Below are positions 1-64,000 of a stretch of 64,000 nucleotides of DNA, in pieces. This stretch comes from a virus. Numbering within the stretch: position 1 is the first letter of the stretch; every line of letters begins with the position of its first letter. The notes under the pieces are model-generated. The model ran no database searches and was not told the origin of the DNA. It was given only the letters and a program-made list of their open reading frames with translations. The DNA is taken from the IMG/VR virus record IMGVR_UViG_3300044922_000409, positions 35,738-99,737 of that record; one strand, given 5' to 3'. A program made the position numbers and the translations under genes.

Positions 1-2
1 AT

Positions 3-1310
3 AATACACAGAAAAGTTATGGCATGTGGATGATTCCGCCTGATCCGGGTACTACTGTTGTTATTATTTTTATTGATGGAGATCCAAAGCGTGGGTATTG
101 GATCGGATGTGTTCAAGACGAAAATATGAACTTTATGGTTCCTGGATTAGCCGGAACTGCAAATGCAGTTACACCAAAAAAAATTGACGGGGTAGTAACT
201 CGATCGCCGGTATCTGAATACAATAAAAAATCAAATACAACTACCGGTGATGCTACTAAGTTTAAAAAACCGGTGCATCCTATTGCAGATGCTATGGAAA
301 AAGCAGGTTTATTGCTAGACGACATTCGTGGAATAACAACTAGTAGTGCAAGACGAGAAACACCGAGTGCAGTATTTGGTATATCAACTCCTGGCCCATT
401 AGATAAAAAAGGCAAACAAGGCACTATTGGAAAAAAAGAACACGAAATTAAAAATGCGTATGTAAGTAGATTAGGTGGTACTACGTTTGTAATGGATGAC
501 GGAGATGATAAAGTTCTTCGTAAAACTCCGGCTAGCGAAGGAAAACCCGATTATGTTAGAGCAGACCAGGGAGAAAAAGGTGGAAATGTTGGTATACCGC
601 ACAACGAATTAGTTAGACTCCGCACTCGTACAGGTCATCAAATTTTATTGCACAATAGTGAAGATTTAATTTATATTGGTAATGCAAAAGGTACTGCATG
701 GATTGAATTAACAAGTAACGGTAAAATTGATATCTATGCAGAAGACTCTATTAGCATCCATACTGCTCAAGATTTTAATTTTTATGCAGGGCGAGATATA
801 AACTTTGAAGCTGCTAAAAATATTAATATGAAAGCAGGTGCTGAGTTGCAAATCGAAGCTGGCAAAGATTTAAATATTGTAATTGGCGGCGATGGCAAAG
901 TTACAACTACCGGTGGACTTGATATTAATACTACTGGTAGTAATAAATTTACTGCAGCTGGATCAACTGAAATTAAAAGTGGTGGGAATCACATCGAGTC
1001 TGCATCGCAAATTCATATGAACGGGCCAGGCGCAGGTGCAGCTAAATCTGCTAAAAAGTTAAAGATACATGCATTACCTACTGAAGTAAAAGGTGGAACA
1101 ATAAATTCAATAATGCGTCGGATACCAACTCACGAACCGTATCCACAGCATGAAAATTTAGATCCGTTAAAGTTTAATGCTAGTGCAACTAACCGAGATA
1201 TTGATGGTCGAACTGAAGGTACTAGTCAAACATTGAAAGAACCAGCAACATTATGGAAAATATATACATCTATAATAGAAACATTTAATAAAGTAAAGGG
1301 AGGAAAATAA
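3..1310 (+). CDS. Baseplate hub/spike protein, gp5/VgrG-like (5'-truncated by the window edge)
   Basis: Frame is open from position 3 (NTQKSYGMWMIPPDPGTTV, OB-fold-like). It contains RTRTGHQILLHNSE and C-terminal beta-helix-like repeats, and lies immediately upstream of a gp25-like gene. Confidence 0.75.
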   Translation, partial: NTQKSYGMWMIPPDPGTTVVIIFIDGDPKRGYWIGCVQDENMNFMVPGLAGTANAVTPKKIDGVVTRSPVSEYNKKSNTTTGDATKFKKPVHPIADAMEKAGLLLDDIRGITTSSARRETPSAVFGISTPGPLDKKGKQGTIGKKEHEIKNAYVSRLGGTTFVMDDGDDKVLRKTPASEGKPDYVRADQGEKGGNVGIPHNELVRLRTRTGHQILLHNSEDLIYIGNAKGTAWIELTSNGKIDIYAEDSISIHTAQDFNFYAGRDINFEAAKNINMKAGAELQIEAGKDLNIVIGGDGKVTTTGGLDINTTGSNKFTAAGSTEIKSGGNHIESASQIHMNGPGAGAAKSAKKLKIHALPTEVKGGTINSIMRRIPTHEPYPQHENLDPLKFNASATNRDIDGRTEGTSQTLKEPATLWKIYTSIIETFNKVKGGK

Positions 1311-1741
1311 TGAGTTTATCAATGTATGATAGGATTACATTACCGGCATTTGCTAATAAACCGGAACTAGTAAAACCAAAAACTTATAAAGGATTTAGTA
1401 CAGTTAATACACAATCAGAACAATACAGCTTGTATGATTTTGAATTAATTAAACAAGATATACAAAATCATTTTCATGTTAGACAAGGTGAACGATTAAT
1501 GCAACCGAATTTTGGCACTATTATTTGGGATCTGTTGTTTGAACCATTAACTAATGAAATAAAAGACATGATTTTGCGAGATATTAACAATATCATTAAT
1601 TATGACCCTCGAGTACAAATTGGTGATGCAATAGTAACAACTTATGAAAGTGGGATACAAATTGAATTCTCGTTAACTTTTACTCCATATAACGTTACTG
1701 AAAAAATAAAAATGCGATTTGATCAACAACAAGGCCTGTAG
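1310..1741 (+). CDS. Baseplate wedge subunit, gp25-like
   Basis: GPW/gp25 signature GERLMQPNFGTIIWDLLFEP...YDPRV. Confidence 0.9.
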   Translation: MSLSMYDRITLPAFANKPELVKPKTYKGFSTVNTQSEQYSLYDFELIKQDIQNHFHVRQGERLMQPNFGTIIWDLLFEPLTNEIKDMILRDINNIINYDPRVQIGDAIVTTYESGIQIEFSLTFTPYNVTEKIKMRFDQQQGL

Positions 1742-1772
1742 CATAATAAACTATACGGTTTATGTTAATTAA

Positions 1773-1778
1773 TAAATA
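1773..1778 (+). promoter_or_regulatory. T4-like late promoter core (TAAATA)
   Basis: Intergenic AATAAATA about 25 nt before the ATG at 1801. The same hexamer recurs upstream of other structural genes. Confidence 0.55.
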
Positions 1779-1800
1779 TCATTATTAGGATAACATCATC

Positions 1801-4800
1801 ATGAGTGCAACTGACAGACAAAATAGATTATTAGTAGCTGAAGATTGGAAAAAAATATATCAATCATTCAGAAGTGCAGATTTTCAAAGTTATGATTTTG
1901 AAAATTTACGACGTACAATGGTTGATTATATTCGCCAAAACTATCCAGAAGATTTCAATGATTACATCGAAAGTTCAGAATATCTAGCATTATTAGATGT
2001 GATTGCATTTTTAGGACAAAGTGTAGCATTTCGTGTAGATTTAAATGCACGAGAAAACTTTTTAGAATTAGCCGAACGTCGTGACAGTATTTTACGATTA
2101 TCGCAGTTAGTAAGTTACAATGCAAAACGAAATATTCCAGCACACGGATTATTAAAATTCACATCAGTTAATACAACACAAGACATATATGACAGTAACG
2201 GCAACAGTTTATCAGGCCAAACTGTTACATGGAATGATTCGTCAAATCCAATTTGGTATGATCAATTTATTAAAGTAATAAATGCAGCACTACCAGGAAC
2301 CCAACGATTTGGTAATCCGGTAGATTCTTCCATTATATATAATATACCTACTGAGCAGTACACATTCCAAAGTGCAACTGCCGATGTTCCGATTTATGCA
2401 TTTTCTAAAACAGTTGCCGGTCGATCGATGAATTTTGAAGTTACTAGTACTACATTTGCTGGACAAGATTATATATATGAAGAAGCACCTAAACTTAAAA
2501 ATAGGTTGTCGTGTGTATATCGAAATGACGGACACGGATACGGCAGTGCAGGTTCGGGCTTCTTTTTCAACTTTACACAAGGTACTATAGGACATTCACA
2601 ATTTACAGTTGACCAACCTCGAAGTAACGATCTAATTAATATTGCATCAACTGGTATTAATAATACCGATGTGTGGTTATATCGATTAGATAAAAATGGA
2701 GACGAAACTGAGACATGGACGCAGGTACCAAGTCTTAAAGGTAACAACATTATCTATAATAGTGTTAATAAAAATATTAAAAATATTTTTGGTGTAACAA
2801 CTCGTGCAAACGACGCAATTACTTTAAACTTTAGTGATGGTACTTTTGGTAATATGCCATACGGCACATTTAAAGTATATTATCGATTAAGCAACGGTTT
2901 GTCATATACTGTTAATTCAAAGGATATACGAAATGTATCAATTACTATTCCATACATGTCAAATATGGGACAACAAGAGTCATTAACCATTTCGTTAGCA
3001 TTATCAACAACGATTACTAATGCCGAATCTAGTGAAACAAATGCTAGTATTAAAGCAAATGCACCTGCGTCATATTACACACAAAACCGAATGATTACAG
3101 GCGAAGATTATAATATTTGTCCGTTAAGTGTAAGTCAACAAGTATTAAAAGTTAAAGCAGTTAATCGTTCATCAAGTGGGATTAGCAGATATTTTGATTT
3201 AGTTGATCCAACTGGCAAATATAGTTCTACAAATTTGTTTGCAGATGACGGTGTTATATATAAAGATAATTATGAATCATACACTAAATTTTCATATATT
3301 AATAAAACAGATATCGAAGGTGTGATATACAATGTAGTAAATAACATCTTAACTAAATCTGAACTACGTAATTTTTATTATTCAAAATATACCGATTTTG
3401 CAAAATTAGGTAGTAATTTGCAAGTTGGATGGAGAGCAGTAACGTCTGACGTAGTGTCATCTACTGGATACATTTATGATTTACAGGCCACTGGTGAAGT
3501 TTACAAAGTTGGTCCACAATATACAGTTTCTGATTTAAAATATGTTACCTTAGGATCACTAATAAAATTTGTTGCGCCTACCGGTTATTATTTTAATCTT
3601 GATAATCAAAATAAACTTGAAGAAGCTATTAGTGTAAATTATGCACCTAATACATCATTATACATTTGGGCTGCAGTTGTTGCTATAGTTAATGACGGCC
3701 GAGCTAACGGTATTGGCGTATTATCATCCGGAGCAGGCCCGATTACATTAAATGTTAATATTGCCGATGGTGCAATCATAAGCCAAATTATACCTAAATG
3801 TCGAACAACATTAGATTTAAATGTAATTAACACTATGATTGATTTAATTTTTGAAAATAAATCTTTTGGATTAAGTTATAATGCAGCACAACAGGTATGG
3901 CAACTTGTATTTGAATCAAACATAGATTCGACTAGTCAATTTAGTTTAATTAATCAAGGTAGTATTACTAATACACAGAAAGATGCTAGTTGGATGTTGC
4001 TATTTACTACCGATAATGAATATTATACAATTACTAGTAGAGAAACTCGTTATATTTTTGAGAGTGACAGTCAAATTAGGTTTTATTTTGATAGCAGTGA
4101 AAAGGTATATGACAGTAGAACAAATTCAGTAGTTCGTGATAAAATCAAGGTGTTAAGTATTAACAAACAAATATCATCGTATAATTCATATACTACTGAT
4201 TTTGTTTGGGATGTTGTTTCTGAATACATTGGGTTAGATGGGTATGTTGATAATAAGAAGATAGTAGTGTCGTTTGCAGATTCTGATGATAATGGCATTG
4301 CAGATGATCCTGAATTATTCACAAATCTTGTGTTATATCAACAATATATATTGCAAGAAAAATATCAAATTTCATTAGGGCAAGAAGATTATCGATATGT
4401 TGCAAATAACAGTAAAGTTTGGATAATTCCAGAACTTACAACAATTGGAGATGTAGGATTGTATTATTATATACCGGGATCAAATACCGTAACTCAAGCA
4501 TCGTCTACTGGTGTATTAGAACCTACATTGGATTACAAGGTGTATGAAGGTCGCGCGAATTTAAAATTTCAATATATTCATAACGCAAATTATGAATCAA
4601 GAATAGATCCAGGTGTGAGCAATATTATTGACGTGCATGTATTAACTAAAGGTTATGATACTGCGTTTAGACAATGGATTAACGGTGCAGCTATTTCTAA
4701 ACCATTACCGCCGAGTGCAGATGAATTATACAATACACTCAGTCCGTCATTAAATTTAATTAAATCTATCTCAGATGAAATAATTTATCATGCAGTTAAC

Positions 4801-5238
4801 TATAAAATATTGTTCGGTGCAACTGCTGATCCGGAATTGCAAGCAGTATTTAAAATTACAAAAACTCCAGGACAGATAATATCTGATAACGATATTAAAT
4901 CGCAAGTAATAGTTGCAATTAATACTTTCTTTAATTTAGACAACTGGGATTTTGGAGATACATTTTTCTTCACAGAGCTAGCAACATTTGTAATGAATCA
5001 ACTAGCACCAAAAATTTCAAATTTTGTAATTGTACCTCGAAGACAAGGTTTAAATTTTGGTAGTTTATTCGAAGTTAAGTCATTAAGTAACCAACTTCTT
5101 ATAAATGGAGCAACGGTTGATGATATTGAACTTATATCCGGAATCACTGCAACTAATATTAAAACATCAAATGTAATGTCTCTTGATAGTACAATAAATC
5201 GTCAATCTATAACTAGTTCTACATATGGGAATATCTAA
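1801..5238 (+). CDS. Baseplate wedge subunit, gp6-like
   Basis: N-terminal YDFENLR...FNDYIESSE...ARENFLELAERRDS, FSDGTFGNMP and QNRMITGEDY motifs typical of T4 gp6-like proteins. Follows gp25. Confidence 0.8.
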   Translation: MSATDRQNRLLVAEDWKKIYQSFRSADFQSYDFENLRRTMVDYIRQNYPEDFNDYIESSEYLALLDVIAFLGQSVAFRVDLNARENFLELAERRDSILRLSQLVSYNAKRNIPAHGLLKFTSVNTTQDIYDSNGNSLSGQTVTWNDSSNPIWYDQFIKVINAALPGTQRFGNPVDSSIIYNIPTEQYTFQSATADVPIYAFSKTVAGRSMNFEVTSTTFAGQDYIYEEAPKLKNRLSCVYRNDGHGYGSAGSGFFFNFTQGTIGHSQFTVDQPRSNDLINIASTGINNTDVWLYRLDKNGDETETWTQVPSLKGNNIIYNSVNKNIKNIFGVTTRANDAITLNFSDGTFGNMPYGTFKVYYRLSNGLSYTVNSKDIRNVSITIPYMSNMGQQESLTISLALSTTITNAESSETNASIKANAPASYYTQNRMITGEDYNICPLSVSQQVLKVKAVNRSSSGISRYFDLVDPTGKYSSTNLFADDGVIYKDNYESYTKFSYINKTDIEGVIYNVVNNILTKSELRNFYYSKYTDFAKLGSNLQVGWRAVTSDVVSSTGYIYDLQATGEVYKVGPQYTVSDLKYVTLGSLIKFVAPTGYYFNLDNQNKLEEAISVNYAPNTSLYIWAAVVAIVNDGRANGIGVLSSGAGPITLNVNIADGAIISQIIPKCRTTLDLNVINTMIDLIFENKSFGLSYNAAQQVWQLVFESNIDSTSQFSLINQGSITNTQKDASWMLLFTTDNEYYTITSRETRYIFESDSQIRFYFDSSEKVYDSRTNSVVRDKIKVLSINKQISSYNSYTTDFVWDVVSEYIGLDGYVDNKKIVVSFADSDDNGIADDPELFTNLVLYQQYILQEKYQISLGQEDYRYVANNSKVWIIPELTTIGDVGLYYYIPGSNTVTQASSTGVLEPTLDYKVYEGRANLKFQYIHNANYESRIDPGVSNIIDVHVLTKGYDTAFRQWINGAAISKPLPPSADELYNTLSPSLNLIKSISDEIIYHAVNYKILFGATADPELQAVFKITKTPGQIISDNDIKSQVIVAINTFFNLDNWDFGDTFFFTELATFVMNQLAPKISNFVIVPRRQGLNFGSLFEVKSLSNQLLINGATVDDIELISGITATNIKTSNVMSLDSTINRQSITSSTYGNI

Positions 5239-8200
5239 TGGTTAACAAAAAAATAACTTTACCTAGAAGTACAGCAACCGATACAAGCAACAGTGATAAT
5301 ACTGCAAATTTTTTACCTAGTTATTACCGAACAGACACTAATAAAAAATTCTTACATGCAACAATTAATCAGTTAACCCAGCCGGGTACTGTAAAAAAAG
5401 TTAACGGGTATATTGGTCGATTAAATGCTAAAGCATCCTCATCGGCTGATATTTTTATAAATGCGCCTACTCAGGTTAGGCAAAATTATCAATTAGAACC
5501 TGGGTTAGTAATAACTGATAATATAGATAATACTGTATATCTAAAAGATTATCAAGATTATATTAATCAGTTGCGTGTTAACGGCGCAAATGTATTTGAT
5601 CATTCTAGATTAAATAATCAAGAATTTTACAGTTGGGATCCACATATCGATTGGGATAAATTTGTTAATTTTCAAGATTACTATTGGTTACCAAACGGTC
5701 CTAATACTATTAGTATTAGTCATGCTGCTACGACTGACCAAAGTGTATTTACAGTAACGATTGATACGGCTGGTCTTGATTCTGCATATGTGTTTACACC
5801 TAATGGATTTAATAGAAATCCAACAATTACATTATATAGAGGAAAAACTTATGAATTTAACATTCATAGTACTGACAACGTGTTTAGTTTTAAAACTATT
5901 CGAACTGAAGGTACACTAAACCGATACATAACACCTACATTAGATAACAATTCAATTACTTCGGGTAAAATTATATTTACCGTACCGTATAATGCACCGG
6001 ATGTGTTATTTTATGTAAGCGAATCTAATATTGATCTTGGTGGCACAATTAGTATTTTAGATATTAACACTAGCGGATTCATTGATGTTGCTACTGAAAT
6101 TATAGGCAAACAATCATTCCAAATGCCAAATGGTAAATTATTAAGTAATGGTATGTGTTTATTGTTTACTGGTGAAGTAACACCGGCATTATATGCAACC
6201 GGAAAATTTTATGTTGAAGGTGTTGGCACTGCTATTAAATTAATTCCAGAGCGTGATTTAGAAATAATTGCACCATATACTACCTCCGAAATGATTTTAT
6301 TTGATGCAACCCCGTTTGATACAACACCATTTAGTGATGCTACTACATTTGCAGGAAATCCAGATTATATTGTAATTAACAGAAGCAGTACTGACAAAAA
6401 TCAGTGGAGCCGATATAATAAATGGTTTCATAAAAGTGTAATTGAAACTAGTGCTGCAATTAATGGAATAACTGCAACTGTTGATCAGTCTATGCGTGCA
6501 GTTAGACCTATTATTGAGTTTGATGCTAATTTAAAATTATTTAATTTTGGAACAACTGCAATTACTGATATCTCAATTATTGATCGGTATACAACTGATG
6601 CATTTTCAACAATTGAAGGATCACTTGGTCACACCGTTGACAACATCCCATTACAACATGGACAAAGAATTATATTTACTGCTGATACTGATCAATTAGT
6701 AGCAAACAACGTGTATCGTGTTGAATTTATTGATGTGAAACATACAACTGACGGATTCGGAGTTTCTAATAGTCGACAAATTCGACTTGTATTAGAATTA
6801 AAACCATCTGAAAATCAAGTTGTATTAGTGCAACAAGGCACAATATCACAAGGTACTATGTTTTGGTATAATGGTAATACGTGGATTAGTGCGCAACAAA
6901 AAACTAAACTAAACCAACCACCATTATTTGATGTAGTTGATAGTAATGCAATAAGTTTTGGTAACGGTGCTGTATATCCAGGTACTACATTTAAAGGTAC
7001 TTCTGTATTTTCGTACAAAGTTGGTACCGGAATAGCAGACAGCAAATTAGGGTTTCCTCTATCGTATAAAAATATTAATAACATTGGTGACATAAATTTT
7101 AATTTTACATTATTAACTGATATGTTTCAATATGATCAATCAAGTAACACTATTACAAAAACAACAGATGTAGGATATTTAATTAAAACTGTTAACGGAC
7201 ACGTGAATTATGTTAACGGCTGGCAAACAAGTTCTGTATCAAATGTGCAACCAGCGGTTCGCATTTACAGAAATTCAGAGATGACAAATAATTTTGATAT
7301 AGATATTTTTGATACGTTACCTGCATTAATAGACATTAGTGTTCGCGTTTATATAAATGGCATGCGATCACCAGCTAGTAATTGGGTTATTAAAACTACG
7401 GCAACTAGCGTTACAGTTGGCCAAGTGCCGTTGACACAATATCAAATTGTGTTTAACACACCTGTGTTGTTAACTGATTGCGTAACTATAAAAGTGTATT
7501 CGCGTACTCCTATTAACACAAATGGGTTTTATGAAATTCCGATTAATTTACAACATAATCCACTAAATGGTGTACTGACTGAGTTTACACTAGGCGAAGT
7601 AATTGATCACGTTGATAGCATTATTGATAACATTTATACAGGTACATCATTTGTTGGTATATTCCCGGGTCTTAGTAATTTGAGAGATTTAGGAAATGTA
7701 ACACAATTTGGTACAAAATTTGTTCAGCATAGTGGACCACTTAGTTTGCCAATGTATCATTTAACATCGGCTAACAATGTAATTAATGCGATTGAAAAAT
7801 CAAGAGACGACTATTGCAAGTTTAAACGTGCATTTATGGTGTTAGCTGAAACATTAGGAGTAGATACCCATCCTATTAATCATGTAAATTTAATTTTGCG
7901 TACACTAAATGCAGATGTTCCAGCAACTGCTCCTTACTACTTTAGTGACATGGTACCATATGGAGCGTATTCGAAAATTGATGTTACTGTTCGTGACCCT
8001 GAATCTAATATTTTCTCATTATCTAAAGTGTTTAGTTTATCAGAATTGTCAACTTCGGCAGTTCTTATATATGTAAATGACCGGCAGTTATTGCACGGTA
8101 AAGATTATACGTTTAGCAATCAAGGATTTGTAATTGTTACTGCACTATTAAACGTTGCTGATGTAGTATCAGTGTATGAATATAGCACTACTGACGGATG

Positions 8201-11200
8201 TTTGATACCAGAAACACCTACTAAGTTAGGTATCTGGCCAAAATATGAACCAAAAATATTCTTAGATACTACATTATTAACTCCTTCAAGAATGATACAA
8301 GGACATGACGGTAGTTTAATATTAGCATATAACGACTATAGAGATGATTTGATTTTAGAATTAGAAAAGAGAATTTATAATAACATTAAAATTAAATATG
8401 ATCCTACTATTTTTGATATATGTGATATGATTCCTAGTTATGCTCGAACTACTGATTATAGCTTAGACGAATTTAATTTAGTGTTATCTGCAAACTATTA
8501 TCAATGGTCAACACATGTTAAAAAAGATTTTTCAATACCTTCATTACCTGGAACTAGAAATAATCCTTTTACATTTAATTATAGCAGCAATTTTGCTCCA
8601 GATGGTCGACCAACACCTGGATTTTGGAGAGGTATTTATCAATGGGTGTATGATACTGATCGTCCACACTTATGCCCGTGGGAGATGCTAGGAATTAGCG
8701 AAGAACCAATTTGGTGGAGTACAGTATACGGATTGGCACCGTACACTAGTGATAATTTAGTGATGTGGAATGATATTAGTAACGGATTGGTAAAAGAGCC
8801 AGATCAACCAATTGTTAAGAAAACTAAATTTGTTAAATCTTTTTTGATGAATTATTTGCCCGTTGACAGCAATGGTCGATTAGTTAGTCCATTAACAAAT
8901 AATATTGCTAGCGGAACATCATCAAGTGATGTTCAATTATCCTTTAAGTTTGGTGATGTATCGCCAACTGAAGCTGCTTGGAGACGTCATTCACATTATC
9001 CATTTAGCGTATTAAAAACACTATTATTATTAAAACCTGCAATGACAATGGGATTAACACTAGATAGAAACCGAATTGTTCGAAATTTAACAGATCAATT
9101 AATATATTTAGATACTGGTGTACGTATTAGACTGGCTGATATTAAATTGCCGAGTGTGTATTTAAGTAGCACCCGGGTACAAACTGCAGGTCTTATAAAT
9201 TATTTGGTAAATTATATTGATTGTAATGAATTGTCGTTATACAATGAATATAAAAATAATTTATCAAAAGTAACTGCGCAGTTATGTTATCGTGTTGGTG
9301 CATTTACTAGTAAAGAAAAGTTTAATTTATTATTAGAATCAAAATCACCGTCGTCAGTTGGCAATATTTTTATACCACCAGAAGATTATAAAGTAATAAT
9401 GAATACGTCATCTCCGATTGCATCATTAGTATATAGCGGTGTTACTATTACTAAAGTAGAAGGTGGATTCGAAGTTACCGGATATAGCAAAACCCAACCG
9501 TATTTTACATACTATGCTAGTTATTATAGCGGTTCAACTATTACAGTTGGCGGTATTTCTGCAGTATATTCCGTATGGACACCGTACCATTATTATGTAG
9601 TTGGATTTGTAGTTAAGTATAACAATTCATATTGGCAAACTAAAATTTCACATAATTCAACTGAATATTTTTCAATAGATCATTTCACACTGTTACCATC
9701 TATTCCGATTGTTGGTGGTTCTAAGGTTGAATTTAGAACACGTTGGGAGTCTACTGAAATAATTGTACCATATGGTACTAAATTTTCGTCAATACAAGAA
9801 GTAACAGATTTTTTATTAGGTTATGGAAAATGGTTAACAGATCAAGGATTTGTATTTGATGACTATAACGATCAGTTAGGGTCAGTATCCAATTGGGAAA
9901 CTAGTGCTAAAGAATTTATTTTTTGGACTGCAAACAATTGGGGAGTATCTCAACAGTTATGGGATGATTGGGTACCGGATATGTTAATTACCTTTGATAC
10001 AATTGTTCGATATACCGGAGATTATTATCGTGCAATTAGAACAATGCAAGAACCAGTATTTAATGAGACTGATTATGAATTAATAAACGGTCTTAGTTCT
10101 AATGGAAATTCAGTCATAACACTAAGTCCGGCTGCAACTAAACTGCAATTTAAAACTATTTTAAGTGTAGTAGACGATATTACTAATCCGGATTATGTGT
10201 ATGAGATGTTTAATGCGCAAGGTAGTCCAATTCATTCTAATCTAGTAAATTCATATAGGTCAGGTAACATAGTAAGTTATTCCACTACTGATATTAACGC
10301 ATACATTTATTGTGCTAGTTTTTACTTAGTGCAAAAAGAACATGTTATTGTGATGAATAATGCAACTATGTTTAATGATGTAGTTTATAATCCAGAAAGT
10401 GGATATAAACAAGACAAAATTAAAGTGTCCGGATATGTTAGCATTGAGTGGAATGGCTCATTAAATGTTCCGGGATTTATCGTAGACAGTGCAATCATAC
10501 ATGAATGGGAAATATGGAAAGATTATTCAGTAGGTGATATTGTTAAACACCAAACATTTTATTATAGTGCAAGTAAATTTTTGTCAGGTACACAAAAATT
10601 TAATGATTTAGACTGGATTAAGTTAACAGAAAAACCAACTGCAAAATTATTGCCAAACTGGAATTATAAAGCAACTCAATTTACTGATTTCTACAGTTTA
10701 GATAGTGACAATTTTGATGCAGCTCAACAAAAAATGGCTCAGCATCTTATTGGATACCAAAAAAGACAGTACCTAGAAAATATTATTCAAGATGACACTA
10801 GTGAATTTAAATTTTATCAAGGTATGATAATTGAAAAAGGTACAACAAATGTTCTTAACAAACTTTTTGATGTTTTGAGTCTCGATGGTCAAGAAAGTAT
10901 GGAGTTTTATGAAGAATGGGCAATTAGAACCGGACAATACGGCGCAAGTTCAGCATATAATACTGTTGAATTTATATTAGACGAGGCATTAATAAGAACT
11001 AATCCGCAAGGAGTTGAATTAGTTACGACTACACAACAACTTGATGATCGTATTATTCGACAAATTCCGTCTGATGTGTATGTAAAACCATTAGGATATA
11101 CTCCGTATATTTGGCCTGCATTATCGTCAACGTCATCTATATTACGATCAAGCGGCCATGTTAGAGCTGATGAAGTAACAGTTACCATTCGATCACCTGA

Positions 11201-14200
11201 AGAGTTAACGACCCTTGATCCATCAGTATTACCTATTAACTCGTATGTGTTATGTACCTTTGAAAATGCAAGTTGGAATGTGTACCAAATTATATCATCT
11301 AAGTTATCACTTATTGCAATAACAATGATAGATGATACCACTGTAGAAATAACAGTTAATTCTTACATTAATTTTGATGTTGATTCATATGTTGGTATTA
11401 AACACAACTCGTTTAATTCATTTTATAAAGTAGTAAGTATCGGAACAAACAATTTTAGAATTAACATAGCTGGATTAAAGATTCCGACTAATGTTAAAAC
11501 TATTTCACTTGTTACTGCAAAATCTCGTCGTGTAAGTTCAATTGATAATATGAATTATACGTTAGCAGATTTAGGAACATCATCATTATTATGGGCAGAT
11601 AACACATTAGCTAATGATCAGACATGGGCAACTTGGAAACATCAATCTGTTTATACAAGAAATACGGTGTTTAATCAACAGTTAATTGATAATTTAAAAT
11701 TTGGAAAAAGCGTTGCATCAACTGCAGACGGTAACTTAGCAGCAATCACAACTGCGCTTGGCGAGGTTATGATCTACGATAGGTTAGGTAGTTCTAAACC
11801 ATGGACTCTCCGCCAAGTAATTAATAAACCGTTTATATCATCAGTTACTCCTATTGCAGACACAATTGCAACTGTTGTTGCTATATCTAAAGATGGTAAA
11901 TGGCTAGCAACTGGATCACCAACTGCTAGTTTTGCAACGGTGTCGATGCCAATGACTGGTTTAAATGTAACTGATATTAACGGTTTAAATACCGAGTATC
12001 CTGGGCAAGGTGTTGTGTCAATATACGAAAACACCAATAACATGTTTACATTAGTTAACACAGTTACGAGCCCAATGCCACAGTCGCATGAAAATTTTGG
12101 ATTAACTTTAGAATTTAGTATCGGTGCATCGCAATCATTGTTTGTAGGAACATCTCGTAGTTATAGTACAGTTTATCGATTGCAGTATATAGAAACAATC
12201 CGTGCAGGTACATTGTATAATCCAAATGGCAGTACTTCAACTTCTATTCAAGTTTCGACAACTGTTGATATTGTACCTGGCATGCGTATTAGAGGTACAA
12301 ATATTGATAACATTGTAACCGATGTTATTGATGATACAACTATCGTTCTTAATACGCCGTTGTCTGCAGATCCTGATGGTAATTTAATATTTTCTACATT
12401 AGAATGGAACTATTGTAATGAAGTATATTATAACGATCAGCCTGGTAGCAACTATGGTAAATTAATTAGGGTGTCAGCCGATGGCGCCATTTTAGTAATT
12501 TCTGCACCATATGGGTATGGGGTGTTTAGTTCCGGTCAGGTATACATATATGAATACGATATTATGTTAAATTCTTACATACTGTTAACGACGTTGTCAT
12601 CAACTAGTTCAAATTCACATAGTATTATGATGGAACAGTATGGTCAAAGTATTACGGTATCAAATAACGGTGAATACATAGCAGTATCAACACAAATGAA
12701 CACGTACACAGTTAACAGTAACTTACAGTGGGTACAGATGGCATCAATCGGAATAGTGTATATTTATGAACGTAACGGAAGTGACTATAACTTGTATTAT
12801 GAACCGATTGCTGCATCAGATATTACTAGCGGCTTTGGTACAGACATTCAATTCACAAATGATTATTCAACACTTGTAATTTATAGTCAAAATACAGATA
12901 ACACACACCGAATGTCTATTGATGCTGGCACAACTACATTTGATGCAGCAGAATTAGATACGATTAATACTACTACTATTACATATACACTTACTGAGTT
13001 TGGCGGCATTGACGTCTATGATCGGTATGGACTGAGTTGGGTTATTAGTGAACGATTAACTACTTTATCATTATCTGAAGATGGATACGGAACATCTATT
13101 GTTGCAACACCGGACAGTATACTAGTTAGTTCACCGTTTGCAGAAACTAGAGTTTCACAGTACATTAATTTGCAAACTGGCATCGTATACGATTATGTTA
13201 AACCGACCAACCAGTACAGTTGGACAATAAATCACTATCCTGTTGCCAAACCCGATGTAAAGAAAATTAAACAAGCATTTTTATATAATAGATCAACTAA
13301 CAAATTAATAAAGCATTTAGATCTAGTTGATTCGTTACAAGGTAAAAATTCAAGTATTGCTGATCAGGAAATTAAATTTAAATCGTTTTACGATCCAGCA
13401 GTATACAGTTCGCAAGTAGACAATCCAACATGGGTTAATGACGGTCTTGTAAATATAGATGATGGAATAGCATGGACTACAAATCAAGTAGGTGCATTAT
13501 GGTGGGATTTAAGAACAGCTAAATTTATTGATAGTTATACGGATGATGTAGTTTATAGAAACAGTACATGTAGTACACTTGCATTTGGTGCATCGATTGA
13601 CATATATGAATGGGTTGAAACAGATCTATTACCGTCGGAGTGGGATGCAGAGGCAGACACTGAAGCAGGATTAGCAATTGGTATAAGTGGAAAGTCGTTA
13701 TATGGTGATAATGCATTTAGTTACTGTCAACGATATAATAAGTTAACTCAACGTCTTATAAACACTTATTATTTTTGGGTTAAGAATAAAATAACAATAC
13801 CGTCAATTCCGGGAAGAAATTTGTCAGCAAATACGGTATCTAATTTAATTGCAAACCCGCGAGGCGCAGGGTACGAGTATTTGGCATTAACTGGATTAAA
13901 TTCGTTTAGTTTAGTAAATGTAAAATCACTATTACATCATACTGATGCGGTATTATCAGTTGAGTTTTGGAATGGCAATACTGTTGATCAAAATATTCAT
14001 TCACAGTGGAAACTTATTAGCACTTCTCCTAGAACAACTATACCTGCAAATATAGAACAAAAATGGTTTGATAGTTTGTGTGGGAAAGATTTAGGAAATC
14101 GAGTAGTGCCTGATCAATCGCTGCCAGTTAAATTGCAATATGGAATTGAAAATCGCCCACGCCAAAGTATGTTTATTAATCAATACGAAGCATTAAAGCA

Positions 14201-17200
14201 ACTAATTGAGCAAACTAACATAGTGTTACGCTCAAATTTAATAGTTGATACTCGTAATATGGCAAACTTGCACAAGTATGATGAACTTCCAAGTGTAACA
14301 CGCGGATTATACGACGACATTATTGATACTGATTTAGAATTACGATTTGCAATTGCAAAGTCGTATATTAAACCAGAAATTACACCAATAATAACAGATA
14401 GTGCAATTACTGGAATTATCGTAGTGTCTCCTGGACGCGGGTATTTAATAGCTCCGTATTTTACAGTTATTGGCAGCGGTACAGGTGCAATTATTAAATC
14501 GGTAATTAATGTAGCTGGTCAAATCATTGGTTGTGAAATTATAAGATCAGGAGTTGGGTATAATAGTACTACTACATTAGATATTAGAGATTATTCATTA
14601 TTAGTTAAAAGTGATTCTGCATCAAATAACGGATGGAGTATATACGCGTATCAATCAGCTACTGAAACATGGAGTAAGACACTATCTCAAACTTATAATA
14701 CTACCCGATATTGGGATTTAATTGATTGGTATGCAGATGGATATACACAATTTACAGCAATTACTCATTCAATTAATACATATGCTGATTTAAATTTGAT
14801 TAGTGTTAAAATTGGAGAACATGTAAAAATAAACACAACAAGTTCAAATCGATGGGTTCTGTTAAAAAAATATGCAAATGTAACATCAGTTGACTGGACA
14901 CTTTCATATAAAGTTATTGGTAGTCAAAACGGTACAATTCAATTTAACTCATTATTATATGATTTTAACGATACAGTAATTGGGTATGATGGATTGTTGT
15001 ATGATTCTGGAGTATTTGATAACGGCGCATCAACCGAGTTACGGATAATTTTAAATTCAATAAAGGACGATTTATTAATTGACGACTTAAAATCACAATA
15101 TTTAAGTTTATTTTTCTCTAGCATTCGATATGCAATGTCTGAACAGACATATATTGATTGGATTTTTAAAACAAGTTTTGTTAATGTGACTCACAAAGTC
15201 GGTAATTTACATCAGTCAGTTACATATCGTAATGATAATTTATCAAATTTTGAGGATTACGTATCAGAAGTAACACCGTATAGAAGTCAAATTAGAGAAT
15301 ATGTAAGTTTATATAATAATATTGATGTAGGTAAATTTGCAGTAACCGATTTTGATATGCCACCTGCAATTATCAATGGTAGTATTGCCCCTGTAGTTGC
15401 GGTAATTAACAGTGATGATGAAATTATAGTATCCTCTGGAAATATAGATAGTTATCCATGGAAAAGTTGGGCCGATACTGTAGGTTTTTCAGTAGTATCA
15501 ATAAAATTATTAGATGGAGGTTCTGGATATGTGTCTGAACCGACTATTAAAATTTCTGGAGCATCCGGTTCAGATGCTCATGCAACTGCATTTATTTTAA
15601 ATGGTAAAGTAAATCGAATTAATTTGATAACATATGGCTCAAAATATTTGTCAATACCGACTATTTCGTTTGAAGGTGGGTTACGTGCAGGCGGAGTTTC
15701 TGCAAGCGCAATTGCAATTTTAGGAAACAGTGTTGTCCGATCTAATCTAGTTGCTGTTAAATTTGATAGAGTTACATCAACATACGATGCAATTACATTA
15801 TCTCATACAGAAACATTTGTTGGAACCGGATCAAAATTGCAATTTCCGTTAATATGGGTTCCGAATGTACAAATTGGGTATTCTAGCGTAACAGTTAATG
15901 GAATTTCGGAATTGCGTGATAACTATACACTTCGAATTGTTACTTCTAATATTAACGGAACTGTAAAGTATTCTGGATCAATAACATTTGTAACAGCACC
16001 ACCTGTTGGATACGAAATTAATGTAACATATATGAAAGACGTGTCGATGTTAACAGCTGCTGATCGTATCCAGTATTTTTATAATTCTCCAGATGGCGGA
16101 TTAGGACATGAACTATCACAGTTAATGACCGGTGTTGAATACGCCGGTGTGATACTTAGCGGAAAAGATGTTAATACTGCAAACGGTTGGGGAAGTGGCG
16201 GTTATTATACTGATAAATGGGATAGTTATAAATCGGTAATTGATGATTACAGTATAACAGTGTCTGCTGATGTGCATGATATTCAAATGCCATATGTACC
16301 AGTAGTTGGTACTATGCTAAATGTATATTATTATCCAGTAAGTATTGCAGATACATTTAATACTGATGGTAGAACGTTAACTTACACCTATTCTAATTAT
16401 GAACAAGTTCCGACTGTTAATTTATATAAGGTTGTATCAACTTCATTAGTAACTGCAGCTTTAAGTGATATAATTTATGTAACTTCGGTATACGGCATTA
16501 ATGTTGGTGATACAGTTACTGATTTTACTAATATCAAATGGACTAAATTATTAAAAGCAACGTCTACTAGTATTGCTAACGGACATTATTATGTAACATT
16601 ATCATCGATTGATCAGTTAACTATCGGTATGCCGTTATTATTCTTAGGTAATGAATTTAGCAATTTGCAAGACGGATATACATATTATGTTAAAACTATC
16701 AGTGCTACTAACCGTATTACAATTAGTGGCACAGTAAGCGGACCTGAAATTGTATTAACTGCTGATACCGGTAGTATGACAGTAGTAGTTGGTGCATTCA
16801 AGTATGATACTACTGTAATTGAAGTTAATAAAATAACTAATGCTGTAACATTATCTCAACCAGTAAGTACTATTATATTAGAAAATACTTCATTAAAATT
16901 TGGTCGAACATTGTCAAAGTATCAAGATTTAGCAAATATCAGTAGAACTAAATTTACATTAATGAAAAAATTACCAATTGGCATGATTATAGAAGTATCG
17001 GGTACAAGAGAAGCTATTAGACTTGATGATGATAATTATGGTAATATAACTACTATACCTAAAAATACTAATGCAATCATGTCACCGTATATTGCAGACG
17101 GTACCGGCGATATGATTATTATACCTACTAATTATGTAGATGTATACGGAAACACTCGTACATTTACTGTTTCAGCAGGTGACAGGTTTGTGATTCGTAA

Positions 17201-18305
17201 ATCAACTAGTAGCGGCTCTGAAGAATTAATTGATATCGATTCTGCTATTTCGGGGGGCACTTTTGCAATTGGCTCAGCTGCTGGGATTGCAGCTGATGAC
17301 ATTATCATCGATGGCGATATGTTAACAAATCAAGACACGCACGCCGGACCTGAAGAAGTAGTACCCGGACAGGTAATTGATGCAGTTGCTATTACTATAT
17401 TTGATACAAACGTATCCGGATCGTACATGCAGTTTAAAGACATGTTAAATCGTACACATTTTAAACGGTTAAACGCATTTAAATATACTACATTAACTAC
17501 AGCTATATCACAAACTAGTACTACTATAACAGTAGCTGATGCAACAACGTTTGATTTACCAAATCCAACAGGTAATAAACCGGGTGTAATTTATGTTAAC
17601 GGTGAACGAATTGAGTTTTTTACAATTACCGGAAATGTATTAGGGCAATTGCGTAGAGGTACATTAGGAACTAGTATTCCTGTAACCCATCCGATAGGTA
17701 CTAATGTACAAGAAATTAGTACCGGCGAATCGATGCCGGTATCTGATCAAATTATTATGGACCAGTATGAATCAGATGGTACTAATTTACTTACTATTGC
17801 AATTTCTCCTACTAAATCAAAAGATATTTGGAAAACATCAATACCTAATGCTGCATCATACGGCCAATGTAACGACATTGATGTATATATTGGCGGATAT
17901 GACGAATCAATATGGGGGTCGTTAGTTTCATATACTGACGGAATGATAGTTAAACACAATAGCTATACATATAGATGTGTCGAAGATCACATTAGCAGTA
18001 GTAGCTTTAGTACAGATATTTCTAAATGGATATTTTTTATTGGTAATATAAAATTAAAAAAATCTCCATACAGTATACATAATAGTAATATTAATGCAAC
18101 AAGTCCCGAGGGTGATATTGCGTTTGATGCTGATTTTTCAGTAGATGGTAAATCTAAGCAAATTCGATTAACTAATGTTTTACCGATTGGAACTCAAGTT
18201 ACTGTTATTAAACGGACAGGAATGTCTTGGAACTTACCAACTACATCTGCAGTTATATCAACGTTCTTAAATGCAGTACCTGGAAGTCAGTATCTTAACA
18301 ATTAA
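5238..18305 (+). CDS. Giant virion structural protein (baseplate/tail-associated, 4355 aa)
   Basis: 13 kb uninterrupted ORF in the baseplate module, with beta-propeller-like blades, CBM5/12-like Trp/Tyr repeats and GxGY-P repeats. Confidence 0.7.
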   Translation: MVNKKITLPRSTATDTSNSDNTANFLPSYYRTDTNKKFLHATINQLTQPGTVKKVNGYIGRLNAKASSSADIFINAPTQVRQNYQLEPGLVITDNIDNTVYLKDYQDYINQLRVNGANVFDHSRLNNQEFYSWDPHIDWDKFVNFQDYYWLPNGPNTISISHAATTDQSVFTVTIDTAGLDSAYVFTPNGFNRNPTITLYRGKTYEFNIHSTDNVFSFKTIRTEGTLNRYITPTLDNNSITSGKIIFTVPYNAPDVLFYVSESNIDLGGTISILDINTSGFIDVATEIIGKQSFQMPNGKLLSNGMCLLFTGEVTPALYATGKFYVEGVGTAIKLIPERDLEIIAPYTTSEMILFDATPFDTTPFSDATTFAGNPDYIVINRSSTDKNQWSRYNKWFHKSVIETSAAINGITATVDQSMRAVRPIIEFDANLKLFNFGTTAITDISIIDRYTTDAFSTIEGSLGHTVDNIPLQHGQRIIFTADTDQLVANNVYRVEFIDVKHTTDGFGVSNSRQIRLVLELKPSENQVVLVQQGTISQGTMFWYNGNTWISAQQKTKLNQPPLFDVVDSNAISFGNGAVYPGTTFKGTSVFSYKVGTGIADSKLGFPLSYKNINNIGDINFNFTLLTDMFQYDQSSNTITKTTDVGYLIKTVNGHVNYVNGWQTSSVSNVQPAVRIYRNSEMTNNFDIDIFDTLPALIDISVRVYINGMRSPASNWVIKTTATSVTVGQVPLTQYQIVFNTPVLLTDCVTIKVYSRTPINTNGFYEIPINLQHNPLNGVLTEFTLGEVIDHVDSIIDNIYTGTSFVGIFPGLSNLRDLGNVTQFGTKFVQHSGPLSLPMYHLTSANNVINAIEKSRDDYCKFKRAFMVLAETLGVDTHPINHVNLILRTLNADVPATAPYYFSDMVPYGAYSKIDVTVRDPESNIFSLSKVFSLSELSTSAVLIYVNDRQLLHGKDYTFSNQGFVIVTALLNVADVVSVYEYSTTDGCLIPETPTKLGIWPKYEPKIFLDTTLLTPSRMIQGHDGSLILAYNDYRDDLILELEKRIYNNIKIKYDPTIFDICDMIPSYARTTDYSLDEFNLVLSANYYQWSTHVKKDFSIPSLPGTRNNPFTFNYSSNFAPDGRPTPGFWRGIYQWVYDTDRPHLCPWEMLGISEEPIWWSTVYGLAPYTSDNLVMWNDISNGLVKEPDQPIVKKTKFVKSFLMNYLPVDSNGRLVSPLTNNIASGTSSSDVQLSFKFGDVSPTEAAWRRHSHYPFSVLKTLLLLKPAMTMGLTLDRNRIVRNLTDQLIYLDTGVRIRLADIKLPSVYLSSTRVQTAGLINYLVNYIDCNELSLYNEYKNNLSKVTAQLCYRVGAFTSKEKFNLLLESKSPSSVGNIFIPPEDYKVIMNTSSPIASLVYSGVTITKVEGGFEVTGYSKTQPYFTYYASYYSGSTITVGGISAVYSVWTPYHYYVVGFVVKYNNSYWQTKISHNSTEYFSIDHFTLLPSIPIVGGSKVEFRTRWESTEIIVPYGTKFSSIQEVTDFLLGYGKWLTDQGFVFDDYNDQLGSVSNWETSAKEFIFWTANNWGVSQQLWDDWVPDMLITFDTIVRYTGDYYRAIRTMQEPVFNETDYELINGLSSNGNSVITLSPAATKLQFKTILSVVDDITNPDYVYEMFNAQGSPIHSNLVNSYRSGNIVSYSTTDINAYIYCASFYLVQKEHVIVMNNATMFNDVVYNPESGYKQDKIKVSGYVSIEWNGSLNVPGFIVDSAIIHEWEIWKDYSVGDIVKHQTFYYSASKFLSGTQKFNDLDWIKLTEKPTAKLLPNWNYKATQFTDFYSLDSDNFDAAQQKMAQHLIGYQKRQYLENIIQDDTSEFKFYQGMIIEKGTTNVLNKLFDVLSLDGQESMEFYEEWAIRTGQYGASSAYNTVEFILDEALIRTNPQGVELVTTTQQLDDRIIRQIPSDVYVKPLGYTPYIWPALSSTSSILRSSGHVRADEVTVTIRSPEELTTLDPSVLPINSYVLCTFENASWNVYQIISSKLSLIAITMIDDTTVEITVNSYINFDVDSYVGIKHNSFNSFYKVVSIGTNNFRINIAGLKIPTNVKTISLVTAKSRRVSSIDNMNYTLADLGTSSLLWADNTLANDQTWATWKHQSVYTRNTVFNQQLIDNLKFGKSVASTADGNLAAITTALGEVMIYDRLGSSKPWTLRQVINKPFISSVTPIADTIATVVAISKDGKWLATGSPTASFATVSMPMTGLNVTDINGLNTEYPGQGVVSIYENTNNMFTLVNTVTSPMPQSHENFGLTLEFSIGASQSLFVGTSRSYSTVYRLQYIETIRAGTLYNPNGSTSTSIQVSTTVDIVPGMRIRGTNIDNIVTDVIDDTTIVLNTPLSADPDGNLIFSTLEWNYCNEVYYNDQPGSNYGKLIRVSADGAILVISAPYGYGVFSSGQVYIYEYDIMLNSYILLTTLSSTSSNSHSIMMEQYGQSITVSNNGEYIAVSTQMNTYTVNSNLQWVQMASIGIVYIYERNGSDYNLYYEPIAASDITSGFGTDIQFTNDYSTLVIYSQNTDNTHRMSIDAGTTTFDAAELDTINTTTITYTLTEFGGIDVYDRYGLSWVISERLTTLSLSEDGYGTSIVATPDSILVSSPFAETRVSQYINLQTGIVYDYVKPTNQYSWTINHYPVAKPDVKKIKQAFLYNRSTNKLIKHLDLVDSLQGKNSSIADQEIKFKSFYDPAVYSSQVDNPTWVNDGLVNIDDGIAWTTNQVGALWWDLRTAKFIDSYTDDVVYRNSTCSTLAFGASIDIYEWVETDLLPSEWDAEADTEAGLAIGISGKSLYGDNAFSYCQRYNKLTQRLINTYYFWVKNKITIPSIPGRNLSANTVSNLIANPRGAGYEYLALTGLNSFSLVNVKSLLHHTDAVLSVEFWNGNTVDQNIHSQWKLISTSPRTTIPANIEQKWFDSLCGKDLGNRVVPDQSLPVKLQYGIENRPRQSMFINQYEALKQLIEQTNIVLRSNLIVDTRNMANLHKYDELPSVTRGLYDDIIDTDLELRFAIAKSYIKPEITPIITDSAITGIIVVSPGRGYLIAPYFTVIGSGTGAIIKSVINVAGQIIGCEIIRSGVGYNSTTTLDIRDYSLLVKSDSASNNGWSIYAYQSATETWSKTLSQTYNTTRYWDLIDWYADGYTQFTAITHSINTYADLNLISVKIGEHVKINTTSSNRWVLLKKYANVTSVDWTLSYKVIGSQNGTIQFNSLLYDFNDTVIGYDGLLYDSGVFDNGASTELRIILNSIKDDLLIDDLKSQYLSLFFSSIRYAMSEQTYIDWIFKTSFVNVTHKVGNLHQSVTYRNDNLSNFEDYVSEVTPYRSQIREYVSLYNNIDVGKFAVTDFDMPPAIINGSIAPVVAVINSDDEIIVSSGNIDSYPWKSWADTVGFSVVSIKLLDGGSGYVSEPTIKISGASGSDAHATAFILNGKVNRINLITYGSKYLSIPTISFEGGLRAGGVSASAIAILGNSVVRSNLVAVKFDRVTSTYDAITLSHTETFVGTGSKLQFPLIWVPNVQIGYSSVTVNGISELRDNYTLRIVTSNINGTVKYSGSITFVTAPPVGYEINVTYMKDVSMLTAADRIQYFYNSPDGGLGHELSQLMTGVEYAGVILSGKDVNTANGWGSGGYYTDKWDSYKSVIDDYSITVSADVHDIQMPYVPVVGTMLNVYYYPVSIADTFNTDGRTLTYTYSNYEQVPTVNLYKVVSTSLVTAALSDIIYVTSVYGINVGDTVTDFTNIKWTKLLKATSTSIANGHYYVTLSSIDQLTIGMPLLFLGNEFSNLQDGYTYYVKTISATNRITISGTVSGPEIVLTADTGSMTVVVGAFKYDTTVIEVNKITNAVTLSQPVSTIILENTSLKFGRTLSKYQDLANISRTKFTLMKKLPIGMIIEVSGTREAIRLDDDNYGNITTIPKNTNAIMSPYIADGTGDMIIIPTNYVDVYGNTRTFTVSAGDRFVIRKSTSSGSEELIDIDSAISGGTFAIGSAAGIAADDIIIDGDMLTNQDTHAGPEEVVPGQVIDAVAITIFDTNVSGSYMQFKDMLNRTHFKRLNAFKYTTLTTAISQTSTTITVADATTFDLPNPTGNKPGVIYVNGERIEFFTITGNVLGQLRRGTLGTSIPVTHPIGTNVQEISTGESMPVSDQIIMDQYESDGTNLLTIAISPTKSKDIWKTSIPNAASYGQCNDIDVYIGGYDESIWGSLVSYTDGMIVKHNSYTYRCVEDHISSSSFSTDISKWIFFIGNIKLKKSPYSIHNSNINATSPEGDIAFDADFSVDGKSKQIRLTNVLPIGTQVTVIKRTGMSWNLPTTSAVISTFLNAVPGSQYLNN

Positions 18306-18327
18306 ACTAACAGTTAATATTACTTGA

Positions 18328-18333
18328 TAAATA
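18328..18333 (+). promoter_or_regulatory. T4-like late promoter core (TAAATA)
   Basis: GATAAATA in the intergenic gap, about 25 nt before the ATG at 18354. Confidence 0.55.
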
Positions 18334-18353
18334 TATGATAAAGAGAGAACACT

Positions 18354-18962
18354 ATGCAGAATAAAGATATAACAGGATTACATATAGAAGGACACATTAA
18401 AATATATGATCCCATTAGTAAAGAAGTATATGTGAATAAACGAAATGCAATTCATTACGAAAATATAAGTATTGCATTAGCAAAAAGTATAGCTGACAGA
18501 GGACAGGGATTTATTTATGAAATGGGGTTCGGTAATGGCGGAACAACCGTTGACCCAACTGGCATTATTACATATTTAACACCTAATAGTTCAGGTTCAA
18601 ATGCAAGTTTGTATAATGAAACATATTTAAAAATTGTAAATGATCGGTCTATTAATAATACTGATCCTACTAGAAATTTTATTGAAACTCGCCATGTTAC
18701 TGGAATGAATTATACTGATGTATTTGTTACATGTTTATTAGATTATACAGAACCAACCGGTCAAGAGGCATTTGACACATCGTCAAGTAACAACGGAACA
18801 TTTGTTTTTGACGAATTAGGATTAAAATCATACAATGCAGACGGCACTAGTATGTTATTAACTCACGTTATTTTTCATCCTGTACAAAAATCATTAAATC
18901 GATTAATACAGATTGATTATACCGTTCGTATACAAAGTTTAACAAGTATAGCAGGAGTATAA
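18354..18962 (+). CDS. Putative tail/baseplate structural protein
   Basis: 202-aa beta-rich ORF (FGNGG, FDELGL, HVIFHPVQK) in the structural operon. Confidence 0.55.
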   Translation: MQNKDITGLHIEGHIKIYDPISKEVYVNKRNAIHYENISIALAKSIADRGQGFIYEMGFGNGGTTVDPTGIITYLTPNSSGSNASLYNETYLKIVNDRSINNTDPTRNFIETRHVTGMNYTDVFVTCLLDYTEPTGQEAFDTSSSNNGTFVFDELGLKSYNADGTSMLLTHVIFHPVQKSLNRLIQIDYTVRIQSLTSIAGV

Positions 18963-18963
18963 T

Positions 18964-20973
18964 ATGGCATATCAAGTTAAATTTACAGAAGCAACTAACT
19001 CAGCTAAGCCGGCAATTGTTGTTGAAGATAAAACAATTAATGCACAAACTGATCTTAACTTTGTTGGACAAAATTATGCAGGGTATGCTCCAATTCTTGC
19101 AGAAAATTTCTTGCATTTGTTGGAAAATTTTGCTAAAAGTACAGCTCCGACTAATCCAGTTGAAGGTCAGATATGGTATGATAATACCACAGGGGAAAAC
19201 ATACTTAAGGTGTTTGATGGCACCACTTGGAATCCTACTGGATCAATAAAAAAAGCAGTAGCTGCACCCGATGTTGCAAATAGTACAAATGGTGATTTAT
19301 GGGTAAATCCTATAACACGACAACTGTATATTTTTTCAGGTATTACCTGGGAATTAATTGGTCCTCAATTTAGTAGTGGTGTAAAAACAGGCCCATTAGT
19401 AGAATTATTTGTTGATACACTAGTTGACGTAACAAATAACCAACCGCATTCAGTAATATCGTTGTATGCAAGTAACGAAAGATTGGCAATTATAAGTGCT
19501 GATTCGTTTATTCCAAAATCGTATACTATTGGATTTGCAACAATTAATCGAGGAATCAATTTATCAACTATTAATAGTAGTGCAACTTCTCTTATTAAGT
19601 TATGGGGAACTGCACGGTCGGCAGATTCATTAGTAGTTGGCAGTGCAGAAGTTAGTGCTTCAAATTTTTTAAGAGCTGATGTTGCATCAACTACTACCGC
19701 TGCATTAAATGTGCAATCTGATAGTGGTATCTCAGTTGGTAGTGATTTAAGTTTTAGTATTAATGCAACTACATCAGTAATTGGGTTAACTGCAAAAAAT
19801 AAAAATATTGGCATTAAAGTGCAGGATAATCAAGGTGTGACTACTGTTATTCATGTTGATACACAGAAACGAGTAGGAATTGGGTCAAATAATACATCAC
19901 CGTTATCTACATTAGATGTAGGAGGAGATGCACTCATTCGTACTAGTTTAACTGTTGGTAGTGTTGACGACGTTGTACCGGGAAGTATTAATTTGTACGG
20001 TAACATGACTGTATTTAAAACATCAACATTTAAAGATATTGCAACTTTTGAAAAACCGATACGTGTTTATAATTTAACCGGCGGAGCAGTTATATTACCG
20101 CAATATACCGTGGATCAGTTAGTAGCAAGTCGTCCTATGTACGACATCGGTTCAGCGGTATTGCCATTTAGAAACATGTATGCTAAGTCATTTGTAGGTG
20201 ATTTAACAGGTAGTGTAACTGGTACGCTTACTGGAAACGTAACAGGTTCAGCATCTTATTTAAAGAATGCAGTTAACATGACGTTAACTGGTGACGTTAC
20301 TACTGCAGCAACACAGTTTAATGGGCAGTCGGATGTTACATTTACAACTACTATTAGTCAAGGATTTATTACCTCAAAAGATCCAGCAGATGCATCGTTT
20401 GATACTGATCAAATATTAACATTTCGTACTAAAACTGGGCTGCAACGTACTACTAAGGCATTATTTTTGCAATCGGTTCCGTCAGTACCAACAGGCGCAA
20501 TTTTACCATTTGCTGGTTCTATAATACCAGCTGGATATTTGTTATGTGACGGTAGCGAAATATTAATTTCGTCATATATTCAATTACATAATACGCTAGG
20601 ATATGCATATCGAGATCCAACATTGTTAGTTGGTGTTGGAACATTTGCATTACCTGATTTGCGAGGTAGATTTCCATTAGGTTGTGATAACATGGACAAC
20701 AAATTAACTATTCTTAATGCTAGTGGTTCTACCGTTAACGCCGGCGGTAATCGAAATGGAACTATAGATAACGCTAGTAATGCAGCAAATCGAGTTCAAA
20801 ATCCAAATTCTAAAAAGACTGGTGCATCTTCAGGTACTGATACATTAGGCATTGCTGCACAAGCTAATGCAACCGGCGATAAAATGCTAGCAAATTCAAA
20901 CGGATCTATGTATTCTATTATGAATCCATATCAAACAATAAATTATATCATATTTACCGGAGTAGTAACCTAA
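18964..20973 (+). CDS. Tail fibre protein with tail-collar domain
   Basis: C-terminal collar motif PTGAILPFAG...GYLLCDG...FALPDLRGRFP. The N-terminal module is shared with the next two genes. Confidence 0.8.
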   Translation: MAYQVKFTEATNSAKPAIVVEDKTINAQTDLNFVGQNYAGYAPILAENFLHLLENFAKSTAPTNPVEGQIWYDNTTGENILKVFDGTTWNPTGSIKKAVAAPDVANSTNGDLWVNPITRQLYIFSGITWELIGPQFSSGVKTGPLVELFVDTLVDVTNNQPHSVISLYASNERLAIISADSFIPKSYTIGFATINRGINLSTINSSATSLIKLWGTARSADSLVVGSAEVSASNFLRADVASTTTAALNVQSDSGISVGSDLSFSINATTSVIGLTAKNKNIGIKVQDNQGVTTVIHVDTQKRVGIGSNNTSPLSTLDVGGDALIRTSLTVGSVDDVVPGSINLYGNMTVFKTSTFKDIATFEKPIRVYNLTGGAVILPQYTVDQLVASRPMYDIGSAVLPFRNMYAKSFVGDLTGSVTGTLTGNVTGSASYLKNAVNMTLTGDVTTAATQFNGQSDVTFTTTISQGFITSKDPADASFDTDQILTFRTKTGLQRTTKALFLQSVPSVPTGAILPFAGSIIPAGYLLCDGSEILISSYIQLHNTLGYAYRDPTLLVGVGTFALPDLRGRFPLGCDNMDNKLTILNASGSTVNAGGNRNGTIDNASNAANRVQNPNSKKTGASSGTDTLGIAAQANATGDKMLANSNGSMYSIMNPYQTINYIIFTGVVT

Positions 20974-21839
20974 TGAGTTATACAATAAACAGAACTGATG
21001 GAACATTATTAACTGAATTAGTAGACGGAACGGTTGATCAAATTTCATCAGATTTAACATTAGTTGGGAAAAATGCAAGTGCATACGGTGCCTATATAAA
21101 TGAAAATTTTGTACAATTATTGGAAAATTTTGCCAACTATAAAGCCCCTGCTAAACCAATTCAAGGTCAATTATGGTTTGATTCTCTTGAAAAACGATTA
21201 AAAGTATTTGATGGTTATACGTTTAAATTGAGTGCCGGCACAATTGTAGCCGATGCAGTGCCTAGCTCGATTGCACAAGGCGACATTTGGATTGATAATA
21301 AAAATAAGCAATTATATTTTAACGATGGCGTATCAACAATTTTAGTTGGGCCAACATCAACTAATGTAACTGGTTATGCGGTAGAGATTGTACTTGACAA
21401 TATCGGAGATCCACATACTATAATGTTATTGCGAATATTAACTTCGTTAGTTGGCATATTTAGTATTGATGCATTTACATTAGGCGATAGTATTGCAGGA
21501 TATGCTAGATCTAATATTGAAATTGGTTTTAATTTTGCTACTGTATCAAATATTACATATGTTAATGATCCGGTTATTGATACCGATGCTGCAAATAAGC
21601 AATATGTTGATAACTCAATTAAAATAGCTCCGCTTGCTATTTCATTAAACACAACATCAATGGTTGATACTCATACTGAAATTCCGGATTTATTATCTAA
21701 AATTTTCCCAGCATCTGAACATGCAGTAATTGACGTAGTTGGACCAATTTGTAGAGTAGTATGTACTAACAATATAGTTGTAACAGTTAAGCAATTTGTA
21801 TTAACTGACAGTGTGTGGACGTGGCAATCTGATTTATGA
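20973..21839 (+). CDS. Short tail-fibre/baseplate protein (paralogous N-terminus)
   Basis: LVGKNASAYG..ENFVQLLENFA..GQLWFD module and a DAANKQYVD fibre motif. Confidence 0.65.
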   Translation: MSYTINRTDGTLLTELVDGTVDQISSDLTLVGKNASAYGAYINENFVQLLENFANYKAPAKPIQGQLWFDSLEKRLKVFDGYTFKLSAGTIVADAVPSSIAQGDIWIDNKNKQLYFNDGVSTILVGPTSTNVTGYAVEIVLDNIGDPHTIMLLRILTSLVGIFSIDAFTLGDSIAGYARSNIEIGFNFATVSNITYVNDPVIDTDAANKQYVDNSIKIAPLAISLNTTSMVDTHTEIPDLLSKIFPASEHAVIDVVGPICRVVCTNNIVVTVKQFVLTDSVWTWQSDL

Positions 21840-21851
21840 TACATAAAAGAA

Positions 21852-21857
21852 TAAATA
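21852..21857 (+). promoter_or_regulatory. T4-like late promoter core (TAAATA)
   Basis: AATAAATA upstream of an AAGGA RBS and the ATG at 21882. Confidence 0.55.
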
Positions 21858-21881
21858 TATTAAAAATAAGGAATATCTAAA

Positions 21882-23393
21882 ATGGCATATGACGTTAGAC
21901 AATATAACGGAGATCCGGCAGCAACAGTTGAAGAAGGTACCATAAATTCTAAGTTTGACATTAGGTTAGTTGGGAAAAACTACGCAGGCTACGGAGAAAC
22001 GCAGAATACAAATTTTATTCATTTATTAGAAAATTTCTCTAATAACACTCCACCTCCTAAAGCTACAACCGGCCAAATTTGGTATAATAGTGCTGATCAA
22101 AAATTACAATTCAATGCAGGCACGATGTCATTAAAAGAATGGCATACAATCGGGTCAGTTGAATCATCTGTGATTGCACCGACTACATTAAAGGTTGGCA
22201 ATTTTTGGTGGGATACTACAAATAGCCATTTATATTGTAGAAGTGCAGTTGGTACTAATATATTCATCGGTGGTGATACTTCAGGAATTATTACACAAAT
22301 GAAGTCACGTACTGTTACTGCAGTTGGCGGAGCAACTCACGAAATAATCGAAGCAATGGTAGATAATACTACTATTTTTATTATTAGTAAAGATGCAGAT
22401 TTTACGTTAAACACAGAATATAATGATATTTCAGGATTTACACATGTATATCCGGGTATCACATTATCTAACATAACAGGAGTTAAATTTAATGGCACTG
22501 TTACTAATTCGGAACAGCTTGGCGGGATCGAAGCAGACAAATATATTAATAATGTTACTCCGGTATTTCCAGTAATTGCAAAATTTGCCGATGCAGGGAT
22601 ATCAATCGGAGCAACTGAAACATTGTTCATTTATAGTGATTTAGGAATTCCTACTATTAATAATGGAGTATCTGAAAAAATAGTATTTAACACAACAACC
22701 CTTGCTGGATCAGCTATTGCAATGGAATTAAACGGTGCTGATATACTACCAGGTACTGTTGATGTTTCTAATTTAGGATCAATTGGTTCACAATTTGATA
22801 CAGTTTATGCATCGACATTTACAGGTAATGCAGCTTCGGCAACTAGTGCAGCAACAGCCGCGCAGGCTGATTCAGTATTAGCAGGAACAACGTATCGTAC
22901 TGCATCAGAAACTATTGCTGCTGGTACTATTGTAGCAAGAACTTCATCTGACTCATTAGTTAACGGTACAAATCTTACTGCAGGATCAATTAATGCAAAT
23001 TATTTTGTAGGTATTGCAACACATGCATTAGCAGCTGATTTAGCAGAAAAGTATGTAGCTGATGCCAAATACGAAACTGGCACAGTGTTAATGATTGGCG
23101 GCGAACAAGAAGTAACTGCTGCGCAAGGTGGATATCGCGCACTAGGTGCAGTATCGGAAAATCCAGCGTATGCAATGAATACGGGATTAGTTGATGGTAC
23201 ATATGTTGCATTAAAAGGCCGAGTACCGGTTAAAGTTATAGGTATAGTTAAAAAAGGTGATCGATTAATTGCTGCAGATACCGGAGTTGCATCGTCGTTG
23301 ACATTGTTAGAACATGCAGGTCTTGTTTTTGCAATTGCACTCGAAGATAACAATGATACGGATATCAAACTGGTTGAAGCAGTTATTTTATAA
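21882..23393 (+). CDS. Tail fibre/spike protein with C-terminal intramolecular chaperone (peptidase G2-like) domain
   Basis: Shared N-terminal module. C-terminus reads ADLAEKY...VSENPAYAMN...VALKGRVPVKV..KGD. Confidence 0.7.
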   Translation: MAYDVRQYNGDPAATVEEGTINSKFDIRLVGKNYAGYGETQNTNFIHLLENFSNNTPPPKATTGQIWYNSADQKLQFNAGTMSLKEWHTIGSVESSVIAPTTLKVGNFWWDTTNSHLYCRSAVGTNIFIGGDTSGIITQMKSRTVTAVGGATHEIIEAMVDNTTIFIISKDADFTLNTEYNDISGFTHVYPGITLSNITGVKFNGTVTNSEQLGGIEADKYINNVTPVFPVIAKFADAGISIGATETLFIYSDLGIPTINNGVSEKIVFNTTTLAGSAIAMELNGADILPGTVDVSNLGSIGSQFDTVYASTFTGNAASATSAATAAQADSVLAGTTYRTASETIAAGTIVARTSSDSLVNGTNLTAGSINANYFVGIATHALAADLAEKYVADAKYETGTVLMIGGEQEVTAAQGGYRALGAVSENPAYAMNTGLVDGTYVALKGRVPVKVIGIVKKGDRLIAADTGVASSLTLLEHAGLVFAIALEDNNDTDIKLVEAVIL

Positions 23394-23407
23394 ACAAAGG
23401 AAACAAT

Positions 23408-26400
23408 ATGGCAACACCAATTACAGCATTACAATACAATACAGTTCAATCTAAAATAGCTAAAATTTTAGGTGAAGGAACTGGGGATTATGGATACGGT
23501 CAGATTGTATTAAGCAATCCAATTTCAGAAGGTGACGTATTTACTTTTGAAATGTTTGATAGTTTAAAAACTGACATTTTATCTGCAAGACAACATCAAA
23601 TTGGCCGACTAATACGTCCACCGATCAGTGAAGTTCCTGCAAATGGCTTAATAACCGCTGCTCAATTTATACAATATACATCAACTTCGGGGCTAGTAGA
23701 GTCAAATAGATTAGTAACTCCGCCTAGCTCACAAGCTGTGCGTGAGGTAATAACATCAACTACATTAATTGACCCATGGAATAATGTTACTACTCACACA
23801 GTTGAATTGTCATTTGAATCTGGTGCTGCAATGAGAGCGTATTTCAATACTGGTAGTACTATTGAATTTTCAGCTTCTAGAGCAGGAGGAGGAACAACTA
23901 CAAAAAATACATCATGGACCAATATGTTAGCGGCAGTAGGAGTTGTTAGTTTCAAGCGTTCAGCAACTACTTCAACTAAATCAGCTGGTACTGCAAACGG
24001 TTATACTGCATTAATGGCACAACCAAGTACTCCTATTAAAATATTTCAAAGAACTGTTACTGATGCATTTAAACCAAATTATTATTCGATAACTGCACAG
24101 TTGACTGAGTCACTTGGAGATGAGCCACCTGCTGGCATTACATTTACTATTGAATTTTCAGACAATTCAACAGCTGGATTGGATATCAACGTTACTGGAA
24201 CTTTAACTAGTACAGTAAGGGTGTATCGTGCAATGGGAATATTTACAACACCGGATTCAACAATGTTATCGTTTGAAGCACCGTCACCTACTCCTACTAT
24301 TGACGAGTTACAAGGTGGCACAGCACTTCCTACATATTCACTTATAAGAACAGGTGCAACACAAATTCATGAAGGTGATAATGTTCCGGCTTCTTTTTAT
24401 GTTTCAACTTTTAATGTTGACGACGGTACTGAGTTATATTGGACTGTTAGCGGGTATGGTATTTCTGCTAGTGATTTTGAAGATATTGATTCAATTACGG
24501 ATGTTCCGTTTACTATTAATACAAATTCGTCACTACCTCTTAATTTTTACGCTGCTGCTGATTATTCTACTGAAAAACTTGAACGGTTTAATTTGGAAAT
24601 ACGAACTGCACCTATGTCAACTAGTCCAGTAGTTGCTAATATTTCAGCATCACTTCAGCAAATAACTGACGATTCAAGAAACCTAGCTCCAGTAGCAGCG
24701 TTGGCAAGTTATAGATTTATATCACAAACGATTACTTCTGTAAAAGAAGGATTTAATGCAACATTTACAATTGCTGCTACCGGGATAACAAAACCTGTAG
24801 AAGTTACGTGGAAAATAGTAGGTATTCTCGGTGAAGTTACTGGTACTGATTTTTCTGGTATCGCTAGTAAACTGACAGGTACATTTAATATTACCAGTAC
24901 ATTTACGTTAAATTTATTAACACTTAAAGATGCATTTGTTGAACCAGATGATGCATTCCAAGTTGAAATATACGTTATGGAAAATAATGCATTAACATTA
25001 AAAGACACTAGCGCAACAATGTCAATTGTTGATACAACAGTAGTTGTACCAGAAGGGTCGTGGTCAGTATCGTCAAACAGAATAACATCGATTGCTGAAG
25101 GTAACACACAAGGGGTTCAATTTACAGTTACTACACCGACTAGTGTTAAAAATAATACAAAATTATATTGGAAAGCAGTACTTACGTCGGCAAATGGTGT
25201 GTTAGCTGATGCTGATTTTAAAAACACCGGTGGCATTGGTATCGGCGGAACAAACTCTAGTTATATTTTTGTTACTAATAATACTGCTACACTTACTAGA
25301 TATGCAGCAAATGATACGTTTACTGAAGGCACTGAAAGTTTTGCAATTGAATTTTATATGGATACTAGTCCTGCATCTAACGCACCGTTTACTTCAGATA
25401 GATTTGTAGTTTCTAGTCCAGTAGTTGATGTTACAGAAAAAGATACGTATACCATATCACCTCCGTCAACAATAACTGAAGGTAATACAACTGGTATGAC
25501 ATATACTGTAACTACTCCGTATATGGAAAAAGGTTCATTGTGGTGGTTTATCCCAACAAGTCCTACTATCACTGCTGACGATTTTAATGCAATGTATGGT
25601 GAAATTCCGATTATAAATAGCACCGGAACCTTTACTATATATGCAAAAGATGATGGTCTAATTGAAGGTAACGAAACATTTAACGTAGTAGTAAGGGCAA
25701 CATCAGTTGCAACTGATGCTATATTAATTTCAAGTTTAAATTCAACTGTAATTGAAACAGACGTTTATACTATTGACACTCAAGGAGTTGCATCTATTGC
25801 AGAAGGCGGTACACGTATTGATTTTGCTATAACTACTCCAAAAATGAGTTCGGGTTATGTATTTTGGACGTTACAATCTGATTCTGGTGTAGTTGATAAA
25901 GACGATTTTGCAGAAGGTAAAACTTCAGGTCAAATTTCAATTACTAATAATTCAGGTTCGTTTTATTTAACAGCATTAGCTGATGGCAAAACTGAAGGTA
26001 TAGAATCATTTCATATTGTTTTACGTACTGGATCGATTACTGGCCCTATAAAGAAAATTAGTGATATTATAACAATTACAGAAGTTGTTAAATACAATGT
26101 TAATGCCGTTACTACGTCAATTACTGAAGGCGTAACTGGTACAATATTTAATATTACTACACCAAAAGTTGCCGATGCTACAGTATTACGGTGGGAAGCA
26201 GTTGCAGTTACTGGCGCACTTCAAACTACTGATTTTATAGTAACTGATTATGCACAACAAGCTACGCAAGCTACTTCAGGCACAGTACGCGTTATGAACA
26301 ATAAAGCATCGTTTATAATGAATGCTAGATCCGATAGTACAACTGAAGGTGCTGAATCATTTCAAGTAGCGTTATTTGATGCAGACGGCAATGATCTAAA

Positions 26401-29400
26401 TAGCCGCAGTCAAATTATAACATTAAATGAAATTATTAATTTTAGTATTTTAACACCGGTAGTAAATGGCTCATCTGTTACTTCGTTTGATGAAGGCACA
26501 AAATTAGCATTACAAGTTTACACTCCAAAACGTGATAAAAATACTCCGCTATACTGGAAAGTAGTTCGGTATTCTGGAACAATTACATTTGATGCAGCAT
26601 CTGGTGCAATACCGCCTAATGACTTTGACGGTGCATGGAATGGCACAGTGTATGTTGATGGCAACAATCATGCAGAAATTATTATTGGTATAAGTAATGA
26701 TTTGTATAGTGACGGGGTTGATGTATTTAGAGTTGAAGTAAGAGAAGTTTCAACATCAGTATTACCTGATGCAGTCACTTTGCCAATTACTATTACTGAT
26801 ACATCTGGTACTCCGGCTGTTATTGTACCAGATGCCCCAAAAGTTCTTACTATTACACCTAAAGTAAACAATGCTGCAGCAACGTCTGTGTATGAAGGAG
26901 GTACTATTACATTTGAGGTTGCTACTGCAAATATTCTACCAGCAAGAGATATTTACTATTCAATTTATGGCGGCGCTGGTCTAGCAGACAACGACATTGT
27001 TGGTGGTTTAAATAGTTCAGTTGCACTTCACGTAAATTCAAGTGGTATTGTAAATATTCCAATTGTAATAAACACCGACGTGTTAAGTGAAGCTGCTGAA
27101 TTGTTTATGCTTCAAATTATTTTAGATGAATCGACTAATTCTCCAATTGCTATTTCTAAAGCAGTTACTATTACTGATGCGTTACAATACAGAGTTTCGC
27201 CATCGAAAGTTTCAGTGTTAGAAGGCGAGTCAATAAAACTTAATTTTTATACACCACCATCTGCATTTAACACTAATATTAGATGGAATATTGATTCTGT
27301 AACAGTTGGAAGTTCAAGTGCAGTAACAGCTGAAGATTTTGATGTAACTTCTGCATCTGGTACACTGTACGGCACCGTATTAATTGATTCAATTGGTTAT
27401 GGCAGTGTTACATTAACACCAGTGTCAAACGACGCAACTGAAGGTGCTGAATATTTTACAGTATCATTATCTACAACAGCCGGTGCGCCGATTGCACTTG
27501 GAGTTCCATGTCCACAAATAAAAATTAGAGAAAATATTGATTACAGTTTATCAGTATTATCTACTCCAATGGATGAAGGCGGTTCAGTTAGAACATTTAC
27601 GTTTACTACGCCAAAGATGGCAGATTCTACGTTTACATATGAAGTTATTCAAAAATCCGGAACTGTTACATATTCTGATTTTGAAGAAACTAAAACTCTA
27701 ACATCTGGACCAATTGGAAACTCATTTACTACTACTAACAATACTGGCACATTCCATCTTCAAGCTCGATCAGATAACTTTGTTGAAGGAAACAATGATT
27801 CATTTGTTGTAATGATTTATAAAAATGGAAATCCAGTTGCAATTACACCTGAATGTCCGCAAATTTATATACATGAAACTGGCGCATATAATATTTCAGT
27901 GATTGATAATACATCAACATTAGTACCCGGCGGAGTAGTAAAATATAAGATCACAACTCCATATTATGATGATGCTACTAAACTTTATTGGGAAATATTG
28001 CCGTATCAAAGCTCAGTTATTGGAGTTAACGACTTTGTAGAAACAAAGTCAGCTAATGCATTAACTAATTATGTAACATTATATTCAAATGAAGGATATT
28101 TTACATTACAAGCAGCATCTGCGTTTAATAAAGGCAATACGCCATTTGTAATTCAACTACGTACTGGATCAGCAACTGGCTCTATTCAAACATTAGGGGC
28201 TGCTTGCCCGGTTGTTACTATTACACCGCTGCAAGTATATAGTATATCTGCAAACGGTAATAACTTTGCTGAAGGGCAGACTGTTAGATTTACAATTAAC
28301 ACGCCAGTGTTATCTGCAGGAACAACAGTATATTGGAAACTTGTTGCTGAAACCACCGGATCACCTGCGTTAACTGCAACAGACTTCTACTATTCAATGA
28401 ATGGCGCTACTTCAGCACCGCTAGATGCAACATTATCAAAATATTTTACAGTTGGTTCAACATCTGTTCCACTATTGTTAGATATTCAATTTACTAAAGA
28501 TTCAGCTTCAGAAGTTGCTAAATCGTTTCATTTAGAAGTAAGCTTAACAGACGGCGGTGCACTAGTAGAGTTAAATGCTGTTAACCCTGTTGTTACATTT
28601 ACTGATGAAGCAGGATATGTAGTTTCATGTCAATCGACGACTATTCTAGCAAATGAAATAGCAACCTTTAAAGTTATTGTGCCTGCATCATCTGCCATAA
28701 CTGGATTATATTGGGCAGTTAACGCTTCTGCTTCGTATTTTACAGCAGCATCAGGTGTAGTTCCGGTACCGAGCCATCCTAACAGTACTATTGAGATTAG
28801 TATTCCTGTTACTGCTGCACCTACATTACCCGATGCTGCAAATAATAGTAGTTTTACGATATCACTTCGTGAAAATAATTTGCAAGGATTAACAATTGCA
28901 GTACCAAATCCACCAACTGTTTCATTAAGTAAAGGGTTTGTACTTACAGGCACTACAAATTTAACCGCTGGTGACAATGGATTTACTGCAACAGTGCAAA
29001 CTCCAATCGGAACTAAGTTAATTACTTGGACTATAGCAAGTTCAAATATACTTGAAACAGAGTTGACGATTGGTAAAAAGAGTGATACAGTAGTTCCTGA
29101 TCTAGTAACTGGTATAGCAACATTACCATTAATTAGTGTAGTTGGAAGGTCTGCAACGGTTGCTGCATCAGCTATCAAAAAAGATTTTATATTATCTATA
29201 GACGACGCCAATGGTGTTAATAAGACAAAAAGTTCTAATATTACAGTAACCTATCCAGAAGTTAAAGTAGTAACAACCACACCACCAACAACCACACCAC
29301 CAACAACCACACCACCACCAACCACAATAGTTATTGATCCACCAAAAACAGTAGTATTTGATCCACCGTCATTTGGCACCGGTGCAGTTGCATTAGCTGA

Positions 29401-31600
29401 AAGTAAAACTGTTACTATAGGTGTAACCACTACTAGTTTTAAAGCAACAGACTCTATTACGCTTGAACTGTGGAGTGTATCAACTAGTTCAACTACTAAT
29501 CCAAAAGCTACATTAAAAACCAATTTTACACAATCTATTACTGTGCCAGTTGGATCTGACCCGGTACTTTTAATTGGTAAGATTAATGTTGTTCTAACAA
29601 ATAATAAAGGAACGGTAACGCTAACATCAATTGCTAATTTTAAAAGAATTGGCAGCAGTAAATTTTATATAAAAACAGGACCTAGTATCGTTTCTCCGGC
29701 ACAAAGTGCGGATATTGTAATAGCCCCAACTGCTGGTGTTAGTACGCCTGATACTGAAGAAAAAGCAGCAATTGACATGGCGGCGCTAGAAGCTTCAACT
29801 TCTGCTAACAAAATAACTGATATTACTGTAACTAATAAAACATCAAATCAGATGACGCAAGGTAAAGGTGGCTCGGTTCAATTTACTGTAACACCTCCAG
29901 TTAGTACTACAATAACATGGGCTGTGAATAGTATTAGTACAGGAAACGTAGTAAAATATATTACCTCTCCAGCTACTGCTATTACTAATGTTACAACTGG
30001 AACAATAGAAACTAACGTAACTGGAGAAGGATATTTAGATTTAGCAATTCTTGATAGCGAGTCGCTGGCGGTGGAGGGCACATTTTCTATTAAACTTACT
30101 GCACCTTCTAATGTTGCAAAATCAACTGATCAAATTACAGTTGTTGCTCCACCAAAAGATACCAAAACTGGAACTATTAATAATACTACTACTTTTACTA
30201 AAGCAGGTGAGTTTGTAATACCTAAAGGAGTAGCGTCAATTAAATTTGAGTTAAAAGGCGGCGGCGGCATGGGCGGCGGCGGCGGGTATGGGTCCGCAGG
30301 CGCATCAGGTAAACCTGGTGATAAGATTGCAGGACTTATGAATATTCCTTCAACTGGAGGCACATTAATAATTAAAGTAATACCTGGCGGTTTAGGTGCT
30401 GCAATTGTGCGGGGGAAGAATGGTACAACACCAGTAGCTGTACAAGGCATATTAGGACGCGGCGGTGCTGGCGGCGATGCAATGGCAATATATTGGAAAG
30501 GAAGACCATCCTTAGGTAAAGAAACTCCAATTGCTATTGTTGCAGGTGGCGGCGGCGGCGGCGCTGGCGGCTCAAGTACAATAACAATCACACCAAGTTC
30601 GCCTACTTCTGTTGTTTCTAAATCAACTATAGTTGCTGGGCAAGTTGCTAAGAAAGGCGGAGCCGGCGGCGGCGGCGCGCCAAACGGTACAACGTCAACT
30701 ACTGTTCCATCTGTAACTTCTACAGCTGGCGGCGGCGGCGGTCAATCTTATATGGACTCGGCATATACCGGCGCCGGAGTATTAATTCAGCGTACAACTG
30801 CCGCAGGCGGGGCCGGCGGAGCCGGTGGAGCAAGCATGAATAATACTGCTCCCACAAATGATACCGGTGCTGCAGGTGAAGGCCCGTCGTTGGTAATAAC
30901 CCCATTAACATCAACTGCTATCATTGCGCCGTCGATTGGTGATATGTGGGTTGAACAAGGTGGCTATTATGCAGGAATTATAACTGATGCCGGCGTTGAC
31001 TATCATTTAATTGTGTCTGGCAGAGCACACAACACTACTGATGCTGGAAATCAATTAGCCGTAGGAAAAGCTGGAAATCAGTCTACTACTACATCGACAT
31101 CAATGACTAACGGACCGCAAATATTTAAAGAAATGCTAGCAGAAAATGTTAGTACTCCTGGAAAATGGCCAGCTGCAGCGGCGGTTAACGCTACTTGGAA
31201 TACAGGAACTCCGTGGAAAGGTTTTAAAGATTGGTATATACCTTCGCTAACTGAGTTATGGTTAGCGTATTGGACATTTAAACCAAATGCTACTAAAAAC
31301 AACCCTACATACACACATACTGGCGAATATACTTATGTTGCAACGGATGAAACATCGTCGTATTTTACTAAATTTCCAATGACCACCTATATTCCTACGG
31401 TAACAACACAGCCGTCGATGAAAACAGCAAATCCTGTAAACGATGCATTTTCAACTAAATACTGGTTTACTTCATCAACTACACGTATTCACACTGGCAC
31501 CTCTTATAAAACGTTATTAAGCCCTAACAACGGTTTAACTATAGTATATCCTATGACCACTGCTCACGCAATTCGAGCAGTACGTAGAATACCAGTCTAG
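23408..31600 (+). CDS. Large adhesin/tail-fibre-like protein: Calx-beta/Ig-like repeats, Thr-Pro linker, Gly-rich region, C-terminal DUF1566/C-type-lectin-like domain
   Basis: Many ~110-130 aa repeats (SIxEG..FxITTP..LYW..DF..AD..EG.E.F), GGxGG tracts, and C-terminal GFKDWYIPSLTEL...YWFTSS...IRAVRR. Confidence 0.7.
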   Translation: MATPITALQYNTVQSKIAKILGEGTGDYGYGQIVLSNPISEGDVFTFEMFDSLKTDILSARQHQIGRLIRPPISEVPANGLITAAQFIQYTSTSGLVESNRLVTPPSSQAVREVITSTTLIDPWNNVTTHTVELSFESGAAMRAYFNTGSTIEFSASRAGGGTTTKNTSWTNMLAAVGVVSFKRSATTSTKSAGTANGYTALMAQPSTPIKIFQRTVTDAFKPNYYSITAQLTESLGDEPPAGITFTIEFSDNSTAGLDINVTGTLTSTVRVYRAMGIFTTPDSTMLSFEAPSPTPTIDELQGGTALPTYSLIRTGATQIHEGDNVPASFYVSTFNVDDGTELYWTVSGYGISASDFEDIDSITDVPFTINTNSSLPLNFYAAADYSTEKLERFNLEIRTAPMSTSPVVANISASLQQITDDSRNLAPVAALASYRFISQTITSVKEGFNATFTIAATGITKPVEVTWKIVGILGEVTGTDFSGIASKLTGTFNITSTFTLNLLTLKDAFVEPDDAFQVEIYVMENNALTLKDTSATMSIVDTTVVVPEGSWSVSSNRITSIAEGNTQGVQFTVTTPTSVKNNTKLYWKAVLTSANGVLADADFKNTGGIGIGGTNSSYIFVTNNTATLTRYAANDTFTEGTESFAIEFYMDTSPASNAPFTSDRFVVSSPVVDVTEKDTYTISPPSTITEGNTTGMTYTVTTPYMEKGSLWWFIPTSPTITADDFNAMYGEIPIINSTGTFTIYAKDDGLIEGNETFNVVVRATSVATDAILISSLNSTVIETDVYTIDTQGVASIAEGGTRIDFAITTPKMSSGYVFWTLQSDSGVVDKDDFAEGKTSGQISITNNSGSFYLTALADGKTEGIESFHIVLRTGSITGPIKKISDIITITEVVKYNVNAVTTSITEGVTGTIFNITTPKVADATVLRWEAVAVTGALQTTDFIVTDYAQQATQATSGTVRVMNNKASFIMNARSDSTTEGAESFQVALFDADGNDLNSRSQIITLNEIINFSILTPVVNGSSVTSFDEGTKLALQVYTPKRDKNTPLYWKVVRYSGTITFDAASGAIPPNDFDGAWNGTVYVDGNNHAEIIIGISNDLYSDGVDVFRVEVREVSTSVLPDAVTLPITITDTSGTPAVIVPDAPKVLTITPKVNNAAATSVYEGGTITFEVATANILPARDIYYSIYGGAGLADNDIVGGLNSSVALHVNSSGIVNIPIVINTDVLSEAAELFMLQIILDESTNSPIAISKAVTITDALQYRVSPSKVSVLEGESIKLNFYTPPSAFNTNIRWNIDSVTVGSSSAVTAEDFDVTSASGTLYGTVLIDSIGYGSVTLTPVSNDATEGAEYFTVSLSTTAGAPIALGVPCPQIKIRENIDYSLSVLSTPMDEGGSVRTFTFTTPKMADSTFTYEVIQKSGTVTYSDFEETKTLTSGPIGNSFTTTNNTGTFHLQARSDNFVEGNNDSFVVMIYKNGNPVAITPECPQIYIHETGAYNISVIDNTSTLVPGGVVKYKITTPYYDDATKLYWEILPYQSSVIGVNDFVETKSANALTNYVTLYSNEGYFTLQAASAFNKGNTPFVIQLRTGSATGSIQTLGAACPVVTITPLQVYSISANGNNFAEGQTVRFTINTPVLSAGTTVYWKLVAETTGSPALTATDFYYSMNGATSAPLDATLSKYFTVGSTSVPLLLDIQFTKDSASEVAKSFHLEVSLTDGGALVELNAVNPVVTFTDEAGYVVSCQSTTILANEIATFKVIVPASSAITGLYWAVNASASYFTAASGVVPVPSHPNSTIEISIPVTAAPTLPDAANNSSFTISLRENNLQGLTIAVPNPPTVSLSKGFVLTGTTNLTAGDNGFTATVQTPIGTKLITWTIASSNILETELTIGKKSDTVVPDLVTGIATLPLISVVGRSATVAASAIKKDFILSIDDANGVNKTKSSNITVTYPEVKVVTTTPPTTTPPTTTPPPTTIVIDPPKTVVFDPPSFGTGAVALAESKTVTIGVTTTSFKATDSITLELWSVSTSSTTNPKATLKTNFTQSITVPVGSDPVLLIGKINVVLTNNKGTVTLTSIANFKRIGSSKFYIKTGPSIVSPAQSADIVIAPTAGVSTPDTEEKAAIDMAALEASTSANKITDITVTNKTSNQMTQGKGGSVQFTVTPPVSTTITWAVNSISTGNVVKYITSPATAITNVTTGTIETNVTGEGYLDLAILDSESLAVEGTFSIKLTAPSNVAKSTDQITVVAPPKDTKTGTINNTTTFTKAGEFVIPKGVASIKFELKGGGGMGGGGGYGSAGASGKPGDKIAGLMNIPSTGGTLIIKVIPGGLGAAIVRGKNGTTPVAVQGILGRGGAGGDAMAIYWKGRPSLGKETPIAIVAGGGGGGAGGSSTITITPSSPTSVVSKSTIVAGQVAKKGGAGGGGAPNGTTSTTVPSVTSTAGGGGGQSYMDSAYTGAGVLIQRTTAAGGAGGAGGASMNNTAPTNDTGAAGEGPSLVITPLTSTAIIAPSIGDMWVEQGGYYAGIITDAGVDYHLIVSGRAHNTTDAGNQLAVGKAGNQSTTTSTSMTNGPQIFKEMLAENVSTPGKWPAAAAVNATWNTGTPWKGFKDWYIPSLTELWLAYWTFKPNATKNNPTYTHTGEYTYVATDETSSYFTKFPMTTYIPTVTTQPSMKTANPVNDAFSTKYWFTSSTTRIHTGTSYKTLLSPNNGLTIVYPMTTAHAIRAVRRIPV
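29273..29326 (+). repeat. 15-bp tandem repeat (ACAACCACACCACCA) x3 plus a partial copy, encoding a TTTPP linker
   Basis: Read directly from the sequence. Confidence 0.85.
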
Positions 31601-31625
31601 CAATTAGTAAAAAGTAGTACAAATG

Positions 31626-31652
31626 AAAAAGCCAGCATATGCTGGCTTTTTT
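31626..31652. terminator. Bidirectional rho-independent terminator
   Basis: AAAAAGCCAGC-ATAT-GCTGGCTTTTTT between two convergent genes. Confidence 0.9.
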
Positions 31653-31656
31653 ATGA

Positions 31657-32436
31657 TTAGTGTTTGTAAAAATTAAAAAAGTGTCGATGCCATTTAAGTT
31701 TTTTAGGTTCAACAATTTCTTCTTTAATAGGTTCTAAAAGTTGTTTCACAACAGGTTCTTCCTTGTAAACAAAGTCATTTACCATTGGAAATACTGCGCT
31801 AATTGCTTGCGCACACGCTACTGCAACTTGTTTGTGTTCAAGCTGTGTATCCACGTTACTGCGCACTTGTATGTAGTGAATCCATGAGCGCAACGTCCCG
31901 TTAACATACACACGACTCTTAGTATTACCCTCTGGAAGAACGACACGAGCTTGCTCTTTAGCAATGCCCTTGCTAATTGCCCATTCGTATTGTGCTTTTG
32001 CTGAATTAATATGAGCTTCCTGTCTTAGATGCCATTCATTATTAATTGCCTCTTCTTCAGGAGTATTAATTGTAATTGAATTTTGACGATTTTTAGGATC
32101 TTGGAACCGTGCTTCACGTATTTCAAAAGACAAGTCATCAGTTGGATCTGCATAACGTTGACTAAACTCTTGGAATCTAAATGATGCATGCCGTAGTAAT
32201 TGACGTGCAATATCGCGGGTAGTATTAATTTCTAAACATACATTAACCATTTCAAGTGGTGACCAATGTTTATGTTTAATTAGGTAGTTGATTAGTTTGT
32301 CTGAAGTTTCTGTATTAAATTGATTAGATGGATTACTTACTCTAGCACAAAATGCAATAAGTTCTTGTGCATCGTTAATCCCTAAATCAGCAAATTCTTT
32401 AGTTGGTTGTGAGTACGATACTAATTTAATATTCAT
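31657..32436 (-). CDS. thyX: Flavin-dependent thymidylate synthase
   Basis: HWSPLE and RQLLRHASFRFQEFSQRY (ThyX RHx7S motif), plus ARVVLP and Q.EH. Confidence 0.95.
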   Translation of the reverse strand: MNIKLVSYSQPTKEFADLGINDAQELIAFCARVSNPSNQFNTETSDKLINYLIKHKHWSPLEMVNVCLEINTTRDIARQLLRHASFRFQEFSQRYADPTDDLSFEIREARFQDPKNRQNSITINTPEEEAINNEWHLRQEAHINSAKAQYEWAISKGIAKEQARVVLPEGNTKSRVYVNGTLRSWIHYIQVRSNVDTQLEHKQVAVACAQAISAVFPMVNDFVYKEEPVVKQLLEPIKEEIVEPKKLKWHRHFFNFYKH

Positions 32437-32753
32437 AGTTTTATTTTTTTTAAAAATTTATTAGTTGATTTTTCAATATCTCTTTTAACGTGAATAGCAT
32501 CAAGTTTAAAATCAATATCATAAATGTGATCTTCATATGATAGTAGTAGTTCAGCTAATGTCAGTTGAAAATTATCCCAACCATCTTTTTTTAGTTGTGA
32601 TGTTAATTTTATTTCCCAAGACTTTGTATCTTTAAAATTAATAACAACTGACTGTACATAATGAAGAGGTAACACATTGAGTGTTACCTCTTCAAATACT
32701 TCCGGCCAGTGAGCAATTACTTCTTTAGGAAGTAATTTCTTTCGTAGCGTCAA
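32433..32753 (-). CDS. Hypothetical protein
   Basis: 106-aa ORF whose stop overlaps the thyX start. Confidence 0.65.
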   Translation of the reverse strand: MTLRKKLLPKEVIAHWPEVFEEVTLNVLPLHYVQSVVINFKDTKSWEIKLTSQLKKDGWDNFQLTLAELLLSYEDHIYDIDFKLDAIHVKRDIEKSTNKFLKKIKL

Positions 32754-33336
32754 TCTTAGCCTTTTTAGCTGTTGGAACTAATTCCTCAGCCTGTCTACGT
32801 AACGACGCAGCATCTTTTGATAATCTGTCTGCTTCAGAACGAAAATGTTTAGCTTGTTGCTCGGGAGTCAATGGTATAGCCGGTTCTGCTTTAACTGGTT
32901 CTGGTGCTATTACTTTTTCAGTAACGCTTGCAGTTTCTGTCTGTACTGGCGACTTAAGAGATAAGTCATCAACTGCTAACCCACGACTTTCTGCAATAGT
33001 TTGATTAAGTTCTGATAATAAAATTGTATATGCATTTGTTGGCATCATTTCAATTTGATCAGTTGATGCTTTTACTAACTTACCTTGGGTATGCAATGCT
33101 GCTAGCATAATACTACCATCTGGAAAATTAGTACGAGCCATTGCTTCGGCAAACTCATACGATGATTGTCCTGCATTGCTTTCAACTAAACTAATTAGTG
33201 CATCATGATAACTATCAGGTAAGCTTTCGGTGGGTACAATTAAACAATTGTATGCATCACCGGGCAGTGTACGATATGCAACTATACACTTTTTACCAGT
33301 AGTAATAACTCTACCGACGTGTTTAAGTTCCGCCAT
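32725..33336 (-). CDS. Hypothetical protein
   Basis: 203-aa ORF coupled to the upstream gene, with a C-terminal coiled coil. Confidence 0.75.
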   Translation of the reverse strand: MAELKHVGRVITTGKKCIVAYRTLPGDAYNCLIVPTESLPDSYHDALISLVESNAGQSSYEFAEAMARTNFPDGSIMLAALHTQGKLVKASTDQIEMMPTNAYTILLSELNQTIAESRGLAVDDLSLKSPVQTETASVTEKVIAPEPVKAEPAIPLTPEQQAKHFRSEADRLSKDAASLRRQAEELVPTAKKAKIDATKEITS

Positions 33337-33578
33337 TATTGCGTACCAGCAGCTTCAGCTTGTTTTGCAATAGTAGTTAAAAATGTATCTAATTTAGTAT
33401 ATGTTTGACCAACTGCTACCATTTCAGATGGTTTAAACGCACCGCGTGAGCTAGCAATATCAATGATTGTTTTTAACGCAGTTAAATCATTAACAGTAAG
33501 ATCTGCAGATTGATCTTGATTTACTTGTTCTGCACTAGCTTCTGGTTGTGTTTCGGTTGTTTGTACATTGTCTGTCAT
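33336..33578 (-). CDS. Hypothetical protein
   Basis: 80-aa ORF with an AAGGA RBS. Confidence 0.75.
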   Translation of the reverse strand: MTDNVQTTETQPEASAEQVNQDQSADLTVNDLTALKTIIDIASSRGAFKPSEMVAVGQTYTKLDTFLTTIAKQAEAAGTQ

Positions 33579-33610
33579 AATATTTCCTTTTGTTAAGTTT
33601 ATGTAATTAA

Positions 33611-33898
33611 TTATCTTGAATTTAAATCAGGGCACGCAATTGTGAAAAAACTAAGTTCTTTTTCAGATTCAAACCCGATTGTAATATTATATACGATTGT
33701 GTTATTTGCATCTAGCGAAATACCTTTTCCTATATAATATCGACTATTTAAATGTTTTATGATCCATGTATTAATAGAATCGATCAATTCTGTTCGATAT
33801 CTATTAACTGTTATATATTCAAAATGCGGACATGCAAAATCTACGCGCCGCATTTTAAAGTAATCTAATGGATTTGCCTTTCCATTTTTTAATGCCAT
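33611..33898 (-). CDS. Hypothetical protein
   Basis: 95-aa ORF abutting the stop of the vWA gene. Confidence 0.7.
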   Translation of the reverse strand: MALKNGKANPLDYFKMRRVDFACPHFEYITVNRYRTELIDSINTWIIKHLNSRYYIGKGISLDANNTIVYNITIGFESEKELSFFTIACPDLNSR

Positions 33899-35080
33899 TT
33901 ATGCAGGTTCCGTTGCAAAATCGTAATACGCGTATTCACCCCATGGCGGAACAATTGTAGTAGTGCCATGAATAATAAACACCGTATCACAGTATGTTTC
34001 ATCTCCCCATGATCCAAATGGATAACCATCTGTAAACATAATGAACTTTTTAGGATTGATGTCATGTTCTTTCATATATTCCCAGTTTGCATCAAAGTCA
34101 GTACCACCACCGCCTTTTACTTCGTAATGATCAAACTCGTCCATTGAGAATCCATCAAACTCTTGTTCATTATATACCTGTGTATCAAAACACCATAGCT
34201 TAATTTTGAAATCTTGATATTCTTGCATAATACCTTTAATTTCACTTAAGAAGTCAGATGCTTGTGTGTCACTAATAGAACCTGACATATCAATTGCAAT
34301 ACAAATATCGATTGTTTCAGAAAAGTTAGTGCCTGGTAAAATTGCATTCATGTGCCAACCTTTTCTATTTGGTCTCATGAATGAAAAATCATGTTTTATA
34401 GTACTTTGAATCTGCTGACGTAAAATTTCACGCCAGTTCATTTTTGGTTCAGTAAGTTCCTTAATAAGTCGAGCAACATTTGCAGGAGTGTTTCCTGCAC
34501 CTGCAGCTTGTGCTGCACTCATAGTAGCTTCACGAATCTCGTCACGAATCTTTTTTAATTCGTCTTTTGTATATTGCGGACGATTAGAACCATTCGGATT
34601 GCTTTCCCAATCAACGTGTTCATCGAGCATTTGCCCAATTTCATCAAGTTGTTGCTCGTCCATTTCATCCATTAATTTATCATAAATTTCTTCTGACCCC
34701 ATACCATAATATGCAGGATCATGATACATTTTAATAGTTGGAATTGGATCACCGATTTTATCTCGAACTAATTGACCGTTAACATTATAATCGCATGCAA
34801 TGTTAAACACTTTAGGTTTACGACCATCACGTCTTGACATGTGATCAAATACATTATGTAGGATCTCATGCCCAATAACAAATTCAATTTGTTTTATTGA
34901 TAGTGGCTCAAAAAAATCACGATTATAAAAGATATGACGACCATCTGTTGCTGCAGTTGGACACCAATCTGATCCATCTACAATTTTTAAACGAGTAGCC
35001 ATATTTCCAAAAAATGGGTGGCGTAACAACAAACCTACGCGAGCTACGATAATTTTATCAACAATTGAATCTAAAGACAT
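33899..35080 (-). CDS. Putative metallopeptidase plus vWA domain protein (DUF2201-like), MoxR partner
   Basis: TAATDG, HEILH (HExxH), MIDAS DMSGS, GGGGTDF and FTDG motifs. Confidence 0.85.
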   Translation of the reverse strand: MSLDSIVDKIIVARVGLLLRHPFFGNMATRLKIVDGSDWCPTAATDGRHIFYNRDFFEPLSIKQIEFVIGHEILHNVFDHMSRRDGRKPKVFNIACDYNVNGQLVRDKIGDPIPTIKMYHDPAYYGMGSEEIYDKLMDEMDEQQLDEIGQMLDEHVDWESNPNGSNRPQYTKDELKKIRDEIREATMSAAQAAGAGNTPANVARLIKELTEPKMNWREILRQQIQSTIKHDFSFMRPNRKGWHMNAILPGTNFSETIDICIAIDMSGSISDTQASDFLSEIKGIMQEYQDFKIKLWCFDTQVYNEQEFDGFSMDEFDHYEVKGGGGTDFDANWEYMKEHDINPKKFIMFTDGYPFGSWGDETYCDTVFIIHGTTTIVPPWGEYAYYDFATEPA

Positions 35081-35111
35081 GAATTACTCCTTATAGTTAT
35101 ATAGTGCGTAA

Positions 35112-35140
35112 AGTATAACACCGCCTTGCGGCGGTGTCAA
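35112..35140 (-). promoter_or_regulatory. sigma70-type promoter TTGACA-17-TATACT with a palindromic spacer
   Basis: Minus strand reads TTGACA ccgccgcaaggcggtgt TATACT. Confidence 0.7.
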
Positions 35141-35153
35141 CTGTTTTTTAATA

Positions 35154-36242
35154 TTATTGACCGCTAGCGGCAGTAATATATTTGCCATATTTACCGTGGA
35201 ACTCATCAAAACAACTAATTTCTTCTGGATCAAGCGGTAATTTGTATGAGCATAATGCAAGTTTAGTACCCATAATTGCAATTTCTGTTTCGAAATTGTT
35301 CATCATAAATAAGAAATAATTATTAACTTGCTCGTTCCAATTAGGCACCTTTTTTCTAGCAGATTCTTTTAATTCGTAACATAAACTAATTGTTAACGAG
35401 TACATTGCTGAAATCTCTTTTGTTTCACAAGTAGTTACTTTACCATTTAATACTGCAGTCGGATTAGGTAGTTTACTTGAAAACTGTCTGTGAGCCATAA
35501 ATTTAATAGCTAAGCCTTCACCAATTGAACCAGCAACTAAATCTGATAATGTATCTGCGTCAGTATCGTTATCGTTAATTAACTCACTTACAAAGCTCCA
35601 TGATCTAGGTGTAGCAAATGCACGTGAACTTGATTTAGAATCAAAAGTATAAAGATCGCTTTTGCATGAAGTTAAAAATCCAATTACATCTGGATGAACT
35701 GCATTGTCAGTTGCCCAATCAAAGTAATCATCCCAATCAACTGCCATTTCTAAGTGAATAAATCTATTAGCTAATGGCGCAGGCATACGATATGTAACAC
35801 CTTTGTCTGTTTCTCTGTTACCAGCAGCAACAATAACAACGTTATCAGGTAACTCGTATTGTCCTACACGACGATTTAAAATAAGCTGATAAGCAGCAGC
35901 CTGTACACTCGGAGCAGCAGAATTCATCTCATCTAAAAACAAAATAACAGTTTTAAATTGTGATGCAAACGCATTGCTTGGTAATTCTGACGGTGGAGCC
36001 CATACCATTGTTTGGTCTACTGAATCAAAGTACGGAATACCTTTAATATCAGTTGGTTCCCATAAACTTAATCGAACATCGATAACATGTGCATCTAATT
36101 CACTACCTAGCTGTTTAATAATATCTGATTTACCAATGCCTGGAGGTCCCCATAAAAAGATTGGACGTTTGCTGCTGAATGCTTTGCGTAAAGATTTTTT
36201 AGCTGATTTTGGTCCAACTGTACGTGATACGATGTTGCTCAT
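35154..36242 (-). CDS. MoxR-like AAA+ ATPase
   Basis: Walker A GPPGIGKS, Walker B LFLDE, AAGN, PLANRF and TPRSW. Adjacent to the vWA gene. Confidence 0.9.
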   Translation of the reverse strand: MSNIVSRTVGPKSAKKSLRKAFSSKRPIFLWGPPGIGKSDIIKQLGSELDAHVIDVRLSLWEPTDIKGIPYFDSVDQTMVWAPPSELPSNAFASQFKTVILFLDEMNSAAPSVQAAAYQLILNRRVGQYELPDNVVIVAAGNRETDKGVTYRMPAPLANRFIHLEMAVDWDDYFDWATDNAVHPDVIGFLTSCKSDLYTFDSKSSSRAFATPRSWSFVSELINDNDTDADTLSDLVAGSIGEGLAIKFMAHRQFSSKLPNPTAVLNGKVTTCETKEISAMYSLTISLCYELKESARKKVPNWNEQVNNYFLFMMNNFETEIAIMGTKLALCSYKLPLDPEEISCFDEFHGKYGKYITAASGQ

Positions 36243-36327
36243 AAATTAATACCTCATAGGTTATATAAAAAAGAAAAGTTAATAACTTGTGTAGCTAATG
36301 TTGTGTTGCTAACAAACTATGTAGCAT

Positions 36328-36355
36328 ATTATACAGCTTTTTTTGTAAGTGTCAA
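36328..36355 (-). promoter_or_regulatory. sigma70-type promoter TTGACA-16-TATAAT
   Basis: Perfect hexamers upstream of the MoxR gene. Confidence 0.75.
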
Positions 36356-36362
36356 GTATTTT

Positions 36363-36752
36363 TTATAAGTTATCTTGCCGTGCTTTCATTGCTTTAACAA
36401 GTCCGTATCTGCGAATATCGTCTGAGAAGAAATATAGTTCAACGCATTTTCGTTCGTCAAATACGGTTATGCTTTTATATGTAAGATAATACGGGCAATC
36501 AAGATATCGTTCTAAAAATATAATTGTTTGCGGGCTTATTTCAATAGTATCAGTAAACGGGACTTCATATGATTTTAATTCTAACGTAGACGTTAAAAAC
36601 TCAAAGCCACACTCACTTAACCGATATGCAGTTTGTTTACCAACACGAGATGATTGCCACCATTTACGTGAAAATAATAATACGTTAGTGTCATCCGAAC
36701 TTTTACCCCATTGATCTAAAAATATTTTTGTTAATGTATCTCTAGGAATCAT
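36363..36752 (-). CDS. Hypothetical protein
   Basis: 129-aa ORF with an ATGA overlap to the upstream gene. Confidence 0.75.
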   Translation of the reverse strand: MIPRDTLTKIFLDQWGKSSDDTNVLLFSRKWWQSSRVGKQTAYRLSECGFEFLTSTLELKSYEVPFTDTIEISPQTIIFLERYLDCPYYLTYKSITVFDERKCVELYFFSDDIRRYGLVKAMKARQDNL

Positions 36753-37024
36753 CGCACAGTAACTCCGTTAGTTAGCTTTACAACAGTGAAGTCACTGCAA
36801 TTAAATTCACTATTTAGCTTAGTAGCTAAGTTGTGTGCATGTCCTGGATTCGAAAATGAAGATTTTTTATATTTAGATCCAACTGGTAAGGTGGTGCTTT
36901 TTAAATTAAATGGTTCATCTTTATAAACAACTGCCCAAATTGCGTCGGCTTCTAAAATTTGATCTAATTGTCCGGTATTTGGATCATAATGTTCTACTAA
37001 TACACGCGGTTTTGGTCTTGCCAT
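36749..37024 (-). CDS. Hypothetical protein
   Basis: 91-aa ORF with a strong AGGAGG RBS and TAAATA upstream. Confidence 0.8.
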   Translation of the reverse strand: MARPKPRVLVEHYDPNTGQLDQILEADAIWAVVYKDEPFNLKSTTLPVGSKYKKSSFSNPGHAHNLATKLNSEFNCSDFTVVKLTNGVTVR

Positions 37025-37047
37025 ACGGTCCTCCTATTAACTACGTG

Positions 37048-37053
37048 TATTTA
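37048..37053 (-). promoter_or_regulatory. T4-like late promoter core (TAAATA)
   Basis: Minus-strand GATAAATA about 25 nt before the ATG at 37024. Confidence 0.5.
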
Positions 37054-37056
37054 TCG

Positions 37057-37305
37057 TTAATTAGTCTCGCTAAAATTTCCACCATCTAGTTGAATAGTAA
37101 CAGTCTCATTAGTTGAATTAGTAGATAAAGATTCAACTAATGCAGAATAGTCTTGATTAAGCTGATCTAAAATTTCAGTTAGTGCTAAATTAAGTAGTCT
37201 AGCTTGCTGAATTGGCATTTTAACTTCTTTTTGTTGACTCAATTCGGTTGCACGTAATAGCTGTGCAAATTGGGTAATTGGACTTAAATTAATTGAATTT
37301 TGCAT
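37057..37305 (-). CDS. Hypothetical protein
   Basis: 82-aa ORF in a tightly packed operon. Confidence 0.7.
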   Translation of the reverse strand: MQNSINLSPITQFAQLLRATELSQQKEVKMPIQQARLLNLALTEILDQLNQDYSALVESLSTNSTNETVTIQLDGGNFSETN

Positions 37306-37774
37306 TTGCTAACACCATTTTCATTTCTAGTTCTGATTTAAACGGACCTTTATGTGAGTTACGTTCAATTGTAATCGCTTTAGGACAAAAACTTTTAACC
37401 CAGCCCTTTTCAAATTTAATAATGTAATATCCTGCGCAATACAAACTTTTACTTTGATCGCTTTTAGTAAATAACGGCAATTTACGACGAACATCGTAAA
37501 TTGCATTGTACGGTGTACAGCTAGTAGGATATCCGTAACACTCGTTTAACGTAACGGCTGAAACTTTTATATGATGATTAGACGTAAAAAAATTAGAACC
37601 AAATTCAGATGTAAGTTCTTCTTTTTTATTAAAACATAATTCACCAGTAGTACTACTTAATATATATTGGTCGTTTTCTTTTTTATGCAGGGTTGCAATT
37701 TTCAAACCGTCTTGTTCAACAATCCAAAATTTACCATCTACGATCGGTTTAGCATAAATCTCAAAGTCTACCAT
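37289..37774 (-). CDS. Hypothetical protein
   Basis: 161-aa ORF in the operon. Confidence 0.75.
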   Translation of the reverse strand: MVDFEIYAKPIVDGKFWIVEQDGLKIATLHKKENDQYILSSTTGELCFNKKEELTSEFGSNFFTSNHHIKVSAVTLNECYGYPTSCTPYNAIYDVRRKLPLFTKSDQSKSLYCAGYYIIKFEKGWVKSFCPKAITIERNSHKGPFKSELEMKMVLANAKFN

Positions 37775-37968
37775 TGATCAACACCTGTAATTTCAACAGT
37801 TTGAGTAGTAGCAATACCATTTACTACATACGGAAATGATATTCCTAGTACATAGCCAATTCCGCTTGATCCGTCGTAACACACATCAATCTTGTCTACT
37901 TCTGGAAATTTTTCTAATACTGCTAATATTTCAGTGAGTTCTTCTTTTGTAATTGTAATTTTTTTCAT
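37768..37968 (-). CDS. Hypothetical protein
   Basis: 66-aa ORF filling the gap between its neighbours. Confidence 0.7.
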   Translation of the reverse strand: MKKITITKEELTEILAVLEKFPEVDKIDVCYDGSSGIGYVLGISFPYVVNGIATTQTVEITGVDQW

Positions 37969-37970
37969 AG

Positions 37971-38957
37971 TTATGTTGTTGGGTAGTTTGCTTGAAACGG
38001 TTCTGCAAATGGTTGAATATTATCAATCATTCTTCGCATATCGTATGATTGACAAAACTTAATCATACGTGAACCGACTTGTGTAATACATTTTGGTTTA
38101 GAATTAACGCTAATTGTTTCGTTAATGATTGCGCGTACATCTTCCGGTTGCTGTGTTAGGTCGATCAACACTCGATTACGATTATAGTCATCTATCACAC
38201 GATGTTCTACACCATTATGATCAGTCCATCGTTGTAATAAGAAATTATTCCACGCATATCCTTGCGTCGCACGATCTTCAAATGCTTCAGTTAATCCGAT
38301 CTTCTTTTTAGTACCTTTAGTTCTAGCACCGGGATATGCTGAAAACACGTTATCACTAGTATCACCTCTTATGCATTTTTCGAATAACATCCATTCTGGA
38401 TCAAATGGCATTTTATTTTCGCCTGTTTTTTTATCTTTAACGGGTTTACCTTTTGCATCAAAATATCCTTCATGCGTAATATGATGGTCTGCTACACCGT
38501 TATATTGACTAACCGTAGGGCTAATCAATTGTTGAAAGTCAGTGTCTGTACTAACAATAACATGTGTAGCATCTGGATGTGCTTGAATAAATCCTGCAAT
38601 TAAATCATCTGCTTCTAATCGTGAATGTTGTAATACAGTACAGTTAGTTTTTTCAGTAATAAAGGTTGCAAAATCTCCATAGGCTTCCCAGAATAGTTTG
38701 TCATCTTCTTGTTCTTTAACAGTCATAGCAGCACGAGTTACTGCTCGGTTGCGTTTATATGGTTCGTAAAAATCTTTACGCCAACTCCGACCTTCTAAAC
38801 AAAAGATTACGTGTTCACCGTTAAAATCATTCCATGCTTTTTTAACACTATTAAATGTAATGTGTAACGCCATTCCGAGTTTTAAATCGGATGTGCCTTG
38901 AACTGAATGTCGTGCGCGATAAAACAAGTTTGATAAATCGACTAAAATAAATGCCAT
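37971..38957 (-). CDS. rnh: 5'-3' exonuclease / T4 RNase H-like flap endonuclease
   Basis: LVD, SWRK..Y..YK.NR, EADD, STDTDFQQL and GDTSDNV FEN motifs. Confidence 0.9.
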   Translation of the reverse strand: MAFILVDLSNLFYRARHSVQGTSDLKLGMALHITFNSVKKAWNDFNGEHVIFCLEGRSWRKDFYEPYKRNRAVTRAAMTVKEQEDDKLFWEAYGDFATFITEKTNCTVLQHSRLEADDLIAGFIQAHPDATHVIVSTDTDFQQLISPTVSQYNGVADHHITHEGYFDAKGKPVKDKKTGENKMPFDPEWMLFEKCIRGDTSDNVFSAYPGARTKGTKKKIGLTEAFEDRATQGYAWNNFLLQRWTDHNGVEHRVIDDYNRNRVLIDLTQQPEDVRAIINETISVNSKPKCITQVGSRMIKFCQSYDMRRMIDNIQPFAEPFQANYPTT

Positions 38958-38965
38958 TGTGTCCT

Positions 38966-39127
38966 CTATTGTTGAAAGTTAAAAGTATATTCCGGTTTGA
39001 CTATAAACTTTGCTTCCCACCCGTTAACAGTAGGCCTAACATATTCTAATTTAATAGTAGGATTGTTATATAATACATCATAATTGCCGGGTAGTTGTTT
39101 AGTTGGGCCTGGTCCAAGTGTTCTCAT
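38966..39127 (-). CDS. Small hypothetical protein (53 aa, not in the ORF track)
   Basis: Hand translation MRTLGPGPTKQLPGNYDV...FNFQQ* fills the intergenic gap. Confidence 0.55.
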   Translation of the reverse strand: MRTLGPGPTKQLPGNYDVLYNNPTIKLEYVRPTVNGWEAKFIVKPEYTFNFQQ

Positions 39128-39135
39128 GTTGTTAC

Positions 39136-39573
39136 CTATTGTGTTTTATTAATTTTAAGAAATCCAAAATCTTGATCAGATACGTCAATTCCTTCGGCTG
39201 CAGCAGCATTGTAACAGATATCTCTATACCAACGACCTACAATTTCATCTTCGGGATCACCTTCGTAACCGTATCCATCTTGTTTTAATTTTTCAACCCA
39301 AAACTCATTCCAGTCAAGTTCAAAAAAACCATTTCTAACATTTTGTTTATTAACCTTAAATCCGATCACATCGACCCACGGTTCTTTCTTTAATGTAGCA
39401 ATTTCTTTTGGAGTAAGAGGCGTTTGAACAACTTCTTCTTTAACTTTAGGTTGTCTTACTTTACGTTTTTTAATAGCTTGTTGTTTAGATAATTGTGCTT
39501 CTTTTAATTGCTGTTGCAATGCCAACTCATCATTACGATCACCGAATAATTTTTTTATAATTTTTTCAAACAT
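39136..39573 (-). CDS. Hypothetical protein
   Basis: Start placed at MFEKII because of the TAATG overlap with the queE stop. Confidence 0.75.
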   Translation of the reverse strand: MFEKIIKKLFGDRNDELALQQQLKEAQLSKQQAIKKRKVRQPKVKEEVVQTPLTPKEIATLKKEPWVDVIGFKVNKQNVRNGFFELDWNEFWVEKLKQDGYGYEGDPEDEIVGRWYRDICYNAAAAEGIDVSDQDFGFLKINKTQ

Positions 39574-40412
39574 TATGTTCCCCAACCGTTGCCAAATAGT
39601 GGAAGATGTAGCCTATCACTATATCGCAATCCATATTTTAATGCAAGTTCTGCTACTGCTTTGTTGTTTAAATGATAAACATCTTCAACACCGCCAACTG
39701 GCATTAAATAAACATCACCTCTAAAACCAGCTGCTCTATACCATTCTAATGCTTCTAGAGCTTCAATAACATCTTCTTTAGTTGCAACTACAAATTTTAA
39801 AAATGAACCATAACTTGATAGTTGGTACTCAGTTACAATTTCAGGACAAATTGCCTTATCTTTTAGTTCTCCGCTTACACTTAGCTTAGGACTAATTGAA
39901 AATGTTACTTGATATCGTCTTTTTCCAAATATGTAATCTTCTAATTCTTCTGATAATACTTGTGTGCCGTTAGTTTCAAACGTAATGTTTTTTAAGTCTT
40001 CTAACTTTGGATGATTTAACAATTCTGGATATATCTTTTGCCATCCAGGTAACAATGGTTCACCTCCTGTAATTACTAAGTGTACATTACCCCATCTTTT
40101 ATTAGGTAGCAGATTAATCATTTTATCTGCAATTTCATCGATAGTCATTATAGGACTTAACTGTTTAAATTTTGGATGCCAGCTTGCATAACTGTCACAC
40201 CCGGTAGTTACTAATGGTAGTTCATCATATGAATGATATTGTATACCATTATTAGCAATTGCATCTGCTTGTACACTTAGTTCACCTTTAGGCATACCAA
40301 ACCCTCTACAAGAAAAATTGCACCCAAACGTTCTAAGGAACACACTTGGCACTCCCATAAATCTACCCTCACCTTGTAATGAGTAAAATATTTCTGATAC
40401 TTTAAGTGTCAT
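39573..40412 (-). CDS. queE: 7-carboxy-7-deazaguanine synthase (radical SAM)
   Basis: SEIFYSLQGEG..G.PSVFLRTFGCN, CDS, ITGGEPL, ETNGT, SPKL and RLH. Confidence 0.9.
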   Translation of the reverse strand: MTLKVSEIFYSLQGEGRFMGVPSVFLRTFGCNFSCRGFGMPKGELSVQADAIANNGIQYHSYDELPLVTTGCDSYASWHPKFKQLSPIMTIDEIADKMINLLPNKRWGNVHLVITGGEPLLPGWQKIYPELLNHPKLEDLKNITFETNGTQVLSEELEDYIFGKRRYQVTFSISPKLSVSGELKDKAICPEIVTEYQLSSYGSFLKFVVATKEDVIEALEALEWYRAAGFRGDVYLMPVGGVEDVYHLNNKAVAELALKYGLRYSDRLHLPLFGNGWGT

Positions 40413-40852
40413 TTGTTATCCTGTGTTAATTGTTTACGAAACTCGTAGCAATCTTTAACTGCAGACGTTAATGCGTCTGCATAATTTAATGTTTGTTGTT
40501 CAGACATTATAGTCGATTGTTGATATTTAAGATAACCATCAAACCACAAATTCCATGTAATTTTACAACGATGATGAAATCCATTAAGAAAACTTAATGT
40601 AGTATATGCAACCGTACTTAAAAATACATTTTTGATTTTATAAGTTTCTGCAACATCGAATGGTCTATCCCAATATGCAGTTTTTTGTGTAGTAAAGGTA
40701 GTTACTGTAACATTAAATTCATCAGCTTCTACCATAAACTCGATATCATCATCTTCGTTACCGCATTTGCATTTAATTGCATACATTTTACTATCACCCC
40801 AGTCATTTGTTTGCATAATGCCTACTGCTGGAATTTGTGGTGTTAATTTCAT
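40409..40852 (-). CDS. Hypothetical protein
   Basis: 147-aa ORF between folE and queE, with a CxC motif. Confidence 0.75.
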   Translation of the reverse strand: MKLTPQIPAVGIMQTNDWGDSKMYAIKCKCGNEDDDIEFMVEADEFNVTVTTFTTQKTAYWDRPFDVAETYKIKNVFLSTVAYTTLSFLNGFHHRCKITWNLWFDGYLKYQQSTIMSEQQTLNYADALTSAVKDCYEFRKQLTQDNK

Positions 40853-40860
40853 AAATCTCC

Positions 40861-41532
40861 TTATTTGTTTACAATACTCATAAATTCTGCACGAGTAGTT
40901 GGATCGTTTTTAAATGCACCACCTAACTTACTAGTAATAGTAGTGCTACCTGTGTCTTCTACACCTCTTGCGGCAACACAATAATGTTTTGCATCGATAA
41001 CTACTGCAATATTATCAGTATCTAAGATGTATTCTAATGCGTGGAATACTTGTTCTGTTAATCTTTCTTGTACTTGTGGACGTTTTGAAAAGTATTCAAC
41101 TACGCGGTTAATTTTGCTTAGACCAAGTACAACGTCGTTTGGAATATAACCAACTGTTGCAAATCCATCAATTACTACAAAATGATGTTCGCAATTACTT
41201 TGCACGTTAATGTTGCGTTCAATTAACATTTCATTGTACCCCATTTTATTTTGTATAGTAGTACACTTTGGAAATGCGTCATAATCAAGGCCCCAAAATA
41301 TTTCGTTAACGAACATTTTTGCAACTCGTTTAGGAGTGTCTGCTAAACTGTCATCTAATAAGTCTAACCCTAATGTTACCATAATATCATAAAACTTATC
41401 CTGAATGATATTAATTTTTTCTGATGTTGTTAATATTTTTTCAGTCACTGGTGTTTCAACACCTAAACTTACTAAATGATTGTGTATTGCTAAACCTAAT
41501 GCTGGATCTGTTTTTAATTTATTAAAGCTCAT
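40861..41532 (-). CDS. folE: GTP cyclohydrolase I
   Basis: TPKRVAKM, CEHH, GLSKINR, RPQVQERLT and HYCV..RGV. Confidence 0.95.
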   Translation of the reverse strand: MSFNKLKTDPALGLAIHNHLVSLGVETPVTEKILTTSEKINIIQDKFYDIMVTLGLDLLDDSLADTPKRVAKMFVNEIFWGLDYDAFPKCTTIQNKMGYNEMLIERNINVQSNCEHHFVVIDGFATVGYIPNDVVLGLSKINRVVEYFSKRPQVQERLTEQVFHALEYILDTDNIAVVIDAKHYCVAARGVEDTGSTTITSKLGGAFKNDPTTRAEFMSIVNK

Positions 41533-41558
41533 TTTTAATTCCTTGTTTGTAAGTGTAC

Positions 41559-41587
41559 ATTATACAGTAGTATTTAGGTTTTGTCAA
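41559..41587 (-). promoter_or_regulatory. sigma70-type promoter TTGACA-17-TATAAT with TAAATA in the spacer
   Basis: Minus strand reads TTGACA aaacctaaatactactg TATAAT upstream of folE. Confidence 0.75.
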
Positions 41588-41741
41588 TTGTTTTAAACAT
41601 TGCTAATTCATCTTGTAAGTATTCTACGTAATCTTGAAGTCCGGACAACATACGAGGATCACCGGTACCGGCATGTTTGTCAATATCATTTTTTACATTT
41701 TTAATTTTTTCTTGTAGTTCTTCTTTAGTTAAATCTGTCAT
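41574..41741 (-). CDS. Small hypothetical helical protein (55 aa, not in the ORF track)
   Basis: GGAGG RBS, then MTDLTKEELQEKIKNVKND...KTIDKT*. Confidence 0.65.
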   Translation of the reverse strand: MTDLTKEELQEKIKNVKNDIDKHAGTGDPRMLSGLQDYVEYLQDELAMFKTIDKT

Positions 41742-42057
41742 TGTTTCCCTCCGATCTTGCTATTTCTAAAAACATTTTATATTTTTCATATGCTGCGTTA
41801 ACAGTTGGATTAGAATCTCTAACATACATATCTTCATAATGTTTTTTATTCCATTCTTCACATTTTTCAGCTTTGTCGATCAACTTTATAAAATCTTTCT
41901 CGTTTAATTTAACAGTTAAAGACCTCGTAACGTTTGCTCGTTCGCTTGGAATTGATGCCTTTGACCAATCTATCGAATAAGTGTTATCTGCAGAATAATA
42001 TTGTTCAATGTCTATGCTTCGTATACCGTATTTCTGTGTTATTTCGGATAGTTCCAT
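41725..42057 (-). CDS. Hypothetical protein
   Basis: Start placed at MELSE because of the TAATG overlap with the PRTase stop. Confidence 0.7.
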   Translation of the reverse strand: MELSEITQKYGIRSIDIEQYYSADNTYSIDWSKASIPSERANVTRSLTVKLNEKDFIKLIDKAEKCEEWNKKHYEDMYVRDSNPTVNAAYEKYKMFLEIARSEGNNDRFN

Positions 42058-42587
42058 TACTTTTTCCAGTAGTTTTCCCAAGGAAAGTCAATCCATATAG
42101 GATCTTCTCGTTTGTCAAATTCTTCTGCGCAATAATCAACATGCGCGTTACTTGCAGCATTATCAAATATTACAGCAAATCTTACATTCCTGTGCCACAC
42201 ATCATGATCCCATCGTATATCATTTGGTAAACACAATGATTTCCAATCTTCTTTAATCCAATCAAGTGTTGCACCTGAGTCATTAATATCATCAACAATT
42301 AGAATGTTTTTAGCTAGACCAACACTTGCTAATTCATCATCAGTGACTCCAAATGCATCACACGCCATCCATGCATTGTGTTCATTATCATCCGGATGAT
42401 CACGTAAGCTAACGTGTAATGTTAACATTTTAACACCTAGGTATTGGCTTAGTAAGTTCGCGGGGATAAGTCCCCCGCGTGTAATGCCTACAATATAATC
42501 TGGTTTCCACTCGTCTTTTTGTATTTGACGTGCAATTTCCAATGCTGCACCTTCTAATTGTTTCCAACTGTATTTTACTACTTTCAT
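42057..42587 (-). CDS. Purine (xanthine/guanine-type) phosphoribosyltransferase
   Basis: GITRGGLIPA, PRPP-binding ILIVDDINDSGATL, and C-terminal WIDFPWE. Confidence 0.88.
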   Translation of the reverse strand: MKVVKYSWKQLEGAALEIARQIQKDEWKPDYIVGITRGGLIPANLLSQYLGVKMLTLHVSLRDHPDDNEHNAWMACDAFGVTDDELASVGLAKNILIVDDINDSGATLDWIKEDWKSLCLPNDIRWDHDVWHRNVRFAVIFDNAASNAHVDYCAEEFDKREDPIWIDFPWENYWKK

Positions 42588-43036
42588 TCGTCGTCCTTTG
42601 GAAGTATGCTGTCTTCGTAACAGATTGTGTAAATTGATTTTAAATTCTCATATGCTTTGTCTAGGCCAGGGTAATCATTGCATAGTTTTCTGAATGCATT
42701 CCATTCAGGAAAGTTATCTTCAAATGGTTTACCATATGCAGCCCAACTAGAAGTAGACCAAGTATTTCCTCCTATTCCGTTATATGCGTAATAGTTACTT
42801 GTTAAATTAGTAGAATTAAATCCGGTTATAGTATTATGGCCATACATGCCATTACTTCCAGTGATAGTAATTGTATCACTCGCTGCTGTTCCACACATAA
42901 CATTTGACGCTGTATATGCTGATAATGTACTGGCATCAAACGCAGGTATACTGTAACGTGTTGGATCCCCATCCATAGTAAATGTAATAGTATCAGATCC
43001 GGTTGATGTAGTAATAGTATCATTTAAAGTTGTCAT
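42584..43036 (-). CDS. Hypothetical protein (Thr/Ser-rich N-terminus)
   Basis: Likely start at MTTLND. Confidence 0.7.
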   Translation of the reverse strand: MTTLNDTITTSTGSDTITFTMDGDPTRYSIPAFDASTLSAYTASNVMCGTAASDTITITGSNGMYGHNTITGFNSTNLTSNYYAYNGIGGNTWSTSSWAAYGKPFEDNFPEWNAFRKLCNDYPGLDKAYENLKSIYTICYEDSILPKDDE

Positions 43037-44120
43037 ATAATACCCTTGCATTAAAAAATTCTTTTGTTAAGTAATCTGCTTGTTTTTTAATATGCAACGC
43101 ATATTCGTCGTATTTTTCTATATAATTAATAATTTGATTACATAAATCAAAACTGTGTGCCTCGTAATCTGCAAAACATTCAGTCCACTGTGATGGATAT
43201 TTAAAATGATACATATACATTTCTTTATAGCTAAGTCTGTTAGGCACCATTGGTATAGCTCCAAGTAATGCACCTTCATAACAACTAATGCCTAGTGTTT
43301 CTTGTAAATTAGCACTAAACACAATCTTTGCTTCACTTAACAATTTATGATATTCGTCTTTAGTAAGTGTTTCTTCTTGGCATATAACAAAGTCATATTG
43401 TGGTAATTGATCTTTTAATGCTTTAAAAATATCAACTTGTTTTTCTGATGCAATTCTGTGCGGAAACACGATTAAATCACGTTTCTCTGCATTTAAATAT
43501 GGTGTAAGTTCGTCGGCTAAATATTCCATTGGCCATCCAGTGCGAACAATTTTACCATCGTCGTACCTTTCATTCCAATCTTCGTCAAACCACGGATTTT
43601 CACTAATCATGCCGTTGTTTAATAGTTGCTCCATAAACATTCTCACATGAAATTCTGTTGCAAAATAATTATGATCAAATGATGCATAATAACTTTTTTC
43701 AGCAAGTTTAACCCAACCGTGATCAATCCCACCTAAAAAATCATGTTTGTCATAACTGCCAGCATGCCACAGTCCGTGAAATGTCCAATTTAATCTCATC
43801 AAATCTTTAATATATTTTAAATTTATAATTGCTGGATTCCAAGCATCTGTAAATAAGAAATGATCATTAGTTGTTGATTTATCATAATTTTTTAAAAATC
43901 CAACAAGTTGCGATCCCTTCCATACGTTAGTGTCTATAAAGTTTAAGAATGCACCGGGTGTTACATCTGATGATTGTTGATCACCAGTAATTTGAATAAT
44001 GTTAAAGTTATCGCCAAGTTGTTTTTTAAGTTGTTTAGGTATATATTCAAACCATTGACTAGTATAGCGAGTGTCAAGTGGTTCAAGTGCAAAAATCCAA
44101 ATAGTAGGTTTTATTTTCAA
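43020..44120 (-). CDS. GT-B fold glycosyltransferase (GT4-like)
   Basis: FPHRIASEK and QETLGISCYE (Ex7E) motifs. AGGAG RBS with a TTG start. Confidence 0.8.
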   Translation of the reverse strand: MKIKPTIWIFALEPLDTRYTSQWFEYIPKQLKKQLGDNFNIIQITGDQQSSDVTPGAFLNFIDTNVWKGSQLVGFLKNYDKSTTNDHFLFTDAWNPAIINLKYIKDLMRLNWTFHGLWHAGSYDKHDFLGGIDHGWVKLAEKSYYASFDHNYFATEFHVRMFMEQLLNNGMISENPWFDEDWNERYDDGKIVRTGWPMEYLADELTPYLNAEKRDLIVFPHRIASEKQVDIFKALKDQLPQYDFVICQEETLTKDEYHKLLSEAKIVFSANLQETLGISCYEGALLGAIPMVPNRLSYKEMYMYHFKYPSQWTECFADYEAHSFDLCNQIINYIEKYDEYALHIKKQADYLTKEFFNARVLYDNFK

Positions 44121-44136
44121 AATAAACTCCTGTTAT

Positions 44137-44159
44137 GAAAGCTCCAAAAGGAGCTTTCG
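44137..44159 (-). terminator. Stem-loop (GAAAGCTCC-TTTT-GGAGCTTTC), possible terminator or processing site
   Basis: 9-bp perfect inverted repeat just upstream of the glycosyltransferase RBS, with a weak U-tract. Confidence 0.5.
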
Positions 44160-44175
44160 TGGTTAATATTAAATG

Positions 44176-44430
44176 TTATGATTTTTTATAATTGTTAGTT
44201 TTTGGTCTAACATTATTGGGCCATGGTTTATTGCCCTGGTATGGTTTTCTAGGACGCTTACTTGCCATATACGCACCATACGATTTAGTATCTTTGCGAT
44301 ACAAATCTGCTGGATCAAATTTACGTAATTCAATTCTACAAAAGTCACGAAATGCTTCAAGATCTTCAAAGATTTTAACAACATCTGGACGACTTTCAAA
44401 GTATGAGAATGTTTTGTAATTTTTAGCCAT
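44176..44430 (-). CDS. Small basic hypothetical protein
   Basis: 84-aa ORF downstream of TATAAATA. Confidence 0.75.
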   Translation of the reverse strand: MAKNYKTFSYFESRPDVVKIFEDLEAFRDFCRIELRKFDPADLYRKDTKSYGAYMASKRPRKPYQGNKPWPNNVRPKTNNYKKS

Positions 44431-44528
44431 TTTATTTTCTTCCGTTTTATAATAAAGTTATGGTAGTATATACTAACAACCTCTGTTAGTGTATACTGTA
44501 AATTGTACATCTGGTTTAATACTAGGTT

Positions 44529-44536
44529 TATTTATA
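44529..44536 (-). promoter_or_regulatory. T4 late promoter consensus TATAAATA
   Basis: Exact octamer on the minus strand in an intergenic region. Confidence 0.6.
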
Positions 44537-44560
44537 CATGAGTTTTACATGTGATTAGTT

Positions 44561-44920
44561 TTAGTTGTATTCGGTATATGATCCATTTTCACCATCTTCA
44601 GAAACTTCAATCCACACTTCTTTATGTGGGTATTCATCTTTTATGTTCCAGTATAAATCATTGCTTATCATTTCACAACTTTTATTATCTAATGATAATG
44701 TTGAAGTAATGTACAATGATTCTAACCATCTTTTAAATTGTATAAACTCTACATCTCTGTCATCATGTGTAACTTCAAGCCATACTTTAAAATGAAATAT
44801 GTGTCTATGCGGGTGTCCTAAAAACGATACATCTGCTAAGTTAGGATCAGTTAGTGCTGCAGGATAACAATGGATTCCTTCTTTCTTAAAAGTGACCCAG
44901 ATCATTTGTTTATTAATCAT
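44561..44920 (-). CDS. QueD-like T-fold protein, probable DpdL-type enzyme
   Basis: EGIH, LGHPHRHIF (LxxxHRHxF), SCEM and VSEDGENG. Lacks the canonical QueD CxxxHGH motif. Confidence 0.65.
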   Translation of the reverse strand: MINKQMIWVTFKKEGIHCYPAALTDPNLADVSFLGHPHRHIFHFKVWLEVTHDDRDVEFIQFKRWLESLYITSTLSLDNKSCEMISNDLYWNIKDEYPHKEVWIEVSEDGENGSYTEYN

Positions 44921-45441
44921 TTAAGTACCTTGTCGTTATTATAGTTAAACCAGTTAGTGAACTTCTTGTGATCTTGTAGATCGTGCAAGCTATGTGTCCA
45001 CACGCCGGGGTTAGTTGCGTTAAATGTAGTGTCGTCAATCTTAACCATTGTATTATAACTCCAATCCTTAATATTTGCAACCGGAATTCTAATTTGTGGT
45101 ATAAAATTATTATACTTGCATAAATTAGTATTTGTGTTAAAATCGATTACTGCTGTAAATGGAATATCTAATGAACACAGTTTTCCTGTTTTTAAAAAGT
45201 GCGCAATAGTGTTATTCCAGTTGAGCCATGCACCTGGTGTATCTGGATTAAAACTATGGTTTGCACCAAAGAAGATATGTGTAATATCCTCTGTAGTATC
45301 TAACCGGTAATGGATTGCTTCTGTAGTTTGAATACCAACAATAAATAATGTTTTTAAACCATATGCTGGAGTATGCTCTACTTCATCTCCAACAAAAAAT
45401 TTAGCAGTGTTAGTAGTTGTGTTGTTGTATGTTCTATTCAT
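44917..45441 (-). CDS. Hypothetical protein in the deazaguanine cluster
   Basis: 174-aa ORF overlapping both the dpdA-like and QueD-like genes. Confidence 0.75.
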   Translation of the reverse strand: MNRTYNNTTTNTAKFFVGDEVEHTPAYGLKTLFIVGIQTTEAIHYRLDTTEDITHIFFGANHSFNPDTPGAWLNWNNTIAHFLKTGKLCSLDIPFTAVIDFNTNTNLCKYNNFIPQIRIPVANIKDWSYNTMVKIDDTTFNATNPGVWTHSLHDLQDHKKFTNWFNYNNDKVLK

Positions 45442-47065
45442 CTTTAATGCTATCTTCTAAGTTAGATAAGTTAAGTTCTTCATCAACGAAATCATCGTCA
45501 TCGTCATCAAATGACCATAATTCATTAACCTTTGTATCAGGATTGATTGTTTTTTTACCAGTATTCCCGCGTGTACCAGGTATTGCTATCCACAGTTTGT
45601 TATATGTTTTAATAATTGCCAATGCGTCAACTAAATTATCAACTGCAAAGATTGAATCAATAACATCTCTAACATATACGTGTTTAAATTTTTCATCCAC
45701 TAACATATTAGGCAAAATACCGTTATCGTATGCTCGATTTGCCTGTTGTACAGCATCCAAGTGACTCCATACGTTGTGCCCCATTAATATAGCATAACTA
45801 AAACTATCCCAACTAGTTCTACCTACTTTATTAACTTTATTAGCATCACCCATTGTAATCCAATATTTAGGATCATTTAAGTATAATGGATCTGAAAATA
45901 ATAATGCATGATCAATGTTATCATTATCAACTTCTGTCCAGTTAGGAACACCTTGACTGTATATACATATATCTTTAATTGGTACTTGATCGATTAACGG
46001 ACTTGGATTAAACACTTTAAAGATCTTATCTTGAATAACTGCATCTTTAAATAGTCGAGTATCAGTTGAATATTTTTTATCATCAGCACTTGGCACCATT
46101 CGATACACCCATTTAGATCTATCTTCAACTTCGGTAGTAATATAGACTTGACCATTTGCAGTAGCTAAAAATGGACTAGCACAATCGTAACTAATAGTAA
46201 AGTTTGGATTATGATATTTACGTACTGCCCGTTGAATGTCTGTTAATAAACATGCCCATTCTAATTTACTTGTTCCTAAAAAATGCATCCAATCTTGATG
46301 CCCTTGTTCTAGTAATCCGTCAAATCGCAATGTAACTAATCGTCTAAGAACTAGGTCAGCATCACACATGTTTTGTCCACCCATTGCCCAACCATTAAAC
46401 GCCTTGTCACCGTAGATAGTAGGATCGCAATATTTCTTCATACGTTGGTACCAATCTTCTGCATCAGTGTGTGTTTCGCCTTGCAATACGTTTAAGAATT
46501 TGCATTTACCAGAGCGATTATTAACAAAATAATCATTATTAATATAAGTACCTTGTACTGCATCCATGTAATCATTAATACCTGTTGCTGCTTGCCCTGC
46601 AGGGCTACGTGCAACCCACGCAGGAATATCAAGACACATACCGTAATCCATTAACTCGTCCATCCATCGTAATACTTGTTCACGTTTCTTTTGTGCTTTA
46701 GGACAAGCAGGATCTTTCCAATCAGCCGGCCACACACCTTTACCAATCTGGAAACCACCTGAGTCACCTAGTACCCAACTTGTAGTTCTGTCTCTGTTAC
46801 GAAACATGTCTTCGCTTTCGTCAAACTTATCTAAATCTAAGTTTGCGTGTCCTGCTGAATATAAGCACCATTTGTAGTAGAACTCTCCTTTTTCAGGTTC
46901 TAAATAGTTAAGTCCTTCTACTCCAGCTTTAAATGATGCAGGAATACGTGAAGGTTCAACATAATTACCGTAACGTTGTTTTCCAATAAACGTCGAGTAA
47001 AAACCCGACGTTGCTGGTAGGAAAACAGCATAATCATTCTGCGTTGCTGTTAAGTTCCGATTCAT
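45434..47065 (-). CDS. dpdA: TGT-fold guanine transglycosylase, DpdA-like
   Basis: DSGGFQ, LDIP, VLQG, GWAMGG, HFLG and YDCASP TGT motifs. Clustered with folE and queE next to the replication genes. Confidence 0.75.
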   Translation of the reverse strand: MNRNLTATQNDYAVFLPATSGFYSTFIGKQRYGNYVEPSRIPASFKAGVEGLNYLEPEKGEFYYKWCLYSAGHANLDLDKFDESEDMFRNRDRTTSWVLGDSGGFQIGKGVWPADWKDPACPKAQKKREQVLRWMDELMDYGMCLDIPAWVARSPAGQAATGINDYMDAVQGTYINNDYFVNNRSGKCKFLNVLQGETHTDAEDWYQRMKKYCDPTIYGDKAFNGWAMGGQNMCDADLVLRRLVTLRFDGLLEQGHQDWMHFLGTSKLEWACLLTDIQRAVRKYHNPNFTISYDCASPFLATANGQVYITTEVEDRSKWVYRMVPSADDKKYSTDTRLFKDAVIQDKIFKVFNPSPLIDQVPIKDICIYSQGVPNWTEVDNDNIDHALLFSDPLYLNDPKYWITMGDANKVNKVGRTSWDSFSYAILMGHNVWSHLDAVQQANRAYDNGILPNMLVDEKFKHVYVRDVIDSIFAVDNLVDALAIIKTYNKLWIAIPGTRGNTGKKTINPDTKVNELWSFDDDDDDFVDEELNLSNLEDSIKDE

Positions 47066-47450
47066 CTTCTTCCTGTTTTGGGGTTAATAAATTACTAAGT
47101 AAAGTTTTAGTAACTTGTAAATTAGTTTCTACATCTGTAATTCTATTAGCTGCGCTTACAAACTGCGGACTTGCAGTAACATGTCCGACTATATGCGAAT
47201 TAAGAGTGTAATTTGTATATGGGTTTCGATTATACTCTTCAAGTGTGGTTAATCTTGATTCAAGTCCTTGCACACGTTGTTTTATGTATTCGTAATCAAC
47301 ATAAAACTGTTCAAATGGTCCTGGCATAGCATAAGATGGCATATCTAATTGCGCTAACATTGTTACTTTATCAAGAGATGACTTAACACTTTCATTTTGA
47401 TTAACATACACAACGTCTAATAATTTTAATGCTTTTCTAATATCTATCAT
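47034..47450 (-). CDS. Hypothetical coiled-coil protein
   Basis: 138-aa ORF with a TAATG overlap to the clamp gene. Confidence 0.7.
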   Translation of the reverse strand: MIDIRKALKLLDVVYVNQNESVKSSLDKVTMLAQLDMPSYAMPGPFEQFYVDYEYIKQRVQGLESRLTTLEEYNRNPYTNYTLNSHIVGHVTASPQFVSAANRITDVETNLQVTKTLLSNLLTPKQEEDESELNSNAE

Positions 47451-48187
47451 TATTTTGTGTGTGCAGGTAATGTATAAGTGTATACTGCATTTCCGCTATC
47501 AACGATAATTTGTAACGAACCTTGATCAGATACTCGCATCTTAATATCACCGTTTAAATTTAAAATGCTTAGTACATGTGTAATTGGCCAAGACCATGTA
47601 TTTTTTAAATTAGCAGTGATTCCTGGATGAAATACGTATGATCCTGCATGTGTGCTAGCATCACCAAATCTAAATACTAAGTCATTATTAACAGTAGCTA
47701 ATTGAAATACAGTTTCTTCAGTATGAGCAGCAGCCTGATGTTTTAATCGTTGTATACTTACAATAGATGGACTAAATTCAATTTCGTATGTAATTTCTAC
47801 TTTAAGTTTAGGTCTTCTAACTTTGGCATTAATGATTTCTTGATTCATAAATCGATAATCATTTTCATAATCGCCAGTTTCATTAGAAAAGTGAAGTCCG
47901 GTTGGTAATTGTTCATCATCTCTAGTTTCGTAAACAACTTTAATATTTGCATCTTTTTTATATTCTGGACATTTAAGATGAAGATCTAATTTATTTAAGT
48001 TAGGCATTCCAAAAATACTTTCGCCTAATTCAGGAACAGGAGCATGTGTAGTTGCTAATAGCATTACTGATCTATCTTCAGCAATGGATTCGATAATAGC
48101 ATTGTTTGAGGTCGCAGTTACTTTAACTAATGGTAAAATGCTTAATGTATGTGTATGTGCTACTAAATCTTGTAAAAATGTTTTCAT
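47450..48187 (-). CDS. DNA polymerase sliding clamp (gp45-like)
   Basis: 245-aa alpha/beta protein directly downstream of the polymerase. Start moved to MKTFLQD because it has an AGGAGA RBS and a promoter occupies the annotated extension. Confidence 0.65.
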   Translation of the reverse strand: MKTFLQDLVAHTHTLSILPLVKVTATSNNAIIESIAEDRSVMLLATTHAPVPELGESIFGMPNLNKLDLHLKCPEYKKDANIKVVYETRDDEQLPTGLHFSNETGDYENDYRFMNQEIINAKVRRPKLKVEITYEIEFSPSIVSIQRLKHQAAAHTEETVFQLATVNNDLVFRFGDASTHAGSYVFHPGITANLKNTWSWPITHVLSILNLNGDIKMRVSDQGSLQIIVDSGNAVYTYTLPAHTK

Positions 48188-48209
48188 ATAATGTCTCCTA
48201 GTTGTGTAT

Positions 48210-48238
48210 ATTATATTATAGTTGTGTTGTTTTGTCAA
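48210..48238 (-). promoter_or_regulatory. sigma70-type promoter TTGACA-17-TATAAT
   Basis: Perfect consensus upstream of the clamp/dpdA genes. Confidence 0.75.
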
Positions 48239-48246
48239 GCGTTTCG

Positions 48247-50910
48247 TTAATCAAAATCAAATAAGCTATTAAATGTATTTCTATCTGATGTATCAACTAA
48301 TTTCCAATTTAAGATACCGATTAAGTTATCTAGTTTGTTATCAATAATAGTATCTTCCATTTCGTTGTGATCGAATGGCAAGTCTTTAAACCATTGTGGC
48401 AATCGTAATTCGTCTACTGGATATGCAACACTTGTAAAGCCTAACGGGTTTTGTTTAAGTTTGCATACAATAACTTTTGCACCATCTGTAACACTCATTG
48501 AGTATTTGTCACCGTACATACGTTTTAATGTATTCCAATTTAAACTTGCTCTAACATGACCTGGCATATTAACTTTCCCATGCTTAGTTTCTTTATCTAA
48601 GTATGTTGTAATATTATTTGCACGTTTTGGTGAACCTTTTTCCCAGCCCGGCCTAGCTTTAAATACTAATCTAAATTTGGTAATATAATCTAATACATTT
48701 GTTTCAGTATCACCTGATAATACCATTTTTAATACAGTAGCTAAAAAGTCTTGAATGAATTCTGGCGTATCACTACGTTTCAAATCTAGTCCCATAACTT
48801 TAATTTCACCAATGCTGCCATTTGTGTCTTTACGTTTACCTTCTTTATCATATACAAGCACTGCATATCGTTTTTTAGTAATAAACAATGATTTGCTACC
48901 AATAATCTCACGACCTGCTTTAATAACATCACCGCGTGTCTTTGGACAATGGAATGCATCTAACATAAACTGTTGGAATGTTCCATTAACTTGATCACCA
49001 ATTTGATCGTACAACTGAATAACCGTTTCTCTAGTCCATGGTAAACTTCCGTTATCAATATCTTTCTGCAATATTTTGTATGCTGAAAAATAACATGAGT
49101 CAGTATCACCATATATAATAGATTTTCCTGTATGATTATACTCACCGGTAATAATTTCATTTACTGTTGCAGCCATATGTTTCGCAATTTGCCTACCAGT
49201 TAACGTAGTTGATTGTCCAATCCGTTTGTCAAAGAATCTACACCCTGGGTTAAGAATTGCACCATACAAACTATTTAGGTTAATCTTCTTAACTAGCTGA
49301 CGTTTATCCCAGTACTCTTCTTCAATCTTATTACCTGCATTGATTGCTTCTTTTAGCTTTTTCTGCATATCTTTACGTTCTGCATACCAACGTTTAAGTA
49401 ATCCAGGAATAATACCTTCAGTTTCATACGAAAAGATAGTACCATTTGCTGAAATAACCCACGGTTGATTACTTTGGAATATTAATCGATAAACTTCGGC
49501 TGCACTTAGTACATCAGTATCACCATTTTCCCAATCAACTATAATGTCGGTACCTATTTCTTCATTCATTACAGACGTATACTCGAGTGTACCAAACAAT
49601 CCCTCCCATGCTGCAGCAAATGACTTTCCTTTTGCTAGTTGCATAGAAATATATTCATCAGTTGCTATAGGTCTTAACTGCCCTACAATAGTTTCCGGAC
49701 CCATATTTAATGCTCGAATAGCACTTGGATATAGTGAATTAATATCTAGTGAACCTATCCAGTCGTGTATACCTTCTTTAGGATATGCAACATATGCTCC
49801 AGCAGCTTGAATTGGTTCTGCTTTCCCTTTTCTATTAGGTACAACAAATCCTCGATGATGTGCTTCATTAATGATAGCTTGCTCTGTTACTGCGACTGCA
49901 CCCATTGTAGTCTGTAATAATACAGTATTTTCATGAGCAAGAGTGTTAGCTAAGTCAATAAATTTTAATTTCTTATCAAGTCTGTCTAACAGCATAGTAT
50001 CTTGTCTGTTGTACTCAATAAATGTTTTAAAGTCGTTATTATATAATTGATCAAGCGTGCCTTCGTATTGGGTTTTACGTTCCCCTAACTCATATTCTGC
50101 AATTGCATCTAATCGAAAGCTGTGTCGTTCTTCATACGTATATTTTCTGTATAATTCTAAACTATCTAAATGCACACGACCAACAAAATCGTATGTAACG
50201 GCTTGTTTTCCATACTTTTCATATTCGCGACGTTTAGGTAATTGATTAAACAAGCAGAATCGACGAGTGTCATCTTTTGATAACACTTTAGTAACACGAT
50301 TCACTGTATACGGAATATCAAATCCTTCACTATTCCATCCGCTAATGATATCAGCATCATCTAATAACGTAAGAAATGTATCTAACATATCTGCTTCATT
50401 ATCAAATAGAATAGTATTGGGGAATTCTTTAACTTGTTCTTTAGCTTGCTCTATAGTTAATGTTTTAGGAGGAACTGCTAGACATATAAGGGTTTCTAGC
50501 CATTGTAGGTATACTGCAATAGCTGTAATAGGCATAAACGCATCATCTGGTGATGCATATCCTCGTTCCGGATCAAAATCAACCTCGATATCATAAAACG
50601 CTATATTAAGTTTAGGTGCATCGTGATTGAGATAGTTATCTGACAAGCATTTAAAAATTGGATTAATATCTGCTTCAAATAACTTTTGGTTACCATGTAT
50701 TGCTAACTCTTTTCGGAACTCTTTTGTGTTGTTACAAACAACTTTTGATACAGGATCACTGTAAATTGATTGATATTTCCCTTTTGGATCGGTATAATAT
50801 AATGTAGGTTTAACGGGGATATCTTTATATTCTCGTTCACCTTTTGAATTTCTTTCTACAAGTTTAATAACATCGTTTTCACGATCAAAATATGCATCAA
50901 CATAACTCAT
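48247..50910 (-). CDS. Family B DNA polymerase (gp43-like)
   Basis: Exonuclease motifs DIE, WNSEGFD and YNRQD. Polymerase motifs DINSLYPS, KINLNSLYG, YGDTDS and KKRY. Confidence 0.97.
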   Translation of the reverse strand: MSYVDAYFDRENDVIKLVERNSKGEREYKDIPVKPTLYYTDPKGKYQSIYSDPVSKVVCNNTKEFRKELAIHGNQKLFEADINPIFKCLSDNYLNHDAPKLNIAFYDIEVDFDPERGYASPDDAFMPITAIAVYLQWLETLICLAVPPKTLTIEQAKEQVKEFPNTILFDNEADMLDTFLTLLDDADIISGWNSEGFDIPYTVNRVTKVLSKDDTRRFCLFNQLPKRREYEKYGKQAVTYDFVGRVHLDSLELYRKYTYEERHSFRLDAIAEYELGERKTQYEGTLDQLYNNDFKTFIEYNRQDTMLLDRLDKKLKFIDLANTLAHENTVLLQTTMGAVAVTEQAIINEAHHRGFVVPNRKGKAEPIQAAGAYVAYPKEGIHDWIGSLDINSLYPSAIRALNMGPETIVGQLRPIATDEYISMQLAKGKSFAAAWEGLFGTLEYTSVMNEEIGTDIIVDWENGDTDVLSAAEVYRLIFQSNQPWVISANGTIFSYETEGIIPGLLKRWYAERKDMQKKLKEAINAGNKIEEEYWDKRQLVKKINLNSLYGAILNPGCRFFDKRIGQSTTLTGRQIAKHMAATVNEIITGEYNHTGKSIIYGDTDSCYFSAYKILQKDIDNGSLPWTRETVIQLYDQIGDQVNGTFQQFMLDAFHCPKTRGDVIKAGREIIGSKSLFITKKRYAVLVYDKEGKRKDTNGSIGEIKVMGLDLKRSDTPEFIQDFLATVLKMVLSGDTETNVLDYITKFRLVFKARPGWEKGSPKRANNITTYLDKETKHGKVNMPGHVRASLNWNTLKRMYGDKYSMSVTDGAKVIVCKLKQNPLGFTSVAYPVDELRLPQWFKDLPFDHNEMEDTIIDNKLDNLIGILNWKLVDTSDRNTFNSLFDFD

Positions 50911-51089
50911 GCTGCACCGCCGTTGCGATCGCGATTAGTTGCATGATCATTAATCCATTCCATAAATGCTTCTTCTTCACTACGTAGTGTTGCGACATCT
51001 TCATTAATGTGTTTTTCTATACCACATTCATTTCTTTCAACACACACGTCAGGATTATGACATGTTTCGCATATTGTTAAGTTTTCCAT
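50907..51089 (-). CDS. Small Cys-rich hypothetical protein (60 aa)
   Basis: Likely start MENLTICETCHNPDVCVERNECG. Its stop overlaps the polymerase ATG. Confidence 0.55.
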   Translation of the reverse strand: MENLTICETCHNPDVCVERNECGIEKHINEDVATLRSEEEAFMEWINDHATNRDRNGGAA

Positions 51090-51105
51090 ATTGTATCTCA
51101 GTTTA

Positions 51106-51155
51106 TGTGATTTGTGGCTCACAAATACCATTTTGCAGCTTGTGGCCTGCCTACC
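51106..51155 (-). promoter_or_regulatory. Tandem RNA hairpin motif (loop GCCACAAR), candidate cis-regulatory RNA
   Basis: Two GGTA-preceded hairpins with near-identical 8-nt loops and different but complementary stems. Confidence 0.45.
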
Positions 51156-51174
51156 GTTTCGTGTTATACTTATG

Positions 51175-51429
51175 TTAAATACGTTTTGTAACGTCTAAGA
51201 TTGCTTCAACTTCTTCCCAATCTTCATTATGATCTGCCCAATTTCCTTTATGCGCTATCTTAATAGCTTTATTAATTACAGCAGGTTTAACTTGTAGTTC
51301 TTCTGCTACTGATTTTACAGTATCGCGTAAACCGGTTTGCAAGTCTTCAATTTCACGCAATACAAGTGAACCTTCATTGATTAATTTGTCAAGTTTAGAT
51401 TTTTCTTCAGGACCGTATGCTCTGCTCAT
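51175..51429 (-). CDS. dsDNA-binding protein, T4 DsbA/GapR-like
   Basis: 84-aa helical protein with the pattern L.E...L..I.DL...L.D.....AEEL...P..INKAIK. Confidence 0.55.
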   Translation of the reverse strand: MSRAYGPEEKSKLDKLINEGSLVLREIEDLQTGLRDTVKSVAEELQVKPAVINKAIKIAHKGNWADHNEDWEEVEAILDVTKRI

Positions 51430-51461
51430 TTAATGTATCTCCGTTGTGTAGTAAAGTATGT

Positions 51462-51490
51462 ATTATATATTAAAATGCTCAATATGTCAA
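51462..51490 (-). promoter_or_regulatory. sigma70-type promoter TTGACA-17-TATAAT
   Basis: Perfect consensus upstream of the dsbA-like/polymerase genes. Confidence 0.75.
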
Positions 51491-51511
51491 CTGGCATGGT
51501 AAAATGAAGAT

Positions 51512-51537
51512 AAAAAAAGGCAGATTAATCTGCCTTT
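51512..51537 (-). terminator. Rho-independent terminator
   Basis: Minus strand reads AAAGGCAGA-TTAA-TCTGCC-TTTTTTT after the internal-protein block. Confidence 0.8.
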
Positions 51538-51555
51538 ATTTAGTACTAGTAAATA

Positions 51556-52422
51556 TTAGTGTGATAAACTTTGCATTTGTTGTTGTACATCAGCTACATG
51601 TTTTTGTACGTCCGGATCACTGGTTTGACTAACAGATGCTAACAGGCTATTTAATTTAGCCATAATCGCAGCTTCACTGTTGTCAAATTGTGTCATATCC
51701 GGTGCTGCAGGTGCAGATGGTGCTGTCGGTGCTGTTGATGCTGCCGCCGGTTCATCAGATGGTTGATGTGATCTAGTATGATCTGCAGGCGTAGCACCTC
51801 CGCCATCAATACCTAGGTATTTTGCTTTTGCTGCGCGAGTTAATGGTCCTTCTTTACCGTCAAGTTCTAAATTTGCACCAAATTCATCATTTAAGAATTT
51901 TTGCAATTTTTGAACTTTTGGATCGCCTGTAAAATTAGCTTCTGGTTTAGCATCAGTTCCTGGTTTAACTTCTGGTTTAACTTCTGGTTTAACTTCTGGT
52001 TTAACTTCTGGTTTAACTTCTGGTTTAACTTCTGAGTCGTCTGACCATGGCATTGTTGGCATCGATGGCATCGATGGCATTTTTCCTGTATCAAGTGCAT
52101 GCATACCTGCAGCACCTGCTCCTGCAATACCAGCAACTGAAGTACGTCCACCCCATTTAGCTGCTGCTTTATCTGCATCGCTAGCTGCATTCCATGCACT
52201 TGCTGCGCCTTTGGGCTCTTTAAAACCTAAACCTCGTGCATAATTAAGTGCAGCAATTCCTTTACTTGCTAGCGATTCATTAGCTATTGATTCCATGTGT
52301 TCTTTCAATGAAGAAGACGCATATGTAGGAGTAGTTATTTCTGCAGTATGTGACGGATTGTCAATTAATGCCAATCGATCGCGTAATAAAGCAATTGATT
52401 CTGTTAATGTAGTTGGTTTCAT
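51556..52422 (-). CDS. Low-complexity protein with peptidoglycan-binding domain and EVKP repeats (putative virion-internal)
   Basis: VQKLQKFLN...LELDGKEGPLTRAA matches PG_binding_1. Confidence 0.7.
   Translation of the reverse strand: MKPTTLTESIALLRDRLALIDNPSHTAEITTPTYASSSLKEHMESIANESLASKGIAALNYARGLGFKEPKGAASAWNAASDADKAAAKWGGRTSVAGIAGAGAAGMHALDTGKMPSMPSMPTMPWSDDSEVKPEVKPEVKPEVKPEVKPEVKPGTDAKPEANFTGDPKVQKLQKFLNDEFGANLELDGKEGPLTRAAKAKYLGIDGGGATPADHTRSHQPSDEPAAASTAPTAPSAPAAPDMTQFDNSEAAIMAKLNSLLASVSQTSDPDVQKHVADVQQQMQSLSH
51961..52032 (-). repeat. 12-bp tandem repeat x6 (TGGTTTAACTTC) encoding (EVKP)6
   Basis: Read directly from the sequence. Confidence 0.95.
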
Positions 52423-53972
52423 ATTCTATTTTCTCGTATATAAGTTTTAATTGCTGCTCTAGTTAGCGGACCCATCTTGCCATCTGGCTCTAAATGTGCG
52501 CCTAGCGAATTTAAGTATTCTTGAAATTGTTTAACACCTAGTTTAGTTGCTGAAGTAGTCGCTGTATGCGCAGCAGGCACACTTGCAGCTGGTTTATCTA
52601 ACGGTGGCGGACTAGGCATTGCTGCAGTCGGAGGTGCAGCTTGAGGTGGTTTAATTGCTATATCTTTTTTACCCACATCTGACGGTTTTGCCGCAGTAGC
52701 TGGTAATTGTTGCGCACGAGCTTGATCCTTAGCTTTCTCCATATCTAATGTTCGACCGATATTTATTGCATCTAACCCTAATGATGCTGCAGTACCAATT
52801 CCGGGAACTAGCGATACTAAACCGGATGCTGCAGCAATACCTGAACCTAAATAATCACCTTCTTTTGCTCGATCATATGCATCATATGCACCATATGCTG
52901 CGCCTAAACCCGGGATGAGTTTAGAGCCAGCCTTTGCTAATGCAGCTTTTCCTACAGTAGGTGCAGCACTTTTTGTTGCAGAACCTGCTAATTTAGCCAT
53001 ATCTAGTGGGCTAGATTTTATAGCACTTTTTGCTGCAGCAGGTTTAAATTTGCTTGTGTCCATTGCGTTATACTTTGCATCGTTTACGCTCGCTGATGGC
53101 ATTGGACTAGATCCATCAGCGTACCCAAAAGCCTCTAATAGTGCATCTGCTACGCCGTTAAATGATTCATGCACTGCAGGTGTTGTAGGACGTGGAAGAT
53201 TTGCCATCATTGCATTTAATTGTGCCCCTTTGTTACCCATGCCTGCTGTTATATCTTTAAGTGACGAAGATGCTTGATTTAAGTAATTTGCAATATTAGG
53301 TGGCGGTGTATTTCCTGAATATTGGGTGCTATAGTTACCACTACCGTTAGCAGGAACAGGAACCCCATTAAACCCGGGCACTTTCATACCTTTAAGCATA
53401 TCAGGAACTTGTTGCATATTAAATCCAGGTGATTGCATATTGCCCTGACTTGCAAAATTAGGAGTAATTTGAGCTTGACCTGGTGTCTGTGACGTAACAG
53501 GTGCTGCACCTGCTGATGACATCGTAGCAGCAGCTCGTTTATTATGTAAATCAGTTAACTGTTTAAGTAACTCGTCAATTTGATGTAATTTATCAGCTAA
53601 TTCATTATGTTGTGTAGAAATAGCCGCACTTTGAGTTTTTAAGTTGGCATTAGCAGCATCGAACACTCTATTGTTATCGAACCAGCCTGCTTGTGGAAGT
53701 TTTGCATTTGGTGGAAGTAATCCAGCAGCTGATAATTTTTCAGCAACTTCAAATGGAACTTCATCATCTTCATCACCGTCTACATCAACAAAATTGCCAG
53801 TAACTGGATCAACTAATCCTTCAAGATTGTTATCTTTTGCTAGCTTTGCTAATAACGGTAATCGTACTTTATCGTCTTGTTCGTATCCAGTAGTAGCAGC
53901 TACTACTGCACTCAATGTTAAACCTTCATTTAACATATCTAGTTTATTCATTAATGTTCTAAAATCCATCAT
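52419..53972 (-). CDS. Putative virion-internal protein with a hydrophobic helical hairpin and C-terminal peptidoglycan-binding domain
   Basis: KLIPGLGAAYGAYDA..EGDYLGSGIAAASGLVSLVPGIG, and VKQFQEYLN..DGKMGPLTRAAI. Confidence 0.7.
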   Translation of the reverse strand: MMDFRTLMNKLDMLNEGLTLSAVVAATTGYEQDDKVRLPLLAKLAKDNNLEGLVDPVTGNFVDVDGDEDDEVPFEVAEKLSAAGLLPPNAKLPQAGWFDNNRVFDAANANLKTQSAAISTQHNELADKLHQIDELLKQLTDLHNKRAAATMSSAGAAPVTSQTPGQAQITPNFASQGNMQSPGFNMQQVPDMLKGMKVPGFNGVPVPANGSGNYSTQYSGNTPPPNIANYLNQASSSLKDITAGMGNKGAQLNAMMANLPRPTTPAVHESFNGVADALLEAFGYADGSSPMPSASVNDAKYNAMDTSKFKPAAAKSAIKSSPLDMAKLAGSATKSAAPTVGKAALAKAGSKLIPGLGAAYGAYDAYDRAKEGDYLGSGIAAASGLVSLVPGIGTAASLGLDAINIGRTLDMEKAKDQARAQQLPATAAKPSDVGKKDIAIKPPQAAPPTAAMPSPPPLDKPAASVPAAHTATTSATKLGVKQFQEYLNSLGAHLEPDGKMGPLTRAAIKTYIRENRI

Positions 53973-54558
53973 TTTCCTCCGGTGCCGGTTGATTAGGAAC
54001 TATTTCATCATAATCATGCATAGTTAATACATCTCCGGATTTACTTAATTCAATTAACCGCGAGGTAACATCATGTAAGTCCATGTCAGTTTGTGCATCT
54101 TCCCTAGCATATTCTAATATTCGAATTAATAACGGAATATCCATTGTTACTACATCTTTTGGGTTGTCTATAGATTCTACCGGACTACTATCCTGCATAC
54201 CAGGACCAGCGACTGATTTAAATCCTGGATTTAAATCAGCGGTTGCTACTGATTCTCCCATTATTTTGTATGCAATTTTACGAGCATACATATTTAGATC
54301 TACTTTTTTTGCATAGTATTCTTGCTCATGTTCTTCAGCAGCTTCGGCCATATATTGTTTAAGTAATGACGGTTTTGCAGGCTGTTTCTCATCTAGCTTA
54401 GTATAATGTTGCATAGCCATTTGAACAGGAAGTGCAACTTTATGTGGAGTAGAACCTTCGGTCACAATTGACATGAATTTCTTCATGTCATTTGCACTTT
54501 CTATAGGAGCAGATGTCTTAACAGAATCCATTGCCTGTAGAATCTTCTTCATATCCAT
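53959..54558 (-). CDS. Hypothetical protein (putative virion-internal)
   Basis: 199-aa ORF in the late block. Confidence 0.75.
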   Translation of the reverse strand: MDMKKILQAMDSVKTSAPIESANDMKKFMSIVTEGSTPHKVALPVQMAMQHYTKLDEKQPAKPSLLKQYMAEAAEEHEQEYYAKKVDLNMYARKIAYKIMGESVATADLNPGFKSVAGPGMQDSSPVESIDNPKDVVTMDIPLLIRILEYAREDAQTDMDLHDVTSRLIELSKSGDVLTMHDYDEIVPNQPAPEENDGF

Positions 54559-54560
54559 AA

Positions 54561-55820
54561 TTATCTAATTACTCGTGAAGTAATTTCTCTCAAACGGCTT
54601 AATTCAACTGATTCTTTAACTACTTCTTTTTCTTTAGAAGATTTAATAGCTTTATCAATCGAACCTTTGTGTTCTTCTTTACCCGATTCAATTTTGCCAT
54701 CACCGTCATAATCTTTATCAGCTTTTTCTTTAGCAGATTCTTTAATATTTTTCCACATTGCAGCAGCAGCAATTTTTTTACCTTTTTCCCCGCCACCTGC
54801 TTTAGAAGCTACTGTGTCAAAGTTTTTACCTGGTTTACCGATATCGCCACCTGCTTTAGCTTTTTTAACAACAGCTGATTTTTTCTCAGCTGACAGACCT
54901 GCACTTGGTTTTTTCTTAGCTTCGTAAACTGATTCGGTTTTAGATTTGCTAGCATATGGATTGCCTGTATCTTGACTATTAGTAGTTGATTTAGGTTTGC
55001 TGCATGAGTCTTCATCGACATCATCTTCTGGACGACGTCCGCCGGCTTGTTTACTTTTTACTTTATCTAATTCTTTTTTAAACGCATCGCCATTACCACT
55101 TTTCTTTTCGTCTTTTTTAGCAAATGGATTGCTACCTTTTTTATCAGCAACTGGACTTGGTTTTTTAACTGGAGTAATTGCTTCTTCTTCAAATTCTTCG
55201 TCGTCCGGAATACCGTTATTGTTTTTATCTAAACGTTTTGATGCAGCATGGTATGCTTTGGCTTGACGATTGTATTTTTCAACTTTTTGTTTTGTAGCTT
55301 CTGGAAGAGCTTTTTCAACCATACCGGAACCACCGCATTCGCCGCAGGTATGAGACATGCCTTCCTTAACTGTTTTAGTTTTGTCAAGTTTTTCAGCTTG
55401 ATCAATTTTAAGGGCAGCAAGGGTTTTCTTTGCTTCTAATAACGCATTTTTCATTTGTCTTTTTTGACTTTCTGAGTACATATCACTATTCTCTATCTTA
55501 TCGCCGTATTCACTGAATTTCATTTCGTATTCTAAATAATGGTAAACTGAAGAAATATAATCTGCAGCTTTGGTAATTTTTGCTTGTACCCAAGATTCGA
55601 ATTGGTCTTCATCTTCAATTTTTTTAAATAATTTAACGCTATATTTTGCTAACTTATATAAGTCAGCTTTAACCATTGCACCTTCATCATCGGCTTCGAT
55701 GTCGTGTGCGTCATGATGTAATTCGTTTGACGAAATATCAACGTTAGGTTCTGGTAAATCAAATTTTGGCAAATCTACTTCTAGATCTGCAAATTCTGAA
55801 AGATGTTTTCTGTTTTTCAT
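54561..55820 (-). CDS. Highly charged hypothetical protein (putative head-internal/core)
   Basis: Start moved to MKNRKH because of a GGAG RBS and upstream TAAATA. Lys/Glu-rich. Confidence 0.75.
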   Translation of the reverse strand: MKNRKHLSEFADLEVDLPKFDLPEPNVDISSNELHHDAHDIEADDEGAMVKADLYKLAKYSVKLFKKIEDEDQFESWVQAKITKAADYISSVYHYLEYEMKFSEYGDKIENSDMYSESQKRQMKNALLEAKKTLAALKIDQAEKLDKTKTVKEGMSHTCGECGGSGMVEKALPEATKQKVEKYNRQAKAYHAASKRLDKNNNGIPDDEEFEEEAITPVKKPSPVADKKGSNPFAKKDEKKSGNGDAFKKELDKVKSKQAGGRRPEDDVDEDSCSKPKSTTNSQDTGNPYASKSKTESVYEAKKKPSAGLSAEKKSAVVKKAKAGGDIGKPGKNFDTVASKAGGGEKGKKIAAAAMWKNIKESAKEKADKDYDGDGKIESGKEEHKGSIDKAIKSSKEKEVVKESVELSRLREITSRVIR

Positions 55821-55839
55821 GGTAAACTCCGTTATAGTA

Positions 55840-55845
55840 TATTTA
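55840..55845 (-). promoter_or_regulatory. T4-like late promoter core (TAAATA)
   Basis: 20 nt upstream of the ATG at 55820. It overlaps the upstream stop codon. Confidence 0.45.
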
Positions 55846-56094
55846 GCCTCTTTTAATACTTCCGCCGCCAAATAAGCTAACATTCATATTTAATGCATTA
55901 TCAGTTGGCTTTTGTTTTTTTGGTAACAGTTGCGGAGGTGCTTTAGTGCCACTTCCGGTGGCTACACTACCGGTGTATGATTTTTTTCCTCTAGCAGTTC
56001 CTGGACTTAAATGCGGGTTAACTACAGTTGCAATAGATGCAGCATTTGTTGCACCTGCTGATGCCATTTCTGATATAATTTCTCTAATTTTCAT
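55843..56094 (-). CDS. Small putative head-internal protein
   Basis: N-terminus MKIREIISE. Confidence 0.7.
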   Translation of the reverse strand: MKIREIISEMASAGATNAASIATVVNPHLSPGTARGKKSYTGSVATGSGTKAPPQLLPKKQKPTDNALNMNVSLFGGGSIKRG

Positions 56095-56348
56095 AACTTG
56101 TTACCCCATAATTCAAACCATGCAGGAGTTCCAGGGCGAATGTTGTTTTCACGTTGATATTTGCCGCGCTCATCACTAAATGATTGTTGATTTTGTTGAG
56201 CTCGATATTCGTGTAATCTAGCATTAGAGCCTAACCCGCCTAAGTGATGTGCAATTTTTAATTCGTGTATTGGATCGTCACTCGCAAGAAAACAGTCGTT
56301 AGGACTGTCTTGTAGTATGTTTTCAGTTGTTATTCTATATTGTTTCAC
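56091..56348 (-). CDS. Hypothetical protein
   Basis: 85-aa ORF ending IRPGTPAWFELW. Confidence 0.7.
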   Translation of the reverse strand: MKQYRITTENILQDSPNDCFLASDDPIHELKIAHHLGGLGSNARLHEYRAQQNQQSFSDERGKYQRENNIRPGTPAWFELWGNKL

Positions 56349-56351
56349 AAT

Positions 56352-56762
56352 CTAAATTCCGTATTTGTTTCTTTTAACTTTAGCAACAGGACTGGATACG
56401 TGAGTATCAGTATGTTCGGTACTATCTTTTGAAGTTAGTTTTTTACTTTTTAATCCTAGATTCTTTTTGCTATTATCAATAATTTTCTGTTCAACATCAG
56501 TATATGCAAGCGTTGCCATTTGATTACCGATCGGTCCTGCTGGATCATATGGATGATGTTCTTTTGGTCCACCTGCCATGTCAACACCAAATCTATACAT
56601 TGTATAATATGAGTTTGGGTCAGTATATGTTTCCATACCTTTTATTGCTGAATGATACTGATCAAGAACATTGCTTGACTTAGATGGTCTTTTTGTAGCA
56701 GACCCTTGACCTGCATTATTGCCGCCATCATCAGCTTCGTTTAATAATTCGTTTATTCTCAT
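56352..56762 (-). CDS. Hypothetical protein (paralog of 56764-57168)
   Basis: Likely start MRINELLNE. Contains YRFG..MAG...KVKRNKYGI. Confidence 0.75.
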   Translation of the reverse strand: MRINELLNEADDGGNNAGQGSATKRPSKSSNVLDQYHSAIKGMETYTDPNSYYTMYRFGVDMAGGPKEHHPYDPAGPIGNQMATLAYTDVEQKIIDNSKKNLGLKSKKLTSKDSTEHTDTHVSSPVAKVKRNKYGI

Positions 56763-56763
56763 A

Positions 56764-57168
56764 CTAAATCCCATACCTATTTCTTTTTACTTTAGCGGTA
56801 GGACTAGCTTTATGCACGTCTGATTGTTCAACTGACTTTTTAGAAGCAATTGATTTACTACTAATCCCCATTTGCTTTGCAGCAGCTTTCAATATGATTG
56901 CGTCGCCGTCAGTATACGACATTGTAATAAAATCCCCGCCATTTGGCCCAGATTTATCAGTTTTAGATTGAGGTGCACCTGCCATTGCAATACCAAATCT
57001 ATATGCGTTATATGGGTTATTATTGTTGTTTAACGCAGGCCATGCTTCTAAACCAGGGGCTGCATTAAGAGCGCCTTTTTGTAACTTACCCTCACGGATC
57101 ATAGTAGCTTGCATTTCATTTACTGCAATTTCTAATTCTAGTATATCTTCTTTTGTGTATCGTTTCAT
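56764..57168 (-). CDS. Hypothetical protein (paralog of 56352-56762)
   Basis: YRFGIAMAG...KVKRNRYGI. Confidence 0.75.
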   Translation of the reverse strand: MKRYTKEDILELEIAVNEMQATMIREGKLQKGALNAAPGLEAWPALNNNNNPYNAYRFGIAMAGAPQSKTDKSGPNGGDFITMSYTDGDAIILKAAAKQMGISSKSIASKKSVEQSDVHKASPTAKVKRNRYGI

Positions 57169-57171
57169 TAT

Positions 57172-58884
57172 TCATTCCGTTGTACATGTTAATCCCTCTC
57201 TAGTTGCTTGATATAATGTTTTACCAAATACTATGATATCATCAGTTACACCAGTTATTAGTTGGAAATTAAGTTTGTCACCTATTTTAGCATATTCGCG
57301 TGCTAACGTACCGCTAGCGTTATTAGTGGAATCAGTGCGATCTCCACTGCTAACAAATTTTAATACTACGTGTTCTCTACCATTCGGGCCTCGAGCATAA
57401 TCAGTAGTACGGGTAGGCCCGCTGTTCCAATTGTTAAGTGCAGCTTCTAAACTTCTACTTCCGGATCCTAATCTGTCACTACCTGCAACAAAAGTCATGT
57501 GTCGGTATCCTCTATCATACAACCAGCATGCAGCTTGCCATGGATCTCTAACATATTCAGTTACCATAAAATTAGAATAATCAGGATGAATCTTTTTGAT
57601 AAATTCAGTTTTAACTTCATAATCTAACGGATCACTCGATGGATCACATTTACTACTTGCAAATATGTACGCATGTTCTTTTCCAAGTTCTACAGTTTGT
57701 TGTATAACTTTTTTGTGGCCAATAGTAGGTGGATTCATTCTACCAAAACAAAAAGTTGCCATTGGCATTTTACTTTTTGTTTCAACCTCTTCAACTGATA
57801 CTGTATATTTAGAAAAGTTGGCGCGGCTAAATTCCAATCTATTAATAATTTTTAACTTGTTGTTACCCGCGCCTGTAACGTATCCTTCGTGACTTATATT
57901 ACTATTTATTATAGGTTGCACCGCACTGTATAGTTGTTGTTCATCAATTTGGTGTTTGATATCTAATTTAAGATTAGAAATAGCACTCCACATTTCCCAT
58001 AATCCTACTATACCTTTGTAAATATCTTTATGGAATTCTCCATTAGGATTGCATATTTTATTAATAACATTCTGTGTAAATCTTGGCTTAGCAAATTCTA
58101 TAAACCTAGGAACGATATTAGTCTCTAAATCTTCAGAGTTAATCATACTAGTAATAAATGGGCCTATTGCAGTAATTACGCTTTTACATTTAGTTGCTGT
58201 TAATTTAGCTATAAACGCGTCTACGTCGTTGCAATGTGCAGTAATTGCACTTTGCACAGCTTGTAATAATACGCTGTTTATAACAATATTTGGTTTGATA
58301 GTCATTTCAGTAGCGATAAACGTAATATCTTTACATTCTGAAAATCCATCAAAGCCGGTGATTGGCTCATCTTCTGCAGTCAAACCTGGGAAGAATGTAT
58401 GTACTGCAATACCGCCGACGCTGTTTGCAATTGATTTACCTAAGTCGCTATTATGCTTAACACGGTATTCAACTGTGTTAGGTTTAAAAACATATGAATT
58501 ATTAATGCTAGATGGCATCCCGGCCCATAACAAATCGCCCATGTAATAGGTATCAGTTACTGGTGGAATAATTTTTTCTAATGCAGGGAGTAAGATATCT
58601 TCTTTATCCCACAAGTCGCTACGAACAGTATTACGAGTATTGTCGTATTCTCTAATCGTAGAAAAGTTGAGTTTGCCAGCGGCAATTTGTTTGAACATGT
58701 GTTTGTCAACAAACACTAATTTACCATCTCTGTCTCGACCAAAAACTATAGCAGGAAATCCATCCCATTTAATAGTTAATGTGTTAGTGTTAAAAGAAAG
58801 ACTAGCTAGTTCATTAACTGCTCTGCGGGCTCCAGTTGATCCCTCGTTAATGATAAGATCTTCTGGGTGTGCAATTCCTGCCAT
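57172..58884 (-). CDS. DUF6267-like N-terminal domain fused to an HxGH cytidyltransferase-like domain
   Basis: HPEDL and KWDG in the N-terminal part. FGRMNPPTIGH, VAGSDR and ASGT.ARE in the C-terminal part. Confidence 0.75.
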   Translation of the reverse strand: MAGIAHPEDLIINEGSTGARRAVNELASLSFNTNTLTIKWDGFPAIVFGRDRDGKLVFVDKHMFKQIAAGKLNFSTIREYDNTRNTVRSDLWDKEDILLPALEKIIPPVTDTYYMGDLLWAGMPSSINNSYVFKPNTVEYRVKHNSDLGKSIANSVGGIAVHTFFPGLTAEDEPITGFDGFSECKDITFIATEMTIKPNIVINSVLLQAVQSAITAHCNDVDAFIAKLTATKCKSVITAIGPFITSMINSEDLETNIVPRFIEFAKPRFTQNVINKICNPNGEFHKDIYKGIVGLWEMWSAISNLKLDIKHQIDEQQLYSAVQPIINSNISHEGYVTGAGNNKLKIINRLEFSRANFSKYTVSVEEVETKSKMPMATFCFGRMNPPTIGHKKVIQQTVELGKEHAYIFASSKCDPSSDPLDYEVKTEFIKKIHPDYSNFMVTEYVRDPWQAACWLYDRGYRHMTFVAGSDRLGSGSRSLEAALNNWNSGPTRTTDYARGPNGREHVVLKFVSSGDRTDSTNNASGTLAREYAKIGDKLNFQLITGVTDDIIVFGKTLYQATREGLTCTTE

Positions 58885-58905
58885 ATTGGTACCTATATAA
58901 AAATG

Positions 58906-59280
58906 TTAAGTGTGATCGTAACTACCATCTTTCATATCGTTAGCTACATTGTCGTATATTTTTTTACAAACATCTTTCCAAACTTTAGGATCTAACTTAT
59001 CTGGTAATTCACGAATTGGATATTCTTTAGTATAACATTTATATCCAGCTGCAACTGCAGATTTAAAAATAGAACATGTAGTATCTTCATCTGCATTTAG
59101 CATATCTATGTATTTCATGATAGCAGGATGCAAATATTTACGATATACATCGTCGTCGTTGTTGAGATAAAATATTAAATCATCAGCTAGGTCAAAATCA
59201 ATTTCATTGCCATCGTCAGAGGGTTTAATAAATTCTTCACTGTTAAAGTGGGCACTTTCAAGTAATTCAGTAATACGCAT
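58906..59280 (-). CDS. Hypothetical protein (putative head-internal)
   Basis: N-terminus MRITELLES, with TAAATA upstream. Confidence 0.75.
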   Translation of the reverse strand: MRITELLESAHFNSEEFIKPSDDGNEIDFDLADDLIFYLNNDDDVYRKYLHPAIMKYIDMLNADEDTTCSIFKSAVAAGYKCYTKEYPIRELPDKLDPKVWKDVCKKIYDNVANDMKDGSYDHT

Positions 59281-59303
59281 AATTAAATTCCGGGTTATTA
59301 CTA

Positions 59304-59309
59304 TATTTA
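59304..59309 (-). promoter_or_regulatory. T4-like late promoter core (TAAATA)
   Basis: Minus-strand CATAAATA about 25 nt before the ATG at 59280. It heads the internal-protein block. Confidence 0.55.
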
Positions 59310-59312
59310 TGT

Positions 59313-59933
59313 TTAATGTACTATCCTATCGATTGTAAGTCGTATACCCGATAATTGTAGTTTAACAATTAACAGTGTATTTTCACCAGTAACATATACG
59401 TGTCCGCCGCCGTAGCTACCATTCTCATCAGACAACATATCTCTACAACTGTTAGTAATTTTTACTTTGTTAATAGCATCTGCCCATTCAATAAAATCAG
59501 TATAGGGTTTTTCAGTTTTACCTAATGTAAGGCGATATTCATAATCCATAGTTGGCATATATACTGCACCTTCTATTAAATTATCAGGCGGGATACTAAT
59601 ACTACGTACTCGATCACTGTTGATTTCACGTAATTTTATAATATCACTCCAATCATTTGTATAAATGGTTAAAGTTGGATATTCAATTCTAGTACAATAA
59701 TCTGATATAGTTAGTAACTCGGTATACAATGTGTTTGCTAATTCTAAATCATCTACTCGATATAAATATCGATTGGTTGAGGATAAGATAGCTGCATTTG
59801 TATTTTCAATGTCTAATCGAGATTTGTATTTAGAGGTATTGCTACCTCTAAATACATTACCAAACGCGCATACCAGCACGATATTGTACTGGTATTTTCG
59901 TTTATATAACTTTTTTGTAGTTTTAATTTTCAT
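59313..59933 (-). CDS. Hypothetical protein
   Basis: 206-aa ORF overlapping the end of clpA. Confidence 0.75.
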   Translation of the reverse strand: MKIKTTKKLYKRKYQYNIVLVCAFGNVFRGSNTSKYKSRLDIENTNAAILSSTNRYLYRVDDLELANTLYTELLTISDYCTRIEYPTLTIYTNDWSDIIKLREINSDRVRSISIPPDNLIEGAVYMPTMDYEYRLTLGKTEKPYTDFIEWADAINKVKITNSCRDMLSDENGSYGGGHVYVTGENTLLIVKLQLSGIRLTIDRIVH

Positions 59934-62211
59934 TAACTATTAAATCAGTAGTAGGTAACTCAGTAGTTAACAATGGAACTTTTGCAACTTTAGCTTTTGG
60001 AACAAGTAACAACTTGTCGTCTTCTACAGTAATTGTTAACCAACCGCCTTGTTTTAAATCACCAAATAACATCATTTTAGCAAGATCACATTTGATTTCT
60101 TTATCAATAACACGATGTAACGGTCTTGCACCCATTTTAGCATCAAATCCTTTTTCTAACAACCAATTAGTAGCAGCTTTGTCAATTTTAATACGGATTG
60201 GTTTTTCTTTAACTTGCTCACGTAATTCAGCTATGCATTTGTTAATTACCTTAATCATTGTATCCTTACTTAATTTATTAAATGTAATAACGCCATCTAA
60301 TCTATTACGGAATTCAGGCGACAGGAATTTTTTAAGATCAGTGTCTGCGTAATCTTTCTCCTGCGATCCAAACCCGATTTGATTCTTTTCTGCAGATTGT
60401 GCTCCTGCATTAGTAGTTAAAATTAATACAACATGTCGACAATCTGCTTGTTTACCATTTGATCCAGTAATAAATCCGTTATCCATTATCTGTAACAATA
60501 CAGTAGATACATCAGGATGTGATTTTTCAATCTCATCAAACAGTAACACTGCATTCGGATTTTCTTGGATCTGTGTAATTAGCAAACCTGCATTATCTTC
60601 AAACCCTACGTATCCAGGCGGGCTACCAATTAATTTACTAATACTATGTTTTTCTTGATATTCACTCATATCAAATCGTAACAATTTAGTATTCAAGTGT
60701 TTAGCAAGTGCTTTTGCAGTTTCTGTTTTACCACACCCTGTAGGCCCCATAAATACAAAACTACCAATCGGTTTGTTGTCTTGCTTTAGACCTGCTTGTG
60801 CTACTATAATTTTGTTAACTACTTCAGTTAACGCAGTAGTTTGACCGAACACTTCTTCTTCAAGTTTTTCTTGCAACGATGCTAATGAATTAGTTTCAGT
60901 TTGCATAATCTGTTCAACTGGCATGTTAACCATTTTAGATAGTTCAAACTGAATATCAGCTTCTGTTACTACTCGTGAATCTGCAAGTTTTAAGTTAAAT
61001 CTTGAACATGCACAGTCAATTAAATCAATAGCTTTATCAGGAAGTTTTTTATCTGCTTGATATTTTACTGATAGTTTAATTGATGCGGTTAACGCTTCGT
61101 CTTTAATCTTGAGATTATGATGTCCTTCATAGTACTTTTTAATACCTTTAAGAATTTGCAACGTCATCTCTTGTGTAGGTTCATCAATTGTAATACGTTG
61201 GAATCTTCGCATTAATGCACGATCTTTTTCAAAATGTTTGCGATATTCTTCCCATGTAGTAGAAGCAATAACTTTAATGTTACCTTTGCTCAATGCTGGT
61301 TTCATCATATTTGCTAAATCGTTAGCAGAGTTACCTGATGATCCAGCACCACTAATCATATGGGCTTCGTCAATAAATAACACGCATTTTCCAAGTTTCT
61401 GCAATGATTTAATAACTGCTTTAAATCGTTCTTCAAAATCGCCACGATATTTAGATCCTGCTAGCATTGCTGCAATATCAAGATTATATACAGTATAGTC
61501 AGTTAAGAACTCAGGAACTGCACCATTAACGATATTATAAGCAAGACCTTCGGCAATTGCAGTTTTGCCTACACCTGGATCGCCCACCATAATCACATTA
61601 TTTTTATTTCTGCGACCTAATGCTAGTGAAATATGCTCAAGTTCATCAATGCGTCCGATAACAGGATCAATCTTCTTTTGTTTAACTTCTTCGTTAAGAT
61701 TAGTAGTGTATGCCTGTAACGCTTTGTGTGAAGTTGGAGCAGATTTAGCAGAACCTGTGCTTTGACCATCATCATCAGCTATGTTAACTAGGTATTCTGC
61801 ATATTTTTCTTTAGTAATATTTACTTGTGCAATATAAAAGAATGCCCATGAACGTTTTTCGCCCATCATAGCTAAGAAAAAATCAGCCGGTTCAATCTGT
61901 TGGCTGCCATTAAACAATACCTGTGTAAATGCACGATTTAACGATCGTTCAACTGCTTGTGTTTTTTTAGGTTTAACTACTACTTCAACTGTAGTAATCT
62001 CTTGGCATTTAGTTTGTAAATGAGTAAGTACTAAATTTTTTAGATAAGTAGTGTCTGCACCAAAATGTTGTAACGATGCAACAAACCCTTCGTCTTCCAT
62101 AAGCAGCGAAAATAGGACGTGTTCGAGTGTAACATATTCGTGATGCATATTTTTTGCAGAGGCAATTGCTTTATCAAAGATTGCTTGTAATTTTTCGCTC
62201 GGTTCGACCAT
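59923..62211 (-). CDS. clpA: ATP-dependent Clp protease ATP-binding subunit, ClpA-like
   Basis: Clp N-domain, two AAA modules (GDPGVGKT and GPTGCGKT), GSKYRGDF and GSPPGYVG pore loops, IGF loop, and no ClpB middle domain. Confidence 0.92.
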   Translation of the reverse strand: MVEPSEKLQAIFDKAIASAKNMHHEYVTLEHVLFSLLMEDEGFVASLQHFGADTTYLKNLVLTHLQTKCQEITTVEVVVKPKKTQAVERSLNRAFTQVLFNGSQQIEPADFFLAMMGEKRSWAFFYIAQVNITKEKYAEYLVNIADDDGQSTGSAKSAPTSHKALQAYTTNLNEEVKQKKIDPVIGRIDELEHISLALGRRNKNNVIMVGDPGVGKTAIAEGLAYNIVNGAVPEFLTDYTVYNLDIAAMLAGSKYRGDFEERFKAVIKSLQKLGKCVLFIDEAHMISGAGSSGNSANDLANMMKPALSKGNIKVIASTTWEEYRKHFEKDRALMRRFQRITIDEPTQEMTLQILKGIKKYYEGHHNLKIKDEALTASIKLSVKYQADKKLPDKAIDLIDCACSRFNLKLADSRVVTEADIQFELSKMVNMPVEQIMQTETNSLASLQEKLEEEVFGQTTALTEVVNKIIVAQAGLKQDNKPIGSFVFMGPTGCGKTETAKALAKHLNTKLLRFDMSEYQEKHSISKLIGSPPGYVGFEDNAGLLITQIQENPNAVLLFDEIEKSHPDVSTVLLQIMDNGFITGSNGKQADCRHVVLILTTNAGAQSAEKNQIGFGSQEKDYADTDLKKFLSPEFRNRLDGVITFNKLSKDTMIKVINKCIAELREQVKEKPIRIKIDKAATNWLLEKGFDAKMGARPLHRVIDKEIKCDLAKMMLFGDLKQGGWLTITVEDDKLLLVPKAKVAKVPLLTTELPTTDLIVNEN

Positions 62212-62244
62212 AATAATTCCTTGTAGTAGTTAAAGTAAAGTTAT

Positions 62245-62272
62245 ATTATACATTATTATACGTAAATGTCAA
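62245..62272 (-). promoter_or_regulatory. sigma70-type promoter TTGACA-16-TATAAT
   Basis: Perfect hexamers upstream of clpA. Confidence 0.65.
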
Positions 62273-63108
62273 CTTATCTGGTTGTTTATTTCTTGTAATT
62301 GTGCTATTAAATCTGGATTAGTAATAGCAGGTACTTTAATTTTAATAACAGCTACAAATCGACCAGTTTGTTTACTGTGTAAATTAGTAAATCCTAAACC
62401 ACTAGTTGCATATTCAGTACCTGTTGAATCACCAGGTTTAACTGTTATATCAATTGTAGTTCCAGATATAGTAGTAACTGATTTAACACACCCTATCATA
62501 GCTTCAATTGGATTAATTTCTATTGTAGTATATACGTCATTTCCTTCACGTTTAAATTTAGAATCGGGTAATATAATAACCGATACATTAAGATGACCGC
62601 GTGGGATATTTGGAATGGAGTCATCACCTAATCCCTGATAGCGAATAGTATCTCCTGTATCGATGCCTGCTGGCAAATTTATCGAAACAGTTTGAGATTT
62701 GCCACTTGGTAAAGTAAAGGTAGCATCTAATTGTTTGCCGTTAAACGAATCAACTAATGATACTTGTACTTGCAGATTTAAATCTGTATTACGTTGTTGC
62801 TGCCTAAACCCATTACCAAATGTTTGACTAAAATGGGCATGTTGGCCAAATATGTCATGCATGTTAAAGGTATGTCTAAATCCTCCACCTGAAAATCCAA
62901 AATTGTTTCCGGATTGTTGATTATCATATTCTGAACGTTTTTGTGGATCACTCAACGTGTCGTATGCAACTGATATATCTTTAAATGCAGATTGGTCGCC
63001 ACCAGATTTATCAGGATGGTGTTGATTAGCTAATTTTCTATATGCTTTTTTAATTTCGTCTTGTGTTGCAGTTTGGGATACACCCAGTTTTGAATAAAAG
63101 TCTGTCAT
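62269..63108 (-). CDS. dnaJ: Class B J-domain co-chaperone (DnaJ/CbpA-like)
   Basis: J-domain with HPD, G/F region and C-terminal substrate domains. No Zn finger. Confidence 0.9.
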   Translation of the reverse strand: MTDFYSKLGVSQTATQDEIKKAYRKLANQHHPDKSGGDQSAFKDISVAYDTLSDPQKRSEYDNQQSGNNFGFSGGGFRHTFNMHDIFGQHAHFSQTFGNGFRQQQRNTDLNLQVQVSLVDSFNGKQLDATFTLPSGKSQTVSINLPAGIDTGDTIRYQGLGDDSIPNIPRGHLNVSVIILPDSKFKREGNDVYTTIEINPIEAMIGCVKSVTTISGTTIDITVKPGDSTGTEYATSGLGFTNLHSKQTGRFVAVIKIKVPAITNPDLIAQLQEINNQIS

Positions 63109-63128
63109 AGTTAATGTCTCATAATAAA

Positions 63129-63175
63129 AGGTCAGTTTGTATAGTAATTATACTATACAACGACTGACCTGTCAA
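63129..63175 (-). promoter_or_regulatory. sigma70 promoter (TTGACA-17-TATAAT) overlapping an 18-bp-arm inverted repeat/terminator
   Basis: Minus strand: AGGTCAGT(CG)TTGTATAGTA-TAAT-TACTATACAA-ACTGACCT-TTT. Confidence 0.7.
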
Positions 63176-63183
63176 GATTTTGA

Positions 63184-63420
63184 TTACTTATGTTTTTTAA
63201 CTACTTTTTTTGGAGCTGGTTTTACAACTGCCTTTTTAGGTGGAACTTTTTTACCTTCAAATTTCTTATGAACTTTGATAGTTTTGCATTGTTTCTTACC
63301 TTTTACAGTTTTGCAAACTTCTTTAGTAGTTGGGCCAACATGCCCTTCTTCATAGTTAGCATATGCAACTGGTGAAGCTGCCAACATGCCAATTATAATT
63401 AATGATAATAGTTTTTTCAT
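63184..63420 (-). CDS. Small secreted Lys-rich protein
   Basis: Sec signal peptide MKKLLSLIIIGMLAASPVAYA, two Cys and a basic tail. Confidence 0.7.
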   Translation of the reverse strand: MKKLLSLIIIGMLAASPVAYANYEEGHVGPTTKEVCKTVKGKKQCKTIKVHKKFEGKKVPPKKAVVKPAPKKVVKKHK

Positions 63421-63429
63421 AATGTTTCC

Positions 63430-63879
63430 TTAAATTGGTTCATCTGATTTTGGAATTGGTTTTGCCATCGGTCTTTTTCTAACAGGTGCAGGAGCTTCTT
63501 CAACTACCGGTGCAGGCGCAGGTGCTGGCGGTACATATACCGGTGCAGGCGCAGGTGCATAAACTGGAGTCGGAGCTGGTGATTCTTGCGGTGCTGGCAT
63601 GAAACTACCCATTCCAGGTAAAGACGGTGTGTTAATTTTTTCTTGTGTACGACCGTGTGCCGAAATACCTAATACAACACCCATTGCAATGTGATAAAGT
63701 CCACCACCTTGTAATGTTAATGGTTGCCACATGTCTAAGTTTTGACCGGGGTTATAGTATTGTAATACGTTGTATAGAATCGGTCCTACAATAAAGTCAA
63801 ACAAACATGTTGCCATGTATGTCATTGCCATCATTGGGCGCCAATATTTTGTCATAAAATCCTCTTTGTTTTCTTCCAT
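63430..63879 (-). CDS. Putative holin (3TM GTA-holin-like) with Pro-rich tail
   Basis: WRPMM..Y transmembrane segments and LG....GRT.EK motif. Confidence 0.6.
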   Translation of the reverse strand: MEENKEDFMTKYWRPMMAMTYMATCLFDFIVGPILYNVLQYYNPGQNLDMWQPLTLQGGGLYHIAMGVVLGISAHGRTQEKINTPSLPGMGSFMPAPQESPAPTPVYAPAPAPVYVPPAPAPAPVVEEAPAPVRKRPMAKPIPKSDEPI

Positions 63880-63894
63880 TTACGTTCCTTGTAT

Positions 63895-63999
63895 TTAAAT
63901 TGCTTTTGCAGCGGTTGATGCAATTGTGATTGCAGTGTTTATAATTTTGTTTAATTCAGTTTGTGCGTTAAGTGCTGCCGCATCTTCGATGATAATTCC
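63895..63999 (-). CDS. 3' end of a hypothetical protein (truncated by the window edge)
   Basis: Open frame ...GIIIEDAAALNAQTELNKIINTAITIASTAAKAI*. Confidence 0.5.
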   Translation of the reverse strand, partial: GIIIEDAAALNAQTELNKIINTAITIASTAAKAI

Positions 64000-64000
64000 A

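Follow-up and report, generated by a model that had tools for sequence, protein, structure and literature searches.

A DpdA-like Enzyme of a Jumbo Phage Carries a Polymerase-Type Tail Peptide That May Dock on the Replication Clamp

Phage 7-deazaguanine modifications defeat restriction and CRISPR. How does the inserting enzyme reach every target guanine in a fast-replicating genome? Tethering to the sliding clamp would be a testable answer. The idea is raised by a 99.7-kb contig from an uncultured jumbo phage, of which a window of 64,000 nucleotides (positions 35,738 to 99,737 of IMG/VR record IMGVR_UViG_3300044922_000409) was analyzed here. In this locus a DpdA-like enzyme carries, close to its C-terminus, a peptide resembling the one that ends the phage DNA polymerase. 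We consider it probable that the protein is a clamp-docked, divergent base-exchange enzyme of the 7-deazaguanine DNA pathway with a tRNA-guanine transglycosylase (TGT) fold; its physical binding to the clamp, its DNA substrate and its timing at the fork are inferred. No paper linking DpdA to a clamp was found in the literature.

Gene Order and Synteny

The gene block lies entirely on the minus strand. It opens with a family-B DNA polymerase of the T4/RB69 gp43 type (48247-50910, 887 aa), recognized by Pfam DNA_pol_B and exo1 and by phrog_262, and matching RB69 gp43 (1clq) by phmmer at E 1.9e-63. A sigma-70-type promoter match (TTGACA-17-TATAAT, minus strand, 48210-48238), for which the 12/12 agreement with consensus is the only evidence, precedes the ribosome-binding site and the ATG at 48187 of a PCNA/gp45-type sliding clamp (47450-48187, minus strand, 245 aa; phrog_12062 and predicted fold). 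Next come the small ORF138 (47034-47450, minus strand), which overlaps the start of the following gene by 32 nt, and the DpdA-like enzyme itself (45434-47065, minus strand, 543 aa), a predicted DNA 7-deazaguanine transglycosylase. The order of polymerase, clamp, ORF138 and dpdA with a promoter in front of the clamp, as given in the initial annotation, is thus borne out.

A megablast of 44000-51000 against phage records gave no match, and a search for related loci with P0182 gave none either. The synteny polymerase-clamp-(0-2 small ORFs)-enzyme holds in all 56+11 viral loci compared, as well as in PA5oct and Vibrio phage 2.275.O. Sinorhizobium phage Phosso is an exception, in that its enzyme is encoded far from polymerase and clamp and ends only ...VEGLF*. 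Neither ORF138 nor ORF174 belongs to a family in Pfam, PHROGs or NCBIfam, and homologs of ORF138 were seen in no loci beyond L004-L012 and L035, the closest clade, so it does not count as a conserved component of the module.

A TGT-Fold Enzyme Beside Deazaguanine Pathway Genes

At the level of sequence the enzyme has no match in Pfam (E <= 0.01), PHROG or NCBIfam, a six-frame search of the contig with the Pfam TGT family PF01702 returned nothing at E <= 1, and neither phmmer nor profile searches with the enzyme or the clamp turned up anything meaningful among PDB sequences. The sole profile link to TGT is an hhalign probability of 94% to a "TGT domain-containing" protein of Vibrio phage GR7B. 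This protein has a Lys-rich tail at its end and an internal NKTLFGKEEED; no gp43-type polymerase or clamp was found in the GR7B genome for a comparison of tails.

The AlphaFold model of the enzyme (pLDDT 76, pTM 0.78) matches the TGTs of Z. mobilis, mouse and T. maritima in Foldseek (E about 1e-7, probability 1.00), VIA aligns it with 2ash over 313 residues (Z 19.5, rmsd 4.7 A), and its BFVD matches include TGT/DpdA proteins of phages, among them phiST DpdA3 (E 1.3e-4). On the predicted model, then, the enzyme has a TGT-type (beta/alpha)8 barrel fold, and the label "DpdA-like" was right at fold level. D101-S-G-G-F-Q106, D146 and D294-C295 are invariant in the 24 sequences of our alignment A1. 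D101, D146 and D294 may be the equivalents of TGT Asp102 (DSGGxQ), Asp156 and the nucleophile Asp280 (xDC), a correspondence inferred from likeness of motifs rather than from a residue-level structural alignment.

The neighborhood points to the deazaguanine pathway. All within 6 kb downstream of the enzyme, on the minus strand, are a homolog of DpdL (44561-44920), a QueD-like T-fold protein and predicted CDG decarboxylase with 33% identity (E 3e-17) to Cellulophaga phage phiST CGPG_00067; GTP cyclohydrolase I (FolE; 40861-41532, Pfam PF01227, E 6e-60); and a QueE-like radical-SAM enzyme (39573-40412; Pfam Radical_SAM E 4e-8, NCBIfam QueE models E about 1e-12, below their cut-offs). CGPG_00067 is the protein named DpdL (PMC10516641). 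The homolog in 2.275.O is adjoined by QueF, QueC, an amidotransferase and FolE, and a QueE lies near that of PA5oct, a phage whose DNA is resistant at G-containing restriction sites (PMC12191111).

The enzyme shares its TGT fold, the accompanying FolE/QueE/DpdL-type genes and the predicted exchange of G for 7-deazaguanine in DNA with phage DpdA1-4 and bacterial bDpdA/DpdB (PMC6884629, PMC10516641, PMC10164549). It differs from the bacterial system in having no DpdB partner, and from DpdA3 in being, at about 540 aa, twice the size. Alignment A1 and phiST DpdA3 (CGPG_00065) are unrelated at profile level (hhalign probability 1.9%; 543 vs 259 aa), and no phage bearing DpdA3 emerged from tblastn against 50,697 phage records. 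Because it has no Pfam match and is not DpdA3, the enzyme looks like a new DpdA-like subfamily. A polymerase-like tail is absent from phiST DpdA3, and clamp docking is therefore not a general DpdA3 property.

The fold does not fix the chemistry. An enzyme that docks on the clamp could instead be a DNA glycosylase or base-excision enzyme with a TGT fold, or else one that acts on tRNA and borrows the clamp, and the absence of a Pfam TGT or DpdA sequence match, together with the low hhalign probability against DpdA3, leaves room for this. We nonetheless think it highly improbable that the protein is no deazaguanine inserter: the DSGGFQ and D-C motifs are kept without variation, pathway genes are co-located in three lineages, the BFVD neighbors are phage TGT/DpdA proteins, and PA5oct has modified G.

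A Peptide Shared With the Polymerase

The polymerase C-terminus reads ...DRNTFNSLFDFD, ending TFNSLFDFD (48250-48276, minus strand, stop at 48247-48249). That of the enzyme reads ...INPDTKVNELWSFDDDDDDFVDEELNLSNLEDSIKDE*, in which KVNELWSFD, the putative clamp-interaction peptide, occupies residues 512-520 (45506-45532, minus strand) and is followed by 23 residues. Both peptides read as first reported, and both fit N-x-L-[FW]-x-F-D (NSLFDFD vs NELWSFD). The initial annotation had the enzyme "ending in" this motif, which was loose; the motif is right and the stated span 45434-45530 takes in both it and the tail, but the motif is internal and succeeded by a second conserved acidic module. The acidic tail D521-E543 plus stop (45434-45505, minus strand) contains this module as ...L-x-N-L-E-D-S-I-K-D-E.

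Within this one genome the likeness is not significant, because a loose regular expression for the motif found 4 matches vs 2.5 expected from shuffles (32.5 k residues, 99.7-kb contig). When only the last 45 residues of 268 ORFs were considered, the motif occurred in the polymerase, the enzyme and one junk-looking ORF, and no further clients with a polymerase-type tail were found in the contig. The enzyme's own motif moreover diverges from the usual form, with W and V each standing in for F; a PSSM made from polymerase tails does not pick this W517/S518 variant and selects FDDDDDD instead. Nor does KVNELWSFD match the canonical PIP box Q-x-x-[LIVM]-x-x-[FY]-[FY], since it has no Gln and its hydrophobic spacing differs; it may work like a PIP box though it is not one.

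The significance of the motif comes from its conservation and relocation in relatives, and on these grounds chance resemblance of the two peptides was rejected. The enzyme family is large (>7,600 clusters at 90% identity, 1,189 at 50%). The motif persists in almost all of 120 close homologs and 56 IMG/VR loci, within a tail that otherwise varies, and the supposed conservation among homologs held down to about 30% identity; more distant representatives, among the 50%-identity representatives examined, are without it. The homolog consensus is [FV]-x-[NE]-[LF]-[FWY]-[DEST]-[FVEL], with F-x-N-L-F-[DE] in most relatives, and the related polymerases, 50 or more, all keep tails of the form ...TF[ND]xLF[DE]F(D)*.

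In several lineages the motif moves to the extreme C-terminus of the enzyme and there copies the tail of the cognate polymerase. The clearest case is a subclade of eight loci (L014, L030, L041, L046, L049, L051, L053 and L055) in which the internal copy is degraded and the acidic tail absent: the enzymes end ...P[IV]LN[DE]SLFE[FLV] (e.g., ...PILNESLFEF) and the cognate polymerase ...TFNSLFEF*. Recent copying of DNA from the polymerase gene was rejected as the origin of the terminal peptide, since the two peptides use different codons (AGT against TCA for Ser, TTA against CTA for Leu). Pairing of polymerase and enzyme peptides recurs in at least six lineages. PA5oct has ...FDSLFGW* in the polymerase and ...FNSLFDVD plus an acidic tail in the enzyme (EST35_0316), 2.275.O has ...NNTDLFDW* and ...NNNDLFGW*, the metagenomic P0142 clade ...TTFDDLFDF* and ...VNNLFDFS*, and the metagenomic L066 ...KAMKLFNY* and ...KAKSLFEF*.

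Two statistical comparisons support the pairing. When a PSSM derived from polymerase tails alone was applied to 105 full-length 50%-identity representatives, 25 enzyme tails outscored the 99th percentile of body windows, where about 1 would be expected, and 40 outscored the 95th, where 5 would be. Own polymerase/enzyme pairs shared 3.42 identities in 7 vs 3.07 +/- 0.12 for shuffled pairs, a value reached in 9/5000 permutations of the 38 pairs; this test carries no phylogeny correction, and the automated choice of window was wrong for about 7 of the 38. The peptide is also sparingly used. Three relatives that are 96-100% complete have the exact polymerase tail nowhere but in the polymerase, the one extra DNA match (in G001) not lying at an ORF end, and just three annotated proteins of 2.275.O end LF[DGE]W*, one of them the extra protein NVP2275O_204.

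Could the tail act within or between enzyme molecules? TGT enzymes are dimers, and a strongly acidic tail with a second conserved module unrelated to the polymerase might be an autoinhibitory DNA-mimic, a lid or an oligomerization element. Its likeness to the polymerase would then be convergent low complexity, hydrophobic pairs in acidic runs, as the shortness of the motif and its chance-level frequency within one genome would allow. We consider this reading highly improbable. Lineages without the acidic tail keep or re-create the polymerase-like peptide at the very C-terminus, and details track the cognate polymerase lineage by lineage, as with the terminal W in 2.275.O and KAxxLF in L066. 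In the structure model, furthermore, residues 502-543 are unpacked (pLDDT < 50), with only a short helix at 509-516. On our reading, a catalytic body that folds (about residues 1-495) is joined to a C-terminal tail that is disordered. This floppy tail bears the peptide found at the polymerase terminus, so it is probable that the enzyme travels on the replication clamp and modifies new DNA there.

The Clamp and a Model of the Complex

The product of 47450-48187 had been called a clamp, and its predicted structure sustains that assignment. No match to gp45 or PCNA was found at sequence level, but the model is confident (pLDDT 90.9, pTM 0.88) and resembles yeast and human PCNA in Foldseek (E 5.6e-11, TM 0.6-0.7); a homolog in phage PAC2 is annotated PCNA.

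Modeling of the clamp with enzyme tail residues 494-543, part of the check proposed alongside the original observation, places the motif in the PIP pocket. The complex scored 0.84, vs 0.46 for the best of 3 controls and 0.00 with the clamp replaced, against a mark reached by 58 of 80 solved complexes and by 2 of 110 mismatched pairs. Across runs contact agreement was >= 61% and partner pLDDT >= 52. In the modeled interface tail residues 505-521 lie against clamp residues 38-42, 124-132, 222-224 and 240-245, and L516/W517 are the lowest-error clamp contacts. The pass may reflect memory of the many solved PCNA-PIP complexes, and in-house alignments were used.

The comparative data show a shared peptide only, and not what the peptide binds. 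It might be a real docking motif for another hub, such as the phage SSB, helicase or clamp loader, that recruits both proteins to the replisome. SSB-type interactions are also mediated by acidic, aromatic-ended tails, and architecture A has the motif surrounded by acidic tail sequence. We regard another hub as unlikely given that L516/W517 occupy the canonical PIP pocket in the model, which fails without the proper clamp, that the clamp gene is always between or beside the polymerase and enzyme genes in the viral loci compared, and that the polymerase is of the RB69/T4 gp43 type, whose C-terminal tail binds the clamp (PMC6212786). Binding of the polymerase tail to this phage's own clamp is assumed by analogy with T4/RB69.

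A Possible Route to Replication-Coupled Modification

If the enzyme does dock on the clamp as gp43 and T4 DNA ligase do on gp45, the Leu and aromatic residue of its tail peptide would insert into a hydrophobic pocket of the PCNA-like ring. The pocket would lie beneath the interdomain connecting loop, beside the clamp C-terminus, and the acidic residues after the motif would face the basic clamp loop R124-P-K-L-K129. Clamps loaded for replication could hold the transglycosylase on fresh duplex DNA and allow it to slide, such that guanine would be exchanged for deazaguanine during or just behind replication, before host nucleases meet unmodified phage DNA.

The closest precedent is the gp45-binding loop of T4 ligase. 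It came to light through the same kind of resemblance to the tail of gp43, and SEC, ITC and a crystal structure later proved it (PMC6212786). Like the T4 ligase loop and the T4/RB69 gp43 tail (RB69 clamp-peptide structure), both of which dock in the hydrophobic pocket of a trimeric clamp of the PCNA type, the peptide here is short, hydrophobic and set in a flexible segment, and it copies the polymerase tail; T4 ligase also shows that a client motif can be internal rather than terminal. The T4/RB69 clients differ in that their motif is LDFLF, whereas it is N-x-L-[FW]-x-F or F-x-N-L-F-[DE] here, and in being replication or transcription factors, whereas the client here is a base-exchange hypermodification enzyme for which binding has only been modeled. 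Such an enzyme would be a new class of client for the T4-type clamp "tool-belt".

There is a cellular parallel. Eukaryotic DNMT1 and UNG2 are recruited to PCNA through a PIP box. There too the clamp tethers an enzyme that modifies DNA or processes its bases, and new DNA is processed just behind the fork, although the chemistry is methyl transfer or uracil excision, the PIP box is canonical and the setting is cellular rather than phage. If the clamp-docked reading is true, the phage enzyme would be a counterpart of DNMT1/PCNA. Because the family includes PA5oct, a cultivable P. aeruginosa phage with reported modified G, an experimental test is feasible now.

Delivery by the clamp would also address why the phage enzymes need no DpdB-type ATPase. 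A bolder version of the proposal, which we hold to be possible but doubtful, is that the clamp replaces the DpdB ATPase required by bacterial DpdA, that a sixth DpdA-like subfamily, tethered to clamps remaining on nascent DNA, scans processively, that replacement of G is near-complete and co-replicative, and that the second acidic module is a separate switch. Deazaguanine modification in these abundant jumbo phages would then be effectively replication-coupled, not merely "post-replicative". As a switch, the second acidic module might mimic DNA and autoinhibit the enzyme until clamp binding releases it, or it might offer a hand-off site to a further protein of the replisome. It lies outside the modeled clamp interface. 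In the form [DE]F[TS]xEE....L..LE..[IV]K it recurs in the homologs with an internal motif, including PA5oct and 50%-identity representatives, and it is absent where the polymerase-like motif is terminal.

The Polymerase, Clamp and Enzyme Genes

The window derives from a 99.7-kb IMG/VR virus record (CheckV completeness 27%), and all genes of the set considered here lie on the minus strand. The first is a family-B DNA polymerase (48247-50910, minus strand, 887 aa, C-terminus ...DRNTFNSLFDFD) of the T4/RB69 gp43 type (phrog_262; match to RB69 gp43 at E 1.9e-63, phmmer). The gene order polymerase, clamp, ORF138, dpdA with a promoter ahead of the clamp, as given in the initial annotation, was read again: a perfect sigma-70 consensus, TTGACA-17-TATAAT (48238-48210, minus strand), lies in the 59-nt gap between polymerase and clamp genes and is followed by a ribosome-binding site, TAGGAG, and an ATG at 48187. 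The TTG at 48238 was rejected as clamp start, being the -35 box itself. ORF138 (47034-47450, minus strand) overlaps the start of the enzyme gene by 32 nt; it gave no match in a family search, and its homologues are confined to the closest clade (L004-L012, L035). The window polymerase gene is uninterrupted; it is split in several relatives (PA5oct L001:1-4834, L066:4955-9154, L069:1024-5096). In PA5oct the two halves flank a Hef-like homing endonuclease gene, and the first part in L066 and L069 finishes in sequence unrelated to polymerase.

The clamp ORF (47450-48187, minus strand, 245 aa) has no sequence match in Pfam or PDB. Its model, built from a 23-sequence alignment, is confident (pLDDT 90.9, pTM 0.88) and matches PCNA (Foldseek E 5.6e-11, TM 0.6-0.7). 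The product is thus a two-domain sliding-clamp subunit as far as a predicted structure can tell, and a non-clamp fold, which would have refuted the proposed clamp docking, was not what emerged.

The enzyme (45434-47065, minus strand, 543 aa, final 45 residues RGNTGKKTINPDTKVNELWSFDDDDDDFVDEELNLSNLEDSIKDE) likewise lacks a sequence match in Pfam, PHROG, NCBIfam or PDB. The label “DpdA-like” is borne out at fold level by its model (pLDDT 76, pTM 0.78), which matches tRNA-guanine transglycosylases (TGTs) at E about 1e-7 and probability 1.00 (Foldseek), with Z 19.5 and rmsd 4.7 Å over 313 residues (VIA). Among viral models, it matches TGT/DpdA proteins of Achromobacter phage Motura, Vibrio phage nt-1 and mycobacteriophages, and phiST DpdA3 weakly. 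Profile comparison (hhalign) linked it to the TGT-domain protein of Vibrio phage GR7B (probability 94%) and gave no link to phiST DpdA3 (1.9%). D101-SGGFQ, D146 and D294-C are invariant. The family numbers >7,651 clusters when grouped at 90% identity and 1,189 when grouped at 50% (E ≤ 1e-3), none of them named, and by sequence comparison appears to be a subfamily separate from DpdA1-4.

Conservation and Relocation of the Tail Motif

The motif N-x-L-[FW]-x-F-D claimed for polymerase and enzyme fits both sequences. In the enzyme it is K512-VNELWSF-D520 (45506-45532, minus strand); the statement that the enzyme ends in it holds for its presence but not for its position, as it is internal, 23 residues before the end. 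Residues 502-543 are predicted to be disordered, with a short helix spanning the motif. A loose regular expression matched four times across 32.5 k residues of the contig's non-overlapping ORFs (2.5 expected from shuffles), and only the polymerase, the enzyme and one junk-looking ORF, of 268, carry the motif in their last 45 residues. Within this one genome the likeness is not on its own beyond chance, and the case therefore rests on relatives.

Across the 120 closest clusters and 56 IMG/VR loci, the sequence of the enzyme tail varies apart from two islands, so that the motif does show the conservation among homologs that was asked of it. One island reads F-x-[NE]-[LF]-[FWY]-[DE]-x. The other, an acidic module some 20 residues beyond it, reads [DE]F[TS]xEE....L..LE..[IV]K (LSNLEDSIKDE in the window; 45434-45505, minus strand) and recurs in the homologues P0127, P0130, P0131, P0134 and P0141 and in PA5oct (L001:5998-7620). 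This second island persists to roughly 37% identity and is missing wherever the polymerase-like motif forms the extreme C-terminus. At least eight independent contigs make up a subclade that has lost the acidic tail and carries a degraded internal motif (e.g., MANVHIEFE); there the enzyme ends ...P[IV]LN[DE]SLFE[FLV] and the polymerase ...TFNSLFEF. The two genes use different codons for these residues (Ser AGT vs. TCA, Leu TTA vs. CTA), and peptide identity is therefore maintained at the protein level.

Pairing extends to distant lineages. PA5oct (37% identity to the window enzyme) has a polymerase ending ...FDSLFGW and an enzyme with ...FNSLFDVD before the acidic tail; in Vibrio phage 2.275.O (33%) the respective ends are ...NNTDLFDW and ...NNNDLFGW, in L066 (31%) ...KAMKLFNY and ...KAKSLFEF, and in the ten loci of the P0142 clade (about 35%) ...TTFDDLFDF and ...VNNLFDFS, ...ASNLFDFD or ...TFDSLFD. 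Sinorhizobium phage Phosso is a weak case (enzyme ...KIVEGLF, polymerase ...FNDLFTF). Its enzyme gene (L003:5971-7620, also L065) lies 175 kb from polymerase and clamp, adjoining primase and DnaB genes; all other viral loci examined keep the order polymerase, clamp, zero to two small ORFs, enzyme. Upstream of the Phosso enzyme lies a 241-aa “virion structural protein”; it was rejected as clamp, the clamp being 148968-149705 beside the polymerase.

Two rough statistics favor this pattern. When a PSSM built from polymerase tails only was applied to 105 full-length representatives of the 50%-identity clusters, 25 tails exceeded the 99th percentile of body windows (about 1 expected) and 40 the 95th (5 expected). 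Peptides of the same genome were slightly more alike than shuffled pairs (9 of 5000 permutations reached the observed value), in a test that was not phylogeny-corrected and had some mis-picked windows. With a conserved core of movable position in a disordered, variable segment, the motif bears the signature of a putative short linear docking motif. That the tail instead works within or between enzyme molecules seems very improbable. The second island lies outside the modelled clamp interface.

Three relatives that are 96-100% complete have the exact polymerase-type tail nowhere but at the polymerase. The ending LF[DGE]W is shared by three annotated proteins of 2.275.O, namely its polymerase, its DpdA-like enzyme and NVP2275O_204 (L084:2214-2438 of the 349-kb genome), a 74-aa Zn-ribbon-like protein ending ...NKQLMLSSLFEW. 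The latter is reminiscent of T4 gp33 and may be a third clamp client. Only a very small set of proteins is marked by the peptide.

Proposed Docking on the Clamp

Binding of the gp43 C-terminal tail to the gp45 clamp is established for T4/RB69 (PMC6212786). Resemblance to the gp43 tail EKASLDFLFG is what first drew attention to an internal flexible loop of T4 ligase, EPEGLDFLFD. This loop binds gp45 (Kd about 11 μM), and the complex has been crystallized (PMC6212786). Modelling of the window clamp with enzyme residues 494-543, one of the checks proposed for the docking idea, scored 0.84 against 0.46 for the best of three controls (contact agreement between runs ≥ 61%, partner pLDDT ≥ 52). Of 80 solved complexes, 58 attain this mark, as do 2 of 110 mismatched pairs. 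The modelled interface is the expected one: L516 and W517, along with K512/V513 and F519-D521, touch the clamp at residues 38-42, at 124-132 (the R-P-K-L-K interdomain connecting loop), at 222-224 and at its C-terminal residues 240-245. Conservation at these clamp positions is somewhat higher than elsewhere (mean column identity 0.85 vs. 0.77), and D38-R39-S40, K127, G223 and P241-A242 are invariant. The model supports binding of the tail without showing it, and its pass may reflect likeness, because many complexes of PCNA with PCNA-interacting peptides have been solved. Docking on a replisome hub other than the clamp is unlikely, if less so than a role of the tail among enzyme molecules.

A clamp-tethered transglycosylase is, taken as a whole, the probable reading: folds, motif behavior, synteny and docking geometry are documented, while binding, DNA substrate and timing are inferred. 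A clamp trimer loaded at primer termini would stay on new duplex DNA, and the transglycosylase tail would sit in the pocket also used by the polymerase; three pockets per trimer make a tool-belt arrangement possible. The long disordered linker could give the catalytic barrel access to the DNA running through the ring, and the enzyme would slide with the clamp, swapping G for a deazaguanine base supplied by the products of the FolE, QueE and DpdL genes.

A literature search found no paper linking DpdA to a sliding clamp, PCNA or the replisome. The description of DpdA1-4 terms the modification post-replicative and gives no targeting mechanism (Cui et al., 2023; PMC10516641). Both clamp-docking peptides and DpdA enzymes were known before; new are their combination, in which clamp binding is inferred, and the unnamed 540-aa subfamily.

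Deazaguanine Pathway Context

Downstream of the enzyme and in the same orientation lie genes for FolE (40861-41532, minus strand) and a QueE-like radical-SAM enzyme (39573-40412, minus strand). Also downstream, a DpdL homologue (44561-44920, minus strand) shares 33% identity (E 3e-17) with phiST CGPG_00067, the phiST DpdL, which is a predicted CDG decarboxylase (PMC10516641). QueC and canonical QueD were not found in the 99.7-kb contig; in gene content the block is similar to the phiST route to 2'-deoxy-7-deazaguanine. Genes for QueF, QueC, an amidotransferase and FolE come after the enzyme homologue in 2.275.O, and QueE lies near it in PA5oct. Several restriction sites that contain G resist cutting in PA5oct DNA, from which the authors infer modified G, naming no transglycosylase (PMC12191111), and a system for making and incorporating deazaguanine is listed for this phage by Iyer et al. 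(PMC7824862). Because of this pathway context and the PA5oct reports, a DNA 7-deazaguanine transglycosylase is the best reading of the enzyme, with DNA as substrate inferred; an enzyme that docks on the clamp yet performs different chemistry is a slim prospect, only marginally ahead of a tail acting among enzyme molecules.

A 5'-3' exonuclease of the FEN/RNase H type (37971-38957, minus strand; Pfam 5_3_exonuc_N, E 5e-18) closes the block. T4 RNase H has been proposed to bind gp45; the window exonuclease has no polymerase-like tail. The same block also contains a weak glycosyltransferase-like ORF (43020-44120, minus strand, 366 aa) and a phosphoribosyltransferase (42057-42587, minus strand).
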